This document shows, in pieces, positions 1 to 64,000 of a DNA stretch of 64,000 bases. The notes under the pieces are model-generated. The model worked only from the letters and a program-made list of their open reading frames with translations, ran no database searches and had not been told where the DNA came from. Origin of the DNA: an uncultured Lachnospiraceae bacterium (GTDB taxonomy: Bacteria > Bacillota > Clostridia > Lachnospirales > Lachnospiraceae); assembly GCA_947625775.1 (NCBI GenBank), contig CANQPM010000016.1:5963-69962 (forward strand), in the 5' to 3' direction. Position 1 is the first letter of the stretch. The number at the start of each line of letters is the position of its first letter. The translations under genes were made by a program, and so were the position numbers.

Positions 1-7
1 TAAGGCT

Positions 8-547
8 ATGTCAAACAAGTACAGCGGCACAAAAACGGAAAAAAATCTTGAGGCGGCATTCGCGGGAGAATCACAGGCGCGCAATAAGTACACGTATTTC
101 GCGTCAGTGGCAAAAAAAGAAGGCTTCGAGCAGATATCGTCAATCTTTTTAAAGACGGCTGACAATGAAAAGGAGCACGCAAAAATGTGGCTCAAGGAGC
201 TCAAAGGCATCGGAAACACGGCTGAAAACCTTGCGGCTGCGGCAGACGGCGAAAACTACGAGTGGACAGATATGTACGAGGGGTTTGCAAAGACCGCCGA
301 GGAGGAGGGCTTTACGGAGCTTGCGGCAAAATTCAGAGCGGTAGGCGCCATCGAAAAGCACCATGAGGAGCGTTACCGCGCGCTGTTAAAGAACGTCGAG
401 ACGGCGGCAGTATTTGAAAAGAGCGAGGTTAAGGTCTGGGAGTGCAGGAATTGCGGTCACATCGTAGTAGGCACAAAAGCGCCCGAGGTATGTCCAGTAT
501 GCGCCCACCCGCAGGCGTATTTTGAGGTATGCGCGGAAAACTACTAA
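8..547 (+). CDS. rbr: rubrerythrin
   Basis: Ferritin-like diiron helices ([34 protein letters not shown]) plus C-terminal rubredoxin-type CRNCGH...CPVCAHP; ATG at 8. Confidence 0.9.
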
Positions 548-653
548 GGATTAATGTGTATATAAGCGCTGTTTTAACTCACTAATCAGGAAACTGAAAA
601 CGACAGTAAAAAAATAAAAATCAAATTTTCCCAAAAATTTTCAGAAAAAAAGG

Positions 654-682
654 TTGACATATCATAAAAAATAAATTAATAT
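654..682 (+). promoter_or_regulatory. sigma-A type promoter candidate (TTGACA, 17 nt spacer, TAATAT)
   Basis: TTGACA at 654-659, exact 17-nt spacer, TAATAT at 677-682, upstream of the ABC transporter operon. Confidence 0.5.
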
Positions 683-702
683 GTATGATGTCAAGGGACA
701 AA

Positions 703-747
703 GGCGTTCCACTGTAAATCAGTGGAGCGCCATTTTTGTTTTATTTT
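703..747 (+). terminator. terminator-like hairpin plus T-tract in the ABC-operon leader, or rubrerythrin terminator
   Basis: 12-bp stem GGCGTTCCACTG/CAGTGGAGCGCC (703-714/720-731), 5-nt loop, followed by ATTTTTGTTTTATTTT. It lies between the promoter candidate and the RBS of the 769 ATG. Confidence 0.55.
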
Positions 748-768
748 GGTTTATGCCGGAGGGAAGAT

Positions 769-1491
769 ATGATTAAGCTGGAAAACATATGCAAAAATTT
801 TGGAGATTTACAGGTATTAAAAAATGTAAATCTTGAAGTCAGGGAAGGTGAAAAGCTTGTAATAATAGGACCTTCCGGTTCAGGAAAATCAACCACGGTC
901 AGGTGCATGAATTTTCTGGAAGAGCCTACGAGCGGGCACGTGTACATAAACGGCACGGAGCTTACATCTAAAAACAAGACAAAAATCATAAGAGAGTCAA
1001 TCTCAATGGTATTTCAGCAGTTTAATCTTTACCCGCATATGACCGTGCTGAAAAACCTCACAATAGCGCCGATAAAGCTTCACCACAAGAGCAAAAAGGA
1101 GGCTGAGGAGCTTGCGTACCACTACCTTGATGTCGTAGGGTTAAGGGACAAGGCGCACGTATATCCGTCAACTTTGTCGGGCGGGCAGCAACAGAGAATA
1201 GCCATAGCAAGAGCGCTTTGCGCACAAACAAAAATAATCCTGTTTGACGAGCCCACATCGGCGCTTGATCCAGAAACAATACAGGAAGTGCTTGATGTCA
1301 TGATAAAGCTTGCAAAGGAAAATATCACCATGGTGGTGGTAACGCACGAGATGGGCTTTGCAAGACAGGTAGCGGACAGGGTAGTGTTTATGGCGGACGG
1401 ACAGATAATAGAGGAAGGCACGCCAGAGCACTTTTTTACAAATCCTGAAAGCGAGCGCGTAAAGCAGTTCCTTGGCAAAATCATAAGATAA
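769..1491 (+). CDS. polar amino-acid ABC transporter ATP-binding protein (GlnQ-like)
   Basis: Walker [13 protein letters not shown] signature [15 protein letters not shown], Walker [12 protein letters not shown]. Start placed at ATG 769 after a GGAGGG RBS rather than the ORF-track start 736. Confidence 0.9.
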
Positions 1492-1644
1492 AACAACAAT
1501 ATGTTATCATTGTCCAAGCGTGACAGCATAGGACGGCACGCGGGGACGTTGATATAAAAACAATCCACAGCCGCGCCGAGCCATGGATTGCAAAAAGAGG
1601 ACAAAACGGCGCAAAAACAGCATAATAGAATGGAGGAGTTTGTT

Positions 1645-2598
1645 ATGAGAAAACTATCAAAATTTGCAGCCGCAGTGATGACAGCGGCAATGTCGGCAAT
1701 GCTGCTTACAGGGTGCGGCGGTTCTGCCGAAACCTCGTCAGGCGCGGATGCGCAGACAACGCCCGCAGCCGATGCCGCAGCCACACAGGAGAGCGCAGCT
1801 TCAGGCGAAACGGCAGCGGCAGAGGCAACAGCAGCCACAGGAGAGTACGGCGAAGATGTTCAGGCTATCATTGACAGGGGAGTATTGCGCGTAGGCGTCA
1901 AAAACGCGGTAGTGGGCTTTGGCTTTCAGGACACAGTGACAGGCGAATACTCTGGTATGGAGATTTCCATTGCGGAAAAAATAGCCGAAAGCCTCGGCGT
2001 TGACATAGAATTTACCACAGTTACCGCAGCCACAAGGACAGAGCTGCTTGACTCAGGCGATATAGACTGTGTGCTTGCGACCTTCACAATCACTGACGAG
2101 AGAAAGGAAAGCTGGGATTTCTCTACGCCGTATTACACGGACTATGTATCAGTGCTTGTTGAAAATTCAAGCGGCATCACATCACTTGCGGACTTGGTAG
2201 ACAAAAAGGTAGGCGTTTCCTCAGGCTCTACATCGGCGCGCTCGCTTACAAGCGCAATGATTGACGCGGGACTGATTTCAGGCGACGGCTTTGACGCGGA
2301 AACATTTGACGCGGCGCTTTGGAATGAGGGCGTGTCCTTCCAGCAGTACGACGATTATCCCGCGATATCCACAGCGCTCAGCGCAGGCGAAATTGACGCG
2401 TTTTGCGTAGATAAGTCTATCCTTGCGATTTACAATACGGACGGGCGTTCATATATTGAGGAGCAGTTCTCGCCACAGGAGTACGGCGTTGCCACTACAA
2501 AGGGCTCGGATTTTTCAGCATACGTTGACGGTCTTATAACAGAGTGGCTTTCAGACGGCACGATTGACGGCTTTATAGCTGAAAACAACCTGCAGTAA
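1645..2598 (+). CDS. amino-acid ABC transporter substrate-binding lipoprotein
   Basis: Signal peptide with lipobox LLTG|C, Ala/Thr-rich linker, then a family-3 solute-binding-like body. Start placed at ATG 1645 after GGAGG. Confidence 0.8.
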   Translation: MRKLSKFAAAVMTAAMSAMLLTGCGGSAETSSGADAQTTPAADAAATQESAASGETAAAEATAATGEYGEDVQAIIDRGVLRVGVKNAVVGFGFQDTVTGEYSGMEISIAEKIAESLGVDIEFTTVTAATRTELLDSGDIDCVLATFTITDERKESWDFSTPYYTDYVSVLVENSSGITSLADLVDKKVGVSSGSTSARSLTSAMIDAGLISGDGFDAETFDAALWNEGVSFQQYDDYPAISTALSAGEIDAFCVDKSILAIYNTDGRSYIEEQFSPQEYGVATTKGSDFSAYVDGLITEWLSDGTIDGFIAENNLQ

Positions 2599-2632
2599 GA
2601 GATAAAAAACACTAAAAACAGGAGGCGCGGCT

Positions 2633-3328
2633 ATGTCAGGAATTTTATCGTTGAGGGCGTGGGGAAAGGTGTGGAGCTACAGGACCACCTTCGCGCTTGG
2701 ACTGTTCAATACGGTCAGGACGGCAGTGTTTGCCATACTGATAGCGCTGGTATTAGGCATAATATTCGGGCTGATGGCGACAAGCGGAAAGAAGATACTC
2801 AGGGCAGTAAGCCGCGTCTATGTCGAGGTGATACAAAACACGCCGATTTTGCTTCAAACCTGCTTTCTGTACTATGCGCTGGCATTTTCAAACCACAGCA
2901 TAGGCATAATAATGACAGGCATTATAGCGCTTGGCGTTTACACGGGCGCGTATATGGCGGAGGTTATACGCGCAGGAATAGAGGCAATCCCCAAGGGGCA
3001 GTTTGAGGCGGCAGCGGCGCAGGGCTTTAACTATATTGAAAAGATGTATTATATCATACTTCCGCAAAGCATCAAGATAATTTTGCCCCCGATGGTAAAT
3101 CAGGTGGTAAACCTTATCAAAAACACGTCATGCCTGTACATAATCGGCGGCGCGGACTTGATTTCACTGACCTACAGCTTTGTCACGGGAGAAAATACAG
3201 GCGGCGCGTATGCCCCCGCGTACCTGATAAGCGGATTTTTGTTTTTTATCATATGTTATCCGCTTTCGCGCACGGCAAGCGCTTGGGAGATATCATTAAA
3301 GCAGAGGGAGGCGAGGTTAAATGACTAA
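2633..3328 (+). CDS. amino-acid ABC transporter permease
   Basis: Multi-pass membrane protein with an EAA loop (GQFEAAAAQGFNYIEKMYYIILPQS), adjacent to the ATPase and binding-protein genes. Confidence 0.85.
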   Translation: MSGILSLRAWGKVWSYRTTFALGLFNTVRTAVFAILIALVLGIIFGLMATSGKKILRAVSRVYVEVIQNTPILLQTCFLYYALAFSNHSIGIIMTGIIALGVYTGAYMAEVIRAGIEAIPKGQFEAAAAQGFNYIEKMYYIILPQSIKIILPPMVNQVVNLIKNTSCLYIIGGADLISLTYSFVTGENTGGAYAPAYLISGFLFFIICYPLSRTASAWEISLKQREARLND

Positions 3329-4076
3329 CGTAGAGGCAAGCCTTTCCATGCTGAAAAACGCTAACATTCTGCTCTATATCGGAAAAGGCGTACTGTTTAC
3401 AATGATAATATCCGTAATCGCGGTATTGAGCGGCATAATAATAGGTTCAGTGTTGGCGCTGGTGAGAAACTACTGTACAAAAGGCGTTGTGCCGCGGATA
3501 TTCCACACGCTTTCAGTTATTTATATAGAAGTGTTCAGGAATACGCCGCTTTTGCTCTGGATATTCATATGCCTTGTATTCTGTCCGTGTCCCTCGCTCT
3601 TTTCAAGGAAGCTGTTTGGACTCACAAGCGTGGAGACAAAGCTTTTGTTTAAGGCGTCGGTGGCGCTCATTCTCTTTACCTCGTCAGTAGTGGCGGAGAT
3701 AATAAGAGGCGGACTGAACGGCATAGCCAAGGGACAGTTTGAGGCGGCGCATGCGCAGGGCTTTAACATTGTGCAGACCTTTATATACGTAATTCTGCCG
3801 CAGGCGTACAGGAGCGTCATGCCTACGCTCGTAAGCCAGGTGACGTCAACAATCAAGGACTCGTCGTATCTTGCGAATGTGGCGGTAATCGAGCTTATGT
3901 CAAGGGTAAAGCAGATTTTGAGCTCTGCAAACCGATATAACGGCACTGGAAACATAAACGTATCTGACGTATTTGTATTGTTTGGATTTGCGGCGCTGAT
4001 ATATTTTGCCATAAACTACACGCTTTCCTGCATAGTACGCAGAATGCAGAAACGAAGAAGAAAAGTAAAGGCATAG
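3321..4076 (+). CDS. amino-acid ABC transporter permease
   Basis: Second permease with an EAA loop (GQFEAAHAQGFNIVQTFIYVILPQA). It overlaps the previous gene by 8 nt. Confidence 0.85.
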   Translation: MTNVEASLSMLKNANILLYIGKGVLFTMIISVIAVLSGIIIGSVLALVRNYCTKGVVPRIFHTLSVIYIEVFRNTPLLLWIFICLVFCPCPSLFSRKLFGLTSVETKLLFKASVALILFTSSVVAEIIRGGLNGIAKGQFEAAHAQGFNIVQTFIYVILPQAYRSVMPTLVSQVTSTIKDSSYLANVAVIELMSRVKQILSSANRYNGTGNINVSDVFVLFGFAALIYFAINYTLSCIVRRMQKRRRKVKA

Positions 4077-4147
4077 GAATGTTTATAAAGCTTGTGTATG
4101 CGTTGCGCGCACAAGCTTTAATATACTAAAGGCGCAGCGCAGAAACG

Positions 4148-4756
4148 GTGGAAAAAATGGAGCAGTACGTAATAACGATATCAAGACAGTTTGGGAGCAT
4201 GGGGCGCTCGATAGCCCATAAGCTCTCGGAAATGCTGGAAATAGAATTTCTTGACAGGGATATAGTTGAGGCGACGGCAAAGCGGATGGGGCTTCCCGTG
4301 TCCGTGATAAGCGAGCAGGAGGAAAGCAGCAAACTAAAATTTTTCCCGCGTATGTACCCGCTCGGAATAGGCATACCCAACCTAAAGGACGAGATATTTA
4401 ATGTGCAGAAAAATATAATCATGGATTTCGCCTCAAAGGAATCCTGCATTATCGTGGGCAGGTGCGCGGACAGCATATTGTGTGAGACAAAAAATCTTCT
4501 GAGCGTGTATATTTACGCCCCATATGAGGCGCGTCTTAAAAACTGCACGGATATTCTGCAGATGGATTTAAAGACCGCCAAGAGAATGATTAGGGAAGTG
4601 GACGCGGCGCGGGAAAATTACCACAGGACATATTGCCCCGACTGGACAGGACCGTTTGACTACAAGCATATTATGCTTGACAGCAGCCGCTTTGGCATTG
4701 ACGGCACAGCGAAAATCATAGCGGACATAGCAAGGGAAAAGTGGTGTAAGTCTTGA
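4148..4756 (+). CDS. cytidylate kinase-like family protein
   Basis: N-terminal ITISRQFGSMGRSIA nucleotide-binding-like motif and a size typical of the cytidylate-kinase-like family in Clostridia. Start is GTG 4148 or ATG 4157. Confidence 0.55.
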   Translation: MEKMEQYVITISRQFGSMGRSIAHKLSEMLEIEFLDRDIVEATAKRMGLPVSVISEQEESSKLKFFPRMYPLGIGIPNLKDEIFNVQKNIIMDFASKESCIIVGRCADSILCETKNLLSVYIYAPYEARLKNCTDILQMDLKTAKRMIREVDAARENYHRTYCPDWTGPFDYKHIMLDSSRFGIDGTAKIIADIAREKWCKS

Positions 4757-6051
4757 AAATAACAAAAACAGCGCTGCCGCGGATAGGGCAGCGCATTATA
4801 AAGTCTGCCGCGGCAGTATTTTTGTGCTTTGTAGTAGACTGGCTCAGAAACGGCGAGGGTATAGTGTTTTACTCACAGCTTGCCGCGCTCTGGTGCATGC
4901 AGGACTACATAAATGAAACAAAGAAAAAAGCATACCAGAGGACTATAGGCACGGTTGTAGGCGCACTGTACGGATTAGCCGTGCTGGTGCTTTATACTCA
5001 CATAAATATGACAGAAGTGTCAGAAAAACTTTTTGAAAGCATCACAGTATCGCTTATGATAATAGCGGTTATATATACTACTGTCCTTATAAACAAAAGG
5101 CAGGCGTCTTATTTTTCATGCGTGGTTTTTCTGAGCATTGTGATAAACCACATTACGGACGCTAATCCCTATCTGTTTGTGTGGAACCGTTTCCTCGATA
5201 CAATGATAGGCATTTTTATAGGCGTAGCCGTGAATACATTTCATCTGCCGCACGCGTTCAATAAAGACACATTTTTTATATCGGGGCTTGACGACACGCT
5301 TTTGGACAAAAACGACAATCTCTCGGCGTACAGCAGAGTGGAGCTTAATCGTATGCTTGACAGCGGCCTGCTCTTTACGATTTCCACAATGCGCACGCCC
5401 GCCTCTCTTATGGAGCCGTTAAAGGACATAAGGCTGCGTCTGCCCGTGATTGTCATGGACGGCGCGGCGCTCTATGACATAAAGGAAAAAATGTATGTGC
5501 GTTCATATGTAATTTCAAGTGATACGGCAAACAAAGTGACAGAATTTCTTAGTGAACAGGGCGTAGTGTGGTTCACAAACGTTATCATAGACGATATGCT
5601 TGTGATATATTATCAGGAAACAGACGACGAGCAGTACAATGCGCTCATAAAAACTCTGAGGCGTTCCCCGTACCGCAACTATGTAAAGCGTGAGCCGCCA
5701 AAGGACGAGGCGGTAGTGTATTTTATGCTTATAGACAAAAAAGAGCGCATAGAAACGCTCCATGCCGCTCTTGAAAAACAAAGCTTTTTTGGCAAATTAA
5801 AGGTGCTCAAATATGACTCCGAGGATTACGCGGGATATTCCTACATAAAAATATACAACCACAATGCCACAAAGCAGAATATGACGGATTATCTCGCACA
5901 GAGGCTGTCCGTGGAAAATATAGTGACCTTCGGAAGCATAGAAGGAAGATACACATACACTATAGACCGTGGGGACAGCAATCAGGTAGTGCGTCTTATT
6001 AAAAAGGAATTTGAGCCGATTAAAAAGCCTAAAAGGAATATATTTATGTAA
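4753..6051 (+). CDS. fusion protein: FUSC/aromatic-acid-exporter-like membrane domain plus HAD (Cof-type) phosphatase domain
   Basis: N-terminal ~170 aa contain several hydrophobic helices. The C-terminal part has HAD motif I (FISGLDDTLLDK) and the later VIVMDGAALYD. The TTG start overlaps the upstream stop. Confidence 0.5.
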   Translation: MKITKTALPRIGQRIIKSAAAVFLCFVVDWLRNGEGIVFYSQLAALWCMQDYINETKKKAYQRTIGTVVGALYGLAVLVLYTHINMTEVSEKLFESITVSLMIIAVIYTTVLINKRQASYFSCVVFLSIVINHITDANPYLFVWNRFLDTMIGIFIGVAVNTFHLPHAFNKDTFFISGLDDTLLDKNDNLSAYSRVELNRMLDSGLLFTISTMRTPASLMEPLKDIRLRLPVIVMDGAALYDIKEKMYVRSYVISSDTANKVTEFLSEQGVVWFTNVIIDDMLVIYYQETDDEQYNALIKTLRRSPYRNYVKREPPKDEAVVYFMLIDKKERIETLHAALEKQSFFGKLKVLKYDSEDYAGYSYIKIYNHNATKQNMTDYLAQRLSVENIVTFGSIEGRYTYTIDRGDSNQVVRLIKKEFEPIKKPKRNIFM

Positions 6052-6068
6052 CAGTCTATATATAGTCT

Positions 6069-7169
6069 CTATATAATAGTTTCTATAGAAACATTCTTTT
6101 TTGCGGAAAGCTGTATAATGCTCCTGTAGTATTGCTGGTGTATGCTGAAATCGTCGCCTTCACCTTCGGGCATATGCTCAGGCAAGTCTTCTCTGTGGGC
6201 GACAAAAATGACATTTCCGTCAATTCCTTTGCTGAGCTTTACGGGAGAACTCGTGAATAGATTCAATACATTTTCCAGAAAAACCAGCAGATATTTGAGC
6301 TCATATTTGTGCAGACCGCTGTTTTCAAAATATCTGACTGCAGACAAGGGGCAGGGGCATGAGTGGGGATTGGACACGCTTATTGCGTTGGCAAGGCTGT
6401 TTGCGATAGCGACAATGCGCGCGAACTTGTCTATCTCGTCGCCCTTTAAGCCGTATGGATAGCCGCTCCCGTCAAATTTCTCATGGTGCATGAGCGCGGC
6501 GTTTTGTACGGATTTGGGTATGCCTTTGTATCTGCCGAGCAGATGAAAGCCTTCGATAGTATGTGTTTTCGCAATTTCAAACTCCCTTGACGTAAGCCGC
6601 TTTAGCTTGCCGCTTGATATTGAGGGCGGCAGCATAATCTTTCCGATGTCGTGGAAAAGCCCACATTCGGCGGCAAGAAGCTTATCGTCTTCTGACATTT
6701 TAAGCCAGTCGGCAAGCACATAAGAAATGACCGCGACGTTCGTACAGTGGGCATAAACTGAAAAAGTCAGCCCGCGTGTATTGAGAAGACTGATAAGGAG
6801 ACCGCCTGTGCCGCTTTCAATGCTGATAAGATCCGTGAAGCTTTTCATAATCTCTTTTTCATGGATTGGCTCGTTTCTGTACGGGGTGTTTTTAAAGTTT
6901 TCCTGAAAATATTCGCAAAACCTGTTAAACTCGCGAGAGAACTGCGCCGCAGCGTTTGAAACGGCAGACGTAAAGGCTATAGGGCGGATAAGGCTGTCAG
7001 CCATTTTGTCCTCAATGGAAACGCGATATACTGAGTAGCCGTCAAGCCTTGTTATTATATTGTCGGTAAGCACGACTCCCCTTGGGATAAGCACCCTGGA
7101 ATCATAGGTTAAAATGTCCTCAGCCGTCACCATACCTGATTTTAAATCTGAGACAGGCAACTGTTTCAT
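6069..7169 (-). CDS. HD-GYP domain phosphodiesterase
   Basis: HDIGKIMLP and HHEKFDGSGYPYGLKG signatures; AGGGGGA RBS upstream of the ATG. Confidence 0.8.
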   Translation of the reverse strand: MKQLPVSDLKSGMVTAEDILTYDSRVLIPRGVVLTDNIITRLDGYSVYRVSIEDKMADSLIRPIAFTSAVSNAAAQFSREFNRFCEYFQENFKNTPYRNEPIHEKEIMKSFTDLISIESGTGGLLISLLNTRGLTFSVYAHCTNVAVISYVLADWLKMSEDDKLLAAECGLFHDIGKIMLPPSISSGKLKRLTSREFEIAKTHTIEGFHLLGRYKGIPKSVQNAALMHHEKFDGSGYPYGLKGDEIDKFARIVAIANSLANAISVSNPHSCPCPLSAVRYFENSGLHKYELKYLLVFLENVLNLFTSSPVKLSKGIDGNVIFVAHREDLPEHMPEGEGDDFSIHQQYYRSIIQLSAKKNVSIETII

Positions 7170-7460
7170 TGGTATTCCCCCTTTAATTATCTATTTTAGA
7201 CCTTTGACAATAAAATGTCAAATTCGTTTTTGTGAAAATTGCCGATTTTTTGGCGGAAAATATTATTAAAAATAATTAGTAATAATATATAAAGCTGTGG
7301 TATAATTTTTATGCAATTAATTATAAAAAACGATGGGAAAATCAGACAATAAAAAGCGTCTGCCAAAGAAACCAAGACTTTGCGGCAGCCTGCAGGCAAG
7401 GCAGGCGCTGTCGGCATAAGCCTGATGCGTATAGCAGGCGGCGCAGAAATGGAGTGGGAT

Positions 7461-8072
7461 ATGAAAAAATACACAAAAATACATAAGCTTTCCGACAACC
7501 GTTTTCTTAATTTATTCAAGCTTGACGCGCTCACCGATTCGGGCAGACAGTTTGACTACTTTTTTGTATCAAGGAGAAAGCCACACCAGATAAAGCTCCT
7601 TACGGGCGACATATCGGCGGAAGGGGTAGTTATATACCCTGTTTTAAAGGACGAGCCTGAAAAGATAATAATGATACGCCAGTATAGGTATCCGCTCGGC
7701 GATTATCTCTATGAGCTGCCCGCGGGGCTTATCGACGAGGGGGAGACGCCCGAAATAGCCGCCGTGCGTGAGATGAAGGAGGAGACAGGGCTTGATTTTG
7801 AAGTGTATAACGGCGGAAACAGTGCCCTTCGCCGCCCGTTTTTTATGGGCGCGGGATTCACTGATGAGAGCTGCAATGCCGTGTTTGGTTATGCGGGCGG
7901 TAAGATAAGCCGTGAGGATATGGAGGACACGGAAACGATACAGGTACTTATAGTGGACAAGGCGGAAGCGGCAAGAATATTAAGGGAGGAAAAGGTGTCG
8001 CTGCGCGCCGCGTACCTTTTGATGAATTTTATACATTCAAATGCTGATAATCCATTTGGATTTTTGGATTGA
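7461..8072 (+). CDS. NUDIX hydrolase (ADP-ribose pyrophosphatase-like)
   Basis: Nudix box GLIDEGETPEIAAVREMKEETG; start placed at ATG 7461 (MKKYTKIHKL). Confidence 0.85.
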   Translation: MKKYTKIHKLSDNRFLNLFKLDALTDSGRQFDYFFVSRRKPHQIKLLTGDISAEGVVIYPVLKDEPEKIIMIRQYRYPLGDYLYELPAGLIDEGETPEIAAVREMKEETGLDFEVYNGGNSALRRPFFMGAGFTDESCNAVFGYAGGKISREDMEDTETIQVLIVDKAEAARILREEKVSLRAAYLLMNFIHSNADNPFGFLD

Positions 8073-8150
8073 GATTTTGCATTTACAAAATTATCATATT
8101 ATGCTAAATTTAAACATAGTGAATATTTTATATGGAGAGGCGGTTGAATT

Positions 8151-10130
8151 ATGCAGAATAAAGGAAAATACTACATTACCACGGCGATAGCCTATACTTC
8201 GGGCAAGCCGCATATCGGAAATAATTATGAGATAGTCCTTGCGGACAGCATAGCGCGGTTTAAGCGAAAAGACGGCTACGACGTGTTTTTTCAGACGGGC
8301 ACTGACGAGCACGGACAGAAAATCGAGCTGAAGGCGGCAGACGCTGGTGTGACGCCGAAGGAGTTTGTTGACAGGGTTGCAGGCGTTATCAAAGGGCTTT
8401 GCGACAGGCTGAATATTTCATATGACAAATTTATCCGTACCACGGATGATTACCATGAAAAGCAGGTGCAGAAGATTTTTAAGCGCCTTTACAATCAGGG
8501 CGATATTTACAAGGGCGCGTATGAGGGGCTTTACTGTACGCCGTGTGAGTCGTTTTGGACAGAGTCGCAGCTGCGCGACGGCAGATGCCCCGATTGCGGC
8601 GGCGAGGTAAAGCCTGCCAAAGAGGAGGCGTATTTCTTCAAAATGAGCAAATACGCGGACAGGCTTATAGACCACATAAACAAACACCCCGAGTTTATCC
8701 AGCCCGTATCGCGCAAAAATGAGATGATGAACAACTTCCTTCTGCCTGGGCTGCAGGATTTGTGCGTGTCGCGCACCTCGTTTAAATGGGGCATTCCCGT
8801 GGATTTTGATGACAAGCATGTCGTTTATGTGTGGCTTGACGCGCTCACAAACTACATCACGGGCATAGGGTATGACGCGGACGGCAACAGCACTGAGCAG
8901 TACAAAAAGCTCTGGCCTGCTGACCTGCATTTGATAGGAAAGGATATAATACGCTTCCACACGATTTACTGGCCTATCTTCCTGATGGCGCTCGGCGAGG
9001 AGCTGCCGCATCAGGTATTCGGACACCCTTGGCTTTTGCAGAACAATGACAAGATGAGCAAGTCAAAGGGCAATGTAATGTACGCCGACGACCTTGCGGA
9101 CATATTCGGCGTTGACGCGGTGAGGTATTTCGTGCTGCACGAGATGCCGTTTGAAAATGACGGCTCAATCACCTGGGATTTGATGGTGGAGCGGCTAAAC
9201 TCCGACCTTGCCAACACGCTTGGAAACCTTGTGAACAGGACAATCTCAATGAGCAACAAATACTTTGGAGGCGTGGTGGAGGACAAGGGCGCAGCCGAAG
9301 CGGCAGATGAGGATTTAAAGGCTGTAGCGACAGGCGCATATGACAAAGTTGCGGCGAAGATGGCAGAGCTTAGGGTAGCAGACGCGCTTACTGAGATTTT
9401 TGCGCTTTTCAAGCGCTGCAACAAGTATATAGACGAGACAGAGCCGTGGGTACTGGCAAAGGACGAGGCGAAAAAGGACAGGCTTTCGACAGTCCTCTAC
9501 AATCTGGTGGAGAGCATTTCCATAGGCGCGGGACTTCTCGAGCCGTTCATGCCTGAGACGGCGCAGAAGATTGCGGCGCAGCTTAATTGTGATATTAGGA
9601 GCTTTGAATCGGCAAAGACCTTTGGCGAGTACAAGTCAGGAAATAAGGTGACGGATAAGCCCGAGATACTTTTTGCGCGCCTTGACCAGAAGGAGATAGA
9701 CGCAAAAGTGGAGGCGCTTGCGGCAAAGCAGATTGCCGAGGCTGGGGCAGCGTCTGGCAAGGAAAGTGAAAGCGCGGAGGGTGTTATCGACATAGAGCCG
9801 AAGGCTGAAATAGAGTATGACGATTTTGCAAAAATGCAGTTTCAGGTGGGCGAGATTATCTCATGCGAGGCAGTGCCTAAGTCAAAGAAGCTGCTCTGCA
9901 GCCAGGTGCGCGTAGGCTCGCAGGTAAAGCAGATTGTGTCTGGAATAAAGGCGCACTATACGCCCGAGGAGATGGTTGGCAAGAAGGTTATGGTGCTTGT
10001 AAACTTAAAGCCCGCCAAGCTTGCGGGAGTGCTGTCTGAGGGAATGCTTTTGTGCGCCGAGGACGCAGACGGAAACCTTGCGCTTGTGACACCTGAGAAG
10101 GATATGCCGTCAGGGGCGGAGATAGCATGA
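8151..10130 (+). CDS. metG: methionine--tRNA ligase
   Basis: Class I HIGH-type PHIGN and KMSKS motifs, zinc knuckles CTPCE/CPDCGG, C-terminal Trbp111/EMAP tRNA-binding domain. Confidence 0.95.
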   Translation: MQNKGKYYITTAIAYTSGKPHIGNNYEIVLADSIARFKRKDGYDVFFQTGTDEHGQKIELKAADAGVTPKEFVDRVAGVIKGLCDRLNISYDKFIRTTDDYHEKQVQKIFKRLYNQGDIYKGAYEGLYCTPCESFWTESQLRDGRCPDCGGEVKPAKEEAYFFKMSKYADRLIDHINKHPEFIQPVSRKNEMMNNFLLPGLQDLCVSRTSFKWGIPVDFDDKHVVYVWLDALTNYITGIGYDADGNSTEQYKKLWPADLHLIGKDIIRFHTIYWPIFLMALGEELPHQVFGHPWLLQNNDKMSKSKGNVMYADDLADIFGVDAVRYFVLHEMPFENDGSITWDLMVERLNSDLANTLGNLVNRTISMSNKYFGGVVEDKGAAEAADEDLKAVATGAYDKVAAKMAELRVADALTEIFALFKRCNKYIDETEPWVLAKDEAKKDRLSTVLYNLVESISIGAGLLEPFMPETAQKIAAQLNCDIRSFESAKTFGEYKSGNKVTDKPEILFARLDQKEIDAKVEALAAKQIAEAGAASGKESESAEGVIDIEPKAEIEYDDFAKMQFQVGEIISCEAVPKSKKLLCSQVRVGSQVKQIVSGIKAHYTPEEMVGKKVMVLVNLKPAKLAGVLSEGMLLCAEDADGNLALVTPEKDMPSGAEIA

Positions 10131-10206
10131 AAAGTAATTCTAATCACTCGTGCCAATGGGCACTCACAAGGTGCTAAAGCGCCTGAGAATTACTAATTTC
10201 ATGCCG

Positions 10207-10229
10207 AAAAACGCAAGATTAGCGTTTTT
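10207..10229 (+). terminator. intrinsic terminator of metG
   Basis: Stem AAAAACGC/GCGTTTTT (10207-10214/10222-10229) ending in a T-run. Confidence 0.6.
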
Positions 10230-10259
10230 CTTAGTGTAAGAAGATAGGGAGGCGAATAT

Positions 10260-10904
10260 ATGGAAAGGGCGCAGGCGGTTTTGTTTGATTTGGACGGAAC
10301 TTTATGGAACGCCGTGGAGGAGATTTGTTATACATGGAATGAAGTAGTGAAGAAAAATCCGGACAGCAGGGAAACACTGATCTCCATTGAGGAGATGGGT
10401 GAGTGTCTGGGACTTCCTATGACTAAGATAGCGGAGAAGCTTTTTCCTAAGGCTTCAAAGGAGCGGCAGCTTGAGCTTTTAGAGGAGTGCAGCAGCGTTG
10501 AAAACGAGTACCTGCGTACGCACGGCGCAAAGCTTTATCCAAAGCTTAGGGAGACGCTTTTGGAGCTGAAAAAGGACTATAAGCTTTTTGTGGTGAGCAA
10601 CTGCCAGCAGGGGTATATCGAGAGCTTTATCGAGGCGCACGGGCTTTCGGACTGTTTTGACGACATCGAGTGCTGGGGCAATAACCAGCTTCCCAAGGGC
10701 GAAAACAATAAGCTTATAATGAAGCGCAACAACGTAGAGCGCGCTGTCTATGTAGGCGATACGGCGGGCGATGAGGAGTCCGCAAGAGTAGCAAAGATAC
10801 CGTTTGTCTTTGCTGAGTATGGCTTTGGCAAGGCAAAAGCGCCCGACTATGTACTGAAGGAGTTTGCGCAGCTCCCCGAGCTTATGAAGACGGTTTCTTT
10901 TTAA
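10260..10904 (+). CDS. HAD family hydrolase (phosphoglycolate phosphatase-like)
   Basis: HAD motif I LFDLDGTLW, later VSNC and VGDTAGD motifs; GGGAGG RBS. Confidence 0.8.
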   Translation: MERAQAVLFDLDGTLWNAVEEICYTWNEVVKKNPDSRETLISIEEMGECLGLPMTKIAEKLFPKASKERQLELLEECSSVENEYLRTHGAKLYPKLRETLLELKKDYKLFVVSNCQQGYIESFIEAHGLSDCFDDIECWGNNQLPKGENNKLIMKRNNVERAVYVGDTAGDEESARVAKIPFVFAEYGFGKAKAPDYVLKEFAQLPELMKTVSF

Positions 10905-10919
10905 AAAGTTACAGGAGTA

Positions 10920-11327
10920 ATGAAATATATGACATACAAGGAAATATTGGATCAAATGTATAAAACGCCCGCGTTCATCCCGTTTCTCGGCATAAACATC
11001 ACGGAGCTTGATTCGGGTTACTGTAAGGGCGAGATGGAGCTAAAGCCCGAGCACTTAAATCCGCTCGGAATGGCTCACGGCGGCTGCGTGTTTTCACTTG
11101 CTGATACAATCGGCGGCCTTGCGGCAATATCGCACAATCCCGAGGCGACGGTAGTGACAGTCAGCAGCAACATAAACTACCTGCGCCCCGCCGAGAACAC
11201 GGCAAAGCTTATCGCTCAGTCACGCGAGATAAAATACGGCAGCAAAGTAGCCGTCTACGAGGTAAACGTCACCAGTGACGATGGCACGCTGCTTGCAAGT
11301 GCGGTTAATAACTATTTTATATTGTAA
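10920..11327 (+). CDS. PaaI-family hotdog-fold thioesterase
   Basis: 135 aa with LNPLGMAHGGCVFSLADT, characteristic of PaaI/YdiI thioesterases. Confidence 0.75.
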   Translation: MKYMTYKEILDQMYKTPAFIPFLGINITELDSGYCKGEMELKPEHLNPLGMAHGGCVFSLADTIGGLAAISHNPEATVVTVSSNINYLRPAENTAKLIAQSREIKYGSKVAVYEVNVTSDDGTLLASAVNNYFIL

Positions 11328-11405
11328 AGCGGCATAAAAAGGCGGACAGATATGTAAATAATTAAATGTGACTTAAATCTGCGCACTTGAACAGGGGGAT
11401 GCTTT

Positions 11406-12257
11406 GTGAATCCGATGATTAAATACAGAGGCGGAAAATCAAAAGAGATAGCGCACTTTATAAATAATATGCCTGAAAAATATTCAAGATATATAGAGCC
11501 GTTTTTTGGAGGCGGGGCATTATACTTTTATCTTCAGCCCCAAAATGCGATTATAAATGATATAAATTGCAGACTGTATGGTTTTTATAGGGAAATGAAG
11601 GAAAAATACCCCAAGGCAAGGCTGCAGCTGGATCAGCTTCAGGGTGAATATGAAAAAAACCAAAAGGATTATGAAGAATTAAAAGCAAAAGATCCGAATG
11701 GATATGCTGAAAATAGAAATGAAGCGCTGTATTATCAGATGCGAGATGCCTTTAACCATAAGATAGATACAGAGTATCTTGAATCAGTGGTGTATTTTTT
11801 TATCAATAAAACGGCATATTCAGGCATGATAAGATATAATGCAAATGGTGAATATAATGTGCCGTTCGGAAGATATAAGAACTTTAATACAAAGCTTATA
11901 ACAGAGGAGCATTTTAAGCTCCTGCAGAATGCGGAAATTTATAATTACGATTATTCGAGGGTTTTTGATATGGCGGATAATGATGACTTCATATTTTTGG
12001 ATCCGCCGTATGATTGTATTTTCAGCGATTATGGGAATGAGAATTATAAAGAAGGGTTTGGAGAAGAAGAACATAGGCGGTTAGCTAATGATTTCAAAAA
12101 TCTGCCCTGCAAGGCACTGCTGGTTATTGGCAAAACAAAACTGACGGAAGAATTATATGGCAATTATATTGTTGAAGAATATGATAAATCATATGCCGTT
12201 AATATTAGAAACCGGTTTAAGGCAGATGCAAAGCATATTATAGTGACAAACTATTAG
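11406..12257 (+). CDS. Dam-class (D12) DNA adenine N6-methyltransferase
   Basis: KYRGGKSK N-terminus, AdoMet motif EPFFGGGALYF, catalytic DPPY; AT-rich relative to neighbours. Confidence 0.85.
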   Translation: MNPMIKYRGGKSKEIAHFINNMPEKYSRYIEPFFGGGALYFYLQPQNAIINDINCRLYGFYREMKEKYPKARLQLDQLQGEYEKNQKDYEELKAKDPNGYAENRNEALYYQMRDAFNHKIDTEYLESVVYFFINKTAYSGMIRYNANGEYNVPFGRYKNFNTKLITEEHFKLLQNAEIYNYDYSRVFDMADNDDFIFLDPPYDCIFSDYGNENYKEGFGEEEHRRLANDFKNLPCKALLVIGKTKLTEELYGNYIVEEYDKSYAVNIRNRFKADAKHIIVTNY

Positions 12258-12258
12258 A

Positions 12259-13956
12259 TTGGAGAATCAGGTGGCTTACTTAAAGAGTAAAACATTATTT
12301 TTTACAACATCGCCGAGAACGCCTTTAAAGATGATTCCTGAAATAGAGATTCTTGAGAAGTATTTTGAAGGCGAATTGTGGAATAAGGATACGCAAATAG
12401 AATTTATAAAAAAATTGGCTGATGGAAAGGATTTTCAAGGTGAAGGTTTTGCAAAGGAACTGGCATTTAGCGCACGTGACCGTATTAATCGCGCACCTAA
12501 GGCTTTGGGATTTGTTGACTTGAAACCAAAAATAAGCCTGACACAAGCAGGGAAAAGTTTTATCAGCGGAAAAAGAACAGAGGAAGTGCTGCTGCGCCAA
12601 TTATTAAAGTTTCAGCTCCCGTCGCCGTATCATAAAGAAACCGATGAAATTAAAGGCACATTTGGAGTAAAGCCATATTTGGAAATATTTAGGTTAATTT
12701 ATGAGCTGGGTACATTGAGCTTTGATGAGTTGATGATATTTGGAATGCAGTTGACGCATTACACAAAATACGAATATGTTAAGACAGAAATTAGGCGTTT
12801 TAGAAGGCTGAAGGCATATGGGAAGGGAAGCTATAAAGCGTTCCGAGGCGAATATTTGCGCAGGGAAGTAGAGAAGATATATGAGAATGATATAATTGAG
12901 GGAAAAACAAAAACAAGAGAGTCGGATGATAAGTCATTGGACAAATTTGTAAAAACTAAAGCAGGTAATTTAAGAGACTATGCAGACGCTTGTTTTAGGT
13001 ACTTGCGTGCAACAGGATTAGTTGAAATATCGCAGAGGGGACATTCGCTTTCCATAATGTCGGAAAAGAAAAAAGAGGTGGAGTTTTTCTTAAATAGTAT
13101 AGACAGGGAGCCTGTATACATAAATGATGAGAAGAAATACAAGGAATATTTATTTGACACATCGCTGCCAGTGCTATATTCAGACGACAGAACGCGCTTA
13201 ATGGATCGGGTTTCCGAAATTACGGATTCATTAGAAAAATTGATGGAAAAAACAACAGAGCAATTAAAGGACATTCTTGATGAAAGCGTTCAGAAAAGGA
13301 AAGCGGAAATTCTTAAACGGCAGATCAAAGATTTAAAGGAATATAAAGAATACAATGATGTAATGACAATGTTTAGCGATATTAAATCTAATGCGTTATA
13401 TGATGCCCCATTAATGCTGGAGTGGAATACTTGGCGCGCGATGACTATGCTTGACGGCGGTAACATCAGGGCAAATTTGAGGTTAGATGATAAAGGGCAG
13501 CCGATGTCTACAGCACAAGGAAATATGGCGGATATTGTTTGTGATTACTTTGATTTTTGGCTGGCTGTAGAAGTTACAATGCAAACTGGGCAAAGACAAT
13601 ATGAAATGGAAGGTGAGCCTGTTTCGCGGCATCTTGCTAAATTAAAGAAGGAGACAGGAAAGGAAGCATATTGCTTGTTTATTGCTCCTAAAATTAATGA
13701 GGCATGTATCGCATATTTTTATGCGTTACATACTATGAATATAGCTTTTTATGGCGGGATATCAGTTATAGTGCCTTTGGAATTGGATATTTTTATTAGT
13801 ATGGTAGAACAATCATACGGCATGGGGTATACACCTAATCCGAATCAAGTAAAGGCAATTTTTGAATATTCCATGGAACAGGCTAAAATTTCTAAAGATG
13901 AAAATGAATGGTATGAAAAGGTTAAGAATAAAGCATTAAATTGGTTAAATATATAA
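12259..13956 (+). CDS. AlwI/N.BstNBI/PleI-family type IIS restriction endonuclease
   Basis: Family-typical N-terminus (TSPRTP, LAFSARDRINRAP, LLRQLLKFQLPSPYH). The later blocks NLRDYADACFRYLRATGL, EWNTWRAM and EMEGEPVSRH...YCLFIAPKIN match my recollection of N.BstNBI. Starts 2 nt after the MTase stop. Confidence 0.7.
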   Translation: MENQVAYLKSKTLFFTTSPRTPLKMIPEIEILEKYFEGELWNKDTQIEFIKKLADGKDFQGEGFAKELAFSARDRINRAPKALGFVDLKPKISLTQAGKSFISGKRTEEVLLRQLLKFQLPSPYHKETDEIKGTFGVKPYLEIFRLIYELGTLSFDELMIFGMQLTHYTKYEYVKTEIRRFRRLKAYGKGSYKAFRGEYLRREVEKIYENDIIEGKTKTRESDDKSLDKFVKTKAGNLRDYADACFRYLRATGLVEISQRGHSLSIMSEKKKEVEFFLNSIDREPVYINDEKKYKEYLFDTSLPVLYSDDRTRLMDRVSEITDSLEKLMEKTTEQLKDILDESVQKRKAEILKRQIKDLKEYKEYNDVMTMFSDIKSNALYDAPLMLEWNTWRAMTMLDGGNIRANLRLDDKGQPMSTAQGNMADIVCDYFDFWLAVEVTMQTGQRQYEMEGEPVSRHLAKLKKETGKEAYCLFIAPKINEACIAYFYALHTMNIAFYGGISVIVPLELDIFISMVEQSYGMGYTPNPNQVKAIFEYSMEQAKISKDENEWYEKVKNKALNWLNI

Positions 13957-13967
13957 AATAAAAACAT

Positions 13968-13997
13968 GGGGGCGTTTCCAAATCGGAAACAACCCCC
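13968..13997. terminator. bidirectional terminator hairpin
   Basis: GGGGGCGTTTCC-aaat-CGGAAACAACCCCC between convergent genes (REase + strand, hypothetical - strand). Confidence 0.55.
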
Positions 13998-14011
13998 TAA
14001 TTATTATTCCC

Positions 14012-14695
14012 TTATTCCTCGCCCTTAACAACCACAGTCCCATCCTCAGTAGTAGTAGAGTTGTCAGGCTTTGTCTCCTCTGCCGGCTTGATAAGGTTGT
14101 CAAGCTTTTCAATAACAGAATCATAAGTCCTTTTTGAAATATCAGGCAGTTCGCCGCCCCATGTCTTCTCCGCCTGCTTATAGCCCTTGATAAACGCGTC
14201 ACGCATCTTTTCAAGCGCGCTTGTGTCATCGCCAGCAAGCGCCGTAGCAAACGAAACAATGCGGTCAGAGGTCTGCTTTACGCCCCAGTAGCCGTCCTCG
14301 GAAATAGCCTCCTGCGCCTTCTGCTTTGTCTCAGCGTCAACGGTGAAATTGCCGCTTGCAAGGAAACGCCAGATATTGTTTGCCTTGCCGTACATATCGG
14401 TCTGCGTTGAAAGCATATTATGTACAAGCTCCGTAAGCTGAGCCTGGCGCTTCTCCTGATCCGCCTTTAACTGCGCCACAATCGTCTTCCTGTCGTCTTC
14501 AGAAAGCTTTGACTTGTCATAGACCGCCGCGGTATCGTCCTGCTTGGTGGCAGCGGATTCGGCAGAAGTTTCGCTCTTTTTAGCCTCGCTCTCAGACGCT
14601 TTAGAAGCTGCAGCGCTCTCAACAGCCTGATTCTGCTCGTTTACGGCAGAAGTATTAGTATAAACAGTATCATTAATAGTTGAAATTGTGCTCAT
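14012..14695 (-). CDS. hypothetical acidic protein
   Basis: 227-aa ORF with coding-like composition and a Ser/Ala/Glu-rich N-terminus. I recognise no motif. Confidence 0.5.
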   Translation of the reverse strand: MSTISTINDTVYTNTSAVNEQNQAVESAAASKASESEAKKSETSAESAATKQDDTAAVYDKSKLSEDDRKTIVAQLKADQEKRQAQLTELVHNMLSTQTDMYGKANNIWRFLASGNFTVDAETKQKAQEAISEDGYWGVKQTSDRIVSFATALAGDDTSALEKMRDAFIKGYKQAEKTWGGELPDISKRTYDSVIEKLDNLIKPAEETKPDNSTTTEDGTVVVKGEE

Positions 14696-14988
14696 ATGGT
14701 ATCCCTTCCCTTTCTCAAAAATATAGCCATCCGTGGCTGCGCATTAACATGTTTCTTTGAATTTATATCGTCATTATAACACGAAAACTTTACCAATAAA
14801 AGAAAATTTTTGCTGAAAAAATATTACAAATAGAATATACTTGTATTATGTAAAACTTACAAAAATAGGTGCGGAAACGGAGAAAACATGAAAAAGATAA
14901 AAGACAGGCATTTGAAAAGCTGCTATAAAGGCTGCACATAGCCCATTCAAAGGGAGGACAGTCTAAACAGGCAAATTTCCTCAAAATA

Positions 14989-15017
14989 TTGACTAAATCA
15001 TAAATATTGGATATAAT
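14989..15017 (+). promoter_or_regulatory. sigma-A type promoter candidate for ispE (TTGACT, 17 nt spacer, TATAAT)
   Basis: TTGACT 14989-14994, 17-nt spacer, TATAAT 15012-15017. Confidence 0.5.
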
Positions 15018-15083
15018 CAATTAAAATTGTATTAAAAAAAATACATAAGCGGTAAGCTTGTCTTAATGAAAGGCGGGGGGATA

Positions 15084-15965
15084 ATGGAAACTCTTAAATA
15101 CAAAGCAAGGGCAAAAATCAATCTGGGGATTGACGTAAGGAAACGTCTCAGCAACGGCTATCATGAGGTGAAAATGGTCATGCAGACTGTTGACATATAT
15201 GATGAGCTTGAGTTTAAACAGAGCAGAACCCCGGACATAATATTGTCTGTCGAAAGCCATGATGAGCTCGGCAGCATGCCAAACAACCTCATCTTCAAGG
15301 CGGCAAAGCTTATGAAGGAATACTACAGCATCAAGGGCGGAATAGAAATCCACCTGCGCAAGAGCATTCCTGTAGCCGCGGGCATGGCAGGCGGGAGCAC
15401 AGACGCGGCTGCAACAATGCTTGCGATAAATGAGCTGTTCGGACTGGGGCAAAGCAGGGAAAAGCTGATGGAGCTTGCCCTCCGCTTGGGAGCTGACATT
15501 CCGTACTGCATAATGGGAGGCACGGCGCTTGCCGAAGGCATTGGCGAGAAACTCACGGCTCTCCCAAAGCCGCCAAAGGCATCGCTCTTAGTCGTAAAGC
15601 CGCCGCTGATGGTTGCCACAAAATGGGTATATGACACACTTGACGCGGGAATTATAGAAAACCACCCTGATATAGACGGAATGGTTGAGGCGCTTAAAAA
15701 CAGCGACCTTAAGGGCATAACAAGCCGCATGGGAAATGTGCTTGAAAATGTTACCGAGCGCAAATACAGCATAATTTCAGACATAAAGAATATTATGGCT
15801 GAGAAGGGGGCGCTCAACGCGCTTATGAGCGGAAGCGGACCGAGCGTGTTCGGCGTATATGAAGACGAACAGGAGGCAAAAGCTGCCGCCAAGTACATGA
15901 AAGACACCCTAAAGGACAGGAAAATACGCGCGCAGATATTTGTCACAGAGTTTTACAATGAGTGA
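15084..15965 (+). CDS. ispE: 4-(cytidine 5'-diphospho)-2-C-methyl-D-erythritol kinase
   Basis: KINLGIDV N-terminus and GHMP kinase motif PVAAGMAGGSTDAAA; start at ATG 15084. Confidence 0.9.
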   Translation: METLKYKARAKINLGIDVRKRLSNGYHEVKMVMQTVDIYDELEFKQSRTPDIILSVESHDELGSMPNNLIFKAAKLMKEYYSIKGGIEIHLRKSIPVAAGMAGGSTDAAATMLAINELFGLGQSREKLMELALRLGADIPYCIMGGTALAEGIGEKLTALPKPPKASLLVVKPPLMVATKWVYDTLDAGIIENHPDIDGMVEALKNSDLKGITSRMGNVLENVTERKYSIISDIKNIMAEKGALNALMSGSGPSVFGVYEDEQEAKAAAKYMKDTLKDRKIRAQIFVTEFYNE

Positions 15966-16022
15966 TGCCAAAAAGGGGAAAGCATATTGATTAGAGCCGT
16001 TAATGCGGCATGGGGAATTTTT

Positions 16023-16712
16023 ATGAATAATATTATGAATGATGACGAGTATCTTCCGCTCAGGGACGTGGTGTTCAACACGCTCAGGGAGGAGATACTT
16101 ACAGGAAAAATGAAGCCTGGCGAGCGCCTTATGGAAATACACCTTGCCGATAAGCTCGGAGTGAGCCGCACGCCGATACGCGAGGCAATCCGCAAGCTTG
16201 AGCTTGAAGGGCTTGTCATAATGATACCAAGACGCGGCGCGGAGGTGGCGCAGATTACATGGAAAAGCCTAAAAGACGTGCTGGAGGTAAGGCGCGCCCT
16301 TGACGTGCTTGCGATTGAGCTTGCCTGCGAGCGCATGAGCCGTGATGATATGGAAATGCTTTCGGGCGCCTGCGAGAGCTTTGAGGCCGCGACGCGCACG
16401 AAGGACACGCGCAAGATAGCGGAGGCGGATGTGGGACTCCACGACATCATAGTAGCCTCCACGGGAAACACGCGTCTCATACAGCTTGTAAACAACCTCG
16501 CCGAGCAGATGTACCGCTACCGTTTTGAATACTTAAAAGACGAGAGCAAGCATGGGCTGCTCGTGCAGGAGCATAAGGACATGTACAAAAGCATCGTAAA
16601 CAAGGATAAAGAGTCGGCGGCAGCTGTTGTGCGCAAGCATATTGACAACCAAGAGGAGGCAATAATAAAGCAGCTCCAGCTTGAACGCGAGGAAAGAAAA
16701 GCCAGACGGTGA
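16023..16712 (+). CDS. GntR family transcriptional regulator (FCD effector domain)
   Basis: Winged HTH LADKLGVSRTPIREAIRKLELEGLV followed by a helical FCD-like domain; start chosen at ATG 16023. Confidence 0.85.
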   Translation: MNNIMNDDEYLPLRDVVFNTLREEILTGKMKPGERLMEIHLADKLGVSRTPIREAIRKLELEGLVIMIPRRGAEVAQITWKSLKDVLEVRRALDVLAIELACERMSRDDMEMLSGACESFEAATRTKDTRKIAEADVGLHDIIVASTGNTRLIQLVNNLAEQMYRYRFEYLKDESKHGLLVQEHKDMYKSIVNKDKESAAAVVRKHIDNQEEAIIKQLQLEREERKARR

Positions 16713-16771
16713 ATATTCAGGAAAAAATATGTCCATACTCTGATTATACAAATAAAAAGGAGCAGGACAAA

Positions 16772-16996
16772 ATGAAAAGAATATTGATGGCTTTGGGAGT
16801 TATACTATGGGTGGGCGCGCTGAGCCCCGAAATATTTATGAAATCAGGCGGCGGCTGCATATTTGACGAAAACGGCGAGGCGCTCACGCAGAAAGAGGCT
16901 GACGCGTTTATGGAGGAATATTTCTTTGAGGACAGTGGCGCGCAGACACAGAAAAAGGTGAAATATAAGTTTGCGCTGTCAAAGCTGTTCCAATAG
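16772..16996 (+). CDS. small secreted/membrane hypothetical protein
   Basis: MKRILMALGVILWVGALS signal-like N-terminus after an AAAGGAG RBS; 74 aa. Confidence 0.4.
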   Translation: MKRILMALGVILWVGALSPEIFMKSGGGCIFDENGEALTQKEADAFMEEYFFEDSGAQTQKKVKYKFALSKLFQ

Positions 16997-17044
16997 TAAC
17001 GGCGCGGGCTTAAAATGCAGACGCATCAAGAACGGGAGGTTGGC

Positions 17045-17500
17045 ATGGAAAAAGATGTATTGGTTTCCATAAGAGGACTCCAGTTTGCCGCGGAGGACAT
17101 CGGCTCCTCCGCGGCAGACGAAGACCTTGACAGGCTGGAAACAATCTGCCCAGGGCAGTATTATTTCAAAAACGATGCTCATTATATACTTTACGAGGAG
17201 CTGATAGAAGGCTTTGACGAGCCGATAAAAAATATGATGAAGCTGCGCGAAGGCGAATTTATGCTTACCAAAAAAGGCCCGATTAACGTGCAGATGGTAT
17301 TTTCGGAGGGGCGAAAGACCATGACCGATTACTGCACTCCGTTTGGGAATATCATGGTCGGGATTGAAACGCAGCATGTGGAAACTGTCCAGACGCAGGA
17401 AAGCCTTGATATACATATTGAGTACGCTTTAGAGGCAAACTACCAGTTTGTGGCGGACTGTGACATAGAGATAAAAATAAAAAACGTTGCCCATTCATGA
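17045..17500 (+). CDS. DUF1934 (YwiB-like) family protein
   Basis: ~150-aa beta-rich protein resembling DUF1934 proteins by size and composition (weak recall); GGGAGG RBS before ATG 17045. Confidence 0.5.
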   Translation: MEKDVLVSIRGLQFAAEDIGSSAADEDLDRLETICPGQYYFKNDAHYILYEELIEGFDEPIKNMMKLREGEFMLTKKGPINVQMVFSEGRKTMTDYCTPFGNIMVGIETQHVETVQTQESLDIHIEYALEANYQFVADCDIEIKIKNVAHS

Positions 17501-17525
17501 GGGTAACGTTTTTTACGCTAAATCA

Positions 17526-18239
17526 CTATTGCATAGGCTCCTGCGGATTGTCGCGGCGCACCTCGTCAAGAAGATGCTTCATCCGCCGCTCCATCTCGGA
17601 CAGCTCCGCAGAATATTTTTTGAAATCGTCTGTAGTTTCCTCTGGCGTATCGCCTTTATAGCAGATTCTGTGCTCCATGCTTGCCCAAAAGTCCATTGAC
17701 AATGTCCTAAACTGTATCTCAACAGGGTAATACTGCATGCCCTCGATACGGTACACGGGCACGCCGAGCACCATATGGTAGCTCTTGTAGCCGCTTGACT
17801 TCGGGTAGTGGATATAATCGCTTTCCTTTAAAATAAGCAGGTCAGTCTGTGTCTTTACGAGTGATAATATGTTGAATATATCTTCAATAAAATAACAGAT
17901 TACGCGTATTCCCGCAATGTCTGTCAGGTTATCCTTTGCGGAATATGCCGTGACAGGCAGGTTTCTGTACAAGAGCTTTTTCTCAATGCTCTTTCTGCTC
18001 TTTATGCGCGCCTGAATATTATGTATCGGATAGTCGCGGTATTTTTTTCTGTAGTCCTCGTTTAATCCGTTCATACGCACTTCAAGCCGTGTCATAGCCT
18101 CCCTGTAAGGCTCTACGAGATGGTCGTATTCCTCCTGCGGGATATGCTCGGTATTTATCGTCGGGACATACGCGACAGCTTTTGCTGCCATCATTTCTTT
18201 TAGCACTTCATTTTGGATTTCGTTTATCTTAGCAATCAA
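17526..18239 (-). CDS. small alarmone synthetase (RelP/RelQ-type GTP pyrophosphokinase)
   Basis: RelA/SpoT synthetase motifs DIAGIRVICYF, YKSYHMVLGVPV, VEIQFRTLSMDFWASMEHRICYK. TTG start 8 nt after GGAGG. Confidence 0.8.
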   Translation of the reverse strand: MIAKINEIQNEVLKEMMAAKAVAYVPTINTEHIPQEEYDHLVEPYREAMTRLEVRMNGLNEDYRKKYRDYPIHNIQARIKSRKSIEKKLLYRNLPVTAYSAKDNLTDIAGIRVICYFIEDIFNILSLVKTQTDLLILKESDYIHYPKSSGYKSYHMVLGVPVYRIEGMQYYPVEIQFRTLSMDFWASMEHRICYKGDTPEETTDDFKKYSAELSEMERRMKHLLDEVRRDNPQEPMQ

Positions 18240-18562
18240 ATTAAGTACCTCCTGTTCCTTGTTAGAGCCTATGGTACAGGTTTAGCCAATTACTATAATT
18301 AAACTATAGCTTATATGGAGCACAAAATCAATAAAAATGTGTAAATTTAACAAAAAAATTACATATGTTAATAATTTTTTGTAAATTTTTAAAAATAGGG
18401 TTATTAAGCAGATAAAAAATGCCTTACGCCGACAAAAAAATTTATATATTTTATGAAAATAATATATCTAATATGCGGAATTTATGTTAAAATAAAGAAA
18501 ATATCAATTGTTTTTGTGTAATTGTTTAGGGGAGTCAAAAAAGTGTAAAAAGGAGGCAGCGT

Positions 18563-19579
18563 ATGAAAAAAGTAACGATTCAAGACATTGCGGCGGAATT
18601 AGGGCTTAGCAGGAATACTGTTGCGAAGGCGTTAAACGGCGGAGTAGTGTCGCCGCCGACCAAGCAGGCGGTAATCCAAAAGGCATGGCAGATGGGATAT
18701 GCAAAGCTTGACGAGCGGCTTCTCGACGAGGTTAAGACAAGCTACAGGAGACCGAACACAGGCATAATACTTGTGCTGTCAAACCACAATCAGTCAGTAT
18801 TCTGGAACAAGGTATTGGCGGGCATCAGCACGGCGGTAAGCGACGAGGGGTACCGCATGCAGCTTCATGTAGTTGACGACGAGGATTATGACGGCGAGGG
18901 AGTGCGCAAGCTGATTGCAGATGATGTAAGGGGCATCATCTTTTTGAGCGTATTTCCCATAAGGTTTGTCAAGGGCATAAGCAAGACGGGGCTTCCGCTG
19001 ACGTTTTTCAACAGTCCGGTAAACGCGCAGGAATACATAGAGCTCGGCGATGTCGTAAATGTAGACGGTTTTTATTCAATGAACAGAATGACAAATTATG
19101 TCATAAACAACAAGGGCTGCACAAAGCTCGCCTACATTGGCTACGCGGAGGGCTCGCGCATGGTGCAGGCAAGATATCTTGGCTTTTTAAACGCCTGCAA
19201 CCAGAACTTTATAAATATTGATGAGGCATTGCAGTTTACCCATCCTTCAAATCAGGTGAGCTTCAGCTATGCTATGGTTGAGGAGGTTATCAATAAGCTT
19301 CCGTACATGCCTGACGCCATAATATGCGAAGATGACGACGTGGCAAAAAATGTCGCCCTTGCGCTTTTGCAGAAAGATCCCAAGTATGTCCAGTCTACAG
19401 TGATTACAGGCTTTAACAATGTTATCGAAAAGGACTTTTTCAAGAAGGACATACTGACGGTGGAGGTCAGAATGGAGGAGCTTGGAAAGCGTCTGGTGAA
19501 GTCCGTGATGGACAGGGCTAAAAACCCAAGCATGGATGTTACATTTACTACAATAATAGCATATCCGATATTAAACTGA
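18563..19579 (+). CDS. LacI family transcriptional regulator
   Basis: N-terminal HTH VTIQDIAAELGLSRNTVAKALNG plus a periplasmic-binding-like sugar-sensor body. Confidence 0.85.
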   Translation: MKKVTIQDIAAELGLSRNTVAKALNGGVVSPPTKQAVIQKAWQMGYAKLDERLLDEVKTSYRRPNTGIILVLSNHNQSVFWNKVLAGISTAVSDEGYRMQLHVVDDEDYDGEGVRKLIADDVRGIIFLSVFPIRFVKGISKTGLPLTFFNSPVNAQEYIELGDVVNVDGFYSMNRMTNYVINNKGCTKLAYIGYAEGSRMVQARYLGFLNACNQNFINIDEALQFTHPSNQVSFSYAMVEEVINKLPYMPDAIICEDDDVAKNVALALLQKDPKYVQSTVITGFNNVIEKDFFKKDILTVEVRMEELGKRLVKSVMDRAKNPSMDVTFTTIIAYPILN

Positions 19580-19647
19580 TTTGAAAACTTCATTTGGGAC
19601 AAACTAAAGTTTATGGATAATTTATGCGCCATGGAGGATTAATGATA

Positions 19648-20550
19648 ATGGAGTATAAGATAGTTACGGACGGCTCCTGTGATTTGCCGCCTGAGCTTTG
19701 CAGAGAGAAGGATATTACGGTAGTGCCGTTTTACGTGTCCTTTGACGGTGAAAAGTATGAGAAGGAAATAGTCGAGATGCCAATCAGGAAGTTCTATGAC
19801 AAGATGGTGGCGGAACCTACGACATTCCCCAAATCGTCAATGCCGTCAGTTCAGGATTACGTAGATGCTTTTACGCCTATCCTGCAGGATAACAAAGCGA
19901 TTATCTGCATCTGCATCACGACAAAGTTCAGCGGCTCTATGCAGTCTGCGTTAAACGCAAAGGAGATAGTGCTTGAAAGCTTTCCCGACGCGCGCATTAC
20001 AGTCATTGACGCGACAATCAACACAGTGCTGCAGGGCTTATATGTGCTTGAGGCGGCGAAAATGCATGAGGCAGGCGTGGATTATGACAGGGCTGTCAGT
20101 GAGCTTGAGGCTATAAAGAGCACGGGCAGGATATTCTTTACCGTAGGAAATATCGACTACTTAAAGCACGGCGGCAGGATAGGAAAGCTTGCGGGGCTTG
20201 CGGGCTCCGTGCTCGGCATACGGCCGCTTATCACGCTAAAGGAGGGTGAGATATTTCCATCGGGAATAGCCAGAAGCCGCAGGAAATCCCTTGACAAGGT
20301 TTATGAGCTGCTGCTTGAGTATTTAAAGGAGCTCAATGCAGACTGCGCGGATTACAGCCTTGCCGTTGGCTTTGGCTATGATAAGGACGAGGCTGTGGAG
20401 TTTAGGGACGGCGCTGTTGAGCTTTTAAATTCAAAGGGGTATTCCATTACTAAGGAGGAGCTCCCGATATATCAGATAGGAGCGACAATAAGCGTGCATA
20501 CTGGACCGTATCCGCTTGGGTTTGGCATTATTAAAAAGGCGCGGCTTTAG
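19648..20550 (+). CDS. DegV family fatty-acid-binding protein
   Basis: KIVTDGSCDLP N-terminus, HGGRIGK and ISVHTGP motifs typical of DegV. Confidence 0.85.
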   Translation: MEYKIVTDGSCDLPPELCREKDITVVPFYVSFDGEKYEKEIVEMPIRKFYDKMVAEPTTFPKSSMPSVQDYVDAFTPILQDNKAIICICITTKFSGSMQSALNAKEIVLESFPDARITVIDATINTVLQGLYVLEAAKMHEAGVDYDRAVSELEAIKSTGRIFFTVGNIDYLKHGGRIGKLAGLAGSVLGIRPLITLKEGEIFPSGIARSRRKSLDKVYELLLEYLKELNADCADYSLAVGFGYDKDEAVEFRDGAVELLNSKGYSITKEELPIYQIGATISVHTGPYPLGFGIIKKARL

Positions 20551-20582
20551 ATTGTCAATTTATTAATATCAAAAATAAAAGT

Positions 20583-20613
20583 CCCGACGGTTTGACTTCC
20601 GTCGGGGCTTTTT
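20583..20613. terminator. bidirectional terminator between degV-like gene and MCP gene
   Basis: CCCGACGG-tttgactt-CCGTCGGG followed by GCTTTTT and preceded by AAAA. Confidence 0.65.
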
Positions 20614-20642
20614 GTGTTAAGAGAGCGTTTTTAAATTTAAAA

Positions 20643-22442
20643 TTACAGCTTAAACATATGGATATCATCTACAAGGGTGTGAACCTTCTGCTCAAGCTCG
20701 TCAACTATGCTGCCTGAGTCCTCTACAAGCTGTGAAAGCTCTGCAGACATAGCCGCTGTCTCCTGTGTCATTGTCGCGTTGTCCTGCGCAAGATTGTTGA
20801 GCGTGTCGAGCGCATTTGTAACGCCTGAACGCTGCCTTTCGATATCGCCTGTCATATTGTCGATAACCCTTACAGCGGTTACGCAGTTGTCAAGCTCCTT
20901 GTAAAGCTGGTTGAAACATTCCTGCGTATCTGATATGCAGTCCACCTGCAAATCCACGGCGCCGCTTATCTCACGCATAATCTCGACTGACTGTGAGGCG
21001 TTGCGGAGCAGGTCGTCTACAATCTGGCTTATCTCCTCTACTGAGGCTGTTGACTGCTGCGCAAGCTTTCCGATTTCATCAGCAACTACTGCGAAGCCCC
21101 TGCCTGATTCGCCGGCTCTTGCCGCCTCAATGCTGGCATTGAGCGACAGCAGGCTCGTCTGGTCTGAAATCTCATTTATAAGGTTAGCGGCCATTTGGAT
21201 TTTCTGCACGGATTTGTTTGTCGCCTCTGTCTGTTCGTGCATTGCCGTTATGTTGCTGCGTGTCTTGTCGTTTGCGTCGATAAGCTGGTTTAATGTATTC
21301 ATTGACTTTTCACTGAGCTGCTTCATGTCGTTTGCGTTTTCGTCAAGGGTTTTGACCTCCTGCCCTGTCTTGTCAATGCTGCTGCCCATTACATCTGCCT
21401 CGTTTGAAGCGCTGTTTGTTGATGATGCCTGCGAGTTTACGTTGCTCGCGATAGAGTCAACCGCGGTCGAAACCTCTGAGATGGAGCTGCGCATATTGCC
21501 GAACATCTTTTCAAACTGTTCAAGGGCGCTGGTAACGCCGTCGACAACCTCGTTGATATTTTGAAGGAGCACGCGCGTATTGTTCTGCGCCTTCATAAGG
21601 GCGTCAGCCGTCTGTCCTATCTCGTTGTTTGTCTTGATGCTGATTGAGCCTGTCAGGTCGCCCGTGGCGAAGACGTCAGCATATGTGCGCATATCCCGCA
21701 GGGGCTTTACAAGCTGTCTGCTGTAAAGGTAAGCAAGCGCGAGCGCAATTGCCAGCACGGCTATAAATACGATGTCAACCCTGAGAAGAAGGGCGTGGTA
21801 TGTCGAGTCAAGCTGCTGCTTTACCTCAGCCGTAGCGAGATCAATATCGTCTATGTAGTTGCCCGTGGAGATTACCCAGCCCCAGGGCTCAAAAATCTGT
21901 GAGTAGGCAATCTTAGGCGCTACGGTCACGCCGTCAGACTTTGTGAAATAAAATTCATTGTAGCCGCCCTTTTCTTCGCTCTGGCATACCTGCATGATTG
22001 ACTGGACAATCTTCACGCCGTTGGGATCTGTGAGGTCGTAGCGGTTATTTCCTTCGTTTTCGGGAAGGATTGGATGCATGACAAGGATATAGTCAGTATC
22101 GTCAATCCAGAAATATCCGCTCTGGTCGTCGCGGTAGCGCATAGCGCGGACTGTTTCCTTTGCGTCATATTTTGCCTCGTCCTCGGTCTTTTCGCCTGCC
22201 GTATATTTGTCATATTCGCTCTGCAGTACAGAGATGGCGTTCTGCACCTGGGATTTAATCTCCGTGTTATAGCCTTCGTTTACCGCTTTTTCATATGTCT
22301 CATACGCATCTGACGTGAGGCTCTTGATTGATAGGACGGCATTTGCGCCGATACAAAGGGCTGTGATTACGGAAATAATAAGGCAGAGCACCATTATTGC
22401 CGTAGTCAGGCTTTTTTTCTTTCCGCGTTTTTCCTGTTCCAT
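20643..22442 (-). CDS. methyl-accepting chemotaxis protein (Cache sensor, HAMP, MA domain)
   Basis: N-terminal TM helix, extracellular Cache-like region ([16 protein letters not shown]), second TM helix, HAMP, signalling hairpin [30 protein letters not shown] 22442 is preferred over GTG 22451. Confidence 0.9.
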
Positions 22443-22656
22443 CTTTTTCACTCCTTATCTTTATTGGACATTAATAATAACGTCTTTTTTAATTTTACTA
22501 TTATAATTAGTAAAAATCAATATATCATTGTATTTTTTTGGCGTTATTTGTTGTGTTAATGCACAAAGGCGCATAAGTTTCAGGCAGCGGAAAGCACCGG
22601 GGGACTTGCGGGGCATATAATAATAGTAGTTATAGGGAATTGCGGAGGCGACGGAT

Positions 22657-23232
22657 ATGCTGCTGTTTGTGAAAATTAAGCGGGCGCTTGCAATGGGTTT
22701 TGGGAAGCTTGCGGGAAGGCTGGGATACAATATTTCCAGTGAAATGTGCATAAAGGATATGCTTACGGGGCTGCTGAACAGGAACTATTACCAGCAGAGG
22801 CTTGAATGGTACAAAAATGCTGGAAAAAATTCGATTGCCTGTATATACTGTGACGTAAACGGGCTGCATGAGCTAAACAATACAAAAGGCCATGAGGCTG
22901 GGGACAGAATGCTTATTTTCGTGGCTGAAACTATGCAGAAGCAGTTTGGGGAGGAGCATACCTACAGGATAGGCGGGGATGAGTTTGTGGCTTTTGCGCC
23001 TGATGCGGCATATGACGACGTGGAAAAGAGGGCGGCGCAGATTAAGAGAACGCTTGCGGAAAATAATTATTATGCTTCGATTGGAATAAGCTGGTCGTTA
23101 AGCAGCGCGGTAAAGGATATATGCGCTCTCGTGGAGCGCGCCGAGGAAAATATGTATAAGGATAAGCGCAGGTATTATCAGGAAAAAGGCGCTGACGGGA
23201 GAAAGGCGCGCAAAACGCCCGCGAAGAAATGA
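22657..23232 (+). CDS. stand-alone GGDEF diguanylate cyclase
   Basis: LTGLLNRNYY, DVNGLHELNNTKGHEAGDRML and an intact RIGGDEF active site. No obvious sensor domain. Confidence 0.8.
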   Translation: MLLFVKIKRALAMGFGKLAGRLGYNISSEMCIKDMLTGLLNRNYYQQRLEWYKNAGKNSIACIYCDVNGLHELNNTKGHEAGDRMLIFVAETMQKQFGEEHTYRIGGDEFVAFAPDAAYDDVEKRAAQIKRTLAENNYYASIGISWSLSSAVKDICALVERAEENMYKDKRRYYQEKGADGRKARKTPAKK

Positions 23233-23417
23233 GCAGCGGCAATTCAAGCAGTCAGACGCCCCTTTGGTGTTTTCGGCGCGCAGGCATTCTGTCTTTATCA
23301 CTTATCTTTATCAAAAAGTATGGCAACTATTTGATTAATATGCTAATATATATGTAACACACCAATACGCATAAAACCAGTCATAAAATAAATAATAACG
23401 AAAGGTATGGTAAACAT

Positions 23418-24356
23418 ATGTCAAGTGTCAGCATTGAAAGCCTGATAGAAAAGTTCGGGCTTACTAATTTAACTCCGCAGGTGGATATTTCAAATATCAA
23501 AATCCAGCAGCCCGACATAAACAAGCCGTCTCTGCAGCTTGCGGGATATTTTGAGCATTTTGAGGAATCAAGGGTGCAGATAATCGGATTTGTCGAACAT
23601 TCTTATATCGGATATATGACGCAGGAGCAGAAGGAAACAGTCTTTCCAAGGCTTCTCACGGACAAGACTCCCTGCATAATCTTCTGTAGGAGCCTGAAGC
23701 CTGACGATGTATTTCTCGATATGGCGATAAAAAATAACGTGCCGCTGCTGCTCACGGATAAGCCGACATCAGCGTTTATGGCTGAGATAATCCGCTGGCT
23801 CAACGTAAAGCTTGCGCCCTGCATATCGGTACATGGCGTGCTTGTGGACGTATATGGCGAGGGCGTGCTTATCACAGGCGAGAGCGGCATCGGCAAGAGC
23901 GAGGCGGCGCTGGAGCTTGTAAAGCGCGGGCACAGGCTTGTGTCTGATGATGTAGTGGAGATAAGAAAGGTGAGCGACGACACGCTTGTAGGCTCGGCTC
24001 CCGACGTCACGCGCCATTTCATAGAGCTAAGGGGCATAGGCATAATAGACGTCAAGACGCTTTTCGGCGTGTCAAGCGTCATGGACACGACAAACATAAA
24101 CCTTGTAATCAGGCTCGAGGACTGGGATAAGGAGAAAAAATACGACCGTTTAGGTCTTGAAGAAAACTATACTGAATATCTTGGTAATAAGATAGTGTGC
24201 CACAACATACCCATAAGACCGGGGCGCAACCTCGCAATCATCTGCGAATCGGCCGCGGTAAACCACAGGCAGAAAAAGATGGGCTACAACGCGGCACAGG
24301 AGCTTTACCACCGCGTGCAGAGCCAGCTTGCGAACCCGCGCGGGGAAGACGACTAA
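23418..24356 (+). CDS. hprK: HPr kinase/phosphorylase
   Basis: Walker A GESGIGKSE and the HprK signature HRLVSDDVV...ELRGIGIIDV. Confidence 0.9.
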   Translation: MSSVSIESLIEKFGLTNLTPQVDISNIKIQQPDINKPSLQLAGYFEHFEESRVQIIGFVEHSYIGYMTQEQKETVFPRLLTDKTPCIIFCRSLKPDDVFLDMAIKNNVPLLLTDKPTSAFMAEIIRWLNVKLAPCISVHGVLVDVYGEGVLITGESGIGKSEAALELVKRGHRLVSDDVVEIRKVSDDTLVGSAPDVTRHFIELRGIGIIDVKTLFGVSSVMDTTNINLVIRLEDWDKEKKYDRLGLEENYTEYLGNKIVCHNIPIRPGRNLAIICESAAVNHRQKKMGYNAAQELYHRVQSQLANPRGEDD

Positions 24357-24419
24357 TCCTGCGTTGCCAAGGAGCATTTTAAACGCGCAGGCAAAAATAA
24401 AATCAAAAAGGAGAAGGTT

Positions 24420-25355
24420 ATGAATAAATACTGTTTTGGAGTTGATTTAGGAGGCACTACGGTAAAGATAGGTCTTTTTGATCCCGAGGGCTCTGTTTTG
24501 GAAAAATGGGAAATCCCTACAAGGAAAGACGACAGCGGCAACAATATCCTGCCCGACATTGCAAACGCGATACTCGGCAAGATGGCTGAGATGAATATCA
24601 CGAGGGACTCTGTCACAGGCGTAGGCATCGGAGTGCCGGGACCAGTAGACAGTGACGGCGTGGTGCACAGGGCGGTAAACCTTGGCTGGGGCGTCATGAA
24701 TATAAATGACGTGCTCGGCGGTCTTCTGCAGCTTCCCGTAAAGTCTGCAAACGACGCAAACGTCGCGGCGCTTGGCGAGATGTGGTGCGGCGGCGGAAAA
24801 GGCTGCAAAAACATGGTGCTTGCAACGCTTGGCACAGGCGTAGGCGGCGGCATAATAGCCGAGGGCAAAATCCTCACGGGCGCTATGGGCGCGGGCGGAG
24901 AGATAGGCCACATTCATATGAATGACAATGAGCAGGAGGAGTGCGGCTGCGGTAACTTTGGCTGCCTTGAGCAGTACGCGTCTGCTACGGGAGTGGTAAG
25001 GCTTGCCGCAAGAAAGCTGGCATCAGTAAATGACGACAGTGTTTTAAGAAACGGAGAGCTTAGCGCCAAGGCAGTGTTTGACGCTGTAAAGGCGGGCGAC
25101 AAGGTGGCATGCGAGATAGCCGAGCAGTTCGGCGAATACCTCGGCAAAGGCCTTGCGATGGTAGCCTGCGTGGTAAATCCCGAGGTAATCGTGCTTGGCG
25201 GCGGCGTGTCAAAGGCAGGGGAAGTCCTGTGTGAATACGTGTCAAAGTATTATGAAAAATATGTTCATTTTGCAAGCAGAAAAGCCGAGTTCCGCCTTGC
25301 CTCGCTTGGCAACGACGCGGGCATTTACGGAGCGGCAAAGCTTGTGTTAGAGTAG
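24420..25355 (+). CDS. glcK: ROK family glucokinase
   Basis: ATP-binding GVDLGGTTVK, ROK zinc motif CGCGNFGCLEQYAS. Confidence 0.85.
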   Translation: MNKYCFGVDLGGTTVKIGLFDPEGSVLEKWEIPTRKDDSGNNILPDIANAILGKMAEMNITRDSVTGVGIGVPGPVDSDGVVHRAVNLGWGVMNINDVLGGLLQLPVKSANDANVAALGEMWCGGGKGCKNMVLATLGTGVGGGIIAEGKILTGAMGAGGEIGHIHMNDNEQEECGCGNFGCLEQYASATGVVRLAARKLASVNDDSVLRNGELSAKAVFDAVKAGDKVACEIAEQFGEYLGKGLAMVACVVNPEVIVLGGGVSKAGEVLCEYVSKYYEKYVHFASRKAEFRLASLGNDAGIYGAAKLVLE

Positions 25356-25368
25356 GTGGGATTGTTTT

Positions 25369-26322
25369 TTGGACAATAAAGCGTCACAGCGCTTAGCGCA
25401 GAAATTAAAGATTTTTTTACCACCTGAAAACATTTTCACAGACGAGCCGATGTCAAGGCATACGACGTTTAAGGCAGGCGGCGCGGCGGACCTGTTTGTG
25501 GAAATCAAGTCAAGGGAGGAGCTGTCAAATGCCATAAAAACGCTTTCGGAGGAGGGCATATTGCTTTCCGACGGCGGATTTTACATTATTGGAAACGGCA
25601 GCAACCTTTTAGTGAGCGATAAAGGGCTTCATAAGCCAGTGCTTCATATTGCGAAAGAATTTAATAATATATCTTTGGATAAAGGCGGCAAAGGCGGAAC
25701 GCTTACCTGCGAGGCAGGCTGCACTCTGGCGGCAATCGCAAAATTTGCGCTTGACAATTCGCTCGCAGGCTTTGAGTTTGCGGCGGGTATTCCAGGAAGC
25801 CTTGGCGGTGCGGTGGTGATGAACGCGGGCGCTTACGACGGCGAAATGAAGCAGGTGGTAAAAAGCGTGCGCCTTATGACGGAGACAGGGAATATTGTCG
25901 AAAAAAGCGCTGATGAGATGAAGTTTTCCTACAGGCACAGTCTTTTAAAGGAGGAGAGCCTTATTGTGCTTGATGCCAGGATATATCTGTCAATGGGAAA
26001 TTATGAAGATATAAAGGCAAGGATGGACGATTTGGCGTATCGGCGGCGCGATAAGCAGCCGCTGGAGTACCCAAGCGCGGGCTCGACATTTAAGCGCCCC
26101 GAAGGGTATTTTGCGGCAAAGCTCATTCAGGACGCGGGACTTAGGGGCTTTAGCGTCGGGAACGCGCAGGTTTCCGAAAAACACTGCGGTTTTATTGTAA
26201 ATAAGGGTAATGCCACGGCATCGCAGATATACGCGCTTATAAAAGAAGTGCAGAGGCGTGTCAGGGAAAGTGCGGGTGTGGATATTGAGACGGAGGTCAT
26301 ATGCCTTGGCGAGTTTGAGTGA
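25369..26322 (+). CDS. murB: UDP-N-acetylenolpyruvoylglucosamine reductase
   Basis: HTTFKAGGAADLF, GNGSNLLV, AGSTFKRP and SEKHCGFIVN motifs; TTG start. Confidence 0.9.
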   Translation: MDNKASQRLAQKLKIFLPPENIFTDEPMSRHTTFKAGGAADLFVEIKSREELSNAIKTLSEEGILLSDGGFYIIGNGSNLLVSDKGLHKPVLHIAKEFNNISLDKGGKGGTLTCEAGCTLAAIAKFALDNSLAGFEFAAGIPGSLGGAVVMNAGAYDGEMKQVVKSVRLMTETGNIVEKSADEMKFSYRHSLLKEESLIVLDARIYLSMGNYEDIKARMDDLAYRRRDKQPLEYPSAGSTFKRPEGYFAAKLIQDAGLRGFSVGNAQVSEKHCGFIVNKGNATASQIYALIKEVQRRVRESAGVDIETEVICLGEFE

Positions 26323-26353
26323 CATTGACATTGGATAACGGAGGCGAGCGGCG

Positions 26354-27205
26354 ATGAGATTTGTAATAGTGACAGGCATGAGCGGCGGCGGGAAATCCAC
26401 GGCTATGAAAATGCTCGAGGACGCGGGCTTTTACTGCGTGGACAATATGCCCGTGGCGCTGATTGAAAAGTTTATGGAGCTTATTTCAATGCCCGACAGC
26501 GACATTCAGAAAGCCGCCCTCGGGCTTGATGTGCGCGCCAGCCAGTCATTTGCGGAGGTAAATGACATTGTGACAGGGCTGAGGAAAAATTATACATTTG
26601 AGATACTTTTTCTTGAAGCGTCGGACAATGTGATTTTAAAGCGTTACAAGGAGACAAGGCGCGTGCATCCGCTTTCCATAGAGGGTGATCTGATGAGCGG
26701 CATAAAGCGGGAGAGGGAGATGCTCTCAGGCATAAGGGCGCAGTCGGAGTATGTCATCGACACGACAAACCTTCTCACGCGTGAGCTGAAAGCCGAGCTC
26801 GACAGAATTTTTGTGCAAAACCAGGACTATAACAGCCTTATGATAAATGTAATGTCCTTCGGCTTTAAGCATGGCATACCGCAGGACGCGGATCTTGTCT
26901 TTGACGTGAGATTTCTTCCCAATCCGTTTTATATTGACGATTTAAAGCAGAAAACCGGGCTTGACAAGGAGGTTCAGGACTATGTGATGAGCTTCAATGA
27001 GGCGCATGTGTTTCTGGACAAGCTCACTGACATGATAAGCTTTCTCATACCAAACTATATTAACGAGGGCAAATACCAGCTTGTCATCGCGATAGGCTGC
27101 ACGGGCGGGCAGCACAGGAGCGTGACGCTTGCGGGCGAGCTTTATAAGCGCTTGAAGGACAAGGGGGATTACGGGCTCACGCTGCGCCACAGGGACATTA
27201 AGTAA
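26354..27205 (+). CDS. rapZ: RNase adapter/nucleotide-binding protein RapZ (YvcJ)
   Basis: VTGMSGGGKSTA P-loop and C-terminal IGCTGGQHRSV motif. Confidence 0.9.
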   Translation: MRFVIVTGMSGGGKSTAMKMLEDAGFYCVDNMPVALIEKFMELISMPDSDIQKAALGLDVRASQSFAEVNDIVTGLRKNYTFEILFLEASDNVILKRYKETRRVHPLSIEGDLMSGIKREREMLSGIRAQSEYVIDTTNLLTRELKAELDRIFVQNQDYNSLMINVMSFGFKHGIPQDADLVFDVRFLPNPFYIDDLKQKTGLDKEVQDYVMSFNEAHVFLDKLTDMISFLIPNYINEGKYQLVIAIGCTGGQHRSVTLAGELYKRLKDKGDYGLTLRHRDIK

Positions 27206-27247
27206 TTTGAGAGGGTTAGACGTGCAGAGGGGCGGAGGGCAGGGCAT

Positions 27248-28123
27248 ATGTCATTTTCGGGAAATATAAAAGATGAACTTGTAAAGGCTGAGGGCTCGGC
27301 AAGGCACTGCAGGATAGCGGAGCTTGCCGCCCTTCTTGTCTATTCGCGCTCATTGAAAAATTCAAGGATAGAGCTTCCGGCGGACTCGCCGCTTGTGGCT
27401 CAAAAGAGCAGGACACTTATAGAACAGCTTTTCAATATAAATATGAATGAAATAAGCGCGGACTACTGCGTTTATGACAGCGACGCTTCGCAGAAGGTGT
27501 TTCAGACAATAAAGCATACGGAAAACGCCATGACCGTCAATCCGCTTGTGATAAAGAGCCTGTGCTGCAAGCGCTGTTTTCTGCGCGGGGCTTTTTTGAG
27601 CGTCGGCTCTATGAGCAACCCTGAAAAGGGGTATCACCTTGAATTTGTGTGTGATGATGAAAAGCAGGCGGAGCAGATTATAGAGACGCTTTCCGTGTTT
27701 GACATTGCGGGCAAGCTGGTGCTCAGAAAACGCTATTATGTAGTCTATATAAAGGAGAGCGAGGAGATAGTAGAGCTCCTAAACGTCATAGGCGCCCATA
27801 TGTCCCTTATGAATCTGGAAAATCTGCGGATATTAAAGGATATGAGAAATTCCATCAACAGGCGCGTAAACTGCGAGGCGGCGAATATCACAAAGACCGT
27901 AAACGCGGCATCTAAGCAGATAGAGGACATTCAGTATATAAAGGAGCGCTACGGCTTTGACAGGCTTTCCGACAACCTGAGGGAGGCAGCGCAGGCGCGT
28001 CTTGAATATCCAGACGCCACATTAAAGGAGCTTGGCGAGCTTTTGACGCCCGCGGTCGGCAAGTCGGGCGTAAACCACAGGCTGAGAAAGCTGAGCGAGC
28101 TTGCCGAAAAGCTTAGGGGCTGA
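27248..28123 (+). CDS. whiA: DNA-binding protein WhiA
   Basis: MSFSGNIKDEL N-terminus, degenerate LAGLIDADG region, C-terminal HTH (KSGVNHRLRKL). Confidence 0.9.
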   Translation: MSFSGNIKDELVKAEGSARHCRIAELAALLVYSRSLKNSRIELPADSPLVAQKSRTLIEQLFNINMNEISADYCVYDSDASQKVFQTIKHTENAMTVNPLVIKSLCCKRCFLRGAFLSVGSMSNPEKGYHLEFVCDDEKQAEQIIETLSVFDIAGKLVLRKRYYVVYIKESEEIVELLNVIGAHMSLMNLENLRILKDMRNSINRRVNCEAANITKTVNAASKQIEDIQYIKERYGFDRLSDNLREAAQARLEYPDATLKELGELLTPAVGKSGVNHRLRKLSELAEKLRG

Positions 28124-28202
28124 GAAGCCGAAGGCAGTAAGCGCAAGATTTTGAAACAGCGTATGGCTTGTCAGGCAGGCAGCGCAGAAATGGGGTAAAA
28201 TA

Positions 28203-29126
28203 ATGGGGAACTTACAGAAAAATAAGAAAGCCCTGTTTATCGTAAACCCGTATTCGGGCAAAGGGCTTATCAAAAATCATATTTTGGAAATAATTGACAT
28301 AATGGTAAAGGCGGGGTATGAAATGACCGTCTATACCACGCAGGAGCGCGGCGATGCGATACGCGCCGTAAAGGAGCGCGATGCGTCATATGAGCTTGTG
28401 GTGTGCAGCGGCGGCGACGGCACGCTTGATGAAATTGTCACGGGAATGCTGCAGTCGGGCTTTAAGACGACTATAGGCTATATTCCTGCGGGCAGCACAA
28501 ATGATTTCGCAAACAGCTTAAAGCTTCCCGCGAGCATGAAGAAGGCTGCGGAGATTGTCGCAGGCGGTGAGATTTTCCCATGTGACGCGGGACTGTTCAA
28601 CAACGACATCTTTGTGTATATCGCGGCGTTTGGGCTTTTCACGGAGGTGTCATACGGCACTCCGCAGGAGATGAAAAATATGCTCGGTCATATGGCGTAC
28701 ATTCTCGAGGGCGTAAAGCACCTGCAGAACATAAAATCCTACCATATGAAGGTGGTCTGCAGAGACGGTGAGCTCTCGCCAGCGGAACAGACTATCGAGG
28801 ACGATTTTATATTCGGAATGGTGACTAATTCGCTTTCAGTCGGCGGCTTTAAAGGAATAACAGGAAAGAACGTTCTTTTAAATGACGGGCTTTTTGAGGT
28901 GGTGTTTATCAAACGCCCGAGAAATCCCATGGAGCTGAACGCGATACTAAGCGCTTTGGTGAGCGAGAAATTTGACACAAACCTTATGTACAGCTTTAAG
29001 GCGGGCGGGCTCTATATTGAGGCGCAGGACGAGGTCGCATGGACGCTCGACGGAGAATTTGGCGGAAAGCACAGGACAGTCACGCTTAAAAATAAGCAGA
29101 AGGCTATAGACATAATGGTGAAATAA
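28203..29126 (+). CDS. diacylglycerol/lipid kinase family protein (YegS/BmrU-like)
   Basis: FIVNPYSGKG and GGDGTLDE motifs. Confidence 0.85.
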   Translation: MGNLQKNKKALFIVNPYSGKGLIKNHILEIIDIMVKAGYEMTVYTTQERGDAIRAVKERDASYELVVCSGGDGTLDEIVTGMLQSGFKTTIGYIPAGSTNDFANSLKLPASMKKAAEIVAGGEIFPCDAGLFNNDIFVYIAAFGLFTEVSYGTPQEMKNMLGHMAYILEGVKHLQNIKSYHMKVVCRDGELSPAEQTIEDDFIFGMVTNSLSVGGFKGITGKNVLLNDGLFEVVFIKRPRNPMELNAILSALVSEKFDTNLMYSFKAGGLYIEAQDEVAWTLDGEFGGKHRTVTLKNKQKAIDIMVK

Positions 29127-29167
29127 AAAATAAGGCGCAAATAGTCCTAAAAAGACCTGTTAAAAAA

Positions 29168-29196
29168 TTGACATTTGGCAATATTAGGGATATACT
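29168..29196 (+). promoter_or_regulatory. sigma-A type promoter candidate for fba (TTGACA, 17 nt spacer, TATACT)
   Basis: TTGACA 29168-29173, 17-nt spacer, TATACT 29191-29196. Confidence 0.5.
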
Positions 29197-29256
29197 ATTT
29201 TTATCGGTAAAAACAGCGGATCGATTAAATCTAATATTAAATGGAGGTTGGTTTCA

Positions 29257-30120
29257 ATGTTAGTATCAGCTACAGAGATGCTTAAAAAAGCAAAGGAAGG
29301 CCACTATGCTGTAGGCCAGTTCAACATCAACAATCTTGAGTGGACAAAGTCTATTCTGCTCACGGCACAGGAGTTAAACAGCCCTGTCATTCTCGGCGTT
29401 TCAGAAGGCGCAGGCAAATATATGACAGGCTTTAAGACAGTTGCCGCAATGGTAAAGGCTATGGACGAGGAGCTTAAAATCACGGTTCCCGTTGCGCTCC
29501 ATCTTGACCACGGCACATACGAAGGCTGCTACAAGTGCATCAAGGCAGGCTTTACATCTATAATGTTTGACGGCTCTCACTATCCAATCGAGGAGAACAT
29601 CGCAAAGACGACTGAGCTTGTTGCGGTAGCGCATAACTTAGGCCTTTCAATTGAGGCAGAGGTAGGCGCAATCGGCGGCGAGGAAGACGGCGTAGTAGGT
29701 ATGGGCGAGTGCGCTAATCCCGACGAGTGCAAGTCAATCGCTGATTTAGGCGTAGATATGCTTGCGGCAGGCATCGGCAATATCCACGGCAAATATCCCG
29801 CAAACTGGGCAGGCTTAAGCTTCGAGACGCTTGACGCTATCCAGCAGAAGACAGGCGTTATGCCTTTAGTTCTTCACGGCGGTACAGGCATCCCCGAGGA
29901 TATGATTAAGAAAGCTATCTCACTCGGCGTTGCAAAGATTAACGTTAATACAGAGTGCCAGCTTTCATTTGCTGACGCTACGCGCAAATATATAGAGGCA
30001 GGCAAAGACCTTGAGGGCAAGGGCTTTGATCCCCGTAAGCTCCTCGCTCCTGGCGCAGAAGCCATCAAGGCTACTGTAAAGGAAAAGATGGAGCTGTTCG
30101 GCTCAGTAGGTAAGGCGTAA
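29257..30120 (+). CDS. fba: class II fructose-1,6-bisphosphate aldolase
   Basis: YAVGQFNINNLEW, HLDHG, LVLHGGTG motifs; ATG 29257 follows GGAGG. Confidence 0.9.
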   Translation: MLVSATEMLKKAKEGHYAVGQFNINNLEWTKSILLTAQELNSPVILGVSEGAGKYMTGFKTVAAMVKAMDEELKITVPVALHLDHGTYEGCYKCIKAGFTSIMFDGSHYPIEENIAKTTELVAVAHNLGLSIEAEVGAIGGEEDGVVGMGECANPDECKSIADLGVDMLAAGIGNIHGKYPANWAGLSFETLDAIQQKTGVMPLVLHGGTGIPEDMIKKAISLGVAKINVNTECQLSFADATRKYIEAGKDLEGKGFDPRKLLAPGAEAIKATVKEKMELFGSVGKA

Positions 30121-30150
30121 GCTTTTTGAAAAATACAGGGTGTTAAAGCT

Positions 30151-30190
30151 AAAACAGGACAAAGGCGGAGAGGGCTTTGTCCTGTTTTTT
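30151..30190 (+). terminator. intrinsic terminator of fba
   Basis: 14-bp stem AAAACAGGACAAAG/CTTTGTCCTGTTTT followed by TT. Confidence 0.75.
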
Positions 30191-30299
30191 GAATATAATA
30201 AAAAAGTTTTGCGGTTGTATAATGAATATAGTATATTAAACTGTTGAAAATTTGTAATCAGTCAAAATGGAGTAAGGATAATTATAAAAGGAGACAAAT

Positions 30300-31229
30300 A
30301 TGGCAAACAAAAACAATGACGAACTCTCACTGATAGTCCCGTCCGAATATGTGAGAAATTATATGCAGACCACAGGCTGGCGTTTCACTGATGCACAGAA
30401 AGCGACACTTTTGATGTATGGCGGACTTACTCTGAAAGAGCAGCATACTTATTTGCAGGCATTGCAGGAGAGCACTTCAGACCAAGAGCTGAAAGAGCGG
30501 CTTGCGAGATATTTGGATACAGAAGCTTTAAAATTTCAAGCCTTTAAGGAAAATCCCGACAGGGCATATATTTATATATTGAAGGTGAATGATGACAATG
30601 AATCATATTCTAATATAATGCCCGAAGAATACTTCTTTGACTTTGAGATCGCATGTGAATGCGGGCATGAAACAGGGCAGCCGTTTAAGGTTGAAAAGTA
30701 TCTGGTTACAGTTTCCGGGGCTGACAGCAGTTATGTTTCCAGTGTTACATGGCTTGAATTTAATAAGGCGGGCGAAGCTGTATATTTTTGCGGAAGGCTT
30801 TCTGATGAAGATGGAGAAATAAACGAAGCCTTTTATGATTTCTTTGAAGTGCCGAACCCGTTTGAAAAAGGGGATATTGTAAGGTTTGCAGGTACAGAGG
30901 ATTACGGTATTGTGTCCGAATCTCAAAAAGACTGGAAAGAATATCTGGACAAATACAGATCTGACGAATGGCGGAAGAAAGGAATTACGCTTGATTTCTC
31001 TGACGCGCAGATTGTGGTGGAATTTTTGGGAGACGACGGTACATTTGGACATGACCATATCAATCCGATATATCTGGAGCTGTATCAGCCTGAGGCAGAT
31101 CGGTCCAATCGCAGTCCGATGGACAATCTGCTTATAGCTGCCAGTGACCTTCATAGAGGAGAAGGCTCTTTGGAGGGGCTGTATATACTGACTGAGATAT
31201 ACCGCAATCATATCAGAGAAAATGAGTGA
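30300..31229 (+). CDS. hypothetical protein
   Basis: 309-aa ORF with an AAAGGAG RBS. I recognise no motif. It is the first gene of the variable region after fba. Confidence 0.5.
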   Translation: MANKNNDELSLIVPSEYVRNYMQTTGWRFTDAQKATLLMYGGLTLKEQHTYLQALQESTSDQELKERLARYLDTEALKFQAFKENPDRAYIYILKVNDDNESYSNIMPEEYFFDFEIACECGHETGQPFKVEKYLVTVSGADSSYVSSVTWLEFNKAGEAVYFCGRLSDEDGEINEAFYDFFEVPNPFEKGDIVRFAGTEDYGIVSESQKDWKEYLDKYRSDEWRKKGITLDFSDAQIVVEFLGDDGTFGHDHINPIYLELYQPEADRSNRSPMDNLLIAASDLHRGEGSLEGLYILTEIYRNHIRENE

Positions 31230-31232
31230 GAT

Positions 31233-32297
31233 TTACATCTTTTCTGATATATATTCCTCTGAAACATCATAATTTTGGGCAATCAGGCGGACTATTCTGT
31301 CGTCTGGCATTCCTATGCTCCGCAGCATGTCTATGCTGTGTTTTATGTCATTTTCGCGGGCTTTATCATAGCCTTCGCTTATACCGCGTTCAAAGCCTTC
31401 ACTTATGCCGCGTTTATGTCCCTGCTCAAAGCCCTCACTCACGCCGTATTTGTGTCCGCGCTCAAAGCCTTCATTTATGCCGCGTTTATGTCCGCGCTCA
31501 AAGCCTTCACTCACGCCACTTTTATGTCCATCCTCGTAGCCTTCATTATATACAGTCTTTTTATGCAATTTTTCATCAAATTCGGTAAGCAGCATATTCG
31601 TCACCTCACTCTTGCATTTGACTAAAATATCTGCCAAAATATCATCTTTTATACAGTCGTCAATTGCTTTGCCTATCGCATCCTGCATAGTGTATTTGCT
31701 TTCGATATATTCATTTACTTTCGCTATGAAGTATGAATAATCATGCAGCCGTCGGCAACTGTTAAGCAGTGCGTTGTTATGACCGTAATTGATATTAAGC
31801 ATTGTCGCCCTGCATTCAAGCACAGGCTCGGCAGACAGCTTCGGGGTAAACGCATCCGACAGCCGTAAAATCATCTCATCAGGGTATTCATCCCTGCCAT
31901 TATAAAATATGATGAACTGTGGCGTCGGTAGCTTGACAAGACTTCTGCCGTATATGTCAAGATTATGCTGTTTGATATATCCCTCATACAGTCTTGAAAA
32001 ATACATCAACCCGCGAACCGGCATATTTGGGTTGAAAGTTGACTGATGCTCGTACAGGTTAAGCGTTGACGAGATTATGAATGACATATCATTTTTCATT
32101 GACATATATATGACATCCTCAAGCGTCGTGATTTCAAGCTCGTCCGGGTTTGTATAGCTTGTGTGGTTTACCGCGTTGTACAGGTCAAGCAAGTCCCTTT
32201 TGTCTGCGAATACCCTCTGAAACAGCCTGTCCTTGTGTTTTTTGACTATAGGCAGATGCCTGAATATTTTGGTGATATTAAGTTTTTCTGTTTTCAT
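31233..32297 (-). CDS. Rpn-family recombination-promoting nuclease / PD-(D/E)XK putative transposase, paralog 1
   Basis: YhgA/Rpn-like N-terminal nuclease core (DRLFQRVF, DVIYMSMKNDMSFII, LNLYEHQST, MPVRGLMYF). The C-terminus has 12-aa EGFERGHKRGIS-type repeats. Confidence 0.75.
   Translation of the reverse strand: MKTEKLNITKIFRHLPIVKKHKDRLFQRVFADKRDLLDLYNAVNHTSYTNPDELEITTLEDVIYMSMKNDMSFIISSTLNLYEHQSTFNPNMPVRGLMYFSRLYEGYIKQHNLDIYGRSLVKLPTPQFIIFYNGRDEYPDEMILRLSDAFTPKLSAEPVLECRATMLNINYGHNNALLNSCRRLHDYSYFIAKVNEYIESKYTMQDAIGKAIDDCIKDDILADILVKCKSEVTNMLLTEFDEKLHKKTVYNEGYEDGHKSGVSEGFERGHKRGINEGFERGHKYGVSEGFEQGHKRGISEGFERGISEGYDKARENDIKHSIDMLRSIGMPDDRIVRLIAQNYDVSEEYISEKM
31349..31555 (-). repeat. 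in-frame 36-bp tandem repeat (12-aa EGFERGHKRGIx units) inside Rpn paralog 1
   Basis: Units at 31385-31420, 31421-31456, 31457-31492 and 31493-31528 plus partial flanking units. There are fewer units in paralog 2 (about 32821-32920) and in the truncated paralog 3. Confidence 0.85.
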
Positions 32298-32684
32298 ATT
32301 TTCTCCCTTTTAGTATAGTATAATTCGGATTTTTTGTAAAATGGAAATCAACTGAAAATTAAAGAAGTTTTTGAACACAAAGAACTTTTTAGGATAAATT
32401 GAGTTGTTTCATTTGTATGTAATATAGCATTAAAAACTATGCTTGGCAAGCGTTTAAGCGAAAATAACGGTTGAAATGTAAAAATTAATACAAATTCTGT
32501 TGAAATTAGAAAAAATTAGATATTAAGAATGTGAATAAGGATTTTTTCGATGCTAATATTGAAAGTAGCTGTCGCACTAAAGAATACAATCACAAGATAT
32601 AGCATCTTTTGATTTAAATAAAATGTCATATCTTGTATGTTTAATCTTTATTGCGACAGTTCTGAGTTCATTCTTGAAGAATTT

Positions 32685-33671
32685 TTATAAGTCCCTGAGT
32701 GTGCTCATTTTTTGCATTATATATTCTTTTGATATATTATAGTTTTCGGCAATCAAGCAGATTATTCTGTCGTCAGATATTCCCATGCTCCGCAGCATAT
32801 CTATACTATGTTTTATGTCATTTTCGCGGGCTTTATTAAAGCCTTCATTTATGCCGCGTTTATGTCCGCGCTCAAAGCCTTCACTCACGCCACTTTTATG
32901 TCCATCCTCGTAGCCTTCATTATATACAGTCTTTTTATGCAATTTTTCATCAAATTCGGTAAGCAGCATATTCGTCACCTCACTCTTGCATTTGACTAAA
33001 ATATCTGCCAAAATATCATCTTTTATACAGTCGTCAATTGCTTTGCCTATCGCATCCTGCATAGTGTATTTGCTGTCGATATATTCATTTACTTTCGCTA
33101 TGAAGTAGGAATAATCATGCAGCCGTCGGCAACTGTTAAGTAGTGCGTTGTTATGCCCGTAATTGATATTAAGCATTGTTGCCCTACATTCAAGCACAGG
33201 CTCGGCGGACAGCTTCGGGGTAAATGCATCTGACAGCCGTAAAATCAGCTCATCAGGGTATTCATCCCTGCCATTATAAAATATGATGAACTGTGGCGTT
33301 GGTAGCTTGACAAGGCTTCGAGCGTATATGTCGAGACCATTTTGTTTGATATATCCCTCGTACAGCCTTGAAAAATACATCAGCCCGCGGACTGGCATAT
33401 TTGGGTTGAAAGTTGACTGATGCTCATACAAGTTTAGCGTTGATGAGATTATGAAAGACATATCATTTTTCATCGACATATATATGACATCTTCAAGAGT
33501 CGTGATTTCAAGCTCGTCAGGATTTGTATAGCTTGTGTGGTTTATCGCATTGTAAAGGTCAAGCAAATCCCTCTTGTCCGCGAATACCCTCCGAAACAGC
33601 CGATCCTTGTGTTTCCTGGCTATCGGCAGACGCCTGAATATTTTGGTGATATTAAGTTTTTCTGTTTTCAT
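32685..33671 (-). CDS. Rpn-family recombination-promoting nuclease / PD-(D/E)XK putative transposase, paralog 2
   Basis: Near-identical to paralog 1 over most of its length. About 200 nt of upstream non-coding sequence is also duplicated (32298-32497 vs 33672-33883). Confidence 0.75.
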   Translation of the reverse strand: MKTEKLNITKIFRRLPIARKHKDRLFRRVFADKRDLLDLYNAINHTSYTNPDELEITTLEDVIYMSMKNDMSFIISSTLNLYEHQSTFNPNMPVRGLMYFSRLYEGYIKQNGLDIYARSLVKLPTPQFIIFYNGRDEYPDELILRLSDAFTPKLSAEPVLECRATMLNINYGHNNALLNSCRRLHDYSYFIAKVNEYIDSKYTMQDAIGKAIDDCIKDDILADILVKCKSEVTNMLLTEFDEKLHKKTVYNEGYEDGHKSGVSEGFERGHKRGINEGFNKARENDIKHSIDMLRSMGISDDRIICLIAENYNISKEYIMQKMSTLRDL

Positions 33672-34168
33672 ATTTTCTCCCTTTTAGTATAGTATAATTC
33701 GGATTTTTTGTAAAATGGAAATCAACTGAAAATTAAAGAACTTTTTAACTGTTTAAGCACAAAGAACTTTTGATGATAAATTGATTTGTTTCATTTGTAT
33801 GTAATATAGCATTTGAAACTGCGCTTGGCAAGAGTCTAAGTGAAAATAGCGGTTGAAATGTAAAAATTAATACAAACAGTATAAGAAATTAAAGCATATA
33901 AAAATAAGGCAAAGCAGCATAAATACTTCGGACGAATTGCAAGTGAAGAATTGTATTTTGCAAAAATTTTTAGTGGCAGTTGATTTGGCTGAATAAACGG
34001 ATATACTGAAATCAAAGAAAAGAAATGGGGGCAAGAAAAAAGTTATGTAGATGACATACGCACGCTGTATGGAGAAGGGCTAAAAAAGTTATCTTGTATG
34101 GTTCTTATGCGCGGGGAGATTTTGGATGATACAGGCGGGGCTAAGAATGCAAGTGGTATAAAGAAAAA

Positions 34169-34202
34169 AGCAGCGCAAGGCATTCACGGTGCGCTGCTTT
34201 TA
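34169..34202. terminator. bidirectional terminator hairpin downstream of the GTPase operon and Rpn remnant
   Basis: AGCAGCGCA/TGCGCTGCT stem flanked by AAAAAA (5') and TTTT (3'). Confidence 0.5.
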
Positions 34203-34265
34203 ATTGAGTGTCCAAAAAATTACAATTTCTCAAGAGTCTGTTTTTGAGCCGATATTGAAGAATTT

Positions 34266-34571
34266 TTATAAGTCCTTGAGTGTGATTAATTTTTGCATTA
34301 TATATTCTTCTGATATATTATAGTTTTCGGCAATCAGGCAGACTATTCTGGCATCAGATATTCCCATGCTCCGCAACATATCTATGCTGTGAATGATATA
34401 ATCTTCACGGACTTTATCAAAGCCCTCACATACGCCATTTTTATGTCCATCCTCGTAGCCTTCATTATACACAGTCTTTTTGTGCAGTTTTTCATCAAAT
34501 TCAGTAAGCAGCATATTTGTCACCTCACTTTGCATTTGACTAAAATATCCGCCAAACCGTCATCCTTTATA
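34266..34571 (-). pseudogene. truncated Rpn-family nuclease paralog 3 (C-terminal remnant only)
   Basis: Homologous to the 3' third of paralogs 1/2, including the repeat region. It carries a 1-nt deletion relative to them, and homology stops abruptly at 34571. Confidence 0.7.
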
Positions 34572-37391
34572 TAATTCATTTTTATATTTCTCTTGTTCTC
34601 TATATAAATTAATTGCATCCATAAAATCCTCAATGGACAGATTTCTTAATTCACATACAGCATTTAAAAAAGCGCATGGTAAAATATCATATTCTTCTTT
34701 TGAAACTATTGATTTTATTTCTTCATATTCTGTCAAACCACATTGTTTTACTATGTCTGTATTGTATATCATGTTTTCTTTACAATCAAACATATTAACT
34801 GTCATGTTTGTCGGAGGCATAGTCAGAATTTCTTCAGCAAAAACATTAAGATGATATCGGCTTATCGGCATATAATATTTGGTATTATGTCGTACGATAT
34901 CATAATTAATCAGCAGCTTAGAACACACTTTTCCGTTTCTGACACAAGCAAAATTATGACCAATATATTTATTTACATTGTCTTTATCTATCCACACATA
35001 ATGATTTTCATCTACATCAAAAAGAGCGTGTGACTTTACAATGGATAGCATTTTATGGTCATTAAATATTAAATTAATAATATCAAACTCCTTTTCGCCA
35101 GAGTTCTCATGAACATTTGCAATAACCTTCTCACTACGCAAAGTGCCGATATAATGGTCAAAGACCATAACATAATCATTGACCTTTATCTTTTCAACCT
35201 CACAATATGAACCATCCGCCATAAGAATTCTTGTATTTGGAGCAAAACAGCCATCATTAACCGTCTTAGAGTCCTTATATGTTGATGTAGAACGATAACT
35301 CTTATTTTCTTTATAATAATTATCTTTTTCATAACGAGATTTTTCTCTTTGACAAGCTGCTAATCTTTCTTCTACTATTGGTGACGATTGCTTTTCAAGT
35401 GAACGTTGATAATTCTTTATCGCTTTGTCTAAATCAATCGCTACACCCATGCCAAATTCATACATATTTCCTTTGCAATATAAAGCAAGAGCACTTTTGG
35501 AATTTGATAACAAACTCATCGCCCCCGACAAATCTTCATTTAAATTAAACAAAACAATGCCTAATATCTCGCTGTAATGATTTGCATTATACATTTCGCT
35601 AATAAGATAACGGCATAGTTGACATATTACATGTCCATTTTCTATCATTTTTTCATTTGCAGGAATTTGAGAAAATGAAGAAAATCTCGATTCAAACACA
35701 ACATCAACAATTTTTCCTATTGCAGGCGCATATTGATTTGCCGCCGCAATTTTATAATACGTGAATTCACGATCTGAAAGATCTGCCAAACGCCTGCGAT
35801 TTTTACATTTTTTTATGTCTTCCTCTGCCAAAATCATACATGCCTCAGGGACTAGAGAATTTGCTAATGTTTTTAAGTTAACGCCTCTCCAACCGCGCTT
35901 ATACATATCAACTAATTTATCGCCTGCAAGCGCATAACCTTTGTTTAAGCTTTCTTGAAGAACGTGTTGTCTCTCATCTTCTGATAATGTTAATGCCTTT
36001 GCATACAATTCTTTTCCAGTATAGCAATAATCCCCCAATGCCTCTACATAGAGTTTTAATTTCGTATCTTCTATTTCATCTGGTTCATTTATAGCAATTA
36101 ACATTTTTGCCTTTTCCCATTCGCTTATGTCTATATCAATAGCATCAAATTTTGTACGTACGCCTTTGCCTTTTGTTGACTGTACATACGCATTTATAAG
36201 ATCGTAATTATCGTATCCATATGAATACAATTTCGAAAGAATCTTCTTTCCTGTTCCTTTTGTAAAAGACCTACACCGAAACATAGATAAAAACATATTA
36301 TCAAAAATCTTTCTTGATACTTTTTTCCCTGTAGTAAACGTATCTTTCAGATCGTTACAAATCTGTGTTATCAATTTTTCTATATATTTTAATTGGGTTG
36401 ACAGATTCTCCTTTTCTTTTTCAAGGTTATTTTCTCTCTTCTTTTCATATTCTCGTATTGTCTGTAATGTATTGTCGTTACTGTCACCAATGCGAACTAT
36501 ATCACCCACAACCTCTTGTAAAGCAGCCTTAGATTGCTTAAGCTGCGTTTCATAAAATTCCATAATTTGTGTTTTGATTGAAACATATTCTTCCCCAAAC
36601 CCATACAAAATAGGCCGGACATTTTTCTTCACAAAGTTTTCTATATCATTAAATACTACTCTATCAAACTTTTGCAATCGTGAATCATTAAGCGTATCCG
36701 TAAAAAGTTTCTCGCTTAATAATAGAGAATCTCCTTTTCCTATTTTTCTTCTTTCGATAGTATCTAGTCCTTCTTCATCAATATACACTAGTTTTGCGGA
36801 TAACACTCTAGAAAATAATTGCTCAGCATTCGAATATACATTGTCTGCAATAATGCAAAGAGATGAATCTTTCAGTTTAGAATGAACAATTACAAATTGA
36901 ACCACTTTATTCAACGCAATTTTTCTTTTTCCACTCTCGATAATCAAAAATTTAAATTCATTAAAACTTAAGGGTATTCTTATATTTGCATAATTTATTA
37001 TCTCAATCGAATCAGTGCCATCAGTGTCAAAAATTATAAAGGGAATTTGCGTATATAATTTCTTAAACGACGAAATATACTCCTTATTTTCCATAAGAGA
37101 GCTGCATGCCTCAAATACTCTTGTAGTTATATGACAAGAAACACAAAGGCATTGTTTCCCGACTATTTCACTACACAAGTACAATGGTTCCATTGCGTTT
37201 AGCATATCTTCCGTCTTCTGAATAATATCCGAAGCATTCGGATACATAGAATGCTGAAGACTGCTGTTCAGTTCGGAATGAATTAGGGAATATAATTTAT
37301 TGTAATTATCTCTATTTTCACTTTCTCCAGGTAAGCTCTTGTTGCGCATAACTTTAGCAAGAATAGATAAATATTTAGATGCTTCTGTCAT
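34560..37391 (-). CDS. 943-aa protein: P-loop-less N-terminal region, coiled coil, Sel1/TPR-like repeats, C-terminal Hint autoprocessing domain (operon gene D)
   Basis: Sel1-like repeats (KGYALAGDKLVDMYKRG, YYKIAAANQYAPAIGK, ALALYCKGNMYEFGMGVAIDLDKAIKNYQRS). Hint blocks: DG|CFAPNTRILMADGSYCEVEKIKVNDYVMVFD, KSHALF, YYMPISRYHLNVFAEEILT. Confidence 0.7.
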   Translation of the reverse strand: MTEASKYLSILAKVMRNKSLPGESENRDNYNKLYSLIHSELNSSLQHSMYPNASDIIQKTEDMLNAMEPLYLCSEIVGKQCLCVSCHITTRVFEACSSLMENKEYISSFKKLYTQIPFIIFDTDGTDSIEIINYANIRIPLSFNEFKFLIIESGKRKIALNKVVQFVIVHSKLKDSSLCIIADNVYSNAEQLFSRVLSAKLVYIDEEGLDTIERRKIGKGDSLLLSEKLFTDTLNDSRLQKFDRVVFNDIENFVKKNVRPILYGFGEEYVSIKTQIMEFYETQLKQSKAALQEVVGDIVRIGDSNDNTLQTIREYEKKRENNLEKEKENLSTQLKYIEKLITQICNDLKDTFTTGKKVSRKIFDNMFLSMFRCRSFTKGTGKKILSKLYSYGYDNYDLINAYVQSTKGKGVRTKFDAIDIDISEWEKAKMLIAINEPDEIEDTKLKLYVEALGDYCYTGKELYAKALTLSEDERQHVLQESLNKGYALAGDKLVDMYKRGWRGVNLKTLANSLVPEACMILAEEDIKKCKNRRRLADLSDREFTYYKIAAANQYAPAIGKIVDVVFESRFSSFSQIPANEKMIENGHVICQLCRYLISEMYNANHYSEILGIVLFNLNEDLSGAMSLLSNSKSALALYCKGNMYEFGMGVAIDLDKAIKNYQRSLEKQSSPIVEERLAACQREKSRYEKDNYYKENKSYRSTSTYKDSKTVNDGCFAPNTRILMADGSYCEVEKIKVNDYVMVFDHYIGTLRSEKVIANVHENSGEKEFDIINLIFNDHKMLSIVKSHALFDVDENHYVWIDKDNVNKYIGHNFACVRNGKVCSKLLINYDIVRHNTKYYMPISRYHLNVFAEEILTMPPTNMTVNMFDCKENMIYNTDIVKQCGLTEYEEIKSIVSKEEYDILPCAFLNAVCELRNLSIEDFMDAINLYREQEKYKNELYKG

Positions 37392-37396
37392 AATGT

Positions 37397-38662
37397 TTAT
37401 ACCTCTTCTCCAAAGAATTCCTTAATATCTTGATTAATATTTCTGATAATCGAGTCATATTGCTTTAATAAATTGTTTAAAATATAACTATCTTGATTTG
37501 CTTTCCCCCATAACTTAGTCAATGATCTTATGTCCATTATTTGATTGGATTTAGAAATATAAGTAAATAATTTTTGTGCAGTATCTTGAGATTGCTTTAT
37601 TGCAAGTTTAATTGCCTCGCTCATTTCATTTTCTACATTTCTAAATTCTGAAATAATATCATTTTGCCTAACATTACCACTAATTGCGTGATTAAAAAAT
37701 TTGCAGATTTCATTGGCGCCATATTCTTTTTTCTCGTTCGCTGAATAAGCTGTTATCCCAAAGCAAGCGATTCCTGTTTTACTTATTGTTTCTCTTGCAA
37801 TATTTATTATTTTTGAAATTTCCTTTTGTGGTTTCAAATCTGCTTTCGTGAATACTATTAAAATTGGCGTCTTTATTCTTAAAGATTTAATAAATTGTAT
37901 GTCATCTTCTGTTATTGCGCCTGAATCTATATCAATTAACCAAACCAAATAGTCCGATATGCTTAATTGTTCAAATGCTTTCTCTCTATCTGAAATCACT
38001 TTTTTAGAATTATTATCTTCATCATATTTTGTATATCCGGGTGTATCGAGTAATGCGATTTCTTCTGGCAATGAATATTCATTTGATTCAATAATAATAC
38101 TATCTACAAATGCAGGGAATCCAATACCATATACTGTATCAAATTCATGAGCCATTGCGTTTAAGGCTTCTGTACTTATTTCTGTCGAATATCCATAAAC
38201 ACTATTTGCGTAAATCCTTTCTTCGTCTGATTTAATAATGTATGTCGGAATAGCTGTTGTAGTTTTCTGACCTACAGGAAGCTTATCTCCAATTCCGGAA
38301 ATTGTATTAATAAATTTTGATTTTCCCGCACTAACGCTGCCCCCAAAGCTTATAACAACTTTATCATGTAGCTTTTGAATTTTTTTTTGCTCTGATAACC
38401 TCGAACATAAATCCAAAAATTTTTCATAAATTAACATCTCATTTTTTATAGTTACTTCTGAAAATAACGAAAACAAATAGTTGATTTTTTTTTCAATTCT
38501 TCTTCCAAAATATGTAGATGAATCTGATTTATTCTTTATAAGCTCTGAAATCAATTCTATCGCCTTATCTTCATTGGCAATATACATATTTTCATCTGGT
38601 ATTTCTACTTCACTAAACAAATCATCCAAATTTATTTCATCATCTTTCACGTCAAATGACAT
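37397..38662 (-). CDS. dynamin-like/TRAFAC GTPase, 421 aa (operon gene C)
   Basis: G1 GGSVSAGKSKFIN, G3 LLDTPGYTKY, G4 FTKADL, helical C-terminal half; GAGGTGAAGG RBS. Confidence 0.75.
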   Translation of the reverse strand: MSFDVKDDEINLDDLFSEVEIPDENMYIANEDKAIELISELIKNKSDSSTYFGRRIEKKINYLFSLFSEVTIKNEMLIYEKFLDLCSRLSEQKKIQKLHDKVVISFGGSVSAGKSKFINTISGIGDKLPVGQKTTTAIPTYIIKSDEERIYANSVYGYSTEISTEALNAMAHEFDTVYGIGFPAFVDSIIIESNEYSLPEEIALLDTPGYTKYDEDNNSKKVISDREKAFEQLSISDYLVWLIDIDSGAITEDDIQFIKSLRIKTPILIVFTKADLKPQKEISKIINIARETISKTGIACFGITAYSANEKKEYGANEICKFFNHAISGNVRQNDIISEFRNVENEMSEAIKLAIKQSQDTAQKLFTYISKSNQIMDIRSLTKLWGKANQDSYILNNLLKQYDSIIRNINQDIKEFFGEEV

Positions 38663-38688
38663 TAACCTTCACCTCTCATAAAAATAAT

Positions 38689-38720
38689 GGCGTCTACCTG
38701 TTCCAATCCAGATAGACGCC
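38689..38720 (-). promoter_or_regulatory. intra-operon hairpin with U-rich tail between GTPase genes B and C
   Basis: Stem GGCGTCTA/TAGACGCC. On the coding (minus) strand it is followed by AUUAUUUUUAU immediately before the RBS of gene C. Confidence 0.4.
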
Positions 38721-38739
38721 TAATTTAATGCTGCAGGAA

Positions 38740-40893
38740 CTACATGTTTGCTTTCATTTTTTTTAATATTTGCGCAAATTCGCGGTATTCATTGATATAT
38801 TTTTCTTTTTCTTTAACTTGTTCTTGCAGTTTTTCTAATTCTCCGCAAAATTCTTTTTCTATCTGATCAGCAAAATGTAATGCTTGTTGTTTAAGCGTCT
38901 CTGTAATGCCTTCTAAGGAAGAAAGTAATTGTTCTGCAATATCATCCTCGATCTTATCTAGCAATTTACTCTGTAAATTAGTAAGCTTATGTATATCTTC
39001 GTTTTTGGCATAACCACTCTTAAACCTGGTTTCAATTTCATCTATATATGGTGTATGGTCGACAGAAATATGAGGAACCGATATTTTATCTAATACATTT
39101 TGTAGTGGTAATAAAATATCATTTTCGTCAAATTCTTTTTGACTTTGGGTAAATGCATTCAATACAATCTCCTTAATATCTCGCACAAATTTTTCCTTAT
39201 TAAAAATATTTTCAAACTCATCATTAACATAAGCAAGGCATTTCGCTGAATACATTTCTATGTTTTTAATTACAGAAGAAGTATCCGCAATATTCTCAGT
39301 AACAACAATATGTACAATTTCCCTTTTCAAACCAAAAAATCCCGTATGTTTAGTTTTATCTTCATCGTGTGACGCTGTTCTTACTGCAAAATTCTCGTGC
39401 TGTTTCATTTCAATTATCAACTGTGGCAATATCTGCTGCACTTTTTTATCACACTGTATTGCTGCGTTATCAAAAATATTCTTTAATTTATCTCTGGAAG
39501 AATCAATAATATCCATAATATCGTTGGATCTCTGTTTTAGTTCTTCTGCAGAAGTTGTTTCAAGTTTCATTCTACTTGATACAGTTTCCTGCAATATTTT
39601 CTCTAAAATACTTAGATGATTATCTCTCGCAGTATTCAGTAAATCAGTATTCTTACCTTCGATAATCTCTATCTTTTTGTCCAACACTTCATTTAATGCT
39701 ATTTTTACCTTATTAATTCCTCCTAATGAAGCTAAATAATCATCTTTAAAATCATGAAATCTTCCATGAAGATTCTCATAAACTTTTCTTTCATTCTCAT
39801 CCAAAGGAATATTGCCTTTGCTTTTTTTATCAATTGAAAAACATGTAGACGAAGCAAACAAAACAGTTTTTGGGTTCATTTTTTTTAATATTTCTATATG
39901 TTTGCTGCTGCTTTTAGCCTGCTCAAGATTCGTTCTGAACTGTGACTTATAACTATCTAATGCCTTTTTATATGCCACACCGAAATTTTCATCATTTTCA
40001 TTAAGAATACCAGAGTCAAGTTTGCTTCCGACAACAAGGATATTTTGAACCCCGGCGCTAGGGAGGCTGCTAGCCATAAGTTTTACAGTGTTTGAATCCA
40101 TAAATTGGCTACACGGTGATAACAGGAGCACTACATCACAAGAACGTAAAAATTGTTTCGTTATAATTCCTCGTGATACAATAGGATCATTTAACCCTGG
40201 CGTGTCAACAATTTCAAAATCCTTCACATAGGGATTATCTACTTGTAATTCCACATAACTAACAATAGGCGTATAATGCCCATTGGCTCCCACATAATCA
40301 TTGAGTTTTTGTATAATGTTTCCTTCGATTTCATCAGTAGAATCAAGTTTTTCTAACAAAGTTGGATCCTTAGCCATGCTTGTTAGTTCTTTAGCTCCTC
40401 GCTGATTCTCTGATTTACATATAAAGTGTGTTGCATACTCCTGTCTGCTCATTGGAGGAGTAATTCTTTGATTTTGACAATACTCAGCATACTCTTTATC
40501 TAAGGCTTCATCATATAAAGCCGAATGTTTTTTGATTGTTTCCCAATCTTCAGTTGTATAAAAATGTATGATTGCTTTTGGCGTTTCGGAATATGTAATT
40601 TTAGTCAATGCCGCTGTCATCGGCGTAGCTGCCTTTGGTAAATAGTCTTCTCCATCAAAAATACATGCATTAAGGAATGATGATTTACCCGCTTTTACTG
40701 CACCTACTATTCCTATACTAAGCTTTCTTGAATCATTCTTCGCGGCTTCAATATCACGCTTGAGCGCAGAAGTAACCTGTTTGAATTCAATTAATTTTTC
40801 TGAATCGAATAATTCTTCATGGCTCTCTAATGTTGTCTTAACCTTTTCGGCAAAATCAAAATATTCGTTTGCTTTTTCATAATCAATTGCCAT
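38740..40893 (-). CDS. dynamin-family GTPase, 717 aa (operon gene B)
   Basis: G1 GIVGAVKAGKSSFLN, G3 IVDTPGLNDP, G4 VVGSKLD, then a long helical stalk-like C-terminal region. The start overlaps the stop of gene A by 11 nt. Confidence 0.8.
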   Translation of the reverse strand: MAIDYEKANEYFDFAEKVKTTLESHEELFDSEKLIEFKQVTSALKRDIEAAKNDSRKLSIGIVGAVKAGKSSFLNACIFDGEDYLPKAATPMTAALTKITYSETPKAIIHFYTTEDWETIKKHSALYDEALDKEYAEYCQNQRITPPMSRQEYATHFICKSENQRGAKELTSMAKDPTLLEKLDSTDEIEGNIIQKLNDYVGANGHYTPIVSYVELQVDNPYVKDFEIVDTPGLNDPIVSRGIITKQFLRSCDVVLLLSPCSQFMDSNTVKLMASSLPSAGVQNILVVGSKLDSGILNENDENFGVAYKKALDSYKSQFRTNLEQAKSSSKHIEILKKMNPKTVLFASSTCFSIDKKSKGNIPLDENERKVYENLHGRFHDFKDDYLASLGGINKVKIALNEVLDKKIEIIEGKNTDLLNTARDNHLSILEKILQETVSSRMKLETTSAEELKQRSNDIMDIIDSSRDKLKNIFDNAAIQCDKKVQQILPQLIIEMKQHENFAVRTASHDEDKTKHTGFFGLKREIVHIVVTENIADTSSVIKNIEMYSAKCLAYVNDEFENIFNKEKFVRDIKEIVLNAFTQSQKEFDENDILLPLQNVLDKISVPHISVDHTPYIDEIETRFKSGYAKNEDIHKLTNLQSKLLDKIEDDIAEQLLSSLEGITETLKQQALHFADQIEKEFCGELEKLQEQVKEKEKYINEYREFAQILKKMKANM

Positions 40894-42583
40894 TTTTTAT
40901 CCTCCCCAATTCATCAATCATGTGCTTGACAACAGTTATATCATCTACGATATTCCTTTTATACTGCTCAAATTCTTGAATTTTCTTCTCTTTTTTATTT
41001 TGCGCATCAGCAATATTTGTCTTAATACTTTCAAGCTTGTCCGCAAGTAGCTTTTCATATTCATCAAGTACCATTTTTGTTGTTGCTTCAACGTTTTGTC
41101 TTATTTGTGGATACATTTTATTCATTATCTGTGGCACCACATTATTAACAAATCTATGTTTGGTTGCTTCAGCATCACTTTCACCAAACATTTTTTGCAA
41201 AAGATTTATTACATCTGGCAAGAGAATAATCGCAATTTCAAGCCATGGCGCAATAATATCTGTTGCAATGGCTGCAATTCCGGCAATAACATGATAAAGT
41301 GTTGGATTCTTCTTATTCCTGTTATGTTTTTCCATACCTTTCGTTTCAAAAGTGCCTTCCACAATAATATCTTTAATATTATTAGCAATATTAACTGCAA
41401 CTGATGATAGATCCACTCCTTCGCTTCCATTCACTAAACCTGTAAAATCAAGAGAATCTGTAACACTGTCAATCTGTCTAATGCTTATATCCTTCATTGA
41501 GGCGAGCATGATAGGTCGAACAGTTTCAATAATAATTGCTTCTGCTGCAGCTTGATTTCCACTAAGAAGAGCCTCAACAACAGACTCTGCTCTTGCTATC
41601 AATGTACTTCTAACTCTATCTGTAACTTCTTGTACTGTATTGTCAAGTTCTTCCTTTGCCTCTTCTCTTTTTGTTTCAAAAGTATTTGTTAATTGTTCCT
41701 CAAGTCTTGAATAAACTGCAATATCTGCGTCTAAATCGAACGTATCTAAAAAAATCTTTTTCTGAACAACAGAGAGTATTTTTTCTGAACTATCTAATTC
41801 AGATTTTAACATTTTTACCATCACTTTATCAAAAGCAGCTTGTGCATTAAACGAAGATATTATGTCAATTAGCTTATTAGCTATATCTTCATCTCTTTTG
41901 GATACTGTGTAAACATTATAATTAAATCCATGCGTTTCTAAGGTATCTCTGGCAGATTTGGCTATACTCTCAGCGGTATTAGTAGTAATCTTATCGCACT
42001 TGTTGATTAATACAGCAATTTGAGTGCTGTAATTAGATATTTCCTGAATAAATTCCAATGTTGTTTCGTCAATACCGCCCTTTTCCTGATCAACAACAAC
42101 TAAATATGCGGATCCGATTCCTATATAGCTTGCCAACGCCTTAGCATGAGTTTCAATATTGGCATCAAATCCCGGTGTATCAACAATTGTAAAATCACTA
42201 ACCTTTTTCAAATTCTCCGAGCAAATTCTATATACTAAATGATCATATTCTTGTACGGAATATTCTTTTCCAAAGTCAATCACTGCTTTGTTTCCAGAGT
42301 TGTCATATGCAAAAGCCGATTCTGTTTCATCATATACTAGTTCCGTTGCTATTGCAGTTTGTGGCATCTGTGCTTCTTTTAGAAAATTAGGTCTGCCAAT
42401 CAACATATTGAGCAAAGAACTTTTACCTGCGTTAAAATGTCCAACAAGCATAAGCTTAATATCAAAATTATCTCGAAGGTTTTCTATTCTGTTCAATGAT
42501 TTTTCAAAATCAAACCCTTCATAATGAGAATATATTTCTTCAATTTCTTTAATCATTTTATCATAAGCGCTTTTGTTAACCAT
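40883..42583 (-). CDS. bacterial dynamin-like GTPase with hydrophobic membrane paddle, 566 aa (operon gene A)
   Basis: G1 VGHFNAGKSSLLN, G3 IVDTPGFD, G4 LINKCD. Hydrophobic segment LYHVIAGIAAIATDIIAPWLEIAIILLPDVINLL (aa 428-462). Coiled-coil C-terminus. Confidence 0.8.
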   Translation of the reverse strand: MVNKSAYDKMIKEIEEIYSHYEGFDFEKSLNRIENLRDNFDIKLMLVGHFNAGKSSLLNMLIGRPNFLKEAQMPQTAIATELVYDETESAFAYDNSGNKAVIDFGKEYSVQEYDHLVYRICSENLKKVSDFTIVDTPGFDANIETHAKALASYIGIGSAYLVVVDQEKGGIDETTLEFIQEISNYSTQIAVLINKCDKITTNTAESIAKSARDTLETHGFNYNVYTVSKRDEDIANKLIDIISSFNAQAAFDKVMVKMLKSELDSSEKILSVVQKKIFLDTFDLDADIAVYSRLEEQLTNTFETKREEAKEELDNTVQEVTDRVRSTLIARAESVVEALLSGNQAAAEAIIIETVRPIMLASMKDISIRQIDSVTDSLDFTGLVNGSEGVDLSSVAVNIANNIKDIIVEGTFETKGMEKHNRNKKNPTLYHVIAGIAAIATDIIAPWLEIAIILLPDVINLLQKMFGESDAEATKHRFVNNVVPQIMNKMYPQIRQNVEATTKMVLDEYEKLLADKLESIKTNIADAQNKKEKKIQEFEQYKRNIVDDITVVKHMIDELGRIKNGN

Positions 42584-42890
42584 TTCTTTTTCCTCCTTCT
42601 TGCTTGTGGTTCTTAAAAATCATTAAATGTTCTTTTATTCAACACAGTGTGTTAGATTTCTGACAATATCTGATTGCCTTCCAAGAATTTTCTGCAATTG
42701 ATGCTGGGAAATCCACATCAAGCCCACTGATAAACTCTTGTATTGCCAGTTTTCCAATGAAATGTTTTGATATAGTAGTAGGTATTGGCGGCTTTTAAAT
42801 GTATTTTGCTTTGTTGTGCATAATAAATCCCCCTATCTTTTCATAAATTGTTATTTTATATTATATTTTATCATATTTTGTTTTAAATTT

Positions 42891-43010
42891 GGTATGCTGG
42901 CAGCAGACTTTGCTAACTTTTTTCAAAACTACAGTTATATATTTAATAGAAAAAACAAAATTTAATAAAAATTTTATGAAATATGCCCAAAAGTCTGCTG
43001 GAAGCATACC
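42891..43010. promoter_or_regulatory. 21-nt inverted repeat pair in the divergent promoter region
   Basis: GGTATGCTGGCAGCAGACTTT (42891-42911) pairs with AAAGTCTGCTGGAAGCATACC (42990-43010), 19/21 complementary, flanking an AT-rich 78-nt spacer. Confidence 0.45.
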
Positions 43011-43129
43011 ACAAATCAATAAAATTAATGTAAAATAGATTAAAAAGATTTACTGAATATTCTGCTTTAAAAGCAATAAAGAATGAGATGCATTTTTAAA
43101 TCAATTTAGAATAGGGGAGGCGTTTGTTT

Positions 43130-43468
43130 ATGGGATTATTCGGACTCGGAAAATCACCAAAGAAACTAAAAAAAATACCGTCAGACTTGGTGCCATATAT
43201 TCAGATTGAAACAGAGGCAATCAAGAATTCAAATGACAAAATGATGATTTCATCATATTGTATAAGCAAGCTTGATATTGTGAACTGGTATATTGAGCTG
43301 TTGGAGAACGGCTCGGATAAGTATATTGTCCCGCACAGTAAGGCACAGCTCGAGACGATTCGCGATCAGCTAATGGAGTGCCACAAGCAGATTATGAGCG
43401 TTAAAATCAAAAATCAAAATGACCGCCCGCTAATGGATATCAAATATCCTAAAGGATATGAAGGGTAG
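43130..43468 (+). CDS. hypothetical protein
   Basis: ATG 43130 after a GGGGAGG RBS; 112 aa; no recognisable motif. Confidence 0.5.
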   Translation: MGLFGLGKSPKKLKKIPSDLVPYIQIETEAIKNSNDKMMISSYCISKLDIVNWYIELLENGSDKYIVPHSKAQLETIRDQLMECHKQIMSVKIKNQNDRPLMDIKYPKGYEG

Positions 43469-43508
43469 ACTGCGGGTAAGGAGAAAGAGGAAAGGAGCTT
43501 AGATACAT

Positions 43509-44126
43509 ATGGTTGCGAGTTCAGATGGAATTAATCACTGGGAATATTGGACAGAGCAGGAAATTATGGAGGAACGTACAGAGATTGAAGGCGTACTGCG
43601 CAAACATTGGAGCGATTCTGTTGTTATAACGGATGATATAAAAAGTGCAAAAGAATATATGAAAAAAGTGGCGGAAACAGAATTATGGCAGGGGGAGTTG
43701 GGAGCATATACTTTAAAAGTGGGATGTTATCTTGTTCGCATAGCCGAGCGCCTCTATTCAATTTACGAACCGGGTTATATTCCGGAGATGGAGCAGCCGA
43801 TAAGTCGGGAAGACACTGAAGCCATAAAAAAAGAACTGTCTGGACGTGGAAAATTTGGAATGCTTAAAAACGTTCGTTTTACAAGCGAATTATCGGCAAG
43901 ACATTGTGATGCGCCGAAAAATGATTTCACTATTATATGCCGTTCGGCTCATGCGAGAGATGATTATTGGTCTGAATCTCTTAAATATGTATGTGCGGCA
44001 AAAGAGAATAGTCACATTCCTGATGAGTATGCCTCGTTGATTGCTGTGCAGTGCTTTTCAGGCTCGTCTTGGGGTAGCAGGACATTTTTTAAATATGAGC
44101 CGACAGGAAGGGTAACGAAGCTTTAA
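43509..44126 (+). CDS. hypothetical protein
   Basis: 205-aa ORF following AGGAG; no recognisable motif. Confidence 0.5.
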   Translation: MVASSDGINHWEYWTEQEIMEERTEIEGVLRKHWSDSVVITDDIKSAKEYMKKVAETELWQGELGAYTLKVGCYLVRIAERLYSIYEPGYIPEMEQPISREDTEAIKKELSGRGKFGMLKNVRFTSELSARHCDAPKNDFTIICRSAHARDDYWSESLKYVCAAKENSHIPDEYASLIAVQCFSGSSWGSRTFFKYEPTGRVTKL

Positions 44127-44227
44127 GATGCATGACCTTGATTTAGGAGATGACAAGGCACGATTTATATAAGAATAGAAAAATTAACATAAATATATCA
44201 ATGACAAATACCTCAGGAGGCAGCCAT

Positions 44228-44392
44228 ATGAATAATATTACAAATCTACTAAAAAAACTCAAACCGCCCTGTTCCCAATGCCCCTACAAGCTTGGGCAGG
44301 TACATACAGTCGTAAACCCATGTCCCCAGTGTCGGCTCAACAATTACGCGGCTTACGAGCGTTTTCAGCAGATGATGGGAAAGAAAGCTTAG
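44228..44392 (+). CDS. small zinc-ribbon protein
   Basis: ATG 44228 after AGGAGG; 54 aa with CSQCP...CPQC (two CxxC pairs). Confidence 0.45.
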   Translation: MNNITNLLKKLKPPCSQCPYKLGQVHTVVNPCPQCRLNNYAAYERFQQMMGKKA

Positions 44393-44427
44393 AAATATTA
44401 GCCAGAGTAATAAGGAGGTAAATTACT

Positions 44428-44628
44428 ATGATAGAAAAGATCAATGAATATCGTAAGATGACAAATGAGGAGCTTGATGCTGAGCTCAAAAAAGGTCTGA
44501 AAGAAGTTGCAGATCTTCTTGATGAGGCATATAAGCATGATCCTGGATGTCAGGGAATTGAGATGTCAGCTCAGTCAAGAAACGAAGACGAACTTCTCCG
44601 TCTTGCTAAAGAGGAGGGATTATTATGA
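44428..44628 (+). CDS. small acidic helical hypothetical protein
   Basis: 66-aa ORF after an AAGGAGG RBS. Confidence 0.45.
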   Translation: MIEKINEYRKMTNEELDAELKKGLKEVADLLDEAYKHDPGCQGIEMSAQSRNEDELLRLAKEEGLL

Positions 44629-44808
44629 ATAACGCTTAATGCTGTTGACATTGATGATATTACGACAGGTCAAGAAGTATATCAGCTTCTAATGGAAGCA
44701 GAAGTTGAAGATATTGGATATCAAGCAGTAAAGAGAATGGCTGACAAAAGTTCAAATGATAAACATTATCAGGCAATTAAGGAAAGCAGTCACTTTTGGC
44801 TGGAGTGG

Positions 44809-44844
44809 GAAACAGGACAAGGCATTACAGCCCAGTCCTGTTTC
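44809..44844. terminator. bidirectional terminator hairpin
   Basis: GAAACAGGAC-16 nt loop-GTCCTGTTTC followed by TTGATTCTT. It lies between the small-ORF cassette (+) and the helicase gene (-). Confidence 0.55.
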
Positions 44845-44875
44845 TTGATTCTTAGCAGGAATATTCAAAGATTTT

Positions 44876-46801
44876 TCACAGCGAAAATATTAGCTTCGCA
44901 ATCATCGCTGCGACAGCTATTCCCGCGGGAATGGCAAGCTTTTTAATTGCTCTGATGATTTTTTTATTCACTGATTTTCTGCGTTTGCGCTTTTTACCCG
45001 TGTTTTTATTTGCGGCATTGTCCGCGCCTGTTTTTCTGCTCCTGCTGTTTTCAGACGTGCCTATCTTGGGCGCTGGGCCTTTCCTGCGCTGCAGCTCGTC
45101 TTCCTCTGTCTTTAGCTGCGGCTTTTTATATATTGCAAGCGCACTCTGCCACCGATTCCGAAGTTCATCGCGCTGTTCGGAGAGGGCAAGCGACTTTTCG
45201 TTTATTTCAGCGACTGTTTCCTCGGTATATTTACCGCTTAAAACGGGCGCGATGATGTCAAGCCGCTCTATGCCGCTTTCAATCGTGTTTTTGCTGTAGT
45301 GCAGACCTTGAAAATGCTCCATTCTGCGCTTTAGCAGCGTGAGATCCTCGCTTATCTCGTCAGTGTCGCCTGTGCCGACCGCGCTCTTTATGCCTTTGCG
45401 CGGGTTGAGGCAGACGAGGTGCCAGATATTGCTTGTCTTGTCTGGATTATCCTTGAATATGCGGATGGCGCGTCCGCGCATCTGGTTGCTTAGCATAAAC
45501 GAGCCGACAAAGCTTGCCAGTATCAGCGAATTAACGCATGGAGCGTCCCACCCTTCGCCGAGCAGCGATTTAGTTCCGATAAGCGCCTGCATATACCCCG
45601 CCGTGAAAATGTCCGTGACAGCTCCTGTCAAAAAATGAGCATTACCGACAGCCTTGACGCTCAGATACTCAGTTTCTGGAAGTGATCCCATAGCGGAAAA
45701 AGTGACCTTACCCTCATTGCCTATAGCATTCAAAAGCGCTTCCTTTGCGGCGGCGGGAATGACTACAAGCGTACCGCACAGTACGCCGAGCTTTAGCCCG
45801 TCAGCGTCAAAGGTGCGGCGCAGCTGTTCAAAAAACGGCAGTACGCCGAGCGCGTTTACATCCTGCGTTTCGTCGCCGACTGCGCACTCATAATCCCTTT
45901 TGATGTAGTCAGTGAGTATCAGCAGGCGGAGGTCTTTGCCCATCGCGGAGTATTCGTGTGCTACAATGCTGCGTATGCTGTTTGCCTTGCCGATTGAGTT
46001 TGCGAGAAGCTTTTTGGACTGCTCTGTATTGCTTTTTTTAAGCAGACGTTCTACTTCTGATTCTTCCTCGGCGGTAGGGTAGTTAAAATATATATAGTCC
46101 TGATGCGGGCAAAGGCTGCCCTCCTTTACAAGCTCGGGGACAGTGATTTCGACATCGATTTCGCCGCACATATTTGTGTAGCGTTTCCAGAGTGACGGCG
46201 TGGAATCATAAGGCGGCGTGGCGGTAAGTGCGATAACCTTTAAGCTGCCGACAGCGCTTTTCACTTCCTCAAGCGCCTTCCACCATTCAGTGCGCAGGTG
46301 ATGGCATTCGTCAAGGCACAGTACGCCAATCGCATTGTCCTTTAACATGGCAAAGATGTCAAAGTCGGAATAGTCCTCTTTATCGCTGGGGGAAACGCCG
46401 CTCACTATATCATCATTATCATCATCTGCTTCGGTATTGGGGGTATCTGCAGCTTTAAGGCGTTTGACTGCGCTGTGCAGCGACTGATACGTAACGATAG
46501 TGATAACGCGAGGCTCTTTCAAATCCTGCGATAAATAATCTCCTGCATTTAAGCCGTCGATAAGAAATGCCTCCGCAATCCTGTCAACCCACTGCTCCCG
46601 TATAGTGATGGACGGCGCAAGCACAAGGGCGGGCTGCCCTAAGCGTTTTATAAGCTCGATTCCGAGTGTAGTCTTTCCCGAACCTGGAGCCGCTACGATA
46701 TGCACGCGCCCATCGTCAAGGTATTTCATTGAATTTTCAATCACCCGCGCCTGATAATCACGCCAAGTGCCTTTGAAGCTTAAAATTCTGTCGTAGTTCA
46801 T
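44876..46801 (-). CDS. SF2 DEAD/DEAH-box (ResIII-type) helicase with basic linker and C-terminal transmembrane anchor
   Basis: Motif I AAPGSGKT, motif II LDECHH, motif III LTATPP, motif VI QMRGRAIR. The C-terminus is KKRKRRKSVNKKIIRAIKKLAIPAGIAVAAMIAKLIFSL. Confidence 0.8.
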   Translation of the reverse strand: MNYDRILSFKGTWRDYQARVIENSMKYLDDGRVHIVAAPGSGKTTLGIELIKRLGQPALVLAPSITIREQWVDRIAEAFLIDGLNAGDYLSQDLKEPRVITIVTYQSLHSAVKRLKAADTPNTEADDDNDDIVSGVSPSDKEDYSDFDIFAMLKDNAIGVLCLDECHHLRTEWWKALEEVKSAVGSLKVIALTATPPYDSTPSLWKRYTNMCGEIDVEITVPELVKEGSLCPHQDYIYFNYPTAEEESEVERLLKKSNTEQSKKLLANSIGKANSIRSIVAHEYSAMGKDLRLLILTDYIKRDYECAVGDETQDVNALGVLPFFEQLRRTFDADGLKLGVLCGTLVVIPAAAKEALLNAIGNEGKVTFSAMGSLPETEYLSVKAVGNAHFLTGAVTDIFTAGYMQALIGTKSLLGEGWDAPCVNSLILASFVGSFMLSNQMRGRAIRIFKDNPDKTSNIWHLVCLNPRKGIKSAVGTGDTDEISEDLTLLKRRMEHFQGLHYSKNTIESGIERLDIIAPVLSGKYTEETVAEINEKSLALSEQRDELRNRWQSALAIYKKPQLKTEEDELQRRKGPAPKIGTSENSRSRKTGADNAANKNTGKKRKRRKSVNKKIIRAIKKLAIPAGIAVAAMIAKLIFSL

Positions 46802-46958
46802 GTTTTCTCCTATCCTTATGCTTTAATTAAATTAAAAACTATTGCTATCATATCACAGATAATGGGAATATACAAGAACGGCAGAAACGCCAGTGCAGCC
46901 TGTTCTGGCTTGCGGCATTAAAGCGGATATGGTAAGATTATAGAGGCAGATTCAAATT

Positions 46959-47078
46959 GCGGCGCTTTAAAAGCATAAATAAGGAGGCAGATATAATGCT
47001 CAAAATATTCAACAATATGCAGCGCTTTAAAGGTATAAACAAGGAGGCAGATATAACGCTTAAAACATTTGATTATAA
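46959..47078 (+). repeat. 60-bp tandem duplication covering the RBS and start region of the HEAT-like gene
   Basis: Unit 1 (46959-47018) contains AAGGAGGCAGATATAATG. Unit 2 (47019-47078) contains AAGGAGGCAGATATAACG. Confidence 0.8.
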
Positions 47079-48654
47079 AACCCGGCCAGGCTCCAATCTG
47101 CTCGATTTTATATCAAATACCGCCCTGCCTTTATTTAAAGAGGGAAAAATAGAGGCTGTCTGCGCACTGCAGGAGGCGTTTGCGTTTGAAGACGAAAAGC
47201 AGCTCCATATTGAGATTGCAGACGCTTATGTGCATCTGCTGGCTGAGAACACAGTAAAGGGCTTGATTTACATTTCTGAAAACTGCCGCAATTCTATGTA
47301 CGGCTATTTTGATTTTAAGGGAAATGACTGGAAAAATACGGATATGTCAAGAAAACGCTTTGAGCATCTAAGCTGTGAACAGTATATTGCCGTGTTAAAG
47401 CTTGGCACATTCCATTCAGACGGCTACTGCCGCCAAAGGTGCATGGAGGAGCTTGCGGCGTATTCGGGGGCGCTGCCGTTTTTTATATTGAGAATGAATG
47501 ACTGGGTGGAGAAGATAAGGGGCAGGGCGTATGTCCTTGCGCTTGGACAGCTTGAGCGCTGTGACATATATGAGCTTTTATATTCTATTCCTATGATCGA
47601 TAAGCTGAGAGACTCGGGAAGGCGTGACAGGGAATGTCTGCAGAAGCTTGAAGAACTTTTTGCGAAAAGCATTATCAAAAAAATGCCAGAGATAGAGCTT
47701 TGCGAAGTGCATACATATGAGGCTGCGATAAAAAATGCTGTTTACCGTTTCATAAATAAAAATCAACTGTTATCTAATGAGGCAATGAATACGCTTTTGG
47801 ACTGTGAGAAGGAAAGCTATGGAAAACGTTTGATAACGCTTGGTATTTTTAAACATTACGACTGCAGCTTTGCCCAGATACAAAAATATCTTGAAAATAA
47901 AAGCACTGTGGTGCGCTGCGAGGCGCTTGTATATTGGTATTATACAAGGGCAAAAGAGCCTTGGGAGGGCTTGAAGCGGCTCTTGATGGATAAGACGAAA
48001 AGGATAAGGCTTGAAACGGCGTATATTCTCAAAAAACATGATGTGCTTGAGCCGATAGAATATTACAGGGGGAAGCTTAAAGGGAACGTGGACGCGGCTG
48101 CTTTGTATGGCATAGGCGAACAGGGAAAGCAGGAGGATATAAGCCTGTTGGAGCCGTATCTTGAATGTAGTGATGAGCGCTTGGCAAAGGCTGCGCTGTC
48201 GTCGTATTTAAGCCTTGCGGGCGAGGAAGGAGCGGATATCTGCTGGAAATATCTGACTGGTGACCGCGCTGTCTTCAGAAAAACAGCATATCTTGCAGCC
48301 AAACGGCATAATATTCATTACGGTTCTAAGCGCTTATATGATGAGATTTTGAAAAGTAAAGATGAGATGGCAAAGAATTATCTTATAAAGCTTATATGCA
48401 TAGAGCCATCAACATGGGAACGCCTGCCGTATCTGTTAAGGCTGTGGGGCAGCAGCAGTCAGGCGGCAGAGCAGAATATGCAAGCCGTTTATGCTGCGAT
48501 AGGCAAAAGAAGTATGTGGGCAAAGGTAACGCGTGAAAATGCAGAGGAAATAAAACAGGCATTGGCAGATATAGAATATTCTGTAAAATATAAGGAGGGG
48601 TACAATCAGATAAAAAAACAGATATTATTTGAATTGAAGCATGTGACGGTTTAG
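46996..48654 (+). CDS. HEAT/ARM-like helical repeat protein (hypothetical)
   Basis: All-helical repetitive sequence (VRCEALVYWYY, IRLETAYILKKH, RLAKAALSSYLSLAG). ATG 46996 follows AAGGAGG. An alternative TTG start lies at 46957. Confidence 0.55.
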   Translation: MLKIFNNMQRFKGINKEADITLKTFDYKTRPGSNLLDFISNTALPLFKEGKIEAVCALQEAFAFEDEKQLHIEIADAYVHLLAENTVKGLIYISENCRNSMYGYFDFKGNDWKNTDMSRKRFEHLSCEQYIAVLKLGTFHSDGYCRQRCMEELAAYSGALPFFILRMNDWVEKIRGRAYVLALGQLERCDIYELLYSIPMIDKLRDSGRRDRECLQKLEELFAKSIIKKMPEIELCEVHTYEAAIKNAVYRFINKNQLLSNEAMNTLLDCEKESYGKRLITLGIFKHYDCSFAQIQKYLENKSTVVRCEALVYWYYTRAKEPWEGLKRLLMDKTKRIRLETAYILKKHDVLEPIEYYRGKLKGNVDAAALYGIGEQGKQEDISLLEPYLECSDERLAKAALSSYLSLAGEEGADICWKYLTGDRAVFRKTAYLAAKRHNIHYGSKRLYDEILKSKDEMAKNYLIKLICIEPSTWERLPYLLRLWGSSSQAAEQNMQAVYAAIGKRSMWAKVTRENAEEIKQALADIEYSVKYKEGYNQIKKQILFELKHVTV

Positions 48655-48750
48655 AATTTATCATTATGCTGCAGGCTGTCATGCTGTGCTGTGCAAAGAA
48701 AATAAGAAAAAATAAGAGAAAATAGGAGAAATTACCCAATCAAACAAAAA

Positions 48751-48786
48751 AACAGCCGTTATTTTGAACAAACAATAACAGCTGTT
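48751..48786. terminator. bidirectional terminator (pyrG and the HEAT-like gene)
   Basis: AACAGCCGTTATT...AATAACAGCTGTT stem flanked by an A-run and a T-run. Confidence 0.55.
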
Positions 48787-48837
48787 TTTAATACCAAAAA
48801 AATTTTTGCGCTTTCCAGGCAAAATCCTGCTAAATAA

Positions 48838-50445
48838 CTAATGTTTTTTATATTCAATCGCCGCCTCAATAAATCCTCTGAAAAGCGGGTGCGGCCTGTT
48901 GGGACGGCTCTTTAATTCGGGGTGCGCCTGCGTAGCAATAAAGAACGGGTGATTGGGAATTTCAACCATTTCCACTATGCGGCCGTCAGGCGAAAGCCCT
49001 GATAAAAGCATACCCTTTTCCGTGATGGCGGCGCGGTAATCATTGTTTACCTCATAGCGGTGCCTGTGGCGTTCGTTGATGACTTCGCTGCCGTAAAGCT
49101 TGTACGCCTTTGAGCTGGGATTGAGGTGGCACGGATATGAGCCAAGCCTTAAAGTGCCGCCGATGTCCTCCACGCCGTTCTGGTCTGGCATAAGCGCGAT
49201 GACAGGGTGCGTCGTATTGGGATCGAGCTCTACGCTGTGGGCGTCGTGATAGCCTACCACATTTCTAGCAAACTCCACGATTGAAAGCTGCATGCCAAGG
49301 CACAGACCGAGGAACGGGATATTATTTTCACGTGCGTATTTTATCGCGTAGATCATGCCGTCTATTCCCCTGTCGCCAAAGCCGCCTGGGACAAGCACGC
49401 CGTTTACGTCTTTAAGCGTGTCCGCGACATTTTCGGGGGTTACAAGCTCTGAATCAACCCACTTTATATTGACAGTCGAGTGCTGCGGAATACCGCCGTG
49501 CTTTAGCGCTTCGACAACGCTTATATATGCATCGTGGAGCTGCGTGTATTTGCCGACAAGCGCGACAGTGACCTCTTGGGTGGGGCTCTTTAAGTCCTCC
49601 ACCATTTTTGTCCAGTCGTCAAGATCGGGCTCGGGACATTCAAGGTGCAGACATTCGCAGGCTACCTCGGCAAGATGCTCCTTTTCCATGGCAAGAGGGG
49701 CTTCATATAAATATTCCACGTCAAGGTTTTGGAGTACGTGGGAGTTTGGCACATTGCAGAAAAGGGCGATTTTATCCTTTATGCTCTGCTCAAGCTCGCG
49801 CTCGCTCCTGCATACGATAATGTCGGGCTGGATGCCCATGCCCTGCAGCTCCTTTACGCTTGCCTGTGTGGGCTTGGTTTTCATCTCCTGCGACGCGCGC
49901 AGATACGGAATGAGCGTAACATGTATAAGGATAGCGTTTTCGCGCCCTACTTCGTGCTGGAACTGACGTATCGATTCCAGAAACGGCTGGCTTTCAATAT
50001 CGCCTACTGTGCCGCCCACCTCTATGATGGCTATGCGCATTTCGGGATCAGTGAAATTCCTGTAAAAGCGGCTTTTGATTTCATTTGTGATATGCGGAAT
50101 AACCTGTACAGTGCCTCCGCCGTAGTCGCCCCGTCTTTCCTTTTGAAGTACGGACCAGTACACCTTGCCTGTCGTGACGTTTGAATTTTTGTCAAGGCTT
50201 TCGTCGATAAAACGCTCGTAATGCCCTAAATCGAGGTCAGTCTCGGCGCCGTCGTCAGTGACGAATACCTCACCGTGCTGTATGGGATTCATAGTGCCCG
50301 GATCGATATTTATGTAAGGATCAAATTTCTGCATAGTCACCTTGTACCCCCTCGCTTTTAAAAGACGGCCGAGCGACGCGGCGGTGATGCCCTTTCCGAG
50401 CCCTGAAACAACTCCTCCCGTGACAAAAACATACTTTACCGGCAT
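48838..50445 (-). CDS. pyrG: CTP synthase
   Basis: [16 protein letters not shown]-terminus and the glutamine amidotransferase GLCLGMQ active site. Confidence 0.95.
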
Positions 50446-50771
50446 AACTTTTCATTCCTTTCGTGATAATTAACGCTTTAAGCGTCTGTGAAAATTTTTC
50501 AAAATCTCCGTTGGGCGAGGTTTTTATAGTTTTATATATTCAAAAATTTCGAATGTATTTTCGCGGCAGCCTAAAGTATAAATACAATATATTTGCTTAT
50601 TATACAACAGTAAGGCATAAAAAATCTATAGTTTTTTACAAAATATTTATATATCTTAGGTTGATTTATGAACCTCAAATATCTATAATTAGAATTGAAT
50701 GTTTTTACTTTGGCAAGGTGAAAAATTTATAATATAACAGTACCCGATACGGAAAGGATATTCTAACAAAA

Positions 50772-53174
50772 ATGGACAACAATCAGTTAAACAACTATGA
50801 CAACAATTCAAACCGCGGCAATGGCGGCAACGGTCAGAACAACGGCAAAGGCAGCGGCGGCGGGCCAAACGGCGGCAAAGATCCCAAAAAGCAGAGCCTG
50901 CTTATTATGCTGATAGCGGCGCTGCTTTCGCTCCTGTGCATAAGCTATTTTATGCGCGCCGTGACTAACGCGACCAACAGGGTGATAAGCTATAATGAGT
51001 TTATCGACATGGTAGATGCGGGCGAGGTGGAGTCGGTAACAATCGAGTCGAACCAGATAGTTATTGAACCAAAGACAAGAGAGCCCGAGGAAGGTGTCTT
51101 TTACTATTACCAGCCGACGATTACCTACACTACGGGCAAGGTTGAGGAGGACGAAACGCTCACAAAGCGCCTTCTTGACGCGGGAGTGGAGGTAAACGGC
51201 ACCGTGCCTGACGGTTCGGGCATAATACTGTCGCTTTTGTATTACATTGTTCCTGTGCTGCTTATGTGGGGGCTTTTGAGCCTGCTGCTGCGCAAAATGA
51301 CGGGCGGCGGCGGAGCGTTCGGCATGGGTAAAAGTACGGCTAAGGTGTATGTGCAGAAGGAAACAGGCATTACCTTTAAGGACGTTGCGGGCGAGGACGA
51401 GGCGAAGGAGTCGCTGCAGGAGGTTGTGGATTTCCTGCATAATCCTGGAAAATACGCCAAAATAGGCGCGAAGCTGCCAAAGGGCGCTCTGCTTGTGGGA
51501 CCTCCTGGCACAGGTAAGACAATGCTTGCCAAGGCAGTGGCGGGTGAGGCGCATGTGCCGTTTTTCTCGCTTGCAGGCTCTGACTTTATCGAGCTGTATG
51601 TCGGCGTGGGCGCGTCGCGTGTGCGTGATTTGTTTAAAGAGGCGGAAAAAAATGCGCCGTGCATCATATTTATAGATGAGATTGACGCTATCGGGCGAAG
51701 CCGTGATTCAAAATACGGCGGCGGCAACGAGGAGCGCGAGCAGACGTTAAACCAGCTGCTTTCCGAGATGGACGGTTTTGACGGTAAGAACGGTATTATC
51801 ATACTGGCGGCGACAAACCGCCCTGAAATTCTCGATAAGGCGCTGCTGCGCCCAGGGCGCTTTGACAGGCGTATCATAGTGGATAAGCCGGACTTAAAGG
51901 GCAGAGTCAATATTTTAAAGGTTCACTCAAAAGACGTGCTGATGGACGAGACTGTGGATTTGGACGCTATCGCGCTTGCGACGAGCGGCGCTGTGGGCGC
52001 GGATCTTGCGAATATGATAAATGAGGCGGCAATCAACGCCGTAAAAGACGGCAGGGATTTTGTGAGCCAGAAGGACTTGTTTAATGCGGTAGAGGTGGTG
52101 CTTGTCGGCAAGGAAAAGAAGGACCGCATCATGAGCAAGGAGGAGCGCAGGATTGTGTCGTACCATGAGGTGGGGCATGCCCTTATAAGCGCGCTGCAAA
52201 AGAACTCGGAGCCTGTGCAGAAAATCACGATCGTGCCGCGCACAATGGGGGCGCTGGGTTATGTTATGCATGTGCCCGAAGACGAGAAATACCTCAATAC
52301 GCAGGCTGAGCTGCACGATATGATAGTAGGGCTTCTGGGAGGCCGCGCGGCGGAGGAGATAGTGTTTGACACAGTGACGACGGGCGCGTCAAATGATATC
52401 GAGAAGGCGACAAGCATAGCGCGTTCTATGGTTACACGATACGGCATGAGCAAGAAATTCGGGCTTATCGGTCTTGAAACGGTCGAGAGCCAGTACCTTG
52501 AAGGCAGGAGCGCGCTCAATTGCGCGGACAATACGGCTGCGGAGATAGACGCCGAGGTTATGAAGCTTTTGAAGGAGGCGTATGACGAGGCGCTTGCGCT
52601 GCTTAAGGACAACCGCGACGTGATGGACAAAATCGCCGCGCATCTGATAGAAAAGGAGACAATTACAGGAAAGGAGTTTATGAAGATTTTCCGCGAGGCG
52701 AAGGGGCTGCCTGAGCCAGAGGAAAAGACTGACGAGGCGGAGAAGGCGGATACGGCAGACAATGCGCAGAGCGGGGAAAATGCAAAGGCGGACGATAAGC
52801 CGCAGACAGAGGAAAATGCGGAAACGTCGGAAACGCCAGATGTGACTGACATGCAGCCTAAGCCGCAGCCGACGGGAGTTTATGTTGGCGGAGCGGGATT
52901 TTCAGCAGCTTTAAATAATGCTGAAAATGGCGTTAGCGGCAATATTGGCGGAAAAAATAGTAGTGAAAGCGATAATGATGGCAGCGACAGCGGCAATAGC
53001 AACAACAGTGGTGACAGTGACAACAGCAATAATAACAATAGTAATGACAGCTCTGATAATGGTGGCATCAATTACGGATTTGACAGCGGCAAAGATGTGA
53101 GTGGCGGCAAGAAGGAGGAAGGCTCAAAATTTGGCGCAGTCTGGGAGCGGAATATAAACGGGGACAGAAATTAA
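50772..53174 (+). CDS. ftsH: ATP-dependent zinc metalloprotease FtsH with long low-complexity C-terminal tail
   Basis: Walker A GPPGTGKT, Walker B IIFIDEIDA, second region of homology (SRH) motif, zinc site HEVGHAL. The last ~160 aa are Asn/Ser/Asp/Gly-rich. Confidence 0.95.
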   Translation: MDNNQLNNYDNNSNRGNGGNGQNNGKGSGGGPNGGKDPKKQSLLIMLIAALLSLLCISYFMRAVTNATNRVISYNEFIDMVDAGEVESVTIESNQIVIEPKTREPEEGVFYYYQPTITYTTGKVEEDETLTKRLLDAGVEVNGTVPDGSGIILSLLYYIVPVLLMWGLLSLLLRKMTGGGGAFGMGKSTAKVYVQKETGITFKDVAGEDEAKESLQEVVDFLHNPGKYAKIGAKLPKGALLVGPPGTGKTMLAKAVAGEAHVPFFSLAGSDFIELYVGVGASRVRDLFKEAEKNAPCIIFIDEIDAIGRSRDSKYGGGNEEREQTLNQLLSEMDGFDGKNGIIILAATNRPEILDKALLRPGRFDRRIIVDKPDLKGRVNILKVHSKDVLMDETVDLDAIALATSGAVGADLANMINEAAINAVKDGRDFVSQKDLFNAVEVVLVGKEKKDRIMSKEERRIVSYHEVGHALISALQKNSEPVQKITIVPRTMGALGYVMHVPEDEKYLNTQAELHDMIVGLLGGRAAEEIVFDTVTTGASNDIEKATSIARSMVTRYGMSKKFGLIGLETVESQYLEGRSALNCADNTAAEIDAEVMKLLKEAYDEALALLKDNRDVMDKIAAHLIEKETITGKEFMKIFREAKGLPEPEEKTDEAEKADTADNAQSGENAKADDKPQTEENAETSETPDVTDMQPKPQPTGVYVGGAGFSAALNNAENGVSGNIGGKNSSESDNDGSDSGNSNNSGDSDNSNNNNSNDSSDNGGINYGFDSGKDVSGGKKEEGSKFGAVWERNINGDRN

Positions 53175-53192
53175 AATTATAAAGCATTGGTT

Positions 53193-53327
53193 ATACACCC
53201 CATAAAGACCTTTGAAAAGCGGCGGCGTTCGGCAGGACATTAGCGTTGCTGGTGTCTTTGCGTTAAGCGCAGTCAGTTTGCGTTTTTTGCGTTTACGCTT
53301 GATTTTAAGGTCTAAGTGGGGTGTATG
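53193..53327. repeat. inverted-repeat-bounded 135-bp element
   Basis: ATACACCCCATAAAGACCT (53193-53211) pairs with AGGTCTAAGTGGGGTGTAT (53309-53327), 16/19 complementary. The interior has repeated TTGCGTT motifs. Confidence 0.5.
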
Positions 53328-53427
53328 GCTGTGGACACCTGATTTGGCTGTGGAAGGATTGTTTATATATGCGATTGTGCCTGCTGTTTTGCATAGTTGC
53401 GTGTGTCCGTTTTGTCTGCGGAAAGTA

Positions 53428-53595
53428 TAGCTTTGAGGTATGAGGTAAAATATGTTTGAGGAAAAGGAGTTTGACATAAAGTAGGAGTTTGCCAAGCTTC
53501 CCAATTGGCTAAGTAAAGCTTAGCTTTGAGATATGAGGTAAAATATGTCTGAGGAAAAGGAATTTGACATAAAGGAGGAGCTTGCCAAGCTTCCA
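53428..53595 (+). repeat. 93-bp-period tandem duplication of the uvrC translation-initiation region
   Basis: The copy at 53428-53502 and the copy at 53521-53595 differ at 5 of 75 nt by my count. The upstream copy keeps the SD and ATG (53452) but has TAG at codon 11. Confidence 0.85.
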
Positions 53596-55422
53596 AAAAA
53601 GCCGGGAGTATATATTATGCGCGGCGCGGACGACGACATTCTCTATGTGGGAAAGGCGAAAATCCTGCACAACCGTGTCCGCTCTTATTTCAAGGAAAAT
53701 ATCGGCAGAGGCCCGCAGATTGACAAAATGGTGTCGCTTATCGCGCGTTTTGAGTACATAGTGACTGACTCGGAGCTTGAGGCGCTTGTGCTTGAGAACA
53801 ACCTTATAAAAGAGTACAGCCCTAAGTACAACACTCTGCTTAAGGACGACAAAACATATCCTTATATAAAGGTCACTCTAGGCGAGGATTATCCGCGCAT
53901 TATGCTTGTGCGCAAAATGAAAAAGGACAAGGCAAGGTACTTCGGACCTTTTACGAGCGGCGGGGTAAAGGAAACGATAGACCTTATAAACAAGCTTTAT
54001 CTGATTAGGACATGCCGTCGCAGCCTGCCGAAGGATTTCGGAAAGGAGCGCCCGTGCCTTAATTATCACATCAGCCAGTGCTGTGCGCCGTGCCAGGGGA
54101 ATATTTCAAAGGAGGACTACGCGCACAGGATAGAGCAGGCGATAGACTTTCTGAATGGAAAGCATCAGCCAATCGTCAAGGAATTAAAGGAAAAAATGCA
54201 GAAGGCTTCCGAAAATATGGATTTTGAGGAGGCGATAAAATACCGTGATTTGATTGAGAGCATCAAGAAAATCAGCGAAACGCAGAAGATGTCCGACAAC
54301 GCGGGCGAGGACAAGGACATTATCGCGCTTGCGATAGACGGCAATGAGACAGTGGTTCAGGTGTTTTTCCTGAGAAACGGCAGGCTTATCGGCAGGGAGC
54401 ATTTTTATATGACACAGGTGGAGGAGCCGTCGGCGGGCGGCATACTTACAAGCTTTGTCAAGCAGTTTTACGCGGGTACGCCGTTTATACCGCGTGAGAT
54501 TATGCTGCAGGAGCCGATAGAGGACATGGAGCTTGTGGAGCAGTGGCTTACTGACAAAAAGGGCGGCAGGGTGCATTTGAGAGTGCCGCTAAAAGGCGAT
54601 AAGGAAAAGCTTGTCGATCTGGCGGCAAAAAACGCGCAGCTTGTATTGAGCCAGGACAGGGAGCGCATACGCCGCGAGGAGGGCAGGACAATCGGCGCGG
54701 TGAAGGAAATAGAGGATATTCTCGGCATAAGCCCGCTTACGCGCATGGAGGCGTTTGACATTTCCAATACGAGCGGTTTTGCAAATGTCGGCTCTATGGT
54801 GGTGTACGAGAAGGGCAAGCCAAAGCGCAGCGATTACAGGAAATTCCGCATGAAGACTGTGGCGGGGCCTGATGATTACGCCTGCATGCGGGAGGTGCTT
54901 ACGAGGCGTTTTACGCATGGGCTTGATGAGAGGAAAGAGGCTGACGAGCGTTTTGGCAGCTTTACGCGCTTTCCCGATTTGCTTTTGATGGACGGCGGGC
55001 GCGGGCAGGTAAATGTCGCTTTGCAGGTGCTTGATGAGCTTGGGATTGATATTCCCGTGTGCGGCATGGTGAAGGACGACAGCCACAATACAAGGGGGCT
55101 TTATTTTAACAACAGGGAGCTGCCAATCGACAAGCACAGCGAGGGTTTCAAGCTTATCACGCGTATTCAGGACGAGGCGCACAGGTTTGCAATCACTTAT
55201 CACAGGTCGCTTAGGAGCAAGGCGCAGATTCATTCAGTGCTTGACGAGATTAGCGGCGTAGGCCCCAGCAGGAGAAAGGCGCTGATGAGGCATTTTAAGT
55301 CGATTGAAGAACTGAAGGCGGCTGATGTTGGGGAGCTTTCGGCGGTTGAAGGAATTAGCGAGAGAGTGGCGAAGGAGATTTATGAGTTTTTTCATGATGG
55401 TGATGAACGGGAGGAGGGTTGA
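53545..55422 (+). CDS. uvrC: excinuclease ABC subunit C
   Basis: GIY-YIG (GVYIMR...ILYVGKA), UVR domain, RNase H-like endonuclease domain and C-terminal (HhH)2. Confidence 0.95.
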
Positions 55423-55424
55423 TA

Positions 55425-56258
55425 ATGGAGTTGAATTCAGAATTTAAAGGTCTTGTTGAGGACGCGGTAAAATTGGCTGAGCGGATGGGAAGAACACTTG
55501 ACTACACAAGAGAGAGCATCAGGAGCGTGGATGATATTCTTTTGGCTTATCATCATAGTCTTGATAAATTTGACAGTGATGATGACAAGGATTTTTTATG
55601 GGACTTGGCATATACGTTTGGAATATATGTCGGGGAGGTAATGCTGCGTTCTGGTCTTGCTGAAAAGGGCTTTATGTGGGATTATGACGATAAGGGCGAC
55701 GGGATTCCTGTACTCAATAATTCGGATGATAAAAATAAAATTAAGGCTTCGCCTGTCACAAAGGCGCATAAGTGCATTATGAACGGTGAGGATGACATCA
55801 TGGAGACTTTTGCCGATGTGATATTTTCCCTTGCAAATAGCGGCAAAATGCCAAAGACGGGAGTGCAGAGGGCGCCTGATGTTGAGACAGGCAGCGGTAA
55901 AATAATCGAGAAGGTGGCTCTCAAAGAAACGGATTATTTTATAGACATTGTTGCGAAGGGCGAGGAGGATTTTGTGATTTTTAAATCTCATGACGGCTTT
56001 TTGCAGTTTTACGGTATCGGCAATCAATTCATATGTGAGGCATGGTTTACTTTGGAAGGCCGCAGGGCGTATCAGATGATTAATCCAAGCTGTGCAAATC
56101 GTGAGCGTGTAAGATTTGTCATGCCGTATGGCGAATATACGCCGAGAGAGCGGGATATTATTTCGCGTGAACAGCTTGAATTTGCGGTGCGGGAGTATTT
56201 TTCCAATTTAGACGAGGCGGATTTTCTTGAAAAAGTGCCGCATGAAGATTGTGAGTGA
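55425..56258 (+). CDS. hypothetical protein
   Basis: 277-aa ORF starting 3 nt after the uvrC stop; no recognisable motif. Confidence 0.5.
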   Translation: MELNSEFKGLVEDAVKLAERMGRTLDYTRESIRSVDDILLAYHHSLDKFDSDDDKDFLWDLAYTFGIYVGEVMLRSGLAEKGFMWDYDDKGDGIPVLNNSDDKNKIKASPVTKAHKCIMNGEDDIMETFADVIFSLANSGKMPKTGVQRAPDVETGSGKIIEKVALKETDYFIDIVAKGEEDFVIFKSHDGFLQFYGIGNQFICEAWFTLEGRRAYQMINPSCANRERVRFVMPYGEYTPRERDIISREQLEFAVREYFSNLDEADFLEKVPHEDCE

Positions 56259-56375
56259 TGCTTATCGTTGCAGCAGATTAATATATTGTTAAGCAAATTA
56301 AATTCCTTGCAAAAAAGTATAAAGAGTTATAAAATAAAATAAAAAGCATAAAAAAGTATAAAGAGGTATGCCAAT

Positions 56376-57440
56376 ATGCAAAATCCTTTTACAACGACAT
56401 TCAGTAAAGCTCCAGAGTACACATATATAGCTACACCCAAGACAAGCGAGATTTTGGAAAATTTCAGTTATGAAAGTCCTTCGGAAGCTGTATACAAGAT
56501 TACGGGAGTCAGGGGTTCTGGTAAGACGGTAATCCTTGCCAAGATAGAGGAAGAATTGAGGAGCGATGCAAATAAAGAGAATGGCTGGCTTGTATTTGAC
56601 TTAAATCCTGCGAGGGATATGTTGGGACAAATCGCGGCAATGCTTCACAGGGAGGGATTTGGAAAGAGCAATACTAAAAATACAAGTGTTAATATTTCTG
56701 CAAATATTTTAGGAAGCGGCGGCGGTTTTGGATATTCAGCTGAAAAAGAGAATGAGTTTTTTGACATAGGCGTGGAAGTGGAAGCTATGCTTCAGCAGGC
56801 GCAGAAGAAAGGAAAGAAAATCCTTGTCGGTATTGATGAGGTATCGAAGACATCAGAAATGATAAAGCTTGCGTCTGAATACGGAAGGTGGCTTAGAGCT
56901 AACTATCCTGTGTATCTCGTGTGTACAGGGCTTTATGAAAATATACAGGAAGTCAGCAATGTTAAAAATCTTACTTTTTTCAGGAGAGCGGCAACGATAA
57001 AGACAGAGCCGCTTAACATGGTGAGAATGGCAGAAATGTACAAAAAGCAGCTTAATGTTGAGAGTGATGAGGCACGCAGAATGGCAAAAAGCACAAAGGG
57101 ATATGCCTATGCGTTTCAAGAGCTTGGCGTGCTGTATTTTAAGAAGAAAAGCACCGAAGGCTTAGAGGATATTATACCAGACTTAAAGGCAGAGTTATTT
57201 GCCTACTCGTATGAAAAGATATGGGAAGAAATGACAGAGACAGACAGATTTTTGGCATCGCTTCTTGTAGAAAAGGAAGAGTACAAAAGAGAAGAAGTAT
57301 TGGAGCTGATGGGCGACAGGGCAGGCAATTATTCTGTGTACAGGGACAGGTTAATCAAGCGCGGCATTTTAGAGAGCCGACAGGCGTATATATCCTTGGC
57401 ATTGCCGTATTTTGCGGATTATATAAAGGAATACTGCTAG
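56376..57440 (+). CDS. AAA+/P-loop ATP-binding protein (archaeal-ATPase/DUF234-like)
   Basis: Walker A ITGVRGSGKT, Walker B-like ILVGIDEV, C-terminal winged-helix-like region; lower GC than neighbours. Confidence 0.6.
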   Translation: MQNPFTTTFSKAPEYTYIATPKTSEILENFSYESPSEAVYKITGVRGSGKTVILAKIEEELRSDANKENGWLVFDLNPARDMLGQIAAMLHREGFGKSNTKNTSVNISANILGSGGGFGYSAEKENEFFDIGVEVEAMLQQAQKKGKKILVGIDEVSKTSEMIKLASEYGRWLRANYPVYLVCTGLYENIQEVSNVKNLTFFRRAATIKTEPLNMVRMAEMYKKQLNVESDEARRMAKSTKGYAYAFQELGVLYFKKKSTEGLEDIIPDLKAELFAYSYEKIWEEMTETDRFLASLLVEKEEYKREEVLELMGDRAGNYSVYRDRLIKRGILESRQAYISLALPYFADYIKEYC

Positions 57441-57549
57441 GCTGAGGAAATTTAAAAACATTGTTTTAATTTATGGAAACTATGAAAATATTCAACAATA
57501 AATGAAAAACAGCGCAAAAAGCGCACACAAAACGGAGGTAAGTGCAGTT

Positions 57550-58737
57550 ATGGTTTCGCAGAAATACAAGGAAATGCTTAGTGCAAAGTCAGTTATAAGG
57601 GAGATGTCGGCGTGGGCTGTAAAGCGCGGGGCGGAGATTGGGTATGAAAATGTGTTTGATTACAGCCTTGGCAATCCTTCTGTGCCTGTTCCGCAGGAAT
57701 TTACGGACAAGATGATTGAGCTGCTGCAGACGCGCAGCGGCATGGAGCTTCACGGCTACAGCCAGTCGCAGGGCATTGTGACCGTGCGTGAGAAATTTGC
57801 CGACTATTTGAACAGGACTTTTGGAATGAATTACACGGCAGAGCATATATTTATGACGACGGGCGCGGCGGGGGCGATTGCGCACGCGGTACGCGCTGTG
57901 ACGCAGCCAGGCGACGAGGTTATCACGTTCGCGCCGTATTTTCCTGAGTACAATCATTATGTAAACCAGACAGGCGCGGTATTGAAGGTAGTGCCTGCCG
58001 ATACAAAGAGCTTTCAGATAAACTTTGACGAGCTTGAAAAGCTTTTGAATCCAAAGACCATGGCGCTTTTGATAAATACGCCGAATAATCCGTCAGGCAT
58101 TGTGTATTCTACGGAGACAATCAAAAAGCTTGCCGCGCTTCTGGAGGAAAAGCAGAAGGAGTACGGACATGATATTTTCCTTATATCCGATGAGCCGTAC
58201 CGTGATATAGTGTATGCGGGCGTTGACGCTCCGTATGTGTCGAAGCTTTATGACAATTCGCTCTCATGCTATTCTTATGCGAAGTCGCTCTCGATACCAG
58301 GCGAAAGGCTTGGATATATAGCAGCTAATCCTAAATGCACGGATTCGGAGCTTATCTCCGTGATGTGTTCGCAGATTTCGAGGGGCATAGGGCACAACTG
58401 CCCGCCCTCTATCATACAGATTGCTGTGTCTGAGGTGCTTGGAGTGACGGCGGATTTGTCCGTGTACGAGAAAAATATGAATATTCTGTATGATGAGCTT
58501 GTAAAGCTTGGTTTTGAGTGCGTAAAGCCGGGCGGCACATTTTATATTTTCCCCAAGGCGCTGGAGGAGGATTCTGTTGCGTTCTGCCAGAAGGCACTTA
58601 AATATGACCTCGTGCTTGTGCCGGGCGATTCGTTTGGGTGTCCCGGGTATTTCAGAATGGCATACTGTATAGAGACGGAAAAGGTAGAGCGTTCGCTTGC
58701 GGCATTGCGTAGATTTGTTGAGCAAGAGTATAACTAA
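57550..58737 (+). CDS. pyridoxal-phosphate-dependent aminotransferase (class I, aspartate aminotransferase-like)
   Basis: NPSG, PLP-lysine motif SYAKSLSIPGERLGY, GYFRMAY C-terminus. ATG 57550 follows GGAGG. Confidence 0.85.
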   Translation: MVSQKYKEMLSAKSVIREMSAWAVKRGAEIGYENVFDYSLGNPSVPVPQEFTDKMIELLQTRSGMELHGYSQSQGIVTVREKFADYLNRTFGMNYTAEHIFMTTGAAGAIAHAVRAVTQPGDEVITFAPYFPEYNHYVNQTGAVLKVVPADTKSFQINFDELEKLLNPKTMALLINTPNNPSGIVYSTETIKKLAALLEEKQKEYGHDIFLISDEPYRDIVYAGVDAPYVSKLYDNSLSCYSYAKSLSIPGERLGYIAANPKCTDSELISVMCSQISRGIGHNCPPSIIQIAVSEVLGVTADLSVYEKNMNILYDELVKLGFECVKPGGTFYIFPKALEEDSVAFCQKALKYDLVLVPGDSFGCPGYFRMAYCIETEKVERSLAALRRFVEQEYN

Positions 58738-59612
58738 TGAAAGAAGGACTGAAAATAATGATTGACGCAGGGCTTGTCTTAGAGGGCGGGGGTATGAAGG
58801 GGGTATATACCGCTGGAGTGCTTGAATTTTTTATGGAAAAGGACTTGTATTTTAAAAACTGTTACGGGGTGTCCGCGGGGGCGTGCCACCTGTGCAGCTA
58901 TATTTCCAAACAGAAGAAACGCGCGTACAGGGTGGCGCTTGACTACCTTGACGATAAAAACTACTGCAGCGTAAGAAGTCTTTTGACTACGGGCGACTTA
59001 TTTAATGTGAAAATGTGCTATGACACAGTGCCAAACAAGCTTGACCCGTATGATTACAAGGCGGCGGCAAGGTATGAGGGAAATGCCTATGCCGTCGTCA
59101 CAAACATAAGGACTGGCGAGCCAGAATATATGCCGCTGCGCGAGCTTCACAAGGATATCATAGCCGTGCGCGCGTCTTCGTCGCTTCCGCTTGTGGCAAG
59201 GAACGTGAAAATAGGCAATGAATACTATCTTGACGGCGGCATATCAGATGCCGTGCCAATCAGAAGGGCAGTCGCTGACGGCAATGCCAAAAATGTAGTA
59301 GTGCTCACCAAGGAGGTCGGCTATGTCCGAAAGCCTGCTCCAAAATCAAACTTAGGGCTTATCAGGCTAAAATACGGCAGATATCCCAAGGTCTATGAAC
59401 TTATGGCAGACCGCCACACGCGCTACAATGACACACTGGATTTTCTGGAAAAAGAAAGGGCAGCGGGAAAGGCATTCGTGATACGCCCGAAAAAGCCAAA
59501 CGACATAGGAAGGATTGAGAAGGACAGAAAGAAGCTTGAGTGGCTTTATGAGATTGGCTATAATGACGCGAAAGAAAGCTATGATGAATTAATGCGGTTT
59601 TTAGAGCAATAA
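58737..59612 (+). CDS. patatin-like phospholipase family protein
   Basis: Oxyanion GGGMKG, nucleophile GVSAG, catalytic Asp in LDGGISD. Confidence 0.85.
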   Translation: MKEGLKIMIDAGLVLEGGGMKGVYTAGVLEFFMEKDLYFKNCYGVSAGACHLCSYISKQKKRAYRVALDYLDDKNYCSVRSLLTTGDLFNVKMCYDTVPNKLDPYDYKAAARYEGNAYAVVTNIRTGEPEYMPLRELHKDIIAVRASSSLPLVARNVKIGNEYYLDGGISDAVPIRRAVADGNAKNVVVLTKEVGYVRKPAPKSNLGLIRLKYGRYPKVYELMADRHTRYNDTLDFLEKERAAGKAFVIRPKKPNDIGRIEKDRKKLEWLYEIGYNDAKESYDELMRFLEQ

Positions 59613-59633
59613 TATTTGAAAGGATTTTGGCTG

Positions 59634-60470
59634 ATGTTAGAAATATTAAAGGCTGTTCTTTTTGGCATTGTGGAAGGCATTACGGAGTGGCTGCCCGTGA
59701 GCAGCACGGGACATATGATAATTTTGGACGAATTTATACAGCTTGACTGTACGCCTGAATTTCTTGAAATGTTTCTGGTGGTGATACAGCTTGGCGCGAT
59801 AATGGCGGTTGTTATTTTATTCTGGAATAAAATATTCCCGTTTCAATTCGAGGACAAGACAAAGCCTGTAATTGAGCAGGATAAAATAATGCTGTGGCTC
59901 AAAATCATAGTCGCCTGTGTGCCTGCGGCTATAGTGGGGCTGTTGTTTGACGAGCTTTTTGAAAAGCTGTTTTACCACGCTGTTCCAGTGGCTGTTGCGC
60001 TTATCGTGTTTGGTGTCGCGTTTATCGTAGTGGAGCGCATGAACAAGGGCAGACGCGCAAAAATCAGAAAGCTTGCAGACATAAGTTTCAAGACAGCGCT
60101 AATAATCGGCGTTTTTCAGCTTATAGCCGCGATTTTTCCAGGGACATCAAGGTCGGGCGCTACAATCGTGGGCGCGCTGCTGATTGGCGTATCGCGCAAG
60201 GTGGCGGCGGAGTTTACATTTTTCCTCGCAATTCCCGTAATGTTCGGCGCAAGTCTCCTAAAGCTTGTGAAGTTTGGCTTTTCATTCACGCCCGACGAGT
60301 TTGCGATACTTATCGTAGGAATGGCTGTGTCGTTTATGGTATCGCTGTTTGTGATTAAGTTCCTTATGGACTATATAAAAAAGCACGACTTCCAGATATT
60401 CGGGTGGTACAGGATTGCACTCGGGTTAGTGGTTATCGTGTTGGGAATTACTGGGGTTATTGGGGTGTAG
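59634..60470 (+). CDS. uppP: undecaprenyl-diphosphate phosphatase
   Basis: BacA motifs GITEWLPVSSTGH and PGTSRSGATI; 8-TM-like profile. Confidence 0.9.
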   Translation: MLEILKAVLFGIVEGITEWLPVSSTGHMIILDEFIQLDCTPEFLEMFLVVIQLGAIMAVVILFWNKIFPFQFEDKTKPVIEQDKIMLWLKIIVACVPAAIVGLLFDELFEKLFYHAVPVAVALIVFGVAFIVVERMNKGRRAKIRKLADISFKTALIIGVFQLIAAIFPGTSRSGATIVGALLIGVSRKVAAEFTFFLAIPVMFGASLLKLVKFGFSFTPDEFAILIVGMAVSFMVSLFVIKFLMDYIKKHDFQIFGWYRIALGLVVIVLGITGVIGV

Positions 60471-60711
60471 GATAATAATATTGTCTGCAATTTCATTCAG
60501 ATAATTAGTATTTACAATATATTATCTTAAATTTAAGATTGCCTTTAAATGCTAACAAGTTTGGTATTATTCTAGGGTTCAGATTTATTGCAAAGAGGAA
60601 CTCATCAAGGGGCTATGTTAAAAGATAGTATTTGACTATTCCCAAAGATGCGAAGGAGCCACATGATCCGAGAAAGCACAATATGAAGAATTAGCAAATA
60701 CGGAGGGTAGT

Positions 60712-62472
60712 ATGCCTACATTAAATTGGATTGGAAAAGATAAGGTAATCAATCATCATAATGAAGTTCCATATCGTATGTTGGATAGAAAATACAGTTA
60801 TGCAAATGGAAAGAAATTAAGTGAAAATAACAGCAGTGATAATATGATTATTCACGGAGATAACCTTGAGGCGTTAAAGGCATTGCTGCCAAAATATGAA
60901 GGAAAAGTTAAGTGTATTTATATTGATCCTCCTTATAATACTGGTAATGAAGGGTGGGTATATAATGACAATGTGAATGATCCCAAAATTAGAAAGTGGC
61001 TTGGTGAAGTAGTAGGAAAGGAAGGCGAAGATTTATCAAGACATGATAAATGGCTCTGCATGATGTATCCTAGACTCAGGCTATTATACAAGTTATTGTC
61101 AGATGATGGTGTGATTTTTATTAGTATAGATAGCAATGAGATTTTTTATTTAAAATTGATGTGTGATGAAATTTTTGGTGCCAATTGTTTTATAAACAAT
61201 GTTTCATGGCAGAGAACATATTCTATGAGAAACGATTCTAAAGGAATACCCTCAGAAGTAGAGTATATTTTGGTGTATAGTAAAGGATATAACTAGAATC
61301 CTAAAAGATTGTCAAGAACGGTTGAAATGGGTGCTAAATATAAAAATCCAGATAATGATGAAAGGGGAGCGTGGCAGAATACATCGGCTTTTGCACCAGG
61401 GGCGGCAACGCATCAAGGTATGGTTTATGCTATTCAGCATCCATTCACAGGGGAAATGATTTATCCATCGAGTGGAGCTTGTTGGAGATATTCTCAAGAT
61501 GCTATGTTGGAATATATGAATGGCTGGACTTCGTATTGTTTAGTTGATTTACATGATGAAAAGGAACGAGCTAATGTATGCGGATTAAGTTTTCAAGATG
61601 TTCGAAAAGGTGTTCAAGCTATTGTTTTGGAAAAACCGTTAGATATATCTCGAGAAGATGCTGTAAGAGTATATAAAAGAGGAAATTGGCCTCGTTTTTA
61701 TTTTACCAATGGTGGTAAAGGTGGAATTCGTTGAAAAACATATCTTAACAAAGTAGATGGAAAGCCGCCAACAAATTTATGGCATTTTTCAGATGTAGGA
61801 CATACGGATGAAGCGGCAAAAACCTTAAAGGCAATTTTTGACGGGAAGACAACTTTTGATACGCCGAAACCATATCGACTAATTGAAAGAATTATACAAA
61901 TTGCTATGGACAGAGATAGTATAGTTCTTGATTCCTTCGCTGGCTCAGGAACCACTGCCCATGCGGTTTTGAACATGAACAAAGCAGATGGCGGAAATCG
62001 TAAATTTATCTTGATTGAAATGATGGATTATGCCGAAAGCATTACTGCAGAACGTGTCCGCAGAGTAATTGATGGGTATGGTGAAGGAAATAAAAGAGTA
62101 GATGGCACAGGAGGGGATTTTAGTTTTTACGAATTGGGAGAAAGGCTGCTTTTGGAAAATGGGGATTTGAATCCAAATGCAGATCTGGAGAAAATTCGTG
62201 ATTATATCTGGTATATGGAAACTAAGACAGGATATGAACGTAGTGATTTGGAGGATAGCGCCTATTATTTGTCTGAATATAATGATATTGCATATTACTT
62301 TTATTATGAAAAGGGAATGGTAACTACATTGGATAGAGATTTTTTGGCAACAGTTAAAACGAAAGCTGATGGATATGTGATTTATGCAGATATGTGTACA
62401 CTATCCGATGAATTTTTAAAAAAATACAATATTACTTTTAAGAAAATACCGCGAGACATAGCCAAATTGTAG
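60712..62472 (+). pseudogene. mod: type III R-M methyltransferase (mod) interrupted by two in-frame stop codons
   Basis: Motif IV DPPYNT (first segment), NPDNDERGAW (second segment), motif I DSFAGSGTT (third segment). All three are in one reading frame. TAG lies at 61294-61296 and TGA at 61732-61734. Confidence 0.8.
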
Positions 62473-62483
62473 GGGGCAAATAT

Positions 62484-64000
62484 ATGGAATTGAAGGGATA
62501 TCAAAAAAATGTATTGGGAGATTTAAAACATTTTTTAGATTTGTTGACAGAGAAACAAAGCATTAGGCAGGCGTACAATACATTATGGGAAGAAAAAGGC
62601 ATTTCGGTGGGATTGGAAGGAATGCCGCCTTATCATACTGTTTTATCGGGGGTTCCTCATGTCTGCATGAAAATTCCGACTGGGGGCGGAAAAACATTTA
62701 TAGCGGCAAATGCCATAAAAATAATTTTTGATTCTATGCCGCATATTCATCCTATGGCTGTGGCATGGCTCGTTCCGTCAGATGCCATTTTGAGGCAGAC
62801 GGTCAATGCTTTGCAGGATGGTGAACATCCGTATCGAATGAAAATAAATGCTGATTTTGGCGGTAATATAGAGGTATATACTAAGGAGCAATTGCTGACA
62901 GGGCAGAATTTCAACCCAATAAGTATTGGAGAGCATCTGTCCATATTTGTGTTAAGTTATGATTCGTTTCGAACAAGCAAAAAGGAAGGCAGAAAAGCAT
63001 ATCAGGAAAATGGGTATTTGGCTGAGTTTGTCGGGTACAAGGCAGAAAAAGGAACATTGCTTGAAAACACTGATGAAACGGCGCTTATACAGGTAATACG
63101 TAAATTAAATCCAGTGGTAATCGTGGACGAAAGCCATCATGCCACTTCCAATTTGAGTGTTGATATGCTGAAAAATTTTAATCCTTCTTTTGTATTGGAA
63201 TTGACGGCTACTCCTAAGGATAAAAGTAATATTATCTCATTTGTTGATGCTAAGCAGTTGAAAAAGGAAGAAATGATTAAACTTCCAGTTATTGTTTATA
63301 ACAGAAAAACACAAGAAGATGTGTTTCTTAGCGCAATTGGGTTAAGACAAAAACTTGAAAATGAAGCTGCTCAGACAGAAGATGGAAAATACATTCGCCC
63401 TATTGTATTATTTCAGGCTGAACCGAAAAACAAGGATGACAGCACAACTTATGAAAAAATAAAAAAAATACTTCTGGATATTGGAATACCTGAGGAACAG
63501 ATTGCAGTAAAAACAGCCGATAGGGATGATATTAAGAAACAGGATTTGCTATCAAAAAATTGCAAAATCAGGTATATAATAACTGTTAGCGCATTAAAAG
63601 AGGGGTGGGACTGTCCGTTTGCTTATATTCTGGCGACAGTAGCAAATAGAAGTTCTGTTGTAGATGTAGAGCAGATATTGGGGCGGGTATTGCGAATGCC
63701 TTATACAAAAGCCAGTAAGCGGGATGTATTAAACCTTTCTTATGTTATTACTTCATCTGCGGACTTCTTTGCAACTTGCGAGCAGGTTGTAAAAGGCTTG
63801 AATGCAGCAGGTTTTAGTAAAAAAGATTATAGAGTCTTGGAAGCGTGTGAGGAAACGGATTTGACAGAGACACCGATAGGTGTACAGGCATCGCTGGAAG
63901 ATACTATCCAACAAAACAGTGAATCATCAGATGGTATATCAGAAATAAATATGGGCATGTTGCAAGGAATGTTTGCTAATGTATTGAATGATACATTTGC
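62484..64000 (+). CDS. res: type III restriction enzyme Res subunit (SF2 helicase-nuclease), 3' end beyond the window
   Basis: Read by hand because it is not in the ORF track (no stop before the window end). MELKGYQKNV..., motif I KIPTGGGKTFIA, motif II VVDESHHATS, motif III LTATPK. ATG 62484 lies 11 nt after the mod stop. Confidence 0.8.
   Translation, partial: MELKGYQKNVLGDLKHFLDLLTEKQSIRQAYNTLWEEKGISVGLEGMPPYHTVLSGVPHVCMKIPTGGGKTFIAANAIKIIFDSMPHIHPMAVAWLVPSDAILRQTVNALQDGEHPYRMKINADFGGNIEVYTKEQLLTGQNFNPISIGEHLSIFVLSYDSFRTSKKEGRKAYQENGYLAEFVGYKAEKGTLLENTDETALIQVIRKLNPVVIVDESHHATSNLSVDMLKNFNPSFVLELTATPKDKSNIISFVDAKQLKKEEMIKLPVIVYNRKTQEDVFLSAIGLRQKLENEAAQTEDGKYIRPIVLFQAEPKNKDDSTTYEKIKKILLDIGIPEEQIAVKTADRDDIKKQDLLSKNCKIRYIITVSALKEGWDCPFAYILATVANRSSVVDVEQILGRVLRMPYTKASKRDVLNLSYVITSSADFFATCEQVVKGLNAAGFSKKDYRVLEACEETDLTETPIGVQASLEDTIQQNSESSDGISEINMGMLQGMFANVLNDTF

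What the first reader, a model, noticed from the sequence alone, without database searches (positions are those of the whole stretch)
34821..35249. Hint autoprocessing domain at the C-terminus of gene D, not arranged as a splicing intein
Seen in sequence, residues 715-857 of D read as follows. Block A is DG|C715-FAPNTRILMADGSYCEVEKIKVNDYVMVFDH, with the nucleophilic Cys after Gly. Block B is KSHALF (Ser/Thr-x-x-His type). Blocks F/G are YYMPISRYHLNVFAEEILT. The canonical intein terminus (His-Asn followed by Cys/Ser/Thr) is absent, since the sequence ends ...EEILT-MPP. The domain is also not inserted into a recognisable host protein. Established knowledge: Hedgehog-type, bacterial intein-like (BIL) and polymorphic-toxin Hint domains perform N-terminal cleavage or ligation rather than splicing. 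Inference: D probably cleaves at Gly714/Cys715. That would separate the 714-aa Sel1 part from the Hint domain plus an 86-aa Cys-containing tail (aa 858-943). I am not aware of a self-cleaving module inside a dynamin-like GTPase operon.
Basis: partly seen in the sequence, partly recalled or inferred. Interest (0 to 1): 0.75.

Follow-up and report, generated by a model that had tools for sequence, protein, structure and literature searches.

The report
Self-cleaving Hint module on a pseudo-dynamin
The last gene of a horizontally acquired four-gene dynamin-like operon ends in a genuine Hedgehog/intein-type domain that can probably cut the protein at one Gly-Cys bond but cannot splice, and this domain plus its conserved 86-residue helical tail belongs to a large bacterial family that no curated database model covers.

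Summary
Residues 715-857 of gene D (window 34821-35249, minus strand) form a Hint domain. This rests on weak but concordant Pfam hits, a family-profile hit to solved Hint structures, and a confident AlphaFold model whose best PDB matches are the Hedgehog autoprocessing domain, a Tetrahymena BIL domain and mini-inteins. Cys715 and His788 are invariant. The domain ends Thr-Met-Pro-Pro, with no His-Asn, so only N-terminal cleavage or thioester chemistry at Gly714|Cys715 is possible.

- The 86-residue tail is half of one conserved Hint-plus-helical-tail module. It sits at the C-terminus of at least hundreds of protein clusters with unrelated N-terminal parts, the same layout as eukaryotic Hedgehog/Hog proteins. 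The tail cysteine is not conserved outside D's own family.
- The N-terminal 440 residues of D are predicted to adopt a dynamin-like fold without a P-loop. D is therefore a fourth, degenerate dynamin-like protein with Sel1 repeats.
- Six D homologues in the same operon replace Hint plus tail with an unrelated CFI-box-CTERM domain that starts at the same cysteine.

Cleavage itself, the attacking nucleophile and the operon's function are inferred, not shown. I rate this a new variant of a known kind, of moderate to high interest.

The parts
34560..37391 (-). Gene D, 943 aa: degenerate dynamin-like domain, then Sel1 repeats, a Ser/Thr/Tyr-rich linker, a Hint domain and a helical tail.
   Evidence: ORF. 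There are 58 homologues of about 950 aa. It is the last gene of a conserved four-gene operon.
36072..37391 (-). D residues 1-440: predicted dynamin-like fold (an alpha/beta domain at about 80-260 plus a long helical hairpin at 265-347) with no GTP-binding motifs, i.e. a pseudo-GTPase.
   Evidence: AF2 pLDDT 88.9, pTM 0.85. The top 40-odd Foldseek PDB hits are nearly all dynamin-superfamily proteins (BDLP 2j69 E 2e-5, MFN1/2, IniA, Vps1, dynamin-1, MxA), although TM-scores are only 0.2-0.3. D has no GxxxxGK[ST] motif, whereas DLP1-3 each have one. No Pfam Dynamin_N hit and no profile-profile similarity to DLP1-3.
35322..36071 (-). D residues 441-690: helical region containing Sel1-type repeats, clearest at about 610-690.
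   Evidence: The family profile hits solved Sel1-repeat proteins (6ork E 3e-10, 8sxq, 1ouv) at profile positions about 610-686. The single-sequence Pfam Sel1 hit is weak.
35250..35321 (-). D residues 691-714: Ser/Thr/Tyr-rich linker ending in Asp-Gly714, the residue on the N-terminal side of the predicted scissile bond.
   Evidence: Alignment. Residue -1 is Gly in 33 of 35 D homologues, and Gly or Ser in 34 of 39 diverse modules. This stretch has low pLDDT in the model.
34821..35249 (-). Hint domain, D residues 715-857. Cys715 (35247-35249) is the predicted nucleophile and His788 (35028-35030) is the block B histidine. Other conserved residues are His746, His761, His847 and Asn849. The domain ends ...EEILT857 without His-Asn.
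   Evidence: codon positions.
34563..34820 (-). Helical tail, D residues 858-943, the conserved second half of the Hint-plus-tail module. Conserved positions include Asn866, Phe868, Gly885 and Tyr889. The Leu-Pro-Cys906 motif is conserved only within the D family.
   Evidence: pLDDT is 92-95 through most of the tail in a model with pTM 0.86. Profile matches in other proteins span both Hint and tail (alignment). No Pfam or NCBIfam model covers the tail. It evolves at the same rate as the rest of D.
37397..38662 (-). DLP3, a 421-aa dynamin-family GTPase immediately upstream of D.
   Evidence: Pfam Dynamin_N E 1.2e-12. G1 motif GSVSAGKS and G3 motif DTPG are present.
38740..40893 (-). DLP2, a 717-aa dynamin-family GTPase.
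   Evidence: Pfam Dynamin_N E 6.7e-21. G1 motif GAVKAGKS and G3 motif DTPG are present.
40883..42583 (-). DLP1, a 566-aa dynamin-family GTPase with a hydrophobic paddle-like segment at residues 436-462.
   Evidence: Pfam Dynamin_N E 1.7e-14. Weak PADLOC LeoBC and LeoA hits over the G domain. G1, G3 and G4 motifs and a hydropathy peak of 1.99.

Best explanation
The C-terminal 229 residues of D are one autoprocessing module: a Hedgehog/BIL-type Hint domain (715-857) packed against a conserved helical tail (858-943).

Proposed mechanism, all of it inferred:
1. Cys715 attacks the carbonyl of Gly714 (an N-to-S acyl shift), helped by His788 of block B, and forms a thioester.
2. The domain lacks the terminal Asn, so no C-terminal cleavage and no splicing can follow.
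3. The thioester is resolved by an outside nucleophile. This may be water or a thiol, or a molecule positioned by the tail, as the sterol-recognition region does in Hedgehog.
4. The result is an irreversible separation of an 82-kDa fragment (pseudo-dynamin plus Sel1 repeats, ending in Gly714) from a 27-kDa Hint-tail fragment.

Within the operon (three active dynamin-like GTPases plus D), the cut most likely acts as a one-shot maturation or activation step for the non-catalytic fourth dynamin-like subunit.

Shown here: the fold, the conservation of the catalytic residues, the missing Asn, the modularity of Hint plus tail, and the conservation of the operon. Inferred: that cleavage happens, what the nucleophile is, and what the cut does for the system.
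For: - Hint fold: AF2 pLDDT 89, pTM 0.86. Foldseek top hits are HhC 6tyy/1at0, BIL2 6tmm/6y75 and the Mtu RecA mini-intein, E 3e-9 to 1e-8, TM normalised to the target 0.76-0.82.
- Sequence: three Pfam Hint models start at residue 715. The family profile hits 6tmm across the whole domain at E 1.3e-4. The relative P0084 exceeds the Pfam Hint gathering score (48 vs 29.7 bits).
- Catalytic set: Cys715 and His788 are invariant in 35 of 35 D homologues and in 39 of 39 diverse modules. Residue -1 is Gly in 33 of 35.
- Alignment to HhC: it puts Cys1 on Cys715, TPAH(69-72) on VKSH(785-788), and the general base Asp46 at or next to His761, which is invariant in D's family and present in 32 of 39 diverse modules. 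The roles of these Hedgehog residues are taken from PMC9163320.
- No Asn at the Hint end: Thr/Ala/Ser at 857, then Met/Ile-Pro-Pro.
- Hint and tail behave as one unit: 554 clusters at E <= 1e-30, and the 150 best matches align across nearly the whole profile (about positions 8-233), almost all of them at the extreme C-terminus of proteins 240-5645 aa long with unrelated N-terminal parts.
- Operon conserved in Lachnospiraceae, Acutalibacteraceae and metagenome contigs.
- A non-homologous C-terminal module (CFI_box_CTERM) replaces Hint plus tail starting at the same cysteine in six homologues. This marks the junction as a functional boundary.
Against: - There is no biochemical evidence of cleavage for D or for any member of this module family.
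- D's own Pfam scores are all below the gathering thresholds.
- The block B threonine is Val in all D homologues, which could slow the acyl shift.
- The equivalence of Hedgehog Asp46 with His761 is uncertain by one position in the sequence alignment. I could not inspect model coordinates.
- The tail shows no detectable sequence similarity to the Hedgehog sterol-recognition region. Pfam Hint matches stop near model position 147 of 213.
- The biological role of the operon is unknown. PADLOC gives only weak LeoA and LeoBC hits for DLP1 and DLP3 and none for D or DLP2.
Confidence: 0.65

Rival explanations
1. Hog-like adduct transfer (a stronger version of the best explanation). The tail acts as an adduct-recognition region. 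It presents a lipid, a cell-envelope molecule or a protein amine to the thioester, so the 82-kDa pseudo-dynamin fragment ends up covalently tagged at Gly714, for example anchored to the membrane, rather than merely cut.
For: - The Hint-plus-conserved-extension layout matches Hedgehog/Hog (PMC9163320).
- His761 is invariant in D's family at or next to the position of the Hedgehog general base Asp46. The top PDB hit happens to be the D46H variant 6tyy.
- D has no hydrophobic membrane-binding segment, whereas DLP1 has one, and dynamin-like proteins work on membranes.
- The tail is conserved at the same level as the catalytic domain, as expected if it takes part in the reaction.
Against: - No homology between the tail and the sterol-recognition region, and no known ligand.
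- The tail is acidic (pI 4.45) with no marked hydrophobic stretch.
- His761 is missing in 7 of 39 diverse modules.
- The same module occurs on apparently extracellular and on cytosolic proteins, so one shared acceptor is not obvious.
Confidence: 0.2
2. A catalytically silent Hint domain. The domain is kept as a structural or protein-binding module, for example to dock onto the dynamin-like partners, and D is never cleaved.
For: The block B Thr is replaced by Val. Pfam scores for D are sub-threshold. Non-cleaving Hint-fold domains are known; the AXH module gave weak Pfam hits in two D homologues.
Against: Cys1, the block B His and a small residue at -1 are strictly conserved across D homologues down to 40% identity and across unrelated host proteins. 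That pattern is hard to explain without catalysis. The alternative CFI-box module also begins with the aligned Cys.
Confidence: 0.1
3. A pre-toxin-type Hint as in polymorphic toxins. The tail is a small effector that the Hint domain releases.
For: In polymorphic toxins a HINT peptidase sits just before the C-terminal toxin domain (PMC3482391). There is a weak PT-HINT Pfam hit in one homologue (P0023, E 0.053). The operon lies on a low-GC island near other conflict-type genes.
Against: - Releasing a downstream domain needs C-terminal cleavage by Asn cyclisation, and no Asn is present.
- The tail is not polymorphic. It diverges at the same rate as the rest of D (0.51 vs 0.48-0.55 mean pairwise identity), and the same tail accompanies this Hint type in hundreds of unrelated proteins.
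- D has no secretion leader.
- No small immunity-like gene follows D. The next ORF is a fragment of an Rpn-like gene.
Confidence: 0.04
4. Protein splicing or ligation in the manner of A-type BIL domains. The Hint domain excises itself and joins the 714-residue part to the tail.
For: Some BIL domains splice without a +1 nucleophile (established knowledge from Dassa et al. 2004; not retrieved here). BIL structures are among the best structural matches (6tmm, 6y75, 2lwy).
Against: There is no terminal Asn or Gln to free the C-terminal junction. An invariant Pro-Pro follows the last strand. The tail is confidently modelled together with the Hint domain as one compact unit (pTM 0.86), which suggests it is part of the module rather than an extein.
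Confidence: 0.03

Closest known systems
Hedgehog / Hog C-terminal autoprocessing domain (HhC: Hint plus sterol- or adduct-recognition region), PDB 1AT0 and 6TYY
   Same: - Best structural match (E 3e-9, TM normalised to the target 0.77).
- Gly|Cys-Phe scissile motif.
- Block B histidine.
- No terminal Asn, so chemistry is limited to the N-terminal junction.
- The Hint domain is followed directly by a conserved C-terminal extension of 70-90 residues predicted to be helical, and the module sits at the C-terminus of varied 'passenger' domains.
   Different: - Bacterial, and in D cytosolic, with no signal peptide.
- The tail has no detectable sequence similarity to the sterol-recognition region.
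- The Thr of TxxH is Val. The general-base position holds His761/Glu762 rather than Asp, and the SCYA cysteine (C143) is absent.
- No adduct is known.
Bacterial intein-like (BIL) domains, e.g. Clostridium thermocellum BIL (2LWY) and Tetrahymena BUBL BIL2 (6TMM/6Y75)
   Same: - Hint domains in non-essential, variable bacterial proteins that cleave or ligate rather than behave as selfish inteins.
- 6tmm is the best sequence-profile hit (E 1.3e-4 across the full domain) and the second-best structural hit.
   Different: The BIL domains I know of end in Asn or Gln and have no obligatory helical tail (from memory, not tested here). D's module lacks that residue and always carries the tail.
Pre-toxin HINT (PF07591) of polymorphic toxin systems
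   Same: A bacterial Hint domain near the C-terminus of large multidomain proteins, some with Sel1/TPR repeats (PMC3482391).
   Different: D has no PF07591 match. The downstream domain is conserved rather than polymorphic. There is no Asn for downstream release, no secretion signal and no immunity gene.
LeoABC / Eleos clusters of bacterial dynamin-like proteins
   Same: Several dynamin-like GTPases encoded together on a horizontally acquired island (PMC4159319). Weak PADLOC LeoBC and LeoA hits for DLP1 and DLP3.
   Different: The hits cover only the G domain, at E 1e-11 or worse. Neither LeoABC nor Eleos, as represented in PADLOC, includes a fourth P-loop-less dynamin-like protein with Sel1 repeats and a Hint or CFI-box end. 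D has no PADLOC hit.
CFI_box_CTERM domain (NCBIfam NF041770)
   Same: It occupies exactly the same position as Hint plus tail in six D homologues of the same operon, and its model position 1 is the aligned cysteine.
   Different: No sequence-profile similarity to the Hint domain or the tail (hhalign probability below 1%). Its function is undescribed in the literature I could search.

Membership tests
Hint (Hedgehog/intein) superfamily | Hint beta-fold | tested here: met
   AF2 model with pLDDT 89. There are 64 PDB matches at E <= 1e-3, and all 50 listed are Hint domains, with TM normalised to the target up to 0.82.
Hint (Hedgehog/intein) superfamily | Nucleophilic Cys/Ser/Thr as the first residue of the domain | tested here: met
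   Cys715 is invariant in all 41 aligned D homologues and in 39 of 39 diverse modules.
Hint (Hedgehog/intein) superfamily | Block B TxxH motif | tested here: inconclusive
   His788 is invariant, but the Thr position is Val785 in all D homologues.
Hint (Hedgehog/intein) superfamily | Match to a curated sequence model above its threshold | tested here: inconclusive
   D scores 24.9, 19.2 and 13.5 bits, all below the gathering scores. The family profile hits PDB Hint domains at E 1.3e-4, and the relative P0084 scores 48 bits against the 29.7-bit threshold.
Canonical splicing intein | C-terminal (His-)Asn followed by a Cys/Ser/Thr +1 residue of a C-extein | tested here: not met
   The domain ends Thr857-Met-Pro-Pro. 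No D homologue has Asn at 857.
Canonical splicing intein | Insertion inside a conserved host protein whose halves are contiguous in intein-less homologues | tested here: not met
   The domain lies at the C-terminal end. Homologues without it carry a different C-terminal domain rather than a rejoined host protein.
Hedgehog/Hog-type autoprocessing domain | Gly-Cys-Phe scissile site and chemistry limited to the N-terminal junction | tested here: met
   Gly714 in 33 of 35, Cys715 in 35 of 35 and Phe716 in 34 of 35 D homologues, with no terminal Asn.
Hedgehog/Hog-type autoprocessing domain | Hint domain followed by a C-terminal adduct- or sterol-recognition region | tested here: inconclusive
   A conserved helical extension is present in the right place. 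No sequence similarity to the sterol-recognition region was found; PF01079 matches stop near model position 147 of 213.
Hedgehog/Hog-type autoprocessing domain | General base equivalent to Asp46 (D303) | tested here: inconclusive
   The HMM alignment places Asp46 at Glu762, directly after invariant His761. The register is uncertain by one residue.
Hedgehog/Hog-type autoprocessing domain | Covalent transfer of the N-terminal fragment to a small-molecule nucleophile | not testable with these tools
   This needs mass spectrometry of the processed protein.
Pre-toxin HINT / polymorphic toxin | Variable C-terminal toxin domain downstream of the Hint domain, with a cognate immunity gene | tested here: not met
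   The tail is as conserved as the rest of D and is shared by hundreds of unrelated proteins. No immunity-like ORF follows D.
Eleos / LeoABC dynamin systems | Full-length matches to the LeoA and LeoBC models | tested here: not met
   The best PADLOC hit is LeoBC at E 1.9e-11, covering DLP1 residues 11-218 only. D has none.
Dynamin superfamily (for the N-terminal part of D) | Dynamin-like G-domain plus helical stalk fold | tested here: met
   Predicted structure only. The top 40-odd Foldseek hits are nearly all dynamin-superfamily proteins, E down to 2e-5 and probability 1.0, but TM-scores are 0.2-0.3.
Dynamin superfamily (for the N-terminal part of D) | GTP-binding motifs G1 (GxxxxGK[ST]), G3 and G4 | tested here: not met
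   D has no G1 motif, and its DTDG at residue 122 is not conserved in the family. DLP1-3 all have G1 and DTPG. No Pfam Dynamin_N hit.

The most novel reading that the evidence does not exclude
The Hint-plus-helical-tail unit is a bacterial counterpart of Hedgehog autoprocessing. It would be a widespread self-conjugation module in which the tail recruits a specific acceptor (a membrane lipid, a cell-envelope precursor or a protein amine) and the Hint thioester transfers the passenger protein onto it. In this operon that would covalently anchor or couple a GTPase-dead dynamin-like subunit to the membrane or to a target. The interchangeable CFI-box-CTERM domain, which starts at the same cysteine, would be a second, unrelated way of doing the same job.
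Probability: 0.15. Interest if true: 0.9.

Novelty: new variant of a known kind. Interest (0 to 1): 0.6.

Why it matters
Hint domains are already known to splice (inteins), to cholesterol-modify (Hedgehog) and to release toxins. This work adds four things.

1. A very large bacterial family in which a Hedgehog-like Hint domain is always paired with a conserved helical extension that no Pfam or NCBIfam model covers. This is the architecture that gives Hedgehog its adduct chemistry. The family offers a tractable bacterial system for asking what such extensions recruit.
2. The first case I could find of self-cleavage chemistry built into a dynamin-like machine, on a subunit that looks like a GTPase-dead dynamin.
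3. A natural domain swap (Hint plus tail versus CFI-box) at one cysteine. This gives a ready-made genetic test of what the C-terminal module contributes, and a lead on the function of the CFI-box.
4. A practical outlook. If the cut is triggered, the operon would contain an irreversible protein switch, which would be of interest for phage-defence or mobile-element biology and as a protein-engineering tool.

Tried and rejected
- PADLOC: D has no hit, and the DLPs give only weak LeoA/LeoBC hits over the G domain. I did not file the operon as Eleos.
- NCBIfam on D: nothing relevant.
- Plasmid and phage collections: tblastn of D found no match in 72,556 plasmids or 50,697 phage records.
- Literature: no paper combines bacterial dynamin-like proteins with a Hint domain. 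Nothing was found on 'CFI-box' or 'CFIATAA'. A search for Hint, autoproteolysis and Firmicutes surface proteins returned only the polymorphic-toxin papers.
- Searching the CFI-box region alone found only 2 extra proteins, so I could not survey what else carries it.
- hhalign of the CFI-box module against the Hint domain and the tail showed no relationship. I therefore rejected the idea that the CFI-box variant keeps a diverged tail.
- hhalign of D 1-440 against DLP1, DLP2 and DLP3 was not significant. The dynamin-like assignment for D rests on predicted structure only.
- Polymorphic-toxin reading: rejected because the tail is not variable and no Asn is present.
- Tail Cys906 as a second nucleophile: rejected as a general mechanism because it is conserved only within D's family.
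- I could not inspect model coordinates. I therefore have no distances between His761, His746 or the tail and Cys715, and no view of the tail-Hint interface.


Full report
**1. The observation**

Gene D is the 943-codon ORF at window 34560..37391 on the minus strand. Codon arithmetic places Cys715 at 35247-35249 and Thr857 at 34821-34823, so the reported interval 34821-35249 is exactly residues 715-857.

Three Pfam Hint-type models begin at residue 715: Hom_end_hint at E 2.4e-5, Hint_2 over 715-856 at E 1.6e-3, and Hint at E 0.054. All three fall below their gathering scores, so the single sequence is suggestive rather than conclusive.

**2. Strengthening the call with relatives and structure**

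A database search found 58 homologues, most about 950 aa long and 40-99% identical to D. In a 41-sequence alignment Cys715 is invariant.

A profile of the C-terminal 244 residues of 32 homologues (alignment A2) hits solved Hint domains. The Tetrahymena BIL2 domain 6tmm/6y75 matches at E 1.3e-4 across profile positions 14-158, which is the whole domain. PI-SceI/VMA inteins and Drosophila Hedgehog follow.

AlphaFold2 on A2 gave a confident model (pLDDT 89, pTM 0.86). It has a beta-rich domain at model residues 16-159 and a helical region at 163-242. Foldseek against the PDB returned only Hint domains among the 50 listed hits. The Hedgehog autoprocessing domain (6tyy, 1at0) ranked first at E 3e-9. 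BIL2, the Mtu RecA mini-intein (TM normalised to the target 0.81) and DnaB/DnaE inteins followed. The Hint fold is therefore confirmed as far as prediction allows.

**3. Active-site anatomy**

I aligned the family HMM to the HhC sequence, which I first verified against 1AT0. The alignment gives these equivalences:

| Hedgehog HhC | Gene D |
|---|---|
| Cys1 | Cys715 |
| TPAH (69-72) | Val785-Lys-Ser-His788 |
| Asp46, the general base for cholesterol attack (PMC9163320) | Glu762, directly after His761 |

Counts in 35 Hint-bearing D homologues and in 39 diverse modules:

| Residue | D homologues (of 35) | Diverse modules (of 39) |
|---|---|---|
| Cys715 | 35 | 39 |
| His788 | 35 | 39 |
| His746 | 35 | 39 |
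| His761 | 35 | 32 |
| His847 | 35 | 34 |
| Asn849 | 35 | 37 |
| Gly714 | 33 | 20 Gly, 14 Ser |

The last strand ends EEILT857 and is followed by Met-Pro-Pro. No D homologue has Asn at 857, and Pro859-Pro860 are invariant. Asn cyclisation, and therefore C-terminal cleavage or splicing, is excluded. The equipment for an N-to-S acyl shift at Gly714|Cys715 is fully conserved. The predicted products are 82.0 and 26.9 kDa.

**4. The tail is half of a widespread module**

I searched the A2 profile against 1.84 billion representative proteins. It found 4072 clusters at E <= 1e-3, 2210 at <= 1e-10 and 554 at <= 1e-30. The weaker matches may be Hint-only.

Almost all of the 150 best matches align across nearly the whole profile (about positions 8-233, Hint and tail together). 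Almost all lie within a few residues of the C-terminus of proteins 240 to 5645 aa long. The N-terminal parts are unrelated to D. They include BspA-type LRR, Big_2 and Listeria-Bacteroides repeats, signal peptides, transmembrane helices and zinc ribbons. Two proteins carry two internal copies of the module.

No Pfam or NCBIfam model covers the tail. The tail's conserved positions (Asn866, Phe868, Gly885, Tyr889, Tyr908) are shared across the family. Cys906 of D's 'LPC' motif is conserved only among D homologues: 35 of 35 there, 3 of 39 elsewhere.

Within the D family the tail diverges at the same rate as the other segments. Mean pairwise identity is 0.51 for the tail, against 0.48-0.55 for the dynamin-like, Sel1 and Hint segments and 0.45 for the short linker. 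The layout of a Hint domain, a conserved extension of about 80 helical residues, and a position at the C-terminus of varied passenger domains is that of eukaryotic Hedgehog/Hog proteins. However, there is no detectable sequence similarity to the sterol-recognition region.

**5. What D is, and its context**

D follows three dynamin-family GTPases on the same strand: DLP1 at 40883-42583, DLP2 at 38740-40893 and DLP3 at 37397-38662. Each has the G1 and DTPG motifs, and DLP1 has a hydrophobic paddle-like segment.

The four genes lie in a stretch of about 31% G+C, flanked by DNA of 45-50%. The same four-gene order recurs in a Lachnospiraceae MAG, an Acutalibacteraceae MAG and two metagenome contigs. 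One of those contigs places the operon next to conjugation genes. Other genome hits come from Phascolarctobacterium, a Catonella MAG and a bin labelled Bacteroides. This spread is consistent with horizontal transfer.

An AF2 model of D residues 1-440 is confident (pLDDT 88.9, pTM 0.85). Its Foldseek hits are almost exclusively dynamin-superfamily proteins: BDLP at E 2e-5, mitofusins, IniA, Vps1, dynamin-1 and MxA. TM-scores are only 0.2-0.3, as expected for hinged multi-domain proteins.

D has no P-loop (residues 76-95 read EIVGKQCLCVSCHITTRVFE), no conserved G3 or G4 motif, no Pfam Dynamin_N hit and no profile similarity to DLP1-3. I therefore read D as a fourth, GTPase-dead dynamin-like subunit. 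It is followed by Sel1 repeats (profile against PDB, E 3e-10), a Ser/Thr/Tyr linker and the Hint-tail module. The dynamin-like assignment rests on predicted structure only.

**6. A natural swap**

Six D homologues of about 840 aa (P0051-55 and P0058) share the first 700 or so residues and the same operon. After the linker they carry NCBIfam CFI_box_CTERM (E 2e-12 to 3e-18, above the cut-off). Position 1 of that model is the cysteine that aligns with Cys715. The CFI-box module shows no profile similarity to the Hint domain or the tail. I found no literature on it. Two unrelated modules that both start with Cys at the same junction argue that this boundary, and probably the cysteine, is where the function lies.

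**7. Mechanism and rivals**

Best-supported reading (confidence about 0.65): D undergoes Hint-catalysed thioester formation at Gly714-Cys715. The thioester is then resolved by an external nucleophile. This splits the pseudo-dynamin/Sel1 fragment from the Hint-tail fragment without splicing.

Whether the nucleophile is water or a tail-bound acceptor is open. I give the adduct version about 0.2. Points in its favour are the Hog-like layout, the conserved His761 near the Hedgehog general-base position, and D's lack of any membrane-binding segment. Points against are the acidic, non-hydrophobic tail and the absence of similarity to the sterol-recognition region.

The other rivals rank lower:
- A silent structural Hint domain (about 0.1) fits poorly with the strict conservation of the catalytic residues.
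- A pre-toxin HINT (about 0.04) is contradicted by the missing Asn, the non-polymorphic tail, and the lack of a secretion leader or immunity gene.
- BIL-style splicing (about 0.03) is contradicted by the missing Asn or Gln and the Pro-Pro.

**8. Comparison with known systems, and novelty**

D's module is a member of the Hint superfamily by fold and by its nucleophile. It is not a canonical intein, since two defining features were tested and not met. It works most like Hedgehog/Hog and BIL domains.

The operon resembles LeoABC/Eleos only in having several dynamin-like genes. The PADLOC hits are weak and confined to the G domain. Full-text searches found no description of a Hint domain in a dynamin-like operon.

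I rate it a new variant of a known kind: a known catalytic fold with an uncharacterised obligatory partner domain, in a new system context.

**9. Limits**

Everything mechanistic is inferred from sequence and predicted structure. I could not view model coordinates. The census of the wider family rests on the 150 best hits and 36 retrieved sequences. The function of the operon (defence, mobile-element competition or membrane maintenance) is unknown.

Noticed in passing
P0051-P0055 and P0058; locus L008 7257-9821: Six D homologues in the same four-gene operon replace Hint plus tail with an NCBIfam CFI_box_CTERM domain. Its first model position is the cysteine aligned with Cys715. The domain is unrelated in sequence to the Hint domain or the tail, and I found no literature on it.
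   Followed up: partly
window 36072-37391 (-), D residues 1-440: The N-terminal part of D is predicted to adopt a dynamin-like fold (BDLP, mitofusin and IniA are the top structural hits) but has no P-loop. The operon therefore encodes four dynamin-like proteins, one of them GTPase-dead.
   Followed up: yes
window 38689-38720 (-): A strong terminator-like hairpin (12-bp stem, 7 G-C pairs, T-rich tail) lies in the 77-nt gap between the DLP2 stop and the DLP3 start. This suggests partial termination or separate regulation of the DLP3-D half of the operon.
   Followed up: no
window 31233-32297, 32685-33671 and 34266-34535 (all -); repeats at 31384-31547 and 32838-32921: Three tandem paralogues (one a fragment) of an Rpn/YhgA-like (Transposase_31) protein lie directly downstream of D. 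They differ in the copy number of a 36-bp repeat that encodes EGFERGHKRG-type units.
   Followed up: partly
window about 34500-43000: The operon sits in a stretch of about 30-35% G+C within a 45-50% G+C background, and no tRNA gene is found anywhere in the window. A ResIII/DEAD helicase (44876-46801, -) and several ORFs with no family match flank it.
   Followed up: partly
L007 4000-13000 (Catonella MAG): The homologous operon, including the D homologue (63% identity), is broken into many short ORFs. This is either pseudogenisation or frameshift errors in the assembly.
   Followed up: no
P0091 (residues 324-555 and 1776-2000) and P0140 (319-545 and 1339-1576): Two giant proteins carry two internal copies of the Hint-plus-tail module instead of one terminal copy. 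If both copies are active, the proteins would be cut into several pieces.
   Followed up: no
P0083, P0088, P0120, P0123 and P0150, at the last Hint position: Five of 39 diverse modules have Asn at the position equivalent to Thr857, followed in most of them by Thr-Pro (...LN|TPN). Unlike D, these might be capable of C-terminal cleavage.
   Followed up: no
L009 8342-13700: In one metagenome contig the operon lies next to conjugation genes (PrgI, a VirB4/TraG-like ATPase and a CHAP/lysozyme-like hydrolase). This suggests carriage on an integrative conjugative element.
   Followed up: no
BFVD hit A0A3G5A239 (Gaeavirus): The best viral structural match aligns over 221 columns (TM normalised to the query 0.63). 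This is longer than the Hint domain alone, so a tail-like extension may also exist in a giant-virus Hint protein.
   Followed up: no
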